A stretch of DNA of 42,719 nucleotides from Trichodelitschia bisporula (lineage: Eukaryota): contig ML996699.1 of the NCBI GenBank assembly GCA_010356995.1, positions 775,697 to 818,415 on the forward strand, given 5' to 3'. The notes under the pieces were generated by a model that did no database searches, was not told the DNA's origin, and saw nothing but the letters and a program-made list of their open reading frames with translations. Shown piece after piece: positions 1-42,719 of this stretch. Made by a program: the position numbers and the translations under genes. The stretch's first letter is position 1. Every line of letters starts with the position of its first letter.

Positions 1-529
1 TGGAGGTGAGGTACTCGGGCAAGGTGGTGGGTGGTGGATAAGGATCTTGGGGGCGGCATTGAGAGGGGGGTGGTTGGTGTTGATGGCATAACGGGAGCAC
101 TGGCATTACGGAAGGGGTATCGGGGTTGATACGGGATGGGTGCACACTGATGGGGATATCGAGGGAAATGTCGGTCTTGAGATCAGTGCGTTTTGCTGCT
201 GGCCTGAAGCACCGGGCACCTTCCCTTCCGCTGTCGTTCCGCCATTTTGGAGAGGTTTCTGAGCGGATTTTCTCATTGGGGTCACCTTTTTTCATCTCCG
301 TATTCCTGCTGATGCCCCGACTCCATCTGCTTCGGCGCTTTGTCGGACTGCGAGTGCTATGGACTGACACTGGGACTGGTTCCTGAGCTTTGAATGCATC
401 GACGTTGATCTCGGATATCACGGGATCTGGCGCTTGAAATCCAATCACGTCCGACGCGTCCGTGGAGATGTCAACCCTGAACTGCTCAATGTCTCGGCAC
501 AGCCAACGTAAGCACAACACCCGAAGAGC
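1..529 (-). CDS. Possible partial coding exon running off the left edge, unknown product
   Basis: Stop-free minus frame from 529 to the edge (LRWLCRDIEQFRVDISTDASD...DPYPPPTTLPEYLTS). A GTGAGT donor-like site lies just upstream. No family recognised. Confidence 0.25.
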
Positions 530-1264
530 TTATGACCACGAACTCACACTCCAGCAGCTGTTGTTTTCCTCGTGGCGGAGATTTCCTAAGGGCCTTTACG
601 TACGATGGTCATAATGTCCGTTTCCTGAGGCCTGGAATGATGACAGTTCAAGGTCTCCAATAGCACCACGGCCCCGCTTGTCTCGACCACCTTTTGACCC
701 GAATTACTCGCCATGACCTGGAAGAATCTCACCGGTGTGGAATGCCGGGTTTGGCGCTGCGGGGCGCTTCGTGTCAGAACTGCGGCTTAGACAATGGCCC
801 ATGACTGAAACTGGCGTTCTGGAAGGCGCCTGGCATGCAAGTCGCTCCGTGGCGTGTCCCCTCTTTGACTTTTGTCCACTGAATAAGCAGCGTATGTAAG
901 ACGTCAGCCGCGCCCTGCCTATGCGACTGTGTACGGAGGTAGGCGGGTAGGGTGTCGTGCTCATCTCCTCCATATTTGAGATCCGCATAGCATGCTCTCC
1001 ATTGGAATGAAGATGGACATAGGCTGGACGTCGACCGTCAGCACCAGTTGATGGAGGCGACGGATGTACGCGGCGTGTCTTCAGCCTTTCCCCGGAGATC
1101 TAGGGAGTTGCGAGGATCATATAGAAGACGTGGTGGCCTTACCCCTTGAGCAACTTATAAGCTCCCATTATTCCACCTGGTACTCGAGTCCTCATCAGCT
1201 TGCTCAACATTACTTCCTCCTTCAATCGGCTCAGAAATATCCAGTCCTCGTTCCCATTGCTAAA

Positions 1265-2824
1265 ATGGCTCCCGTCCCAGTTCCAGAGTACATCGAGACC
1301 CGTCTCTTCATCAATGGCGAGGCATGTCAAGCCACTTTCCATCCCCAACTCAGCTAACCATCCAGTTTGTCAACTCCTCCACCGGCAAGACCTTCGACGT
1401 CTTCTCCCCCTACGACCAGCACAAAGTAGCCACTGGTACCAACCCCTCCCCCCCCATCCATCCTCAATCTAACCCCCCCAGTCCAAGAAGCAACAGAACC
1501 GGACATCGACGCCGCCGTCTCCGCCGCCAAAGCCGCCTTCCCCGCCTGGTCTGCCCTCGCCCCCACCGCCCGCGGCACTCTCCTCCGCAAACTCGGCGAC
1601 GCCGTCGCAGCCGCCACCTCCGACCTCGCGGCCCTAGACGCCCTGGTCATGGGCCGGCCGATCAGCACGTACTTCGACGGCCCATTCGCCGCTGAGCTGC
1701 TGCACCACTACAGCGAAGCGGGCTTCGAACCGGCGGGGAAAACCAGCCTGCACACGCCCGGGACTGTGAACTTGACGCTGCGCCAGCCCGTCGGCGTTGC
1801 GGCTGCTATCATTCCGTGGAATGTGCCCATGATCATATTGGCGCATAAGGTTGGCCCGGCTTTGGCGGCGGGGTGCACGCTTGTGGTTAAGAGTAGTGAG
1901 AAGGCGCCGCTTAGTTCGCTCCGGTTTGCGCAGCTGGTGAGGGAGGTTGGGTTTCCGTCGGGTGTTGTCAATGTTGTGAGTGGGTTTGGCAGACCGGCAG
2001 GCGAGGCCCTGGCACGGCATATGGATGTGCGGATGATCTCGTTTACGGGCTCGGGGCCGACGGGGAAGTTGGTGCAGAAGTATGCGGCGGAGAGCAATCT
2101 CAAGCGCGTCGTGCTGGAGTTGGGGGGGAAGAGCCCGACGCTGGTGTTCGAGGATGCGGATGTCGAGGCTGCGGCTGCGGAGGCGGCGTTCGGGATCCGC
2201 TTTGTCTCTGGGCAGGCGTGTGTTGCTGGGTCGCGCGTGTATGTGCAGGAGAGTGCGGCGGAGCGGTTTAAGAGGGCGTTCGAGGTGGCGTTTGCGGAGT
2301 TTGTGCCTGGTGATCCGCTGGATCCGGCGACGACGATGGGGCCGCAGGCGGATCGGATTCAGTTTGAGCGTGTCAAGGGGTTTTTGGAGGAGATTAGGAA
2401 TGGTGATGGGCAGGTGAGGGTTGGTGGGGGGGCCTTGGAGGTTAATGGGAAGGGTTTTTTTATTCAGCCGACTGTGTTCGAGGCGAAGGATGAGGGCGTG
2501 CGGGCGATGAGGGAGGAGATCTTCGGGCCTGTCATCTCCATCAATACGTTCACGACGGAGGAGGAGGCGATTGCTAAGGCGGTGGACACGGAGTATGGGC
2601 TGTTCTCGTCGGTGTACACGAAGAATATTGATCGTGCGCTGAGGGTCGCGAAGGCGATGGAGGCGGGCGTTGTGGCGGTCAATTGTACGGCGCCTGCGGG
2701 GCTGGCGTCTGATATGCCGTTTGGGGGGTATAAGCAGAGTGGGCTTGGGCGCGAGGGCTTTGGGTACAGCATTGAGAACTATTTGCAGACGAAGACTGTT
2801 ACCATCAAACTGGCGCCGGCTTGA
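1265..2824 (+). CDS. NAD(P)+-dependent aldehyde dehydrogenase (exons 1265-1321, 1366-1435, 1482-2824)
   Basis: Spliced start MAPVPVPEYIETRLFINGE|FVNSSTGKTF...KVAT|VQEATEPDIDAAV. Motifs IIPWN, FTGS, catalytic LELGGKSP and SGQAC, EEIFGPV and PFGGYKQSGLGREG are all present. Confidence 0.95.
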
Positions 2825-3234
2825 GCGGGGAGGGGTTGATGGGCCGGGGATGATGGACTGTCGTTGGGAGCGTTGCAGTATCACTTGTTCACTGGGAAAA
2901 TGTGCAACAAAGAAGGCAGCCAGCCGTTTACTCGAAGTCGTAAGCAGTGTGAAGAAGTACCGCAAGCTTAAACTCCACCCCAAAACCCAAATCAAACCCA
3001 ATAAAACTCCTCGTGCTGACAAAACTCATTGAAGAGAAGCATATCCTAGCGCGGCTGACCACCCTCCCAGCCTTGATGCGCGCAAGGCTAACAGCGGGGT
3101 AACGGATGGAACTGCCCCAGCCTTACGGCAAACCTCTGATTTCAAAAACCAAAGACACCATTCTAGGCGTAAGCCGGACATAACCCCCTCGCAGAACCCC
3201 CTCCGGCCGCTCCAACCGCAGATACTTACCTCCA

Positions 3235-4220
3235 CTACGCGCCCGTAGCCTTGACAGCCTGATTCCCCGTCGCGCTCGGCGCCCCAGATGCATAAGCATA
3301 GCTACACTTCTGCGGGGTCGCATCCGCGGGACCCTTCTGCACGGGATTACACCCAGGCAGATGCTCCATCCACCCATCAATATCCTCATCCACGACAGGT
3401 TTCTGCGCGCAGGCATTCCGCGTCTTATCATCATACACCTCAAAACAGTCCGTCAGCGGGCGACCGCCACTCCCGGTAGTACAACTCGTAATCGCCTTAA
3501 GCAACACCCCCTCCTGCCACCCATTCAGAAAATCAGCATGGAAGCCGTACCCCCTGGGATCACCCTGCGCCAACACCCAGGGCATATCATTCGCCGTGTA
3601 TGACCCGTCGAAGGACTTCGTGTCGAGCCAGTTCTCGATGAAAAATATGCGGCAGCACGCGCGGGTGGCTCGACGGGCAGTAGCCTGAGTCCGGGTGGTC
3701 GCCCATCGGGTACGCGACGTGCGCCCGGGGGCTGCTGATATCAAACAGCGCGCCGTTCCAGCAGTGCGAGAAGTGCACGCTCCCCGCGAGGCCATACCCG
3801 CATTGCGTAATCCCCGTCGGAAGCCCCGTAGTCTTAACATCGGGATCGTGGCAGAACCACTCCGTCGCCCGCCTGGGCATTCTTACTCTTAGGCAAAGAG
3901 CGCGAGGCCGAATTCCCCGCAATCATACGAAACTCGGTTGGGAACTCCTGGATCGTTTCGTTCGCGCCCGCGCGGTTGAAGTAGTAAATCTTGTGCTCGG
4001 GGCGCTCGGGGACGCGCTTGAAGGACCCGTTGGAGGGCAATTGGAAGTAGAGCGATGGCATCCAGTAGTTGGATTTGTCGGGCTTGATGAAGGCGGTGGA
4101 GCAGGTGGAGGTTTGGGTGGTGGCGAAGGACATGTTGGAGGTGAAGGCGTTGGCGCCGATTATGCTGTGGACGTGCATGCGACGCAGGATTGAATCTACT
4201 TTGTGGTGAAGACCGCATTG
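3235..4220 (-). pseudogene. DUF1996-family secreted protein gene with two +1 frameshifts and a degraded 5' end
   Basis: Family motifs (HVHSIIGANAF, STCS...DKSNYWMPSLY, FRMIAGN, HF.HCWNG, CPSSHP, GDPRGYGFHADFLNGW, LPGCNP) fall in three frames. The shifts map to CCC at 3868-3870 and AAAAA at 3641-3645, with no usable intron at either site. Confidence 0.75.
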
Positions 4221-5318
4221 AGATCGTTGACGGTTCTCAGGATATTTCGAGGCACCGGCAGCCTCACGGGAAGACACTGGAGCGGACCTGTAGGACAACT
4301 GTGCGTTCAACAAAGAGAGCTGGTTTCATGACTGAGTGAGTGAGACGGCCAGATACCATCATTGCCTTGACGATAAGACGATAGATTCAAAATATATCAA
4401 CCATAACGGAAGCCTCAACCCGCGTGCTCTTGTTTCCGAGCATTGTCAGTGGTATATCCTCTCGGCTGGGATTCGGTGAAGGCGAGGACACTGAATCGAC
4501 CATCCTGAGTAGTTTCCAGACTCATATCAAAGCAGTCATCACAGCCAGTAGCCAGTAGCGGGTAGAACATGTACTTCACAGCTAAGTCAACGACGGTCAG
4601 CACGTGTACACCATCCATTCCAGAACGTTCGCGATTGCTCAACCATCGACCGAAAAGCTTCGAAAAGCCATCGACGGCATAACTCCCAGGGAAGCAACAA
4701 CCCGCAACCAGACATTCAAAAACGTGCACTCACAAAAAACACAGCGCTTGCTTCCCGCCCGCCTCACTCCCACGAAGTGACACTCAAAATCCCCACCCCC
4801 AGCCACAATACCCGCCTTCAGCCTCGCGCCACCCCAGCCACCATCAAGCCGCGTCGTAACGGCCGCCACAGTCGGCGGTTGACAAACCACCGACTCTCCG
4901 CGAGGCGTCCGCACCCAGCGCCACCCGCGCTAGTGGCGCCAACATATACGAGGCCGCCACGAGCGTGAATGGAACGGTGGAAGAGCTGCAAGTCAAGTCG
5001 CGCATTCCGGTGGGCCTGCGCCGGTTTGTGGAAATTGAAAATCGCGGTGCTTTTGGGAAACGTGGGAGGCCATCGGGGGTGTTGAGGCGGCGGTTGAATG
5101 ATGACGTCTTTTGCTTGGCGGTTGACACGATCATGAAAGATGCGAAGGGCTGCGGAGCAAAGCATTACTTCCCATTAAGTAATAGCTACTCGTCATGCGC
5201 CTGAGCGAAAAAGACTGGCTGCGTAATGTCATGACCTCTCTCGGTCGACGATAATATGTACAGGAAGTCGCATCCGCTAATATATTAAATCATCCAGAGT
5301 AATAATGGACAAGACAAT

Positions 5319-7034
5319 CTAAACATCTTTCCTGTTGGAGATTAGCAGATGGCCAATAGTGGGAACGTGATGTCATACCAACTAAGGCCTTCCCTCTCTT
5401 GATAGGGAGTCTTCACGGCGTTGCGGTCCGCAAAGGGATCATCCTCGTCTTCTTCGCTTTCACTCACTTGGATCTTCTTTTTTGATGCTGCATTCGACAT
5501 GGGCGCTGGGATTGGGATACTAGTCGGACGAGGTGGCCGTGGCGGCGGAATAGACGCTGATGCCGTGTCGTTCAACGAGAGACCTGCCAATCCCTCCTGG
5601 TTGCCGGACATAGACATGCGATTTTGGAAGCGTTCCTTGCTGGCCTGGTATTCGGCCTCGCTGTCGCTATCATCATCGATGCTCTTGTCCATGACCTCGT
5701 AAGCCATAAGAGCTTTGATCAACTCGTCGTTTGCACTCAACAGACTACCGATGTACTGTTCACTCTCGACCAATTGGATGTACCGCAAGATCTGCCGGCG
5801 GAGCACTTTGCAGGTATCAAAACGGTTCTTGCACTCGACATTTTCTGAAACGCGCTGACTTTCGCGGTTGATGAGTTTGAGAGCATTGAGAAGATTGGTG
5901 CTGGCCACGGAAGCGGAGGCTATCGTTTCAAGCAATTGACCCTTCTCTTTCTCCAGGTTGAATGGCTTGCGCTTGTTCTTCTTATCCTTGGACTTGAAAA
6001 GGGACGAGGAGCGCTCCGTTGATGCCAGTTGGATCGGTCGTTGTGGTTGCCACGATGCGGAAGGGGTAGAGGAGGATGGACTGCTGCGATGTTGGACAGC
6101 TGGCGAAGTCGGAGGAGAAGTCTGCATTTCTCTGGCGGCCTCGGCTTCCGTTTCTCGAATAACCTTGGACTGAGAAGGGTGGGGCCGCTTCGTTTGAGGG
6201 AGTTGCTTGTAGAGTGAGGCGATCTGGTTCAGGCCTTGTGTGTTCTTGTAGGCAACGGCCCACTGCCTGAAGAGGACGTTACACTTCGCACGGACATCAG
6301 GATCCACCATTTCGTCTTGCGGCATCATTCTCAGTCGCTCAAGCAAGGGTCCGTCGGCAAATGTCCGTTGGAAGCGTGTCCCCGCATTTTGGATAAGGCC
6401 GTCTAGGATGGTGAGAGCACGAAGCTGACGATGCATGTTGCCATATTTGCTGTTGATTGGTTAGAGGTGTAAAGCAGAAACAACATTGACGTACAGCTTT
6501 TTGCGTATCGCCCTAGCTGCCTCAGCTGGACCAGTGTCCTGGATCCGAATCACCTCCACTAGATCGACAATGCCAGAAAGATCGTTCTCCTCATACTCTT
6601 CGCCGGTGAGACGTTCGATATGGACCGTGATCGCCGTGTAGGGCTTCTTCTGTACCACGAACCATGTCTTTAGCGACTTGCCCACGATGTGGAAGCAGCA
6701 ATGGGGGCAAGCATTGTATGCAACCCTCTCGGGAGCCAACTTTGCTAGCTGCGCAAGTTGGACCGAAGCATTCTTGTGGTGGAGGGTTTTCGAGCGGGGA
6801 GGGGCTAGAGAATAAGGTGGAGGAGGTTCTCTGAGAAACTGGACGAGTTCCACAGTGGTGGTACGACGACGATGTGTCTCATACGGCGGTGGACACTGCG
6901 CGTGTTGGGGTATTGGGGGATGGGCAACCATTGTGACGGGCTACATAGCGATGGGGATGGAAAGAGGAGTAGAATTGAAAGAAGAAGAGGAAATGCTCAA
7001 GTTATGAGAGAGGGCTTACTGGACCGCCGAACAT
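5319..7034 (-). CDS. LSB5: VHS + GAT domain endocytic adaptor, Lsb5-like (exons 7034-7020, 6649-6495, 6449-~5379, 5331-5319)
   Basis: Spliced MFGGP|KKPYTAITVHIERLT...ARAIRKKL|KYGNMHRQLRALTILDGL (VHS). The GAT-like region reads CKVLRRQILRYIQLVESEQYIGSLLSANDEL, followed by a C-terminal DPFAD motif. Splice signals are canonical. Confidence 0.85.
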
Positions 7035-8373
7035 GATGGGATGGCGAACAGCCTTGTTCGGACTTTACTAGGTGGTGGTAATGGGGGGCGCTTAAGAGCA
7101 GAATTTGGTAACCTTGGGGAGGGGGGTGGGGCGGGGGCGCGAAGACGGATGCGGCAAGCGAGAATGTGTCGAACAGGAGAGCTTTACGTCCAAATTAGAT
7201 ACGATGTTCGCTTGCAGAACGGGTTCCACACGGAACAGGTCCGTGATCTTCACATGGGATGGTCGACTGTGCCCGCACCCAGAAGCCACAGCGTGCGTGA
7301 CAGGGCGAAGGACCAGCGGGATGGAAGGAAAAGCTGCAATGCTCACCGAGAAGCTGGAGGGTAGTTCCGGGATACACACGAAAGTGCCCTTTCGCCTTAG
7401 GGATGACGAGGAACACGAACAAGGTCCGGGTCTCGAAGGGCGGGAGGTTGGAGGCGCTGTGTACGCGGGACGAAAGTACAGGCCAGACGGCGGTACCAGC
7501 AACGCAACAAGCGAGTGGAGAGGTTGTTAGGGAGAGGGGGGGCGTGTTGGGAGTGTGGAGAGGAAGACCGAAGAGGGTGCGATGCGGAGAGCCGATCCGG
7601 GTCCGTGCAAAGGAGGGGAGGCGTGGGGAGGCTGCAGTGGCTGCTTCTTCGCCCTGGTCAATGTCGGGCAAACGAGCTTTGGAAGTTCCGACGGTGCTTT
7701 GAATGGAGGAATGAAGGATTTTGGCGTTTCCTTCTCCAAAAGACGCGATATACGCAGTAGTGAGGCGGATTCAATAATGCAGATGATGCTCAAACAGTAG
7801 AACAGTAGGAAGTACAGAACGATGAGGTCAGAGGTCCATCCGACATCACACGAGTGCCCCGGCTTTCCTTTCCGTCTGATGGCTGCCCCGCGGTTCCCCA
7901 AATGTTTTTCCGTCCCGGTGGAGCTCCCAACCACCACTCAACGAGTCTCCCTCCACATCGGACAAAATCTTGGCATAACCGGCACCTCCACTCGTCCACG
8001 TTCAACACCCACAGACCCGCAGAACCCAAAGAACACACAGACTCTCCCGCAGTCAGACAAGACCTGCATCACCAACCCGCAGACAGACGCAAACTCCACT
8101 ACCAAACTCCACTTACAATTATTCTCACCAACCCACCCACATGTCTCTTCACATGATGACCGTCCCCTCACTCACCGTCCAGCGTCGCCACTCGCACTAG
8201 TCAACTAGCCACGCTGCATCCCGTTCTAGTCCCGCCTCTTCGGCCACGCGTTAACCTCCGAGAGGGTACTCTGAGCAGACCAGCTAGCTTCACCGTACGG
8301 TTGTATTGAATTTCTCCGGTAGATCGGCCGTGAACATTGAAATCAGAGCTCTTTAACCAACAAGCGTTCGGAA

Positions 8374-10479
8374 ATGGTAGATCGCGGGAACGGGCCCCTT
8401 AGGTGATCCCCCACTCTGCCGATCCCATCCATTTCCTTGCTCAGCCCTGCTGACGCTCGACTGTTTTAGGCGGGTCGAGCCACCCGTTCTGGCTTCAAAC
8501 TTAACGCCAAGCAACCAAGGTAGTAATTCTGCTGGTGCATCACTTGAGCCTTCAGCGTTCCGCCAGATCGTCGACCGGGTTTTCCACCCCCCCCCGCCTT
8601 TTTCCCTATCGGAAAACCCGCCAGCACATATCAGCGGGAGGAAGCGCTCACTGCCTGCTCCAGATCAGCCTACTCGCAAGCGGCTGATATTGGACCAACA
8701 TTCTTCTAATAATGCCAGCGGCACAGAAGCAGGACCAAACGACGATCAGGTTGTCAATGATCTTGACGGTCCACCCACGCCCGGCCATCAACCGCCGCTC
8801 TATCAAGCTTTCGTCATTCCACAGAACTCTCTTTACCACCCAGAGACCTGGACCCACGCTCCGCACGGCTGGTATATGGTGAACACCAACGGAATCGCAC
8901 AGCCTCCTACTGTCATGGAGCAGATAGCCACATCTCACCCCAGTGTTCCAGGAGAGAATGAGGATATGCTCAATGATACCAGAGGCCCGCCTTCTCAAGC
9001 CTTGTTACGTTACCCCCCGCATCCGGCGGCCGGATATGAGGATGGATACAGCTCTGACACTCTCGTCCCTGATCACGACACCGGTGCAGTTGAAAGTGAG
9101 GATCTTGCACCGGCGATTACCCAAGTGTCGCCCATGCAACATTCCCCTGCATGGAGTCAAATGCCACTAAAGCTTCCAGCTACCGTAGACAGAGATTCAT
9201 CGAAAATATGGGCGGGAATTTCAGATCAAAACTTCCTTGACCTAGTATGCGACGCTCTACCTGGAGGCGATATTCAAACCGGCGAGGAAGCCACGTCGTG
9301 CTCTGAGGTAAGGGATCAGTCACTGCCCGAGGCGGGTCGCTCTGGATGCGAATCTTCACCTCGAGACATGCTCGATGGCGGGCTCTCCGATCAAGATTTC
9401 CTTGACTTGGACCTCGAGACCATGGCCGCTCTTCCTCGCACTGAGCCTATCGTGAAAACTCCCAAGCCGCCATTTCATTTAACAATGTGTGAACCCCAAT
9501 CCGACATGAGCCTTCCAGGGGATCCAGACGACGAATTCGGCGGTGTGTCAGACCAAGACCTAATTGACGCGATGGCTTGTACCACTCCCTTAAGCTTAAT
9601 CGAACCAGGACCGGACAGCGTGTCTCATCAGGTAAATGTTCGAGCTCAGCCAGATTCGGGTCCTGTCAGACATGGTATGTCACCGGAAGATGAGTTTGCC
9701 GGTATCAGTGATCAGGACCTTCTCGATGCCATGGATAACAGGGCCTCGCCAGGCCCATTAACAGTGGCAACTCGGTTAGGCTCAGCACGGACTTCCATTC
9801 CTATAAAGAATGGAAGTTCATCGCCCATACAGGAGGAGGTCGATCTTTTCCAGATCGAAGCCTTACAGGTAAGTGAGAGTGAAACGAAGCGAGTAGACAC
9901 ACAGTCACCTCAGCCTTGCTCTGGTCCAAGCGCTCAGCGGACAACGACTCCCCACCCTGGCCTCCCACGCTGTGCTCCGTTTGTACGTCCGGCCCCACCT
10001 AAGCCCGTTCAGAAACGTCCTGCCCTGGCCGGTGTAACGCCTTACACCCTTCTCCGGACATGTTTTCGTATCGGCGAAGCCTTCAACTATGGACACGAGG
10101 CCGGCTGTGATGTCGTGGTTGAGTTGTACGCCAGGGTCCTCTGGTCGCACCGCGTGGGTGTCAAGCAGCTTTTCAAGTTCGCGGACATATTCTACGACCA
10201 GCGGCCACCATACCTTGAGGGCTGTTACCAATGCTGGAAGGGGAATGAGTTGTGGGATCGTGAAAGTCAGCCATTTCTCGCAGGTGACAAGAAGCTCGCC
10301 AGGGTAATTGGCAGGATGAAGCAAACAGGCCGCGGGGCGAAGCTTCTCGTTTTCAACATCTGGGAAGCTGAATGGGCCGACATTGAGTACTCTAGGGCGA
10401 TTGTCTGTTCCTGTAAGTGCATTATGTGCCGGCTTGACGTGCCTCAACTCAACCCCTCTCCTTGCTGACTCTCATAGAG
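8374..10479 (+). CDS. Long disordered protein with a conserved C-terminal OB-fold-like domain, SPATA22-like (exons 8374-8402, 8470-10412, 10478-10479)
   Basis: ATG 8374 and intron 8403-8469 (GCTGAC branch) join in frame to the 592-aa ORF. The C-terminus reads RTCFRIGEA...ELYARV...RVIGRM...NIWEAEWADI. The T|AG stop codon is split by intron 10413-10477. Confidence 0.75.
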
Positions 10480-11058
10480 AGAGATATCTCCGGACGGCTT
10501 GATCTGATGCGTTGATGATGATGAACCTAAGCTGGCTCTTTCTCCGCCTCTTTTAACTCCAATGGCCTATCAGTTAGCTAAATTATAATTCACTGCGTAT
10601 CAATTACTATGCATGACAACTCGCGGCTCTCATCCGCCATGATCAAGGGTACCCAGAGTATCGTGAGGCAACGTTGACACCTGAGGCATCCGTGTGGTAC
10701 AAGCGGCAACAACTAAGCCTAGTCTAAAATCAGACAGCGGGGCAGACCGCCAAGAAATGCTCCGACTGGCGGATCTAAAGCGGCACGTCCCACTTCTTTC
10801 ACGTCTCCCTAGCGCTGGGGCAACTCCCTCTCAACCTGATCGTTCGCTCACAGTCGCGTTGCATCTTCTCCCTTCTACTTGTCCTCCAACCTAACCTCAG
10901 CTGCACAGCGCGCGTCAATCACAGTACTAGATCATCTTCTTCGCCACATAGACCCTGATTGAACCCCTCAGCCTTAGCCACGGCGAGTTGCACGACTATG
11001 CGCATCCATTCCCACCGCACAGACGCGTCAAACAGCTTCCTCGACTAGCAACTGCCTA

Positions 11059-13041
11059 ATGGACGAACACTTCATGCCACGACCCCAATTGACGGGCGAG
11101 ACGAAGAAGTCGGCTTTCGATGCCCTCTTCAAAGATAAACTTCCACAGATGGATCCCGCAACTCAGTCACCCGCGATGCATCAAGACCTGGCAAACCGAC
11201 ACGATGAAGCTCCTTCCAAAATCCTTTCGAAAACCCGTTCATTGTCCGACTCGGCCCCTCAACTCTCGCCGTCGCCTAAGTTCACGTCTGTACGGCAGTC
11301 TATGGACGATCACGGAATTACACATCCTCTGCCTGAAACACCGCGGAAGTCTGGGCCTGGGCAACTCTCTCTACAGCTGCCATCTCGCGAGCAGCTGGAA
11401 AACCTCACCGGACCGAGCAGCCGCGCTCCGCTGTCGCCCCAAGTTGACACTCGCGGCGCATACGCCTCGCCTGCGAAGTTCATACCCCGCCACTCTCGCG
11501 GTCTCGAGTGGGCTCGCGCCTGCACCACGCTCCACCACTCCACCCTGGCCGAGCAGTCGTCGCCAGACTCTTCGCCTATAATCACGCAGAAGGGTATGAA
11601 CATACCGAACCGCAGGATGTCAGTCAACTCAATGATGATTGATCCCCCGGCCATGGGATCGTGGTCCCAGGTACCCTCGGAACGTGGTGGCATCGCAAGC
11701 TCGCTGAGCAGCGTTAACATGCTCGGCTCCGACTCGTCTAGCAGCGATTCGGACGATTGTGATCCGTTGGACATGGACGAGCACGACGATCCAGTGGTCA
11801 CAACACCGCAGGTGCACCGGCACTTCAACCTTGGCTCCTCCACGCCGGTCCCCATTGCGCCTGCGCACGGTGCTGCTGGATGGCTTGGCATATTTACGCC
11901 TGGTGCTAGCACTTTTAGGAACGTGCACCGCGATAGACTTCGGAAGAAGCGTAGCCGACACAGCTCGAGCAGCGCTAGCGCTGCCAACAGCAACATTGCT
12001 AGCCCGGTTCCCGCCTCACCCACGAGCAAAGGTGACACGGCTGGATACTTTGCACGCGCATCCAGTCGTCGGGAGTCCTTGAGCTTGGGTACCAGTGACT
12101 TGCACATTTCCTCGGGGAATGACAGTGGTGACGAGGCTGCCATGAAAGTCCCCTCTACGCCTGGAGTAGAGCGAAGAGTCGTCTCCAGGCGGGGCAATCT
12201 ACTGGTAAGTAAAGTTGCTGCCGTACCTTACTGGATGTGCTAACCCCCATAGCCCAAGCCCAGAGCATTCGGCCGCATTCGCGCGGAGCTCCAGGAAGAA
12301 CAGATGCCTGTCGATACTGAAGTCAGACGGGAGGCTGAAGTAATTCGGCAAGTACGTGAGAACGACCCAACTGTCTCCAGGCCCTCTGTCTCCGCCCACT
12401 CCTCGCCAATCCTCCAGGATGTGTCCGCGATCACGGAGTCTCTAGGTGCTATCCCCGAAGATCTGTCCCTCGACTCCTCCGGAAATGCAGGTTTCGTCAA
12501 CAGAGGCGTCGCCGCTTCCTTCGGGTGGACGAACAACAACTGGAGCGGTGCCGCCGATGCCAGCACTCGCACCCCGCCTCCGCCTATGTTCCCGCGTGCG
12601 AACTCGGTAGCCTACAGCGAAGATGTGAACATGGACTCGCCTACCGGCTCCACTCCCTCCGCAACGATGAACGAACGTCCTAATGGATACCCGGCCGGCA
12701 CGGTTATTTCGGCTGCTGACGGCCTGCGCAAGAACAACAAGCGCCGTCGCGACGATGATCTGGACATGAACTCGATCAAGCGCCGCGCGGTGTCCCCTGG
12801 TCTGAGCGTTACGAATAGTCCCATCATGTCACAGTCACCTAATCAGCGGGGCGAGAATATGTGGGGTCAGTCATCGAAATTTCGAGGTCGGGAAGGATCT
12901 ATCAGTGGGGTCCACGCTGGGGAGAGATCGAGCAGTAGTGGCAGCCTTGCCAATGTGACCCCTATTCTTGGGCCAAAGCGCATTGGGTTGCAGGGGATGA
13001 CAGACATGCAAGGTCTGACGGAAAAGATGAGTATTGAGTGA
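11059..13041 (+). CDS. Conserved Ser/Pro-rich fungal hypothetical protein (intron 12205-12252)
   Basis: Two long ORFs are joined by GTAAGT...CTAAC...TAG, giving RRGNLL|PKPRAFGRIRAELQEE...VRREAEVIRQVRE. Other conserved-looking blocks are SRGLEWARACTTLHHSTLAEQSSPDSSP and KRRAVSP. Confidence 0.85.
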
Positions 13042-13470
13042 GGGATTCACCGGCGTTTCTAAGGTACTGCACTTTCATCGGGGCGTTTTTTGATGGGATG
13101 GTACGGCGTCAAAGAGCGCTGATTCTGATACCCTTACGAAGGATTGTGATATGCATTAGGAAAATGTGATGGTATTCAAATAGGCGTTCCATTGTTTACT
13201 CTGTACTGCAAGCTGCGAGTAATTTGACCTTCGGTCACCAATATGCAAGTGTCGCTCACACTACGAGTCGTCATATCCCTCGAGCAACGGGTTCCCCGCT
13301 TCAATTAGCACCCTGCCAAGATTTACCCCATGCTCGCCATCAACGCTTGACCACCAGATGTCTCCCTGTCGGAGCTTGCACTTCATCCAAACGCCGCTTA
13401 ATTCTGGTGCAAGCCTTTCGATACCCTTACTTCCTCACACTTCCGTTGTAGACCATTGTATGCGCCCAAC

Positions 13471-14595
13471 ATGCCCTCTCACGCAGACGCGCTAGCGTCG
13501 TTCATAGATTCTGCTCCTCCAGGCGAAGTAGATCCTGCCCCACCAACCCCGCCATTATAGTACGTCCGGCTCACATGTACACAGCTCTCCAATGTCACAG
13601 CCGGTATATCTCTCCCTAGGAAGCCGGCATACGGCGTATACGGTGCCTACGGATCGGATGTGTGCTGAACGAGAACAGCTCTCAAGAACCTGAGCGTCGA
13701 CGATGCGGGATCGCTCAAGCCCGCGTACAAGAAGTACAACGAGGAACAACTCACCACGGTCAAGCTACCGGGTGGAAGCCAGCTCGTAGGTAGTTGGATA
13801 TATATTACGGGCTAGGGCTGAGACGCGGCAGGTCATTGTCAGCAAGTACAACGAGCTTGAGGATGGACGTTACTACGACATCGAAGCGAGGACGAGCTGG
13901 GCTTTTGACCATGCTACCCAAGTGAGCTTCCTGTGCGGTTTGGTGGATAGGACTGACCGGAGACAGAAAGCCAGCGCGGTCCAAACCTACGTTCACGAGT
14001 CTTCGCACGAGGACTTGGTGTGAGTTCACCCCTTCGCGTCCATGCCCCTCTGACAGCGCTAGCAACTCGCTCTACAAGGCCCTCGCGGCACACGCCTCCG
14101 AGCACTACCCTTCTAGCTCAATAGGCGTGTTCCCCATCGAGAACGACTCTAAGATTGCCCTCGTCACCGTGGCCAACAAGTACAGCCCGAACAACTACTG
14201 GTGCGTACCCTCCTCCACTCTCAGCACATCCTAACAAAGGCAGGAACGGCCGCTGGCGCTCAGTCTACGTCTTCACGCCCGCCCCCTCGCCCTCACTCAC
14301 CGGCTCCATCAACGTCGACGTGCACTACTACGAAGATGGGAATGTGCGGCTGCTGACATCGAAGCCGCTGACCTTCAGCGTGGCCGGTAGCCCCAGCGCT
14401 GCAGACGTGCTGAAGCAGATTGCGCAGGCGGAGCGGCGCTACCAGGAGGAGCTGCACCGTGGCTTCACGTCGCTGAGTGAGAATGCGTTCAAGAGCCTGC
14501 GGCGCCAATTGCCTGTTACGCGCCAGAAGGTGGAGTGGGAGAAGATTGGCGGGTACAGGGTTGGGCAGGACATTGGCGGCGGCAGGCAGAGATAG
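13471..14595 (+). CDS. CAP1: F-actin capping protein alpha subunit (six introns)
   Basis: Spliced MPSHADALASFIDSAPPGE|LSNVTA|ALKNL...YNEEQLTTVKLPG...ANKYSPNNYW|NGRWRS...VDVHYYEDGNVRL...FKSLRRQLPVTRQKVEWEKI. Confidence 0.95.
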
Positions 14596-14883
14596 ATGTC
14601 TCCACCGTTCTGGTATTCTCGGGGAATGGGCTTCTCTAAAAAGGCGGCTGGTGATGTCTGGGCTGCTTTGGTTGATAGTTCATGCAGCTTAAGACGGCGA
14701 TACTACAAGCCCCGCTGAGCGCGCGGCGCTGCATATGGGGATCTACTTTGTCGACACCAACTCCAGTCAACACCCAACCTCTCCCTCCCCTTTCGTGAAA
14801 CGCTCCTATCCTTCGTTTGAAACGTTTTCCGTAGTCGATGCTCGCCCTTAGGATTTACGCTAAAAGATACCTATTCCCCAATA

Positions 14884-15210
14884 ATGGCCTTAAGATATTA
14901 TACGCCTAAACCCCCTGCCCCCACTGTCCCAAAACTACACCACAAGCCCAAACCCAAACAGAATCAAGCCGTGCGCATAGTCCCGGCCACTCCCGCCGAG
15001 GAGCAGCCATATGGGGCCTACGATACGGACCGCGAGTCATAGGTTGCGGATGGCGGGTTCGAGGAGGATTGCGGGGATGGGCTGGGCGTTGGGGTCGGGG
15101 CGGGCGGGCTGCGGGGCAGTCATTGTTGCCTAGCGGGGTACCGTATATATGCCCCTCAGCAGGCGGCGCGGTGGTAGTAGCAACAGCAACAGCAGCAACA
15201 GCAGGCCTAA
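14884..15210 (+). pseudogene. Degenerate Gln-rich ORF with in-frame TAG codons
   Basis: The frame from ATG 14884 has TAG at 15040, 15175 and 15178. The last two lead directly into a CAA/CAG run, consistent with CAG>TAG changes. Confidence 0.35.
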
Positions 15211-15220
15211 GGAAACCATA

Positions 15221-15621
15221 ATGTCGTTACCCCAGGCGGCTCCGGACCAGCAGCAGTCTACTACCACAAATCAGGCACGGCAACCCATTCTCAATGTAAG
15301 CCATTATGCTTCAGGTTATCGGTGACGTTTCTTCTAACCCGAATCCAGGAAGCCCTGAGTTACATCGACCAAGTCAAGTTCCAGTTCGCAGACCAGCCAG
15401 ACGTGTATAACCAGTTTCTGAGCCTCATGCAGGATTTCAAGATAGGAGCGTTAGTACCCAACGTATCTTCAGATCCTATTACCAAGGCTGATAATTCGCC
15501 GTGCAGGATTGACACGCCTGGTGTGATCGAGCGAATATCACGCCTCTTCGCAGGTAACCCTGGGCTCATCGACGGCTTCAATATCTTTTTGCCGCCGACC
15601 TACCCTGGAATTACGACTTAA
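15221..15621 (+). CDS. Stand-alone Sin3-type PAH1 domain protein, 96 aa (exons 15221-15295, 15349-15449, 15507-15621)
   Basis: Spliced ...[72 protein letters not shown] matches the Sin3 PAH1 consensus, then stops after PGITT. Confidence 0.8.
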
Positions 15622-16634
15622 CCCCTTTTCAGCCATGGGCAAGAAGCCCTCCAGGCGTTCGTCCAAACGGCCCGGGCGCCGGAAAGCCGCGTGTAGCTTG
15701 AGCCGCTGCTGCTCTGATGCGGCGCGCCATGGGGCCGACGACAGCCTCCTGGTTAGTGTGTCATAGCGGTTTAGCCGCACGGCGGGGCGACGGAGCATAC
15801 ATTGTGGGCGGCAGCGACGAGGGGTTCTGGCATCGAAATCGTTCACGCCGAGTCCGGGCTACGTTCATGGATAAGAATCCCTTGGTCCTGTATGCTCTGA
15901 ACATATGTCATGATGCTCTACTGCCTTTGGAGGAGGAGCAGGATGCAGAAACGCACAGATCGCCACGCCATCCCCCACCGTCGTACCGCTTGATTCTAGA
16001 ATGCAGAAATAAGAAGCCCCCTGCCGCGGCATCCATTCCTTCCCGCCGCAAATCTTCAGCCTCTGCATTCAAGCCTGAAGACCGTGTCCCAGCCGCCAAT
16101 CAAGCAAGCATCTAACCCTCGATTTTGATACCCACACAATCTCCCTTTTTTACCTGCTACATGTACTCCATATTCCCAGCCCGCCGGCAACGCCCCGCCT
16201 GCCTCTCATCTGCGCCTCCCGGGCCCCTTCCGCGCGCTTATTTGGCCTGAAAAAGGTGGAGAGTTCTTCCTGTCCACGCGTTTTTGCGAGGAAGGGATAT
16301 CATTGAGATGGAAGTGATGTCTCGTAGCGCGCGGGGAGCAAACGGGGGTGGCACGGCTGCGCCTACTAGGTTACGTAGCGTGTGCGCGGCGGTTTTGGGG
16401 GCGGTGCGTGAGGGGCGGGTTGGGAATGTCGTTGCCATGTGGACAGCAGCGTGGTGGTGAGGAGCCCGCAACGGGGTGACGAATGGTCGGCAACAACTTT
16501 TGTTCTTTTAGCTTGTTTGACTTTGGACGGAGATGCTCGGCCAAGGTTTGAACTCGCGCGCGCTGGGCGGCGGGTTGATCGGCGTGGCGCCACGGTTTGC
16601 CAACAAGCTTGCGCTTGCGCTGGGCGCGGGGGGA

Positions 16635-16641
16635 TATAAAA
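16635..16641 (+). promoter_or_regulatory. TATA box of the small CaaX-peptide gene
   Basis: TATAAAA in a GC-rich context, followed by a leader containing an intron at 16793-16853 (GTGAGT...GCTAAC...TAG). Confidence 0.65.
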
Positions 16642-16900
16642 TGGGGGTGTCCCGGTGTGGTTGAGATAGGAGCAGATCAGATCACCATCGACATTTGAAG
16701 CTTGAATTCACCGCTATCTGATATCAATTGCTTGCTCGCCATCGCTCTCGGACTTCGCTACTTGCTATCGTTACTGTTGCTACCCTTCTGATGTGAGTTG
16801 GGCGGCTACGTCATGTCTCAATACTGGTTGAGCTGGGCTAACTGGCGGTGTAGACGTTCGAGTTCGACTCTTTACATACTTCCGCGAATATCCTCATAAA

Positions 16901-17020
16901 ATGGCCGGCGCCTCCATCAAGAAGCCTACCGTTGGGTGCCCCAAGTGCGGGTGCATCGCCTGTCCGGATGGCGACGGCGGCTACTGCGAGTGCTGCATCA
17001 TTCCGTGCGTCATTCTCTAG
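16901..17020 (+). CDS. 39-aa cysteine-rich peptide with C-terminal CaaX box (CVIL)
   Basis: MAGASIKKPTVGCPKCGCIACPDGDGGYCECCIIPCVIL*. The start context is AAAATGGC, third positions are mostly C/G, and a TATA box and 5'-UTR intron lie upstream. Confidence 0.8.
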   Translation: MAGASIKKPTVGCPKCGCIACPDGDGGYCECCIIPCVIL

Positions 17021-18250
17021 TCGACGACATGAGCATGAGTTGGATATCTGGGGTGTTTGGACATGACCTTGGAAGTTTTTGGGTAGCGTTGGGCTCATTG
17101 GATGTTGGTTACGCTCGTTTGCCCTGTTTTGGTGAGGGTGTTCGGTCTGTGGGCTGGGCCCGCGGATGCCGGCGTTGGTGCCGGTTGATTGTTTGCGTGG
17201 AGCGTGGAGATATCAGCTCAGTCCCTAACTGTCTAATGGACAAAGTTGGTAGTGTTGATTCTGTTGCACCTCTCACAGAGTCTTTGCCATCCCGCGTGGG
17301 TGCTATGTGAGGGGCACGTTGTTAACAAGTGGTCCGTGCAAGGTCCTGCACTTCACAACTCGCTTTTCGACCTCCATCTTTCTCAACTTCAGGCCAAAAC
17401 ACTGACTTCTTAACTTCCAACATCTACGGCATGCTTGACATCTCGCCGACGTCCGGATACGTGCATCTTGGCGAAAATAGAGTTGGCGCAAGGCTCAGCG
17501 GCTAACCCAGCGAGGCGGTTCCGCACGCACCTCCGCTTCCCGCGCGGCAAGGCTCTATTCGCTATCGTCGCTTTGCAGCCCCCTTGTCCTACAGGTACAG
17601 CTGTTACACAGAGCATGCAAGATGAGGCTCCGTCAGACGCGTGGCGTATCAAGTCTATGATTTGCGTGGGGTGCAGATGGTGATGTGGGGAGGTGCACTT
17701 GCCATTATGGCAAGCATGTTCTATCGCAGTTGTATTGTTAGCAGGCGCTAGGAGATATGAGGCAGGCTCCTATCACTCCTGGGGTAGGACGTGGGGACTT
17801 GTTTACACTATGCACATGGCAGTAGCATCAGGGCATCTTTCAACGAGCTTTTGTCTTCGCTTTCACCTATGTGACACTGCTCTCTACATCACCTTCGACC
17901 CTCTTGAGCGAGTGTCTTTCATCAAACTTTTGTTTTCATTTCCAACCTGTATGAGTGTGCTCTCTGCATCAGATGGCGGCTGCTGAAACTCACCCCTCCG
18001 ACCCTGGTCTGTCAGGTACCGGGTGTACAATCCATCAGTAGGCTGCGTCGGTTGTCCATGTCTGCTGTGCCGCAATCTCGAGGCTGAATTATTAGGCAGC
18101 TGTCGCGCCGTTCGTGAGGGCCGCTCTGTCTGTCGTTTCTTTCGGGCCGTTTCCTCTTTTTTTCCTGCGATTCAGATGTGAATTTGGTGTTGTTCCTCCT
18201 CGAAAGCCTTCTCTAATTCATATAAGGTTCTCAACCTCACTCACTTACAT

Positions 18251-20347
18251 ATGTCCGTCTTCAGCCCTGTCTGCCCGCTCCCCCCAGATGGCGTTGGATA
18301 TGTCCATAGCCCCAACGTTCGCGGGACGTCCGACATCATATGGTCCAGCATCAGCATTCTGCTCTTGTCCACTTGGTCACTCCTACATCTCAACGTACCA
18401 TCACACATTGAAGGCAGTGCGCTATCGAAACGGAAACGGATACAGCGGAACCTGTACCTGACATGGCGGAAGGTCAAATGGATGCTCCTGACCATGTTCG
18501 CCCCGGAATGTCTGCTGGGGTCGGCGTTTGCCGGCTATATATCGGCATGGAGGAGTGAGAAGGATATGTTGCGATTCGCGGCTGAGGATGACGTTGAGTG
18601 GTCTCTGATGCATGCCCATTTGGCCAATATGGGCGGTTTCGTTGTGAGGTTTGATGTTTTGGAGGGGAAGCCTGGTGGCTCGCACCGGGGAAGTCATTAT
18701 TCGGGGAGGGCTCACAGCTTGGTTGGGAGCTCTTCGATTGCGAATGGACCGGCTTCGCCTTCGACTGTGAGGGGACCTGCTTCGCCATCGACTTTACAAG
18801 TCCCAACTTCTCCTTCGGCAGTGAGAGGGCCGGGCTCTCCGCCGACTTTGCCTACACCGGGCTCTCCTCCGACTTTACCCACTCCAGGCTCTCCAGGTAC
18901 GACACGATCTACCGTTCCGGGCGGCGACCTGTCCGATAGAGGAACAATGTCTCCTTCAATGTCGGCTCCATCGCCAATTGCAACTGTGCCCTACAGTCCA
19001 TCCACCGGTCTTCCACCCTACAGCCCATTTACAACGCAGGATCTAGAATCAGATATCCCGTTCATGGGCCTAGGCCTGGAACAAGAGATCCGGAGTCCGA
19101 GACTGAGCAGCTTCCCTGTCTTCACCGAGGACCACAACACGAAGACTTGGTCGACCTTCAGCCTCGTCGATGCGACTCCCCGAGTGCAGCGCCAGTACGA
19201 CAAAATCATGAGTCTATCAGCACTAGCAGCCCGCAGTGAATGCCTCCCCTGGAAAATGGGAAAATCGACGTACTGGCGACGCTCAGCGGCAAATCTCAAC
19301 GTAATCCAACGTGCCCTAGCCCTCCAGACGCCCCGACCCAAAGAATTCATGATCCCAGCGTACCTCAACCTCGCCGCCCTACAGGGAAACGTGTGGATAC
19401 TGGATGCCAGACAGCTGTTTATCGCCCGGAAAACGGGAATAATCTCATCACTACCCGCCCTCCGCGAAGCCGACATCCAAGACCGAACCAAGAGCGACGG
19501 GGCAGTCAAACTCCTCGCCCTGACGCAAATCGCATGGCTGATCCTCCAGGTCATCATGCGCAGCAAGGAACATCACCCCTCAACACAGCTCGAAATCACC
19601 ACCATAGCCTTCTCAGCTTGCGCGTTCCTCACTTACCTCCTCAGCTTCGCCGTCCCGCAGGACATCTCCCAGCCTGTCACGCTGCAGGCGGCGCGGTACC
19701 CAACCCCCGCTGAAGCTTTGCTGCTGGCCAACCAAGGCCCCGCGCCGTGGTTTGACGGCGTAGTGCTGGAGCGCTGGAGCTGGGGGCGGCGGGGGTACTG
19801 GATGCCCGACACCGCGCTCCACTACGTCGGGTCCGACCTGATGGGCGTGAAGCTGCACCGGTTCGGCCCGTTTTGGGGCGGGTCGGCGGTGGGAGGACTG
19901 GTGCTAGGCGCTGTGCATGCGGTCGCGTGGCAGATGGTGTTCCCGAGCGACTGGGAGAGAATGGCCTGGCGGATTGCGGCGATAAGCACGGCGGCGATTC
20001 CGCCGGTATATGCGGTTGTGCAGAGTATGTCGGCGGCGGTATTTATGGGGATTGCGGCGGCGGTGACGTGGTGGAGGGATCGGAAGAATAAGACGAAAGA
20101 GGGGGCTGGGCCTACTGCTTATGGATTCAAGAAGGATGACTGGGATGTGGACAGGTTTATGCGCCAGTTTCCCTTTCCGTGGAGGATTTATGTCTCGACC
20201 TGGTACACGACGCTGACGTTCGTGTCGACCGTGGCCTATTTTGGGGTCAGGTTATTTGTTTTGGTTGAGGTGGTCAGGAGTATGGCATTTCTACCACCGG
20301 GGGCTTTTGTGGCGAATTGGTCTGCGAACATTCCGCATTTGGGATAG
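18251..20347 (+). CDS. Polytopic membrane protein of a widespread uncharacterised fungal family
   Basis: 698-aa intronless ORF with motifs RGTSDIIWSS...TWSLLHLNVP, FAPE, HAHLANMGGF, DIQDRTKSD, TQLEITTIAF and LPPGAFVANWSANIPH, plus several hydrophobic segments. Confidence 0.9.
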   Translation: MSVFSPVCPLPPDGVGYVHSPNVRGTSDIIWSSISILLLSTWSLLHLNVPSHIEGSALSKRKRIQRNLYLTWRKVKWMLLTMFAPECLLGSAFAGYISAWRSEKDMLRFAAEDDVEWSLMHAHLANMGGFVVRFDVLEGKPGGSHRGSHYSGRAHSLVGSSSIANGPASPSTVRGPASPSTLQVPTSPSAVRGPGSPPTLPTPGSPPTLPTPGSPGTTRSTVPGGDLSDRGTMSPSMSAPSPIATVPYSPSTGLPPYSPFTTQDLESDIPFMGLGLEQEIRSPRLSSFPVFTEDHNTKTWSTFSLVDATPRVQRQYDKIMSLSALAARSECLPWKMGKSTYWRRSAANLNVIQRALALQTPRPKEFMIPAYLNLAALQGNVWILDARQLFIARKTGIISSLPALREADIQDRTKSDGAVKLLALTQIAWLILQVIMRSKEHHPSTQLEITTIAFSACAFLTYLLSFAVPQDISQPVTLQAARYPTPAEALLLANQGPAPWFDGVVLERWSWGRRGYWMPDTALHYVGSDLMGVKLHRFGPFWGGSAVGGLVLGAVHAVAWQMVFPSDWERMAWRIAAISTAAIPPVYAVVQSMSAAVFMGIAAAVTWWRDRKNKTKEGAGPTAYGFKKDDWDVDRFMRQFPFPWRIYVSTWYTTLTFVSTVAYFGVRLFVLVEVVRSMAFLPPGAFVANWSANIPHLG
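18746..18898 (+). repeat. Coding 27-nt (9-aa) tandem repeat, ~5.7 units
   Basis: GPASPSTVR GPASPSTLQ VPTSPSAVR GPGSPPTLP TPGSPPTLP TPGSPG. Confidence 0.85.
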
Positions 20348-20669
20348 GAAGGCGGCATTGGAGAGTCGTTTGTGTCTACCGTGGCCTATTTTGGGGTCAA
20401 GACATTTGTGTTGGTGGAGGTGGCCAGAAGCATGGCATTTTTACCCCCCGATGCCTTTGCAGCGAATTGGTCGGCGAATGTTCCGCACTTTGGGTAAATG
20501 TCTTGGGAGCATTTTGGAATTTTCCGTCAGTCTTTCTGAGCGCATGGACCGCTCTCTGCGCTCTTGTCTATTTTGGGGTGAGGGCTTTCATATGGGTGGA
20601 GGTGGCTCGGAGCATGGCGTCTCTCCCGCCGGAGGCGTTTGCTGGCAATTGGTTTCCCATTTCGGGTAG
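20219..20669 (+). repeat. Triplicated 3' end of the membrane-protein gene (copies 20219-20347, 20369-20497, 20554-20669)
   Basis: The three copies translate as FVSTVAYFGVRLFVLVEVVRSMAFLPPGAFVANWSANIPHLG*, FVSTVAYFGVKTFVLVEVARSMAFLPPDAFAANWSANVPHFG* and LCALVYFGVRAFIWVEVARSMASLPPEAFAGNW followed by a 10-nt deletion. Confidence 0.92.
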
Positions 20670-21011
20670 ACGTTGGTGGTGGTAGGGGTTGGGCGGTCAT
20701 TTGTACGTAACGTGCAGGAGGCGGGAGGCGGGCGTTTGTATTCTTGTAGGTAGAAAAGGCGCATTATTTGGGCAGGAAACCACAGTCCAAAGGGTCGTTT
20801 GTGGAGGCAAGCATCCCGGGAACCCAACTAGCTGACACGCCTTGGGAGCATTTTGGATTGGAACCTGAGATGTAATTTTGGGCGTTGGATAGATACTCAC
20901 GAATAGATGACTCCATGAACGTTATCCCTTTTCTACCGTGGCCTTCCAGAGGCTCACCCGCAACAACGCCTTCTACCAGGGCCTATACTGGCCATACTGG
21001 CCATACTGCGC

Positions 21012-22484
21012 CTATAGCCCCTGCTCCGCCCCCTCTACCTCCAAATCCTCCTCCCGCTTCGCAAACAGCGGCCCTCCAGTGACCGGCAACACGATCGGCA
21101 CGGCGACAGCCAACAATATCGCAAGCGCGGTGACCATAACCGGCCAACCATACTGGACACGAACCCACCCGGCTCCTATGGGACCAATTGCAAACCCTAT
21201 GCCCAGACCCGCATTGGTTAGACCGTAGGCCTGCGCAGCCGCGCCGTCCGGCCCGAATATACCCGGATTACGCTCCTCGATCGATTCAACGACAAGAGCA
21301 ACTTCGGCAGAGAAGGCGGGGAGGGCGACTGCAAAGGAGAGGCCGATCCACACGAGGAGGGTAATTAAAATGATATAGTCCTTTTGCGTATTCTCCGTAA
21401 CCAGGCGCATCAGCAGCAGGCCCGGGACGCCCATTACGAGTCCCGCCACAGCGGGCCACTTGGTGCCGAAGCGATCGGATAGGTTGCCGAAGAAAGGGGA
21501 CAGGAGGGAGGGAACAGTTAGGGCGATGAAGGTGAGCGAGACTTGCATGCTGTTGAAGGCGAAGAGCTCTTTGAGATAGACGGGGAGCACGCCGTCGAAG
21601 CCGACCATGAGTGAGTTCATGGTGCAGAAGCCGAACATGCTCATCAGGAAGCGAGGTGATTGCATGAGAACTACCATGGCGTTGCGCTGGACTGACGGGT
21701 GCGGAGCTTTTCCGAGGAGGGGAGTCGTCTCGGCGACGTTGTTGAAGACGGCGGCTGTCTCGTCGAATGTCTCGGAAGCGATGCTTGGTGTTCGGATCGG
21801 GTCGATGAGGAGGAGCCGGAGCACGATCTCTATGAGGACGAGAAGCACGGCCGGAGCGAAGACGGCGTAGTATCCGGCATGCTCGTATATGATCCCGCCG
21901 ACAATTGGACCAAGGAACCAGCCCAAGCTCAGTGATGTGGTGGTGAATCCCTAAATAGCGTATTTAGGCAAAAGTCCACTAGGAAAGGCAATGGGCATAC
22001 CAGCGCCCATCCAAGCTCACCGGCTTGGGTGAAATGATCGCTCACAATGGCATAGCCAAGAGTGAAGCAGACAGCTGTAGCGAAGCCTTGGAACGCACGA
22101 GCAATAATCATCGCTGCCAGTGATTTGACCAGCATAAATAAGATCGTCGCAGCACCCAGTAAGACGAGACCACAGATGAAAGGCCACCGCCTCGCCCGCC
22201 CGAGTGCATCCGAGACAGCTCCGAACACCACTACAAAGGTCAGATGGCAATACAAAAGCGCATCTACAGCACTTACAAGCGGCAGCGATCATAGAGCCGC
22301 CTAGCACTCCGAGCAGCATTGAGTTCCAGAATTGGATATCAGACTTTGGAACGCCAATGCGCTCCTCCAGCGCGAAAGGCGTCACCGGGACAAGCAACCC
22401 GTACACGAAGACATCTGTGAAGGTAGCGATGCTAACAACGATGAGAGCAAAGTCCTTCGAACTTCGAAGGTCGTATGCCCACAT
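21012..22484 (-). CDS. MFS transporter, vesicular amine transporter (SLC18)-like (introns 22276-22231, 22000-21951)
   Basis: ATFTDVFVYGLLVPVTPFALEER, motif A-like GAVSDALGRARR and GNLSDRFGTK, ARAFQG, GPIVGG and AQAYGLTN, with about 12 hydrophobic segments. Confidence 0.9.
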
Positions 22485-23172
22485 CTTGACGATAACTTGA
22501 GATGGGATGAATGGGGAGGAGCGAAGTATGTCACACAAAGCACGTCAACATCCCAAGTTGACGGACTCTCAACACTGGAACCATGTGCGGGGGGATTAGC
22601 GATTAGTGGGCCTCGCCTGATCCCGAATACGATGCTCGGCTCCGGAGGGCGAGGCACGCAGTAGCGGTGCATCGTGCAGGAACCTCAAGCTCTCCGGACT
22701 TTTCGAGATAGCAGCCGGGCGAATCAACATGCATGGGAGACCGTGTGCGCCTTCGTGCATTGCGCAGCTGGAGTGCGGGATGTCGACTTTTGACATTACT
22801 AGTCGTGCTAGTCTCCGATTTCGCGCCAGCGGCCACCCTGCATAAGAGCGGCTGGGTTGACGATTGAAGATGGGGATGACGATTAGCGAAGATTAGCGAT
22901 AGAGGTCTATCAATGACGCTCGCCGACAGGGCTTAACCATCTCCTGTCATCTCTAGCTTCGGAGCGATGTCCGTCGTCTGTCGTCTCGCTCCACATCAAT
23001 TTTGAGGAATCACTATCACGTGCAAGTACCTCAAGCTGAGTAGCCAATAAGCGCTTAGTGGGGCGAAAGCACTCGGCACGGACCGCATTGCCGAGACCGC
23101 CGGCGGGCACCGTAAACTTCTCGACGACGACAAGCCGAACAGCATCGCGAACCTGTTGTCGACTACAGGGAC

Positions 23173-23596
23173 ATGGCTAAGAAGGGTATGTTTTCTCTTC
23201 GTTGTCTCTAGCTCCGATTCCACTCTCAGTTTGCTAACCGTATCTCCCGCGCAGCGAAATCCCGCACCATCGCGGTGCGCCTCATCTCCATGGCCATGAC
23301 GGGCTTCTTCCGCACCGAAGTGCGTCCCAGAGCTTCGCGGCCGCTGAGCTATCGGAAATACGACCCCGTTGGTGCGTTCAAACTTTCCACTCTTCCCTTG
23401 GGCGTATTGTAGGCAGTTTCAGGCGGTTGGGACGAGCCGTGGGGTCAGAGACGAGCGCGAGACGTCGGAGAGCTCCAATGGACCGAACCTCGCGTGCACA
23501 ACTGGCATTGGCTTTGGGCACTGCGCGGAATAGTTGCTGACTTGCTGGTTAGTGCGGAAACAAGTTCTCTTCCTTGAACAAAAGCGTGGGAAATGA
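23173..23596 (+). CDS. MRPL39: Mitochondrial ribosomal protein bL33m, 57 aa (exons 23173-23185, 23255-23371, 23553-23596)
   Basis: Spliced [57 protein letters not shown], with the L33 signature KYDPVVRK.VLF.E. Absent from the ORF track. Confidence 0.92.
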
Positions 23597-24340
23597 GCGC
23601 CACTCGGTTTACTCGCATAATGTACCTTTTGCTCCCGCTGGCTCTGTTGTCGGTCTCACAGTGGCCTGCACATTGGTTCTAGATCATGGCGTTATCAAGA
23701 CTAAAGGAACGCTCCGATTTGATGGGTTATATGTACTTTTATCGTGCACATGAAGTATCAGTCTCCATGCGTGAGATTCGAGATTCTCTGATGCTGCTCC
23801 GGCCTTGAGATTAGGAGAATCTGCCTTGCGCCTCAGTGCATTTTGCGGGTTGAGTTCGAGGTCACTCGTGTTCTGTTGAGTCATTGATGCATGCACATAA
23901 GCTATCTATGCTTTGAATGTCAATGTTTAACGAACCTGGCAAACGAGCAGCTCCGTAGACTTCTCGTTCCGTCTAAATTTCCACTGCTGCAGCGGCTTCT
24001 AAATCGATCAAGGAGTCAATTCTGCATCGAAATGGCGCAACAAATGGTCGTCCGAGGTGCTACGGAATATATGGCGGAACGGACGTCAGGCTGAACACTG
24101 ATTCGCGCGCCTTGCTTCGTACCTTCCCCTCACCATGCCCAGGTGAACCTAGTTGGGACACCGCGATCCAAATTGTCACATCATTTACTATGTAGGGTTA
24201 TGTGGCTCCACAGTATCCAGACAACCAAACTCGACCTCAAAAACGTTTGTTTGAACCATTTGAGATAGCCACCCGTTTTTGCGACTTCCTACATATTCGA
24301 GAGAAATTGGAATACTCGGCGCAATCATCTTGCCACCGCC

Positions 24341-27193
24341 ATGCCGAAGAAGTCCTCCGCAAGCGGCCCAGAGTCCGAAGGCGTGGTAGTGACTGCCCAG
24401 CAAAGCCGCTTCCACACTGATGCCGTCGATGCGCCTGCCTCAAAAGAGATTCTTGTCAAAACACTGACCGTCAGCGTCGGCCAGCTCGAGCTGCTCAGCA
24501 ACGCCGAGCTCTTCCTTAAGGAAGGCGGACACTATGTCCTCGTGGGGAGAAACGGCACTGGCAAAAGTAGTAAGTAAGCCTTGTTTGCAGTGTATGTCGC
24601 AAGGTACATGGACCGCCTTGTTCGAGACGACGAAGCCAAGAAACTCCGTTCGGTTCGTGTGAAACTCGCATTCCTCGAAGCTGAGGTACAGCTGTACCTC
24701 GCGGGGCCGTTCCTCAACCTCGAGAAATGCGAGTTTCACACGGACCGAACGGAGTTCCTAGGCTTCATCGAATCGAACAAGGGAGTCCACGTCGCCCAAG
24801 TCAAATAGGCGTCAAGGCGCCGGCGTACAGGACGGCGGTACCGTGCTCGGCGGCTTTTCCAAGGGGCATCGCCTCGGCGAGGCAGATCTTATGGAAGGGC
24901 CCGAAGCTCTTCTTGAAGGCCATCGTCTTCCAGCTGAGGTCCAGCGTTGGGCTGTGTTCCTGGGGGCCGTGCTGAGCCAGCCCTGCTGAATCTGCCTTCG
25001 AGCAGAAGTCCGCGAAGTCCTTTGTACTGTCCTTGCTGCGGCCGTCAACGTTCCATTTTGAGAAAGCCAGCTCGAGGCTGACACTGTTAGCGCTGCTTCG
25101 CGCGATTGCCGACAAAAGGGTGCCCGGCATACCGTGGAGCCTTAACGTTTTGCTTCTGGGACAGACGCGCGAGTTAACGCTGGACGAAGAAGTCGACGGG
25201 TTGAGCGTCCAGGATGAAACGGTGCTGGAGCACGTTATGCGCAGCAACAAAGCGCGCGACAGGTACCTCCGCGAGGCTAGCAGTGAGTAAGCAAGTACCG
25301 TGAGCTCCCCGATCTTAAGCAGTAAACAGTCCTGTCTGCGGCCCTGGATCAGCAAAATGACCCAGCTGCTCCCGTGAGAGCGTACCGGCAGCTCAGTCAC
25401 GAGAGATTAGAGCAGAAGCTGCGCGAGAGCCAGCTAATTGCGACTCGGAGAAGCGGTGCTCGCGGGGCAAAGGCGAGAAAGGTCTTGATTGCCGTTGAGG
25501 AGGAATTTGCTGCTTCGCAAGAACGGTATACCACCGCCAGCTGCTTCGGATTCTAGCTGACCTTTAGCCTGACGCGCAATCTGAGTGAAATTGAGCCTAT
25601 GGAGCTTAGTAGTGATACGCAGGCGGCGGCAGAGATGCTTGGTGATATCCATTCCGCCCTGGAGATGGTGAGTCAATGCGAGAGTACCGCCAAACCGCTA
25701 ATAGAGTCAAGATGAACGCTAGCGAGGCCGAAGCAGACGCAAGAGTTGTGCTCCGCGGCCTTGGATTCACAGATGAGCAGATTGACGCCCCAATGTCGAA
25801 GCTCTCCGGCGGCTGGAGGACACGGTGTGATCTGGCCTGTGCCCTCTGCCAGCAAGCAGACGTGTTATTTTTGGACGAGCCGTCAAATTTTCTGGACTTA
25901 CCGGCCATCATCTGGCTGCAGAACTACATCTGCGCACTAGAAAAGACGACAGTGGTTGTTGTAACCCATGACCGTGACTTTGCGGACGCAGTCGCCGATG
26001 AGTTGCTCCTTCTACGACACCAAAAGCTCGAGCATTTCCGTGGCAACCTCTCGCTGTACGAAAGCGAACGCCTGAAGAAGGTCAAGTGGATGACGACGAT
26101 GAAGGAGGCCCAAGAGAAACAGACTAAGCACATGGAACAGACAATCAAGAACAGCATCGACGCGGCGAAGCGAACCGGCGACGACAAGAAACTAAAGCAA
26201 GCTGCATCTCGGCGCAAAAAGCTTGAAGAGCGCACGGGGCTTGAAGTCAACGCCAAAGGTGGACGGTTCAAGCTGAATAGGGACCGGGCGGGCTGGCACC
26301 TGTCGAACAGGGCAGAGATCGAAATCCCGGACTTTGACCCTATCGTGCGGATCAAGATTCCGTGCACACCTCCAGATCTGAGGTTCCCTGGGGCTTTGGT
26401 GTCACTGGAAGGCGTTTGCTTCTCGTATCCGGGACGGAAGAGCCCGGAAATCCTGAAAGACGTCAACCTGACTATTCACCCTGGGGAGCGGGTGGGCATC
26501 TGCGGGCTTAACGGTAGCGGCAAGACCACACTGATATCTCTAATCATTGGGTCCGGCGAGGAAGGCGGTTACACTCCCAAGAAAGGGACGATTACCCGGC
26601 ATTCGCGTGCCAGATTCGCCCGTTTTTCGCAGCCGTCAGTTGAGGAGCTCGAGGCCTTTGGTGTGGCGAACAAGACAGCCACTGCACTCGGTCACCTACT
26701 GGATATCTCAGAAGGCCAGTTAGATGAAAAAGAAGCACGCCAGATATTGGGTTCTCTCGGTCTTCAGGGCCGGGTGGTTTCAGATGTGCCAATATCTGCG
26801 CTGTCCGGTGGCCAAAAGGTCCGGCTCGCGCTCGCAAAGGTGGTGTGGTCTCCGCCGCATCTGCTAGTGTTGGACGAAGTGACCACGCATCTCGACTCGG
26901 ATACCATCTTGGGTTTGATACTCGCGCTGCGAGAGTACGAGGGAGCTCTGCTTGTTGTAACGCACGACCGCTTCTTCATGCGCTGTATCGTGGAGGGGGA
27001 GAGTCCGGCGAAGCGGATCCGGGGAGTAGAGGAGGAGGAGGAGGACTGTGATGAGGAGGAGGACGAAGAGGGGCCAGCACGCAAGGGGGTGGTGTACCGG
27101 CTGTTCAAGAGCCAGCTGAAGCGGCTGGAGGGTGGAATGGACGAGTATACACGGCGGTGCGAGGCACGAGCTAAGCGGGCAGCGCGGGTGTAG
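24341..27193 (+). CDS. ABC-F family soluble double-ATPase (four introns; first intron 24570-25090)
   Basis: NBD1 reads GRNGTGKS|TLL, LSGGWRTR, FLDEPSNFLD. NBD2 reads GLNGSGKTT, LSGGQKVR, LDEVTTHLD. There are no transmembrane domains. Confidence 0.92.
24607..24791. repeat. Inverted repeat with 86-bp arms (24607-24692, 24706-24791)
   Basis: Hand alignment gives 72/86 complementary positions, no gaps, and a 13-nt loop. Confidence 0.92.
24607..25035. mobile_element. Rearranged Ty3/gypsy pol (RT) fragments within ABC-F intron 1
   Basis: Plus strand LNLEKCEFHTDRTEFLGFIESNKGVHV and minus strand LYLSFEECEFHTNRTEFLGFVVSNKAVH match the RT C-terminal KCEF...FLG motif. Minus strand KDFADFCSKADSAGLAQHGPQEH...FGPFHK matches the region preceding RT. 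Confidence 0.85.
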
Positions 27194-27792
27194 CATCTGC
27201 CGTGAGGGTGGTGTTGAAAAGGGGGATCGTTGCGATGATCATAACGCATGTGTATAGCTCTTTGTTCTGCAAGGTGCTTGGATGCTGTAAAAAGTGTACT
27301 GCATCTCCAAGCAAAACTTCAAGAGCCGACGTCGTCATCATGATTCCATCCTCAGGCGTCATCAGGCTGAAATGAGGGTCTAGGCGTTAGGGGCATTCTG
27401 TGGCTGATGGTGTGCATCATGGCGTTGTGGCTTGAACGGGATGTAATTTACGAGAGAAGCTTAAGTGACCCTGTATTGAATGGTTGCTCGTCTGCTCCAT
27501 CTCTCATAGAGCATCGTGCCTCTTCTCCTCTCCTCTTCAATCCCCATCTCTCTTCTTCCCCCAACTCTTTTTCCCTCCTTCCTGTTCTGTATCCTAAGCT
27601 TCGTCCTCTCGTTCTCCATCTTTCTGTGCCATTGGATATGATTTCTGCCCTGCGACTCCCTCGAACCGCTGCTTGCGACAGCTCCAGTGCCGCGGCAGTG
27701 CGCGTTTCGCCGTAAAGCCTTACGCTCCTTCCCACCCAGCTTTCCCCTCACCAACTTATTCTTCCTCAAATTCGGAAGCTCCGTATCTCATC

Positions 27793-29600
27793 ATGGAGGA
27801 CGGGTCCGCTTCGACGCCCCAGTCCGCCTCCGAGCAGCCGACTACAAAGCCGTCTGCAACTAAGGACAGGGCCTGCCCCTTCTGCCACCAGGCCTTCACC
27901 TCCTCCTCCCTCGGCCGCCATCTGGACCTGTATATCAAGGAGAAGAACCCCAAGCCGCCAGACGGCCTTCACGATGTCGACCGAATCCGCCAAATGCGCG
28001 GGAGCATCACCCGCCGCCAGTCTCGCGTCGCAAACCTCAGGCGGACTATGTCCGCCTCGTCGCCGTCCGCTACGCCGTCCAAAATGGAGGATGGCGTCTC
28101 GCGTGCGGCCGCTTCGCCGAATGCGGGGGATCGGTTGACGGAGTCTATGGGGGCTGCTATCAACCGCCCAAGCTGGACCGTCACGGGCGTTATGAATGAC
28201 CTCCCCCCGCGCGCACCGGTGAAGATTGTGCCGGCTGAGCAGGGTGCTGAAGCTTCGAGGCACTTGCAGCTCAAGGCCGGCTTGGACCAGCGGCAGAAGC
28301 TTGCTCAGGAGCTAGATAATGGCAAGGCTGCAGCGCTGGCGCTGAGGGAGGTCGTGAGCAGTCTGCGAGAAGCTAGGTGTGTGTTAGGTGGTTTGCGGTG
28401 CGCTCATAACGGAAGGCTAACTAACTATGCAGCTCGCGATTGACCGGCCGTCCCCTTTTCGATTTCAATCCCTTCACCCTCAATTTCCCCGCCCTCTGCC
28501 TCCACATACTTCCACCACCTACAACCCTCTTCTCTCCAAGTCCGTTCTCGACAGATGATTCCTGGCCCGTGACACTGCCGGGCGAGCAACAATACGCGGC
28601 TATACATCGTGCTGTGCAGGAGCGTATGCAGGCTGCGAATCGGCAAAATGCTGTGAATCCCTTGCCGCCCGACTACGAGTACCAACGACTGACCACTCAT
28701 ATCGACGACTCCTTCCGCCACTGGCAGAACCTCCCAGAGAGCAGGCAGCAGGAGGTATGGGTGCTAGAGATCTTACGCCTCTACGCCGGAGCCAAAGACG
28801 CCCACAAGCAAGCCCAGGACACAATCACAGCCCTACGCTCCGAAATCGCGCAGCTCCAAAAACGCCTCGAAGAGTCCCACGGCGCATGGAACGGCGCCGC
28901 AGACGGGCACGTCCTCGCCCCCTCAGCCTACTCGCAAATCTCCCCCCTCCGCCTATCCAATGAACTCGTCACCGAGCTAGTAAAACAAGACCTAGACATC
29001 CAATACTCCTCCATAGACCGGCTAATGGACAAATGGCGCACCGTCGTGCGCGACGAGCGCAACGCCTCCAACGGCCTCGGCCGCCAACGCCCCCTCCCCG
29101 CCCCCCTCCACCACAACCGGCAACCCTCCGACAACCCCTCCCTCCCCGCGCCCTCAACCCAAACCTCCCGCAACGGCAGTACCGCGAGCGCAATGTCCAT
29201 CACGCGGCCGCAGCACAGCTCCGCAGAGCCAGGCTCGCACGCCGATGGCGACGGCGACGACGACGCAGACGCGGATGCTGATGCTGATGTAGAAGACGCG
29301 CCGGAGCAGGTCGTCCCGCGGCAGGAGTACCGGCGCTTGCGGCCGGCGGTACCGCCTCAGATGGCGCAGATGCAACATGCGCAGCACCGGCATGCGCCAA
29401 AGCCGGATCCGCCGCCGGATCCGCACCAGCATGCCCATGCCCTCCAGCAGCAGTATCATATCCAGCAGCGTCACTTCATGCCCGCAGGTCCGGGCGGGTT
29501 TGGGGGGCATGGCCACATGGGGAGGACGGGACCGCGGGGCGGGCAGCAGATGGAAAAGCTCGAGGGGCCTGTGGCGGGATATTCTGGCGGGAGTCATTGA
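27793..29600 (+). CDS. Conserved fungal hypothetical protein with N-terminal atypical zinc-finger-like motif and coiled coil (intron 28377-28432)
   Basis: KDRACPFCHQAFTSSSLGRHLDLYIKEKNPKPPDGLHDV. Exon 2 contains FDFNPFTLNFPALCLHILPPPTTLFS and WVLEILR, with an acidic and His/Gln-rich tail. Confidence 0.85.
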
Positions 29601-29840
29601 TGCAGTTTAGGAGTTAGGGGCTGAGAGTAGGTGTTTTATTTTGCGGCTAAAATCTTTTTTTTGGAGCAGCTGTTGGTTGAAGCTGCGAGCGGGCGGGAGT
29701 CATGCCCCTAAGCCGGTGCTAGATCCTCAGACGAGGCTTACACATTGTAGACGAGATATCAAAATACATGGATCAACATTCGCGACGGTTGACGTCGCGC
29801 CAGACACCCCATTCGCCAAAGATGCACGTGCAACTGTCCC

Positions 29841-31700
29841 TCAGAGGGTGATGACACTCGCCTCGAGCACGCCCTCGTCGCCAATAAGGCTCTGTACTGT
29901 CGCCTCGTCAATCGTCTTGTCTACACCCAAGATCATAAGCGCCTCATCATTGCCATCTCCAGGCGCACTATGCTCCAACGGCGCCACGCTCATGAAGCTG
30001 ATGTTGACATTAGCTTTTCCGAGCTTCCCGCCTACGAACCCAATCCTGCCGCACGAATCAAAGTTGCGGCAAATGAGCAGATTCCCGCCGAGCTGGAAAT
30101 CCGCGCGGAAGCGGCCGATGCGCGAAATGTACGGCGTGTTGGCACTGACATACCCCTGGATGATCTGGTCGCGAACTGGCGGGGGTCCGCCCGCGGCAGC
30201 AGCGGCAGCTTGTTCGCGGGCGTGGCTTGCAGAGCGCGAGATGCGCGCACGGAGCGTGACGAAGCTGCTGAAGCCTTCTTCTTCGTTTTCACGACTGCGC
30301 TGTTCGTTGATCAGGATGCCACGCTCTTTGGCGACGAGCTCGGCGTTCACGAGGTTAACGGTCACGTCCTCGGGCGCGCTGATAGGGGCGAGAAGACCCT
30401 TGACAAGCGCGGCGAAGAGCGGCTTCGTCGTATTCAGCGAGGCAAGCGAGCCTTCGTAGGTCAGGTCGAAGGTCGTACGGAAGTCCTTGCCACCGACGCG
30501 CAGATTCGACCCGTAGTGCTGCGTGTACAAGCTGCCCATGCGCTCGACGAGCAGCACGAACGGCTGCAGCGTGCGGTACTCCTCCGGCAGGATGAGCGGG
30601 GCGTTGACCGCGCTGCGGGGCAGGTTGCCCGCGAGAATTGAGATGACCTGCTCGCACACGTCGATGGAGACGTTCTCTTGCGCTTCAACCGTTGAGGCAC
30701 CCAGATGCGGCGTCGCTACCACCTTGGGGTGGCGGATGAGCTGCTCGGTCACGGAGTCGGGCTGGGGCGGCTCCGAGGCGAATACATCAAGCCCGGCACC
30801 GCCGATTTTGCCGGCGTTGAGCGCCTCGAGGAGTGCGGCTTCATCGATCATGCCGCCGCGAGCGACATTGAGGATGCGGGCAGTGGGCTTCATCTTCGCC
30901 AGCTCGGTGGCGCTGATCATGCCCTTAGTTGAGGCGATGAGGGGCGTGTGGATGGTGAAGAAGTCGGCTGCGGGGAGGAGTTCGTCGAGCGTGTCTTTGA
31001 GTGTGACGGAGGCGGCGGCTGCGAGGGCACGGTTTGCGTAGGGGTCGTAGGCGATGATGTTCATGCCGAACCCGTTGGCGATGCGGGCGACGGTGAGGCC
31101 GACTATGGGGATTAGCAGGTGGAGAGACGACGTAGCTGATGGAGAGAAACTTGGAATAGGAAAGCAACGGCGAATGCAGACTCACCCTTTCCAGCCCCGA
31201 CAATCGCCAGCGTCTTGCCCTTGAGCTCAACACCGACAAACTTGCTCCGCTCCCACTTCCCAGCCTTAAGGCTGGGGCATGCCTCGCCAATATGCCTCGC
31301 GACAGCCATCATCACTGGCACGTCAGTTCGCTCCACAGCATCCAGTGTACTCACAAGCAATAGTGTGCTCAGCAGCAGCGTTGATATTCCCCGACGGCGA
31401 ATTGACGACAATAACGCCTAGCTTCGTCGCTGCCGATACATCGACATTGTCGACACCAACGCCCGCCCGCGCCACCACCTTGAGCTTCTTTGCCGCATTG
31501 AGCACATCCGCTGTCACTTTGGTCTCGGAACGCACGATCAGGGCATCGTAATCAGGAATTATCTTGAGGAGCTCGTCGGCGGAAAGGCCGTGCTTCTCGT
31601 GGAGGTCGAGTCCTGCATCACGGAGAGCTTGTAGGCCGTCAGGCGACACCTTTTCAGGAATGAGCACCTTAGCGGGAGGAGCATTAGTGATGGACACCAT
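29841..31700 (-). CDS. SER3: D-3-phosphoglycerate dehydrogenase, long form with C-terminal ASB-like and ACT domains (introns 31354-31315, 31185-31103)
   Basis: ALIVRSETKVTA, VVARAGVGVDNVD, AAAEHT, GKTLAIVGAGK|VG, LNVARGG, TPHLGASTVEAQ and ACT-like GRIGFVGGKLGKANVNISFMSV. Confidence 0.93.
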
Positions 31701-32274
31701 TATGGGAGAAGGTGGTAAAGCTGTAGGGTGTTGCGAGTGGTGCTAGAACTAGAGGAGGGGATTGACGTCGCTGATGCTGAAGTGGTTCCGGGAAGGAGAG
31801 GCTGGAGGACTTAGAAGAAGCTGAGGAAAAGGCCATTGTGTCACTGCTGAATACACACCGCACGGGCGTTGCTTTTCATGTCCGCTATCGGCGAAATGCG
31901 AGGCGAACATACGAGTTGCACTTGCCTGATGCGTGTTACATTCACGCTGTTGAAAGCCAAGCTGGGATGTGGGGCGCGGGGGATGCGGGGAGACAGTCGT
32001 GCGGGGGAGCTAAGTGGCGTATTGTACTGCAACTCTACTACGCGCAACCAACCAGGCACAGATCTTCCAATATCTCACTGTGCGTAAGACTGGCCTAGCC
32101 ACCTCTAGCCAGCCTTCCCTGCATGACACCGCGTGAACTGCAGCATTTTTGCATGCCCCGCACCTCCAGACGCCCCCACTACATCTCCGTATTCGGTCAA
32201 AGGCTTGAGTAATGGTTTTTGCTTATTCCCTATTACGACTATGCTCCGTCAATTGGTCGGAAAAGAGTGGGTAT

Positions 32275-33457
32275 TCACCGGCCAGTAATCCCGCTCATCA
32301 CGTCGTGAGCCACAATTTCGACCCAGTAGCCATCCGGGTCTGTGGCGTCAGCTTTGCCTATCAATACCTGCAGGGAACATACCGAGAATGAAGGCAATAT
32401 TCTTCATCTTGCCGTCGGTGAGCCGCTTCTTAAAGGACACCTTCTTCTCGTCGAAGCGGGCACAGGCAGTCTCGATATTATCAACCGTCACGCAAATATG
32501 CCCGAACCCCTGGGGCTGCGCGTTGCCGTCGTGGTACTTGAAGTCGGCATCCTTTTCCGTACCGTGGTTCCATGTCAGCTCCAGCAACCCCTCACGGTCC
32601 GCCAGAGGGTTGACGCCGTTGGGCGACTTGTCGGGTGTTGGCGGTCCGTAGCCCAGGAAATAGAGGGTGAAGTCGCTACCTTGGGACGAGCGCTTCAGTT
32701 GCATACCCAGCACATCCTGATAGAAAGCAATGGACTTTTCGGCGTCCTTGACGCGGATCATGGTGTGGTTCTGTAGTGTCAGCATGCGCTGGGAGCGGTT
32801 CAACTTGTCTTACAAGACGGTAAGTGGACGGATCCGTCTCGCGGATGCTTGCCGTCTCTTCGAGCGGGTTCTGGGGGATGATTTCAACCCAGTAGCTATC
32901 GGGATCCTTGACGAAAGCGATATGCTTCATCCGGCCGTCAGTCAGCTTCTTTTGGAACGGGTAGCCCGCGTCCTCCAAACGCTGGCACGCCGCCTGGATA
33001 TTGTCCACGGATATGGCAATGTGACCAAAGCCGCGGAAGGGCTCAGTGTTGCCATTGACAATCTGATAGTCAGGGTCGTTCTCCGTCCCATGGTTATGAG
33101 TGAGTTCAAGGAAGACCGGAGAACTCTCGCCCGAATCGTATGCCAAAAAGTAGATGTCGAAATTGCCTCCTGGCATCTTGTTCACGAATTTGAGGCCGAA
33201 AAACTCATAGAACTTGAGCGAGCGCTGCGGGTCTTTGACTCGCAGCCTGTGGTGTTAGGACCATATGCAGATTGTTGAGAGGCTACCGACATTGTATGAT
33301 TGAACTTGTAGGTACTAGGATCGGTAGCCATTGCTGCGGTTGAGAAGGATGAAGTTCTGCAATTGAAACGTTTGAATAGGAAAGGCCTGAGAGGTCGGAT
33401 ACTGAGCGTGGGGCGGTGATGAGTAAAGAGGAAAGATGTGAAGCTCGGGATTGCCAT
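32275..33457 (-). CDS. GLO1: Glyoxalase I (lactoylglutathione lyase), two-domain fungal type (introns 33290-33247, 32813-32771, 32382-32340; second in-frame ATG at 33331)
   Basis: Duplicated motifs NHTMLRVKD/NHTMIRVKD, LELTHNHGTE/LELTWNHGTE, GFGHI and DPD.YWVEI. Confidence 0.95.
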
Positions 33458-33642
33458 CTGATATCCTCGGGCACGACCCCGCCTACTTCCTCATTTCATC
33501 ATCGAGCTTGCCCCACGTGCTGGTCATGGCGTCAACACGCATGCGCCACGAACCGCGCTAGCACCCAGCCACAACATCCATTGCCATCGTCACCCACGTC
33601 GCGCTCGCTTGCTCTCAGCTTTGGCAGAAGCCCGCCTTCACC

Positions 33643-34256
33643 ATGCTGAACTCGAAGAACCTGAGCAAGGTGTTGACACGCCATGTCCACCCGCAGTTGT
33701 TTCCGCGGTGGTTGTGAGTAGGCTCAAACTGCTCTGTGTTCGCGCTGACCCCTCCAGCTTGATGTCGCCGAATGCGACGCTACTCGCCTACTCAACACCT
33801 GCCAACATCCAGGAGCTGCGAGACCAAGCGACGCTCATTGCCATGAGCTGGAAGGAGCAATATCGGCTCTTCAGACCGGATCGTTCAAGCGTCGCCAACG
33901 GCGACGTCCCTGACGGCTGCCTCGAGACCCTGACCATCGAGTTGGAGGACCGCAACATCATCATTCGCGCTATACAACCGCGCATTCTCTTAGTACTGGT
34001 TGGCAATAAGCCCGCAGCAGGCTCGAAGCAGTTCAGGCTTACGCCCGAAACCCGCGTTGGCGGCAGCAAGGCCGGCACCACATTCGCAGACGGGAAGGAC
34101 AAAGCCGACGAAGGCGACGACGGTGACGAAATCCGCGACGTGCACAACGATGTGCTGCGTGTACAGCGGCGAGAGTTGGATGCGGCGACGGAACACATAA
34201 GACGGCAGCTGTCTTCGAGCGGCTTCGTAATGCCCGAAGACCAGACTGTTCCCTGA
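33643..34256 (+). CDS. Roadblock/LAMTOR2-like protein (intron 33714-33757)
   Basis: Spliced MLNSKNLSKVLTRH...WF|LMSPNATLLAYS...DQATLIAMSWKEQY...LETLTIELEDRNIIIRAIQPRILLVLVG...LRVQRRELDAATEHIRRQL follows the LAMTOR2 pattern (ML..K.L..VL, LLAYS, W..Y). Confidence 0.75.
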
Positions 34257-34440
34257 GTAGTGTTTGCATTGCATGGACGATACCCAACCGGCGCACGGCT
34301 CAGAATTCGGAGTTTGGGGTTTGTCAAAGGTTAGCTGAGGTGTCTGGGCAATTCATTTTTTGAGTAATCGTGTTGCCTTGTCAACTATCACTTCTGAGGG
34401 GGGCATAAGGGCACAAGGGAACAATGCAGAGGTTCATTCA

Positions 34441-34480
34441 TCACGTGATTTGGTACCTGCCAGCAGGTTGTGTGACGTCA
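34441..34480. promoter_or_regulatory. Palindromic TCACGTGA (bHLH/Cbf1-type) and TGACGTCA (ATF/CRE-type) sites
   Basis: Exact motifs at 34441-34448 and 34473-34480, about 110-145 nt upstream of ATG 34587. Confidence 0.45.
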
Positions 34481-34586
34481 TAAAGTGTAACGCGTGCGAC
34501 AAGAACTCACACCTTTACCATTCTACATCCAAACACCAACACCCTATCAACGACACAATTGACGCCAATTGCCATTAAAATCCATC

Positions 34587-35077
34587 ATGCCTCTTCCTAC
34601 ACGTTTCAGTATGGCTCTCCGCGCCTTGCCGCGCACCCGCATCCCTCCTACCGTGGCGCCTTTCCACCGCAACGCCCTTCTCGCACGGGAGGTCGAGCTC
34701 AACCCGCGGCGCGATGAGTATAGCAAAAGCGCCAGCGATGACGACGTATCAACCAAGACGGGACAGTCAGCCTTTGATTCCAACACAGATCCAACTCAGG
34801 AAGCGGCCGACGCCGATGTGGAAAGTGGAGAGGTAAAAACCAAGCCGAAGCACGTAAGTGTTATAGGTGCGAGATCGAAGCTGATTTGAATTCTGATGGG
34901 GGGTGTCAGGACGTGAGCCCATTAGAGACGAGCCCCGCAAACCGTGAGATCAGCCAGCCGAATGAGAAGGAGTCGAAGACGACGAGCAGCAAAGGAGAGT
35001 CACCAGAGCAGGAGAGCTCGAGGAAGCGTACGAGCGGAAAGGGCAACTCAACCAAGTCGGGCAAAGGCACTTATTAG
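34587..35077 (+). CDS. Small hydrophilic conserved protein with probable mitochondrial presequence (intron 34833-34909)
   Basis: Arg-rich, acid-free N-terminus MPLPTRFSMALRALPRTRIPP, followed by conserved-looking blocks EYSKSASDDDV, AFD..T.P and PLETSPAN.EIS. Confidence 0.8.
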
Positions 35078-35704
35078 TGAGTGGCGGGTGACTGGCATTG
35101 GGAGGGAGTGATTCAGCATTATCAACTGTCAACTCTTCATTGTATCTTCGGAGCCTCATCCTGAGAAAGCCCTACTGGAGGTTTTGCGGAAGCTACTCCA
35201 TATGCATCATCCAGAGCTGTGGCGCATCGCTACTCTCTGGCTATCTACTGTACTGTGATATGTGTGGCTTGTGAATCCAACAGACCTATGCATTGTGTTT
35301 ATTGGCTTGAAATGGAGATCGATCTGTATGGGTTGGGGAACGTGGAGGGGCGCGTGGATGGGGAGGCGTGGGGGAGGCCAGACCATCCGAAGTCGGCCGA
35401 GGCAAGGGACCGACGGCGCAACCGTCGCGACTTATGCATATCGGTCTTGGCATCAATTGCGTGCTCGACTCAACCTTCTATCCTTTCCACGCCGTTGCCT
35501 CCCATCGCCCGTTTTTCCCGACTATCCCGTTTTTCCGCCCCTCTAGCCTTCCCTTCTTACCAATTGCGCAACCATGACCGGCCAAAAACCTTTCACCCCG
35601 AATTCTTTTTTAGTTTGCGATCCCCCTCCGCTCACTTCATCACCACCACCTTCATAGTTCTCACTCTGCCACTTGCCCTCCGCATCTGGCTGAATCGACG
35701 AGCT

Positions 35705-38700
35705 ATGCATCTCCAGCAGCCTACTTCCGCCGGCCCCGCCGCGGGCCCCACCTCGGACTCCACGGCTGAGCAGAAGACGGCTCCTTTTCGTCAACTCGAT
35801 ATCAAGTCATCTAGCCTCCCGTTCGGTCGTGATGCTGCGCTGTCCTCTATTGGCGGGCCGACGTACGCCACCGCGGCGACGCTGATTCAACATGTCGCCT
35901 ACTCGCTGTCCGACAAGGTGTTTTCCTACTCACCGGAGTCGTTTGATCTCGACCTCGCCCTCCGCCATTGGAATAGCCAGAACGAGACTAATGCATTTGG
36001 CTACACCCCTGCCGTGCATTCGATCGAGGCGCGTGCCGGTGCCGGCGCAGTAGCGCTGGGCTATATTTTCTCGCAGGACTTTGACCTGGAGAAACGCCAC
36101 ATCCCCGAGACCATTGTAGCACCGTCAGCAACACTGCCACTGCTGCGCACGTCCCTGGACCAGCTGTCGCTTCTGTATTCGCTGGCAAGCCCGGTGGTCG
36201 TTCATGTTGCTGCCGTCGACTACTCGTCTGGCCCGAACCCCGGTCTCGTGTCGGACTACGTCTCAGCCTTGCAGATTGCCGACGATCTTGGCCTTGCGCT
36301 ACTGGCCAGCACGTCAACCCACGATGCCCAGCACATGGCACTGCTCGCTACGCTGATTGCCAAGGTGCTTCCTGCTATTCACGTTTTTGATGGTGTCAAA
36401 GCCTGTCGCGAGACGTCTCTCGTCGTGGACGCCTGGGACCAGAACCGGTTGAGCGCCAACTACGACTCCATCCTCAAGGTGCTGGAGACCACCGAGAGCA
36501 AGCACGCCGACAATGAGGGCCGCGTCCTGCGTCTGCTGAACGCCTTCAACGGGGAGCTAGGCACTGAGTACGGCCTCTTCGAGTACTACGGCCACGCTGC
36601 GCCGGAGCATGTGCTTGTCGTTTTTGGAACGGTCGAGGCATCCATCGCGCGCCAAGTTGCGGAACAGCTCTCCGCACAGGGCAAGACGGTTGGTGTAGTA
36701 AACGTCCGTGTTTACCGTCCGTTTGTCGAGGAAGAGTTCTTGAAGGCTCTTCCCGCGTCTGTACACTCCGTTGGGGTGCTCGGGCAGGTTGAAGATGAGT
36801 CGGCCGCTACCGACTCTGGCGAGCACTCGCTGCTGTACAAGGATGTACTTGCGTCGCTCAGCTTCTCAGACCGGCAGGTTGCCATCTCAGACCTGAAGTA
36901 CGCGCGCAGCCAGGCCTGGACGCCGGCCGAGATTGTGTCCGCCTTTGTGCGCCTCACCGAGCAGCCGCTCGCCGTTGAGACCAAGCCGGTGCAGGAGTAC
37001 TCGTTCTGGAACATCGACAGCTCCTCGTCCGTTGCCGCCCCCGTCGCGCTTGCGCAGCTGCTCTCGTCGCTGTCACAGAACCATGTGACGGTCCGCACAG
37101 GACATGACAATCTGACCAACGGTGGCGTCATACGCACTGATATCCGCTCGTCGCCTAAGTCTTACGAGCTGCCCTACTCGGCCGAAGCTGCGGACTTGGC
37201 CTTTGTTGATGGAGAGCTTCTGCAGACGTTTGACGTTCTGCGTAGTGTCAAAGCTGGCGGTGCTCTCGTCGTCACGCTCCGTGGCTTCAAGGACGACGAT
37301 CTGGAGAAGCGTCTGCCTGCCGAGCTGCGCAAGAAGCTGAGCAAGGGCGATGTGCGGCTGTATGTGCTGGATCCGGCAGTTGCGGACGGCCCGGAGCTAG
37401 AGTCACTGCTTACAGAGGCCGCATTTCTGCAGCTCTCTGGAACTGACGCTCACGTTGCGACCCCGAAGCTGGCCAACATCAACGGCACCGCCGAGGCGAT
37501 CGTCGCTGCCTTCTCAAGCCTCGAGGCCGCGCTGCGTTCCATCGAGATCCCTGAGGCATGGGGCACCATCGAAGCAGAGGCTACCCCGCTACCTGCCGAT
37601 ATCAGCGTGAATAGCTTCGCGCCATTCGACAAGACCGAGACCGAGCCCTCCGTCACCACATCGAACAAGCTCGCTGCCGCAAAAGCCATCGTCTTCAAGG
37701 AGGCATATGGAACCAAGTCCGCCCTTCGCCCCGATCTTGGTGTCAAGACGGCGATTGTGCACGTGAAGGAGCGCCGCCGCCTTACCCCGCTCACGTACGA
37801 CCGCAATATTTTCCACATCGAGTTTGACCTTGGCAACTCTGGACTCACGTACGCTATTGGCGAAGCGCTCGGCATCCACGCAGAAAATGACAAGGCCGAC
37901 GTCGAGGCATTCATTAAGGCGTACGGCCTCAATCCCGACGAGATTGTGCAGGTGCCCAGTCGCGAAGAATCCAATGTCCTTGAGCAGCGTACCGTCTACC
38001 AGGCCTTCATCCAGAACATTGACATCTTCGGCCGCCCTCCGAAGAAGTTCTACGAGGCGCTCTCCGAGTTCGCTACGGACGAGAACGAGCGCAAGAATCT
38101 GCTTGCCGTCAGCACGCCCGACGGCGCTGCCGAGTTCAAGCGTCGCGCCGAGGTAGACACAATCACCTTTGCCGATCTGCTCCTCGAGTTCCCGTCGGCC
38201 CACCCGCCGGTTCAAGATATCGTGCGCATTGTGTCACCTATGAAGCGCCGCGAGTACTCCATTGCCTCGTCCCAGAACGTGACGCCCAACTCGGTCTCGC
38301 TGCTCATCGTCACGGTTGGCTGGGTGGACCCCCAGGGCCGCGACCGCTTCGGCCAGGCCACACGTTTCCTGAATGGCCTCCATGTCGGCGCACCTATTAC
38401 TGTGTCTGTCAAGCCGTCGGTTATGAAGCTGCCGCTGAAGAGCACCGCGCCCATCATCATGGCTGGCCTAGGCACAGGTCTCGCGCCCTTCCGCGCCTTC
38501 GTCCAGGAGCGCGCCCTGCAGAAGCAGCGCGGCGAAGAGATTGGCGCGGTGCTGCTGTACATGGGCTCGCGGCACCAGCGCGAGGAGTACCTGTACGGTG
38601 AGGAGTGGGAGGCGTACCAGGAAGCGGGCGTCATTACGCTGATTGGCCGCGCGTTCTCTCGTGACCAACCGCAGAAGATTTACATCCAGGATCGCATGCG

Positions 38701-38911
38701 GCAGACGATGGAGGAGATTCGCCAGGCGTACTTGCGCGAGGAGGGCAGCTTCTACCTCTGCGGACCGACGTGGCCGGTGCCGGATGTTACGCAGGTGCTG
38801 CAAGAGGCGATTGAGCATGAGGAGAAGAGCAAGGGGGCGAAGAAGGTTGATAGTCAGCGGGAGATTGAGCGGTTGAAGGAGGACCAGCGCTATGTGCTTG
38901 AAGTGTACTAG
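35705..38911 (+). CDS. MET10: Sulfite reductase [NADPH] flavoprotein alpha subunit
   Basis: N-terminal PFOR-like region (VRVYRPF) and FAD/NADPH module RNIFHIEFD, RREYSIASSQ, MAGLGTGLAPFRAF, AFSRDQPQKIYIQD, FYLCGPTWPVPDV, RYVLEVY. Confidence 0.96.
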   Translation: MHLQQPTSAGPAAGPTSDSTAEQKTAPFRQLDIKSSSLPFGRDAALSSIGGPTYATAATLIQHVAYSLSDKVFSYSPESFDLDLALRHWNSQNETNAFGYTPAVHSIEARAGAGAVALGYIFSQDFDLEKRHIPETIVAPSATLPLLRTSLDQLSLLYSLASPVVVHVAAVDYSSGPNPGLVSDYVSALQIADDLGLALLASTSTHDAQHMALLATLIAKVLPAIHVFDGVKACRETSLVVDAWDQNRLSANYDSILKVLETTESKHADNEGRVLRLLNAFNGELGTEYGLFEYYGHAAPEHVLVVFGTVEASIARQVAEQLSAQGKTVGVVNVRVYRPFVEEEFLKALPASVHSVGVLGQVEDESAATDSGEHSLLYKDVLASLSFSDRQVAISDLKYARSQAWTPAEIVSAFVRLTEQPLAVETKPVQEYSFWNIDSSSSVAAPVALAQLLSSLSQNHVTVRTGHDNLTNGGVIRTDIRSSPKSYELPYSAEAADLAFVDGELLQTFDVLRSVKAGGALVVTLRGFKDDDLEKRLPAELRKKLSKGDVRLYVLDPAVADGPELESLLTEAAFLQLSGTDAHVATPKLANINGTAEAIVAAFSSLEAALRSIEIPEAWGTIEAEATPLPADISVNSFAPFDKTETEPSVTTSNKLAAAKAIVFKEAYGTKSALRPDLGVKTAIVHVKERRRLTPLTYDRNIFHIEFDLGNSGLTYAIGEALGIHAENDKADVEAFIKAYGLNPDEIVQVPSREESNVLEQRTVYQAFIQNIDIFGRPPKKFYEALSEFATDENERKNLLAVSTPDGAAEFKRRAEVDTITFADLLLEFPSAHPPVQDIVRIVSPMKRREYSIASSQNVTPNSVSLLIVTVGWVDPQGRDRFGQATRFLNGLHVGAPITVSVKPSVMKLPLKSTAPIIMAGLGTGLAPFRAFVQERALQKQRGEEIGAVLLYMGSRHQREEYLYGEEWEAYQEAGVITLIGRAFSRDQPQKIYIQDRMRQTMEEIRQAYLREEGSFYLCGPTWPVPDVTQVLQEAIEHEEKSKGAKKVDSQREIERLKEDQRYVLEVY

Positions 38912-38999
38912 GAAGCAGTGGAGGGCGATCCGGGATTGCTACAGAACGTATGGGCAATTTATTAGTTGTGAACATAGTCCCAACGACTTTCTGTAAGGC

Positions 39000-41900
39000 T
39001 GCGTGTGCCTGATTTCATCGCGTGCCTTGAAACGCCGTTTCTGTGCTCTATTAGCAGGACAAATAAATTCGGACCAAAAGTGCTCTCACTGACTGGTCTT
39101 CCAAACAGGAGGCTTAAGTCATTTGGGGCAGCTTTGACGTACGCGAGTAAAAGGAAAGTGCATCGCGCAAGCCTCGTCTTCGGGAGTCACTAGGCCCATA
39201 CCCTCCGTCCGTAGATGCACGCCTCCCGATCATAGCCCAATTAAAATATACCGCATACACGATTATCCCTAAAGCAAACCAAACGGAGACGAGAAATTTA
39301 AGCAAAAGTCAGCAATCACCAAGAAAGCACAACATCCAATCCGCCCAGAGTCCGTATTTGAATAACGACCTTTCCTGTGCGAACATCTGGTCAATTAAAG
39401 CGTCAAACCAACGTAACTTGTCAAACATCAATTGAGTGATTTAAATACCGTCCTAATGCACCCATGCCGTATGGGCGTAGAGATTGAAGTTTCATCTCAA
39501 AATATATATAGAGGCTCTGCTAGGCAAAGGCGCAGAGTGTCAAGCGCACGATTTAAAAAAAGGAGGACATGGCGGCTTCAGCCCTTACATGAAAGCAGCG
39601 CAACGAGACACCGAAGGTCCGGCCGGCTAGGTGAATCTATAATGAGCAAATTTATTAATGCATACGGAGGATGTTCATTCATTAGCTGCTTGATCTAAAG
39701 CGACCATAAGTGGAGCGTCAAAGTAGGCCTTAGCTTATTCGCCAAAATTGTAGCGGGTGTGTTAAGTGTCCTATTTTATTAGACGCATGCCCGTGTGTGC
39801 AAGGTGTGTACCCAGGACTTTTTAGGCGTGTCCTATAGCTCCCTTTAGCTGAGCTTCACGTTGGCCCGAAATGTAGGTGTTGTAAGGTTGCATGATTGCA
39901 TTCAATGCATCCCATGCATCAGAAACGCCCGGAACCTAATGAGAAACCTACTATACTCTTGACTCTAATACACTGATGGCCAATTTTGCAACCGACTAAA
40001 GTTGACTACAAATGACTGGTACGTATTTTAGGGAATAGAGGTTAGATTACTGTCTCAACTCGCTACAGTGCGTATTTATCTTCTGATTGGTAGAACAGGT
40101 GGGGGTATGTATGATTTTACGCGCTGAAAAGGAAGAGGTCCATACGCTGGACTTAGGAAGCGATACCAGCTCGCAACGAGGCTAAAATATTGAAAGAATT
40201 TGTCAGCCACTGCTCTAACATTTAGTAACACCGCGGACTAAATACACTGGGGTTACCACTCAATGCCGGGATGCTGTGACCATGAGCCCGGCGGTGTATG
40301 GCAAATAAAGGTCTGTGTAGGCCTTTCATTACTGTAGCCGCCAGGGGGCGTATCAGGCTCTGTGAGCAGGCATCTAAAGACAGCGGCTTCTTTGATAAAC
40401 AAATCGATACGCGCTGATTCTGCTACCGTGGCGAGAAATAAATCCATGCTTGTGGATATGTATATCCCCAAAATAATATGACTGCACTTAGCAGTGTAAT
40501 TAACCACATTTACCGATTGGGAGTGACGCCCTTTCCTGAGTACAGCGCTCCATATCCGCGAGACATCACTTCGTCTGTATTAACGACCTGCGGCAGGGGC
40601 ACACTGGTCAACCATACAATACCCAATAGATCAGTCGCTGTAGCCTCTGGGATCTTTACAGCATGTGCAAGTGCCTTAGCCATCAGTTCAAAGGCTAAGC
40701 TTCCGAGGGTGTGCGCATCCGCGGGTGTAGATAATTGCCTATCAGCAAACGAGGGACACCTTAAGGCCTATAATAGCTTTGATCGTCTTCCCGCCTCAAA
40801 CCCTGAGGCGTTAATTACTTGGCTGCCACTAGAACTACACCCCGGGTTACTAGAACCACACCCCAAATCATTTTTATAGCATCTCCTTAACATACCTTTA
40901 ATATAATCAGAGCAGTAAATACGGCGTTCCCATTTTTGAGTTTTTCCAAGGCTAGAACCAAGGGAGTTGAGCACGGTGTAACAGCATAAACCCTTAGTAA
41001 CGCAAGTTGATGTGCGCAATGTTGCAGCTGAGTGAGAGGCAGACGTGGAAACAGGGAAGGATAGACTTTGGGCTATGTGTTGGTGCTTAGAGACTCAAGT
41101 TCATAAGCGGATTGATCTAATGAGAGTTCACGTAGTAGCTAGGGGCTGGAATTTTGTTGATGAGATGTAGATTGGCCATGAGCCGTTCTGCAACAGGTGG
41201 ATAATTACTATATATCACCTACGCGCCCGTTTTAAGGACCCGGCTAACGCAGTCGGGGTCGGTGGTGCCCCAGGTCTTGGGCGGTGAGAAGTCACTCAGG
41301 CTTATTTGGGATTTTTTATGTGTTCAATCGTGGACCACTCATAATAGCGAATGGAAACTTATCCGTGGAGGTTAAGAAATTTGGGCCACATACCCTGCGT
41401 ACTCGCTCTAATTGATGAACGTTCGTTATAAGTGCTCTATGGAGGTTCCGAAATAGGTGGTTTTTCTTGAAAAAGTAAGGTCTGTTACAGGCAGTTGACG
41501 GCATGCCGTAATTTTCTATGAATGCGTGGTGAGTCAGACTCACTCTATCTACGCCCCCCCCCCCACCTCCTCAAACAAAATCCTAACATCTTCCGCGATG
41601 GGATTGGGGTAAGATTAACGCCAAAATCCTTCGTTTGATTATCCCTTATACAGCCCAGGTACTGGCCCAGGTACACGCCCAGGTACTCGTGCCCCACTTT
41701 TCCGCTATAATGAACCAGTTGAAAAGCTAGAGTTTGTTGCAGAAATGGGAAATCTGAACAGAACCAAATTCAAGCTCTTTGATTGGTCCATGATAGCGGA
41801 AAGTAGGCGACGAGTACCTGGACATGTACGTGGGCCATCACCAGGGCCCTACACGGGATACAGCTCTCGGGAAATAAAGTACTTTTTTCAATGCACATTA

Positions 41901-42719
41901 CATGAGTGCCCCGCATGTTCAGACTTGGAAGTAGCGTAGGTGCGTGGCTGCGGCGGGAGTCTTCAAATTGAAAGGGGCCTGGAGGAGCTGCATACGGGGA
42001 AAAGTCTTGCAAACTTTGTGGCCCTTACCGGTTGGCATTCCTTCGGGTGTTCAGGGTCAACTTCAAAGCACAAGTCACTCGTGGTGCTGATGAATAAAGT
42101 AAGTTCTATGTTATCTCAGTTGGGGACTCAGACCGCTGCAGGGGGGGTATCAACCAATCAAAATATTTAGGGCTACCGCGGAAGTGGTCTGAGCAAATCT
42201 TGTATGATTGGACGTCGAAATCAGCCCTCTCCCAAAACTTCAACTATAGATTGCAAGTTAACTACAATTGTGAGCCCTTAGCTACCTCAAATTTTAAATA
42301 GAGTTAAATTAGGAATTTAAAATGATACTAGTTACATTGCTATAGCCCTCGAGGAAAATATTCGATCTAAGCTCAAAGTCTCAAAACCTACTTATATGAT
42401 TGGGCCTCGAACTGAACCTCTACCGACTACTTCTAGTCTATCGTCATCACCACAACTCCGATCGCTTTTAAATTTAGTAGAGGGTGTCATGGCTCATGGT
42501 CGGTAGGATGCCTGAAGCCACGACTGATCGTCAGGGTCGCTTGCACCACCACTGTGGCTGTGGCTGTGTGGCTAGTGCGGGCTAGCGCCTCGCTTAGCCC
42601 CACACCCCCCCACCGTGGTTGTGTTTGGCTTTGCCATCCTCTTCCTCTCTTTCCTCTGCATCTGATATTTACAATCATCCATCTGCATCCAGAGCTTTGT
42701 GCACACTTGCAGTGACCGT
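39000..42719. other. Gene-poor, AT/TpA-enriched degenerate region, probably RIP-affected
   Basis: No ORF exceeds 133 aa, no protein family is recognisable, and TA dinucleotides and stop codons are visibly more frequent than in the upstream genes (judged by eye). Confidence 0.55.
41640..41860. mobile_element. MITE-like foldback element, ~220 bp
   Basis: Arms of about 95 nt (41640-41736 against 41766-41860) are imperfect reverse complements. TA occurs at both outer ends, and the left arm has three GCCCAGGTAC units. Confidence 0.7.

Follow-up and report, generated by a model that had tools for sequence, protein, structure and literature searches.

A probable decaying fold-back scar of retroelement sequence in a spliced intron of an ABC-F-type gene of Trichodelitschia bisporula

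How fungi first recognize retrotransposons and keep a memory of them is not well settled, and natural hairpin silencers built from an invader's own sequence have been shown in maize and tomato. In tomato, intronic and intergenic pararetroviral inverted repeats termed TSAs (PMC9868043) place an inverted repeat of an invader bearing a reverse transcriptase (RT) in a spliced intron, where it is co-transcribed with the host gene; as described there, siRNAs have been mapped to these repeats, cognate elements exist, and the repeats range upward from a few hundred bases. The maize locus Mu killer (PMC3440606) and composite Ac insertions (bioRxiv 10.1101/2020.01.07.897926) are presented as inverted duplications of transposon coding sequence under host-gene transcription, derived from DNA transposons that have live cognates, with genetically shown silencing and, in Mu killer, arms of about 1300 bp, although for Mu killer a hairpin produced by read-through is contested in PMC3440606. 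The siteRNAs of Xenopus (PMC3875865) are linked to intronic transposon remnants in coding genes as possible small-RNA sources, and are defined by small-RNA clusters together with low host-gene expression. Breaks in Saccharomyces cerevisiae, according to PMC11724301, acquire inverted and multi-fragment insertions, transposon DNA included, among them short inverted duplications that show microhomology and measure from 2 to about 150 bp.

The locus described here, a 521-nt intron of an ABC-F-type gene of T. bisporula, a fungus whose intron signals and relatives suggest a filamentous ascomycete, lies in a window of 42,719 nucleotides (the whole stretch of DNA that was analysed) on contig C13 of a genome of 25.8 Mb in 44 contigs. 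Like the TSAs it combines an RT-bearing invader, an inverted repeat in a spliced intron and presumed co-transcription with the host gene, and it differs from them in its fungal gypsy source, in a stem of 87 bp at 84% identity and in that a target was not found. With the TSAs and Mu killer it shares the inverted duplication of element sequence and, going by domain matches, a genome with RNAi machinery; no close cognate was found in the assembly, which may be incomplete. Because it lacks a matching target, a defining feature of those systems, and would be a putative source of siRNAs and of silencing, the intron is not classed with them. With the siteRNAs it has in common a transposon remnant in an intron of a coding gene, a possible small-RNA source. 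The yeast insertions (PMC11724301) are fresh laboratory repair products, whereas the present repeat is old (Jukes-Cantor distance between its arms 0.18) and its junctions are not certainly readable. With fungal Ty3/gypsy pol proteins the arms share the end of the RT domain, and their own source family was not found. A literature search over titles and abstract openings found no fungal intronic retrotransposon hairpin silencer.

Table 1. Coordinates of the intron, its host gene and three further retroelement-linked fold-backs (positions of the window except where a locus is named).
Feature	Position	Strand	Basis or remark
Host gene, ABC-F-type	24341-27193	+	five exons
Exon 1 (coding part) of the host gene	24341-24569	+	joint to 25091 in X3 and X4; open frame, orthologs
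Intron, 521 nt, phase 1, GTAAGT...GCTGAC...TAG	24570-25090	+	RNA-type joints; ortholog L036
Left arm: gypsy RT segment, antisense to host gene	24606-24692	-	inverted-repeat search, blastx, hhalign
Stem core, 31 bp, one G-U: 24642-24672 pairs with 24726-24756	24642-24756	+	fold, arm alignment
Perfect palindrome, 18 nt, at turning point	24683-24700	.	read from sequence; small stem in fold
Right arm: same gypsy RT segment, sense; open frame to 24805	24706-24792	+	inverted-repeat search, blastx, hhalign
Possible decayed gypsy pre-RT linker, antisense (weak)	24846-25058	-	blastx E 0.019, hhalign E 0.053, profile controls
Branch site GCTGAC (25077-25082; A at 25081) and 3' splice site	25077-25090	+	sequence, RNA-type joint
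Exons 2-5 of the host gene: 25091-25282, 25330-25525, 25568-25667, 25712-27193	25091-27193	+	RNA-type joints, Pfam, orthologs
L086, gypsy RT relic fold-back; both 175-nt arms gypsy RT, about 77% identical	L086:4657-5014, G000:C20 about 13,656-14,013	unoriented	
L087, copia RT relic fold-back; 90-nt arms, 71% identical; RT match covers left arm	L087:4992-5175, G000:C3 about 1,786,491-1,786,674		
L088, 92-nt inverted arms; short copia RT relic mostly in loop	L088:4662-4956, G000:C22 about 89,661-89,955		

The host gene (Table 1) keeps a frame of 732 codons with no internal stop after excision of its four RNA-defined introns, and its last exon has two stretches of ABC_tran and an ABC_tran_Xtn in Pfam, a domain content that fits an ABC-F assignment. 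Contigs of two RNA-type runs, X3 and X4, which come from one sample of one study and whose RNA nature is a guess, carry GT-AG joints for all four introns. The joint from 24569 to 25091 is supported in both runs, and the first intron, for which the preliminary description had given this length and these splice signals, shows the GT-AG removal with a branch site that marks a spliceosomal intron. The remaining introns have 47, 42, and 44 nt, and the first is thus ten times as long as its neighbours. Among 12 ortholog loci from metagenomes, none of which matches the inserted sequence, 9 had both flanking exons matched; one of these (L036) has a 55-nt intron at the identical site and phase and the position is empty in the other 8. 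The simplest reading would be an old short intron enlarged by about 465 nt, on the strength of a single ortholog and with parallel gain possible. In the orthologs matched at the N terminus (L028-L038), the ..SKE codons of exon 1 appear to be followed by a short intron, which is missing from the window gene. Upstream, a small plus-strand gene at 23170-23590 of the window, whose peptide we take to resemble mitochondrial ribosomal protein L33, has two spliced introns of 69 and 181 nt, the second also long for this genome.

The insert is recognizably of retroelement origin in its arms. Both match the end of the gypsy RT domain when aligned by hhalign with 30 pol proteins (probabilities 91.7 and 80.4, E 7.7e-7 and 1.3e-5), by blastx at E<1e-3 they match 30 and 18 of 120 pol proteins, and their peptides are 33-52% identical to the same region of fungal Ty3/gypsy (chromovirus-type) pol proteins, the five gypsy loci resident in the genome included. 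The claim that the intron is filled with Ty3/gypsy pol pieces holds to this extent for the arms and much less so for the antisense pre-RT piece of about 220 nt. The stretch 24846-25058 aligns weakly to the linker that precedes RT (the blastx value in Table 1 refers to 120 proteins), another frame of the same DNA reaches an hhalign E of 0.22, and among 2000 shuffles 4 reach its pre-RT score, as do 14 of the 2832 tiles of the window; it gave no match in the genome, Pfam, PDB, the protein set or the ESM Atlas, and a gypsy pre-RT linker is a plausible identity for it. The locus lacks what defines an LTR retrotransposon: its pol matches are RT-end pieces, with no YxDD core, RNase H or integrase, no long direct repeat of the LTR kind was found in 22000-29000, and blastx of the window at E<=1e-3 returned no gag, integrase or other pol match, a search that must be called insensitive because it also missed the arms. 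Within these searches the absence of LTR, gag and integrase noted earlier was upheld. The GC-richness reported for the sequence is likewise seen (GC 57%), and RIP was rejected, there being no RIP-type skew (TpA/ApT 1.0); DNA-methylase matches are present in the genome. A candidate YxDD-motif remnant at 24581-24616, whose Tyr-Met-Asp stands 40 codons before the motif where 126 of 145 pol cases have 36, found no support either: 5.6% of random 8-mers score equally upstream, and reading the arm's end in antisense yields the same triplet.

The arms are 87 nt each and align without a gap, with 73 identical positions, which is the previously given count of 72 paired in 86 extended by one base; the 31-bp core with its single G-U was found as described, and the longest pure Watson-Crick run in the stem is 17 bp. 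The predicted hairpin has a minimum free energy (MFE) of -127.9 kcal/mol (z -16.5; as good in 0 of 200 shuffles) and the corresponding minus strand one of -149.8, while the other 270 nt of the intron fold no better than shuffles (z -0.2). At the turning point, the right half of the palindrome (24691-24700) directly repeats, at 8 of 10 positions, the sequence with which the right arm opens (24706-24715). A tip palindrome together with such a direct repeat is the kind of trace left by template switching, a mechanism we infer from these two features. No Rfam family reached the gathering score in 24400-25300, and the hairpin does not resemble a MITE, its arms being RT coding sequence and single-copy. 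A second tight fold-back in the window (41640-41860) has arms of about 107 nt that are 75% identical, in AT-richer DNA with no gypsy pol match.

The differences between the arms bear on how the repeat arose. There are 14, spread over codon positions as 4/5/5, and 3 of the 12 differing codons are synonymous, compared with a neutral expectation of 0.21-0.31; three residues of the left arm and two of the right occur hardly or not at all in 118 pol segments. Given these codon positions and the synonymous count, a single duplication followed by independent decay of both arms with a neutral-looking spectrum would fit better than two working paralogues, and an origin as two working paralogues placed head to head was rejected on the synonymous count. 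The arms show no sign of kept pairing on the pre-mRNA strand. Here one of the 14 differences yields a G-U and 13 break a pair, the opposite of what selection for a pre-mRNA hairpin predicts. Eight of the nine transitions give A-C on the pre-mRNA strand and G-U on the opposite one (two-sided p 0.039, post hoc and on nine sites), and the five transversion mismatches are unpaired on both.

The full-length cognate element that the preliminary description had proposed to look for was not found. With either the intron or the right arm as query, DNA searches of the genome returned the locus itself only, a missing DNA match being no proof of rarity. An RVT_1 profile search gave 16 matches, five of gypsy type and four of them in long open frames; these resident gypsy loci are 71-74% alike to the arms over 53-69 nt of DNA and 33-50% identical to the arm peptides, and one of them shares a 17/18-nt run with the stem in a conserved RT motif. 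Among the 16 loci the best 21-mer has 3 mismatches (contig C33) and the next 4, one 22-mer of the core taken genome-wide with at most 3 mismatches matches the two arms only, and nothing among the RNase H and copia loci is closer to the arms. Peptides P0002 and P0001, compared with longer proteins, gave 0 of 48 and 0 of 4 candidates, which is weak evidence; the 3 matches of an exhaustive P0002 search were rejected, all being repetitive proteins unrelated to pol, as was the one 13-residue match of a viral-contig scan, which has no likeness to the intron. The ESM Atlas gave no match at >=0.9, and Pfam and PDB searches for the source family were blank or at chance level. Two DNA runs searched at 80% likeness added no further contig on the arms, where contigs show presence and not absence and the runs may be the window's own source, and no sequence difference appeared at the locus across four runs. 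Collapsed repeats might be missing from the assembly.

The pre-mRNA must cross both arms because the hairpin sits in a spliced intron, and intron-holding contigs are indeed present in X3 and X4, these contigs being unstranded. Their depths of 21.5 and 57.3 stand beside 290-302 and 750-1009 for spliced contigs; depth cannot rank gene parts and no retention rate was derived from it. The depth table has contig gaps over 24570-24661 in X3 and over 24628-24745 in X4, which prove nothing. One X4 contig joins 24627 to 24746 with 3 nt of microhomology, skipping 118 nt of the hairpin; a second intron was rejected, as none of the joint's four cut positions gives GT-AG on one strand or the other, and it probably reflects slippage of the reverse transcriptase on the hairpin (PMC8240250). 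In Cryptococcus, siRNAs can arise when splicing stalls (cited in PMC6643885), and the present data give no sign of stalled splicing at this intron. RNAi genes are indicated by domain matches to 2 Dicer, 3 Piwi, and 6 RdRP, the last at 3 loci.

Retroelement fold-backs recur elsewhere in the genome. In 49 rows from RVT_1, RT_RNaseH, and RVT_2 profile searches, some of which overlap, weak retro relics lay in tight fold-backs in 3 cases against 0.2 expected (p 0.001), which is the fair figure; counting 3 of 12 re-fetched weak relic loci instead gives p 1.5e-5, on a set chosen post hoc that omits six other weak or short rows. As background, 600 kb of DNA taken without selection contain five tight fold-backs (70-80% identity), none of which gave a match when compared with gypsy pol only, and from this a 300-nt target has a 0.4% chance of overlapping one. 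L088 is the looser of the three cases because its RT match lies mostly in the loop. Together with the intron these make four retro-linked fold-backs, in which plus-strand G-U and A-C mismatches number 1 and 8 (intron), 6 and 20 (L086), 10 and 3 (L087), and 4 and 7 (L088); singly, L086 is lopsided (p 0.009), L087 less clearly so (p 0.09) and L088 not. The four are heterogeneous by chi-square (p 0.0015; p 0.007 without the intron), whereas seven other tight repeats taken as control are balanced (p 0.76). L087 is flanked by two genes with FAD-binding and U1 zinc finger Pfam matches, both on the minus strand, there the A-C-rich one, just as the host-gene strand is the A-C-rich one in the intron; the neighbours of L088 are both minus too, with a slight excess in the opposite direction. 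The strand bias may reflect equally well RNA selection on the opposite strand, selection against pairing of host RNA, or strand-biased deamination. Several other repeats were seen: about 200 nt upstream of the L086 fold-back on the plus strand stands an intron-like GTAAGT...GCTAAC..AG; the copia loci L066 and L072 (G000:C24, about 102,600-111,100) carry long inverted duplications of 379 nt at 93% and 527 nt at 95%, in which G-U and A-C are balanced; near gypsy and copia loci (L054, L075, L077, L078) a repeat that starts with TGTT and is about 175 nt long recurs in inverted pairs and looks like an LTR or solo-LTR family; and in L090:4100-5400 (G000:C9, about 516,100-517,350) two decayed pieces of gypsy RNase H share one orientation at a spacing of about 1 kb, with no inverted repeat.

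The intron probably holds the decaying fold-back scar of a retroelement fragment that landed in an old short intron and is still spliced out. A fragment of a Ty3/gypsy family no longer found in the assembly would have entered the ABC-F intron, by capture of retro-cDNA at a break or by deletion of most of an inserted element, and about 87 bp would have been copied in reverse orientation by a single fold-back or template switch, as the tip palindrome and short direct repeat suggest. With the splice signals remaining at its ends the insert would be excised and the gene work, which the contigs show at their level, and each arm would then have accumulated its own mutations; the pre-mRNA hairpin is computed to form, nothing points to its pairing having been maintained, and small RNAs cut from it, if any, would lack a closely matching element as target. 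Splicing at the normal sites, the intact frame, the 55-nt intron of L036, the single-copy locus and the existence of background fold-backs are consistent with such a scar. A plain random scar does not predict the enrichment of relics in tight fold-backs, although a mere tendency of retro-cDNA to fold back may account for it; nor does neutral symmetric decay predict the strand-lopsided transition mismatches (p 0.0015), and the lack of any indel in the 87-bp arms and a cognate that is possibly missing from the assembly count against it as well. The same arms may instead be a spent silencer, an initially near-perfect fold-back that matched an active gypsy family, fed Dicer through the host pre-mRNA, helped to extinguish that family and decayed once its target was lost. 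This is unlikely: its anatomy is like that of inverted duplications driven from an intron or by a host promoter (PMC9868043, PMC3440606), RNAi genes are present, retro relics are enriched for fold-backs and success would leave no cognate family, but today it would look identical to a neutral scar and hence is not favoured, old families vanish without a silencer too, and the 87-bp stem is short beside the arms reported for Mu killer and tomato.

The lopsided mismatches lend themselves to two further accounts. A hairpin RNA from the opposite strand, as one of several retroelement small-RNA sources, would fold better than the pre-mRNA, in keeping with the lower MFE of the minus strand, and would have been kept paired, in keeping with the eight transitions that give G-U there and with the lopsided spectra of L086 and L087; these are post hoc observations on small numbers, the antisense transcript is putative, strand-biased deamination or selection against host-RNA pairing gives equal ratios, the transversion mismatches persist on both strands, L088 is not lopsided and neither strand has a matching target, so that this account is decidedly improbable. 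Its wider form, in which the intron is one of the scattered retrotransposon-coding fold-backs (others at least near 13,650 on G000:C20 and near 1,786,500 on C3) that the fungus would keep as sources of hairpin RNA, thereby recording earlier invasions by gypsy and copia in a dispersed and heritable way, with lopsided G-U as the mark of RNA selection and the working strand antisense to the host, is quite unlikely. The preliminary description had seen in the locus an active heritable silencer released by each host transcript and acting on present gypsy elements. The gypsy RT origin, the hairpin, its probable transcription in the host pre-mRNA and the RNAi genes on which that proposal drew all stand, and the stem covers the conserved motif shared with one resident element; a paired core of 31 bp suffices for cutting by Dicer. 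The proposed function is not supported, and is very unlikely: no cognate was found, the best 21-mers are mismatched as given above, 13 of 14 differences break pairs, the stem is short at 87 bp, the supposed pre-RT piece is unmatched in the genome, and fungal hairpin small-RNA loci are, in the re-analysis of PMC9757828, 'very rarely' wholly intronic. Of the outcomes that the same description had named as speaking against its silencer, the data lean to two, the want of a cognate of enough identity and a neutral scar. A hairpin kept as a splicing aid, which would tuck away 187 nt of the overlong intron to bring donor and branch site together in the manner of yeast zipper stems, is likewise only remotely probable. 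The intron is spliced in spite of its tenfold length, and zipper and other long stems are described as common in long yeast introns (PMC12350175), but the computed path from donor to branch site (15.9 steps) is no shorter than in 25 shuffles (11.6 +/- 4.0), so there is no gain in proximity and none of the shortening beyond chance by which a zipper stem is recognized; the rest of the intron folds at shuffle level and the mismatches favour broken pairs on the pre-mRNA strand.

What gives the finding most of its weight is that fold-backs of retroelement sequence recur and show a strand bias without explanation. If no small RNAs arise from them, the intron would be a tidy case of a 55-nt intron growing tenfold by captured and folded-back retroelement DNA, and the excess of fold-backs among retro relics would suggest a bias in repair or in reverse transcription that merits measurement. 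If the fold-backs do yield small RNAs, they would offer a small, deletable test of the hairpin-memory idea in a fungus.
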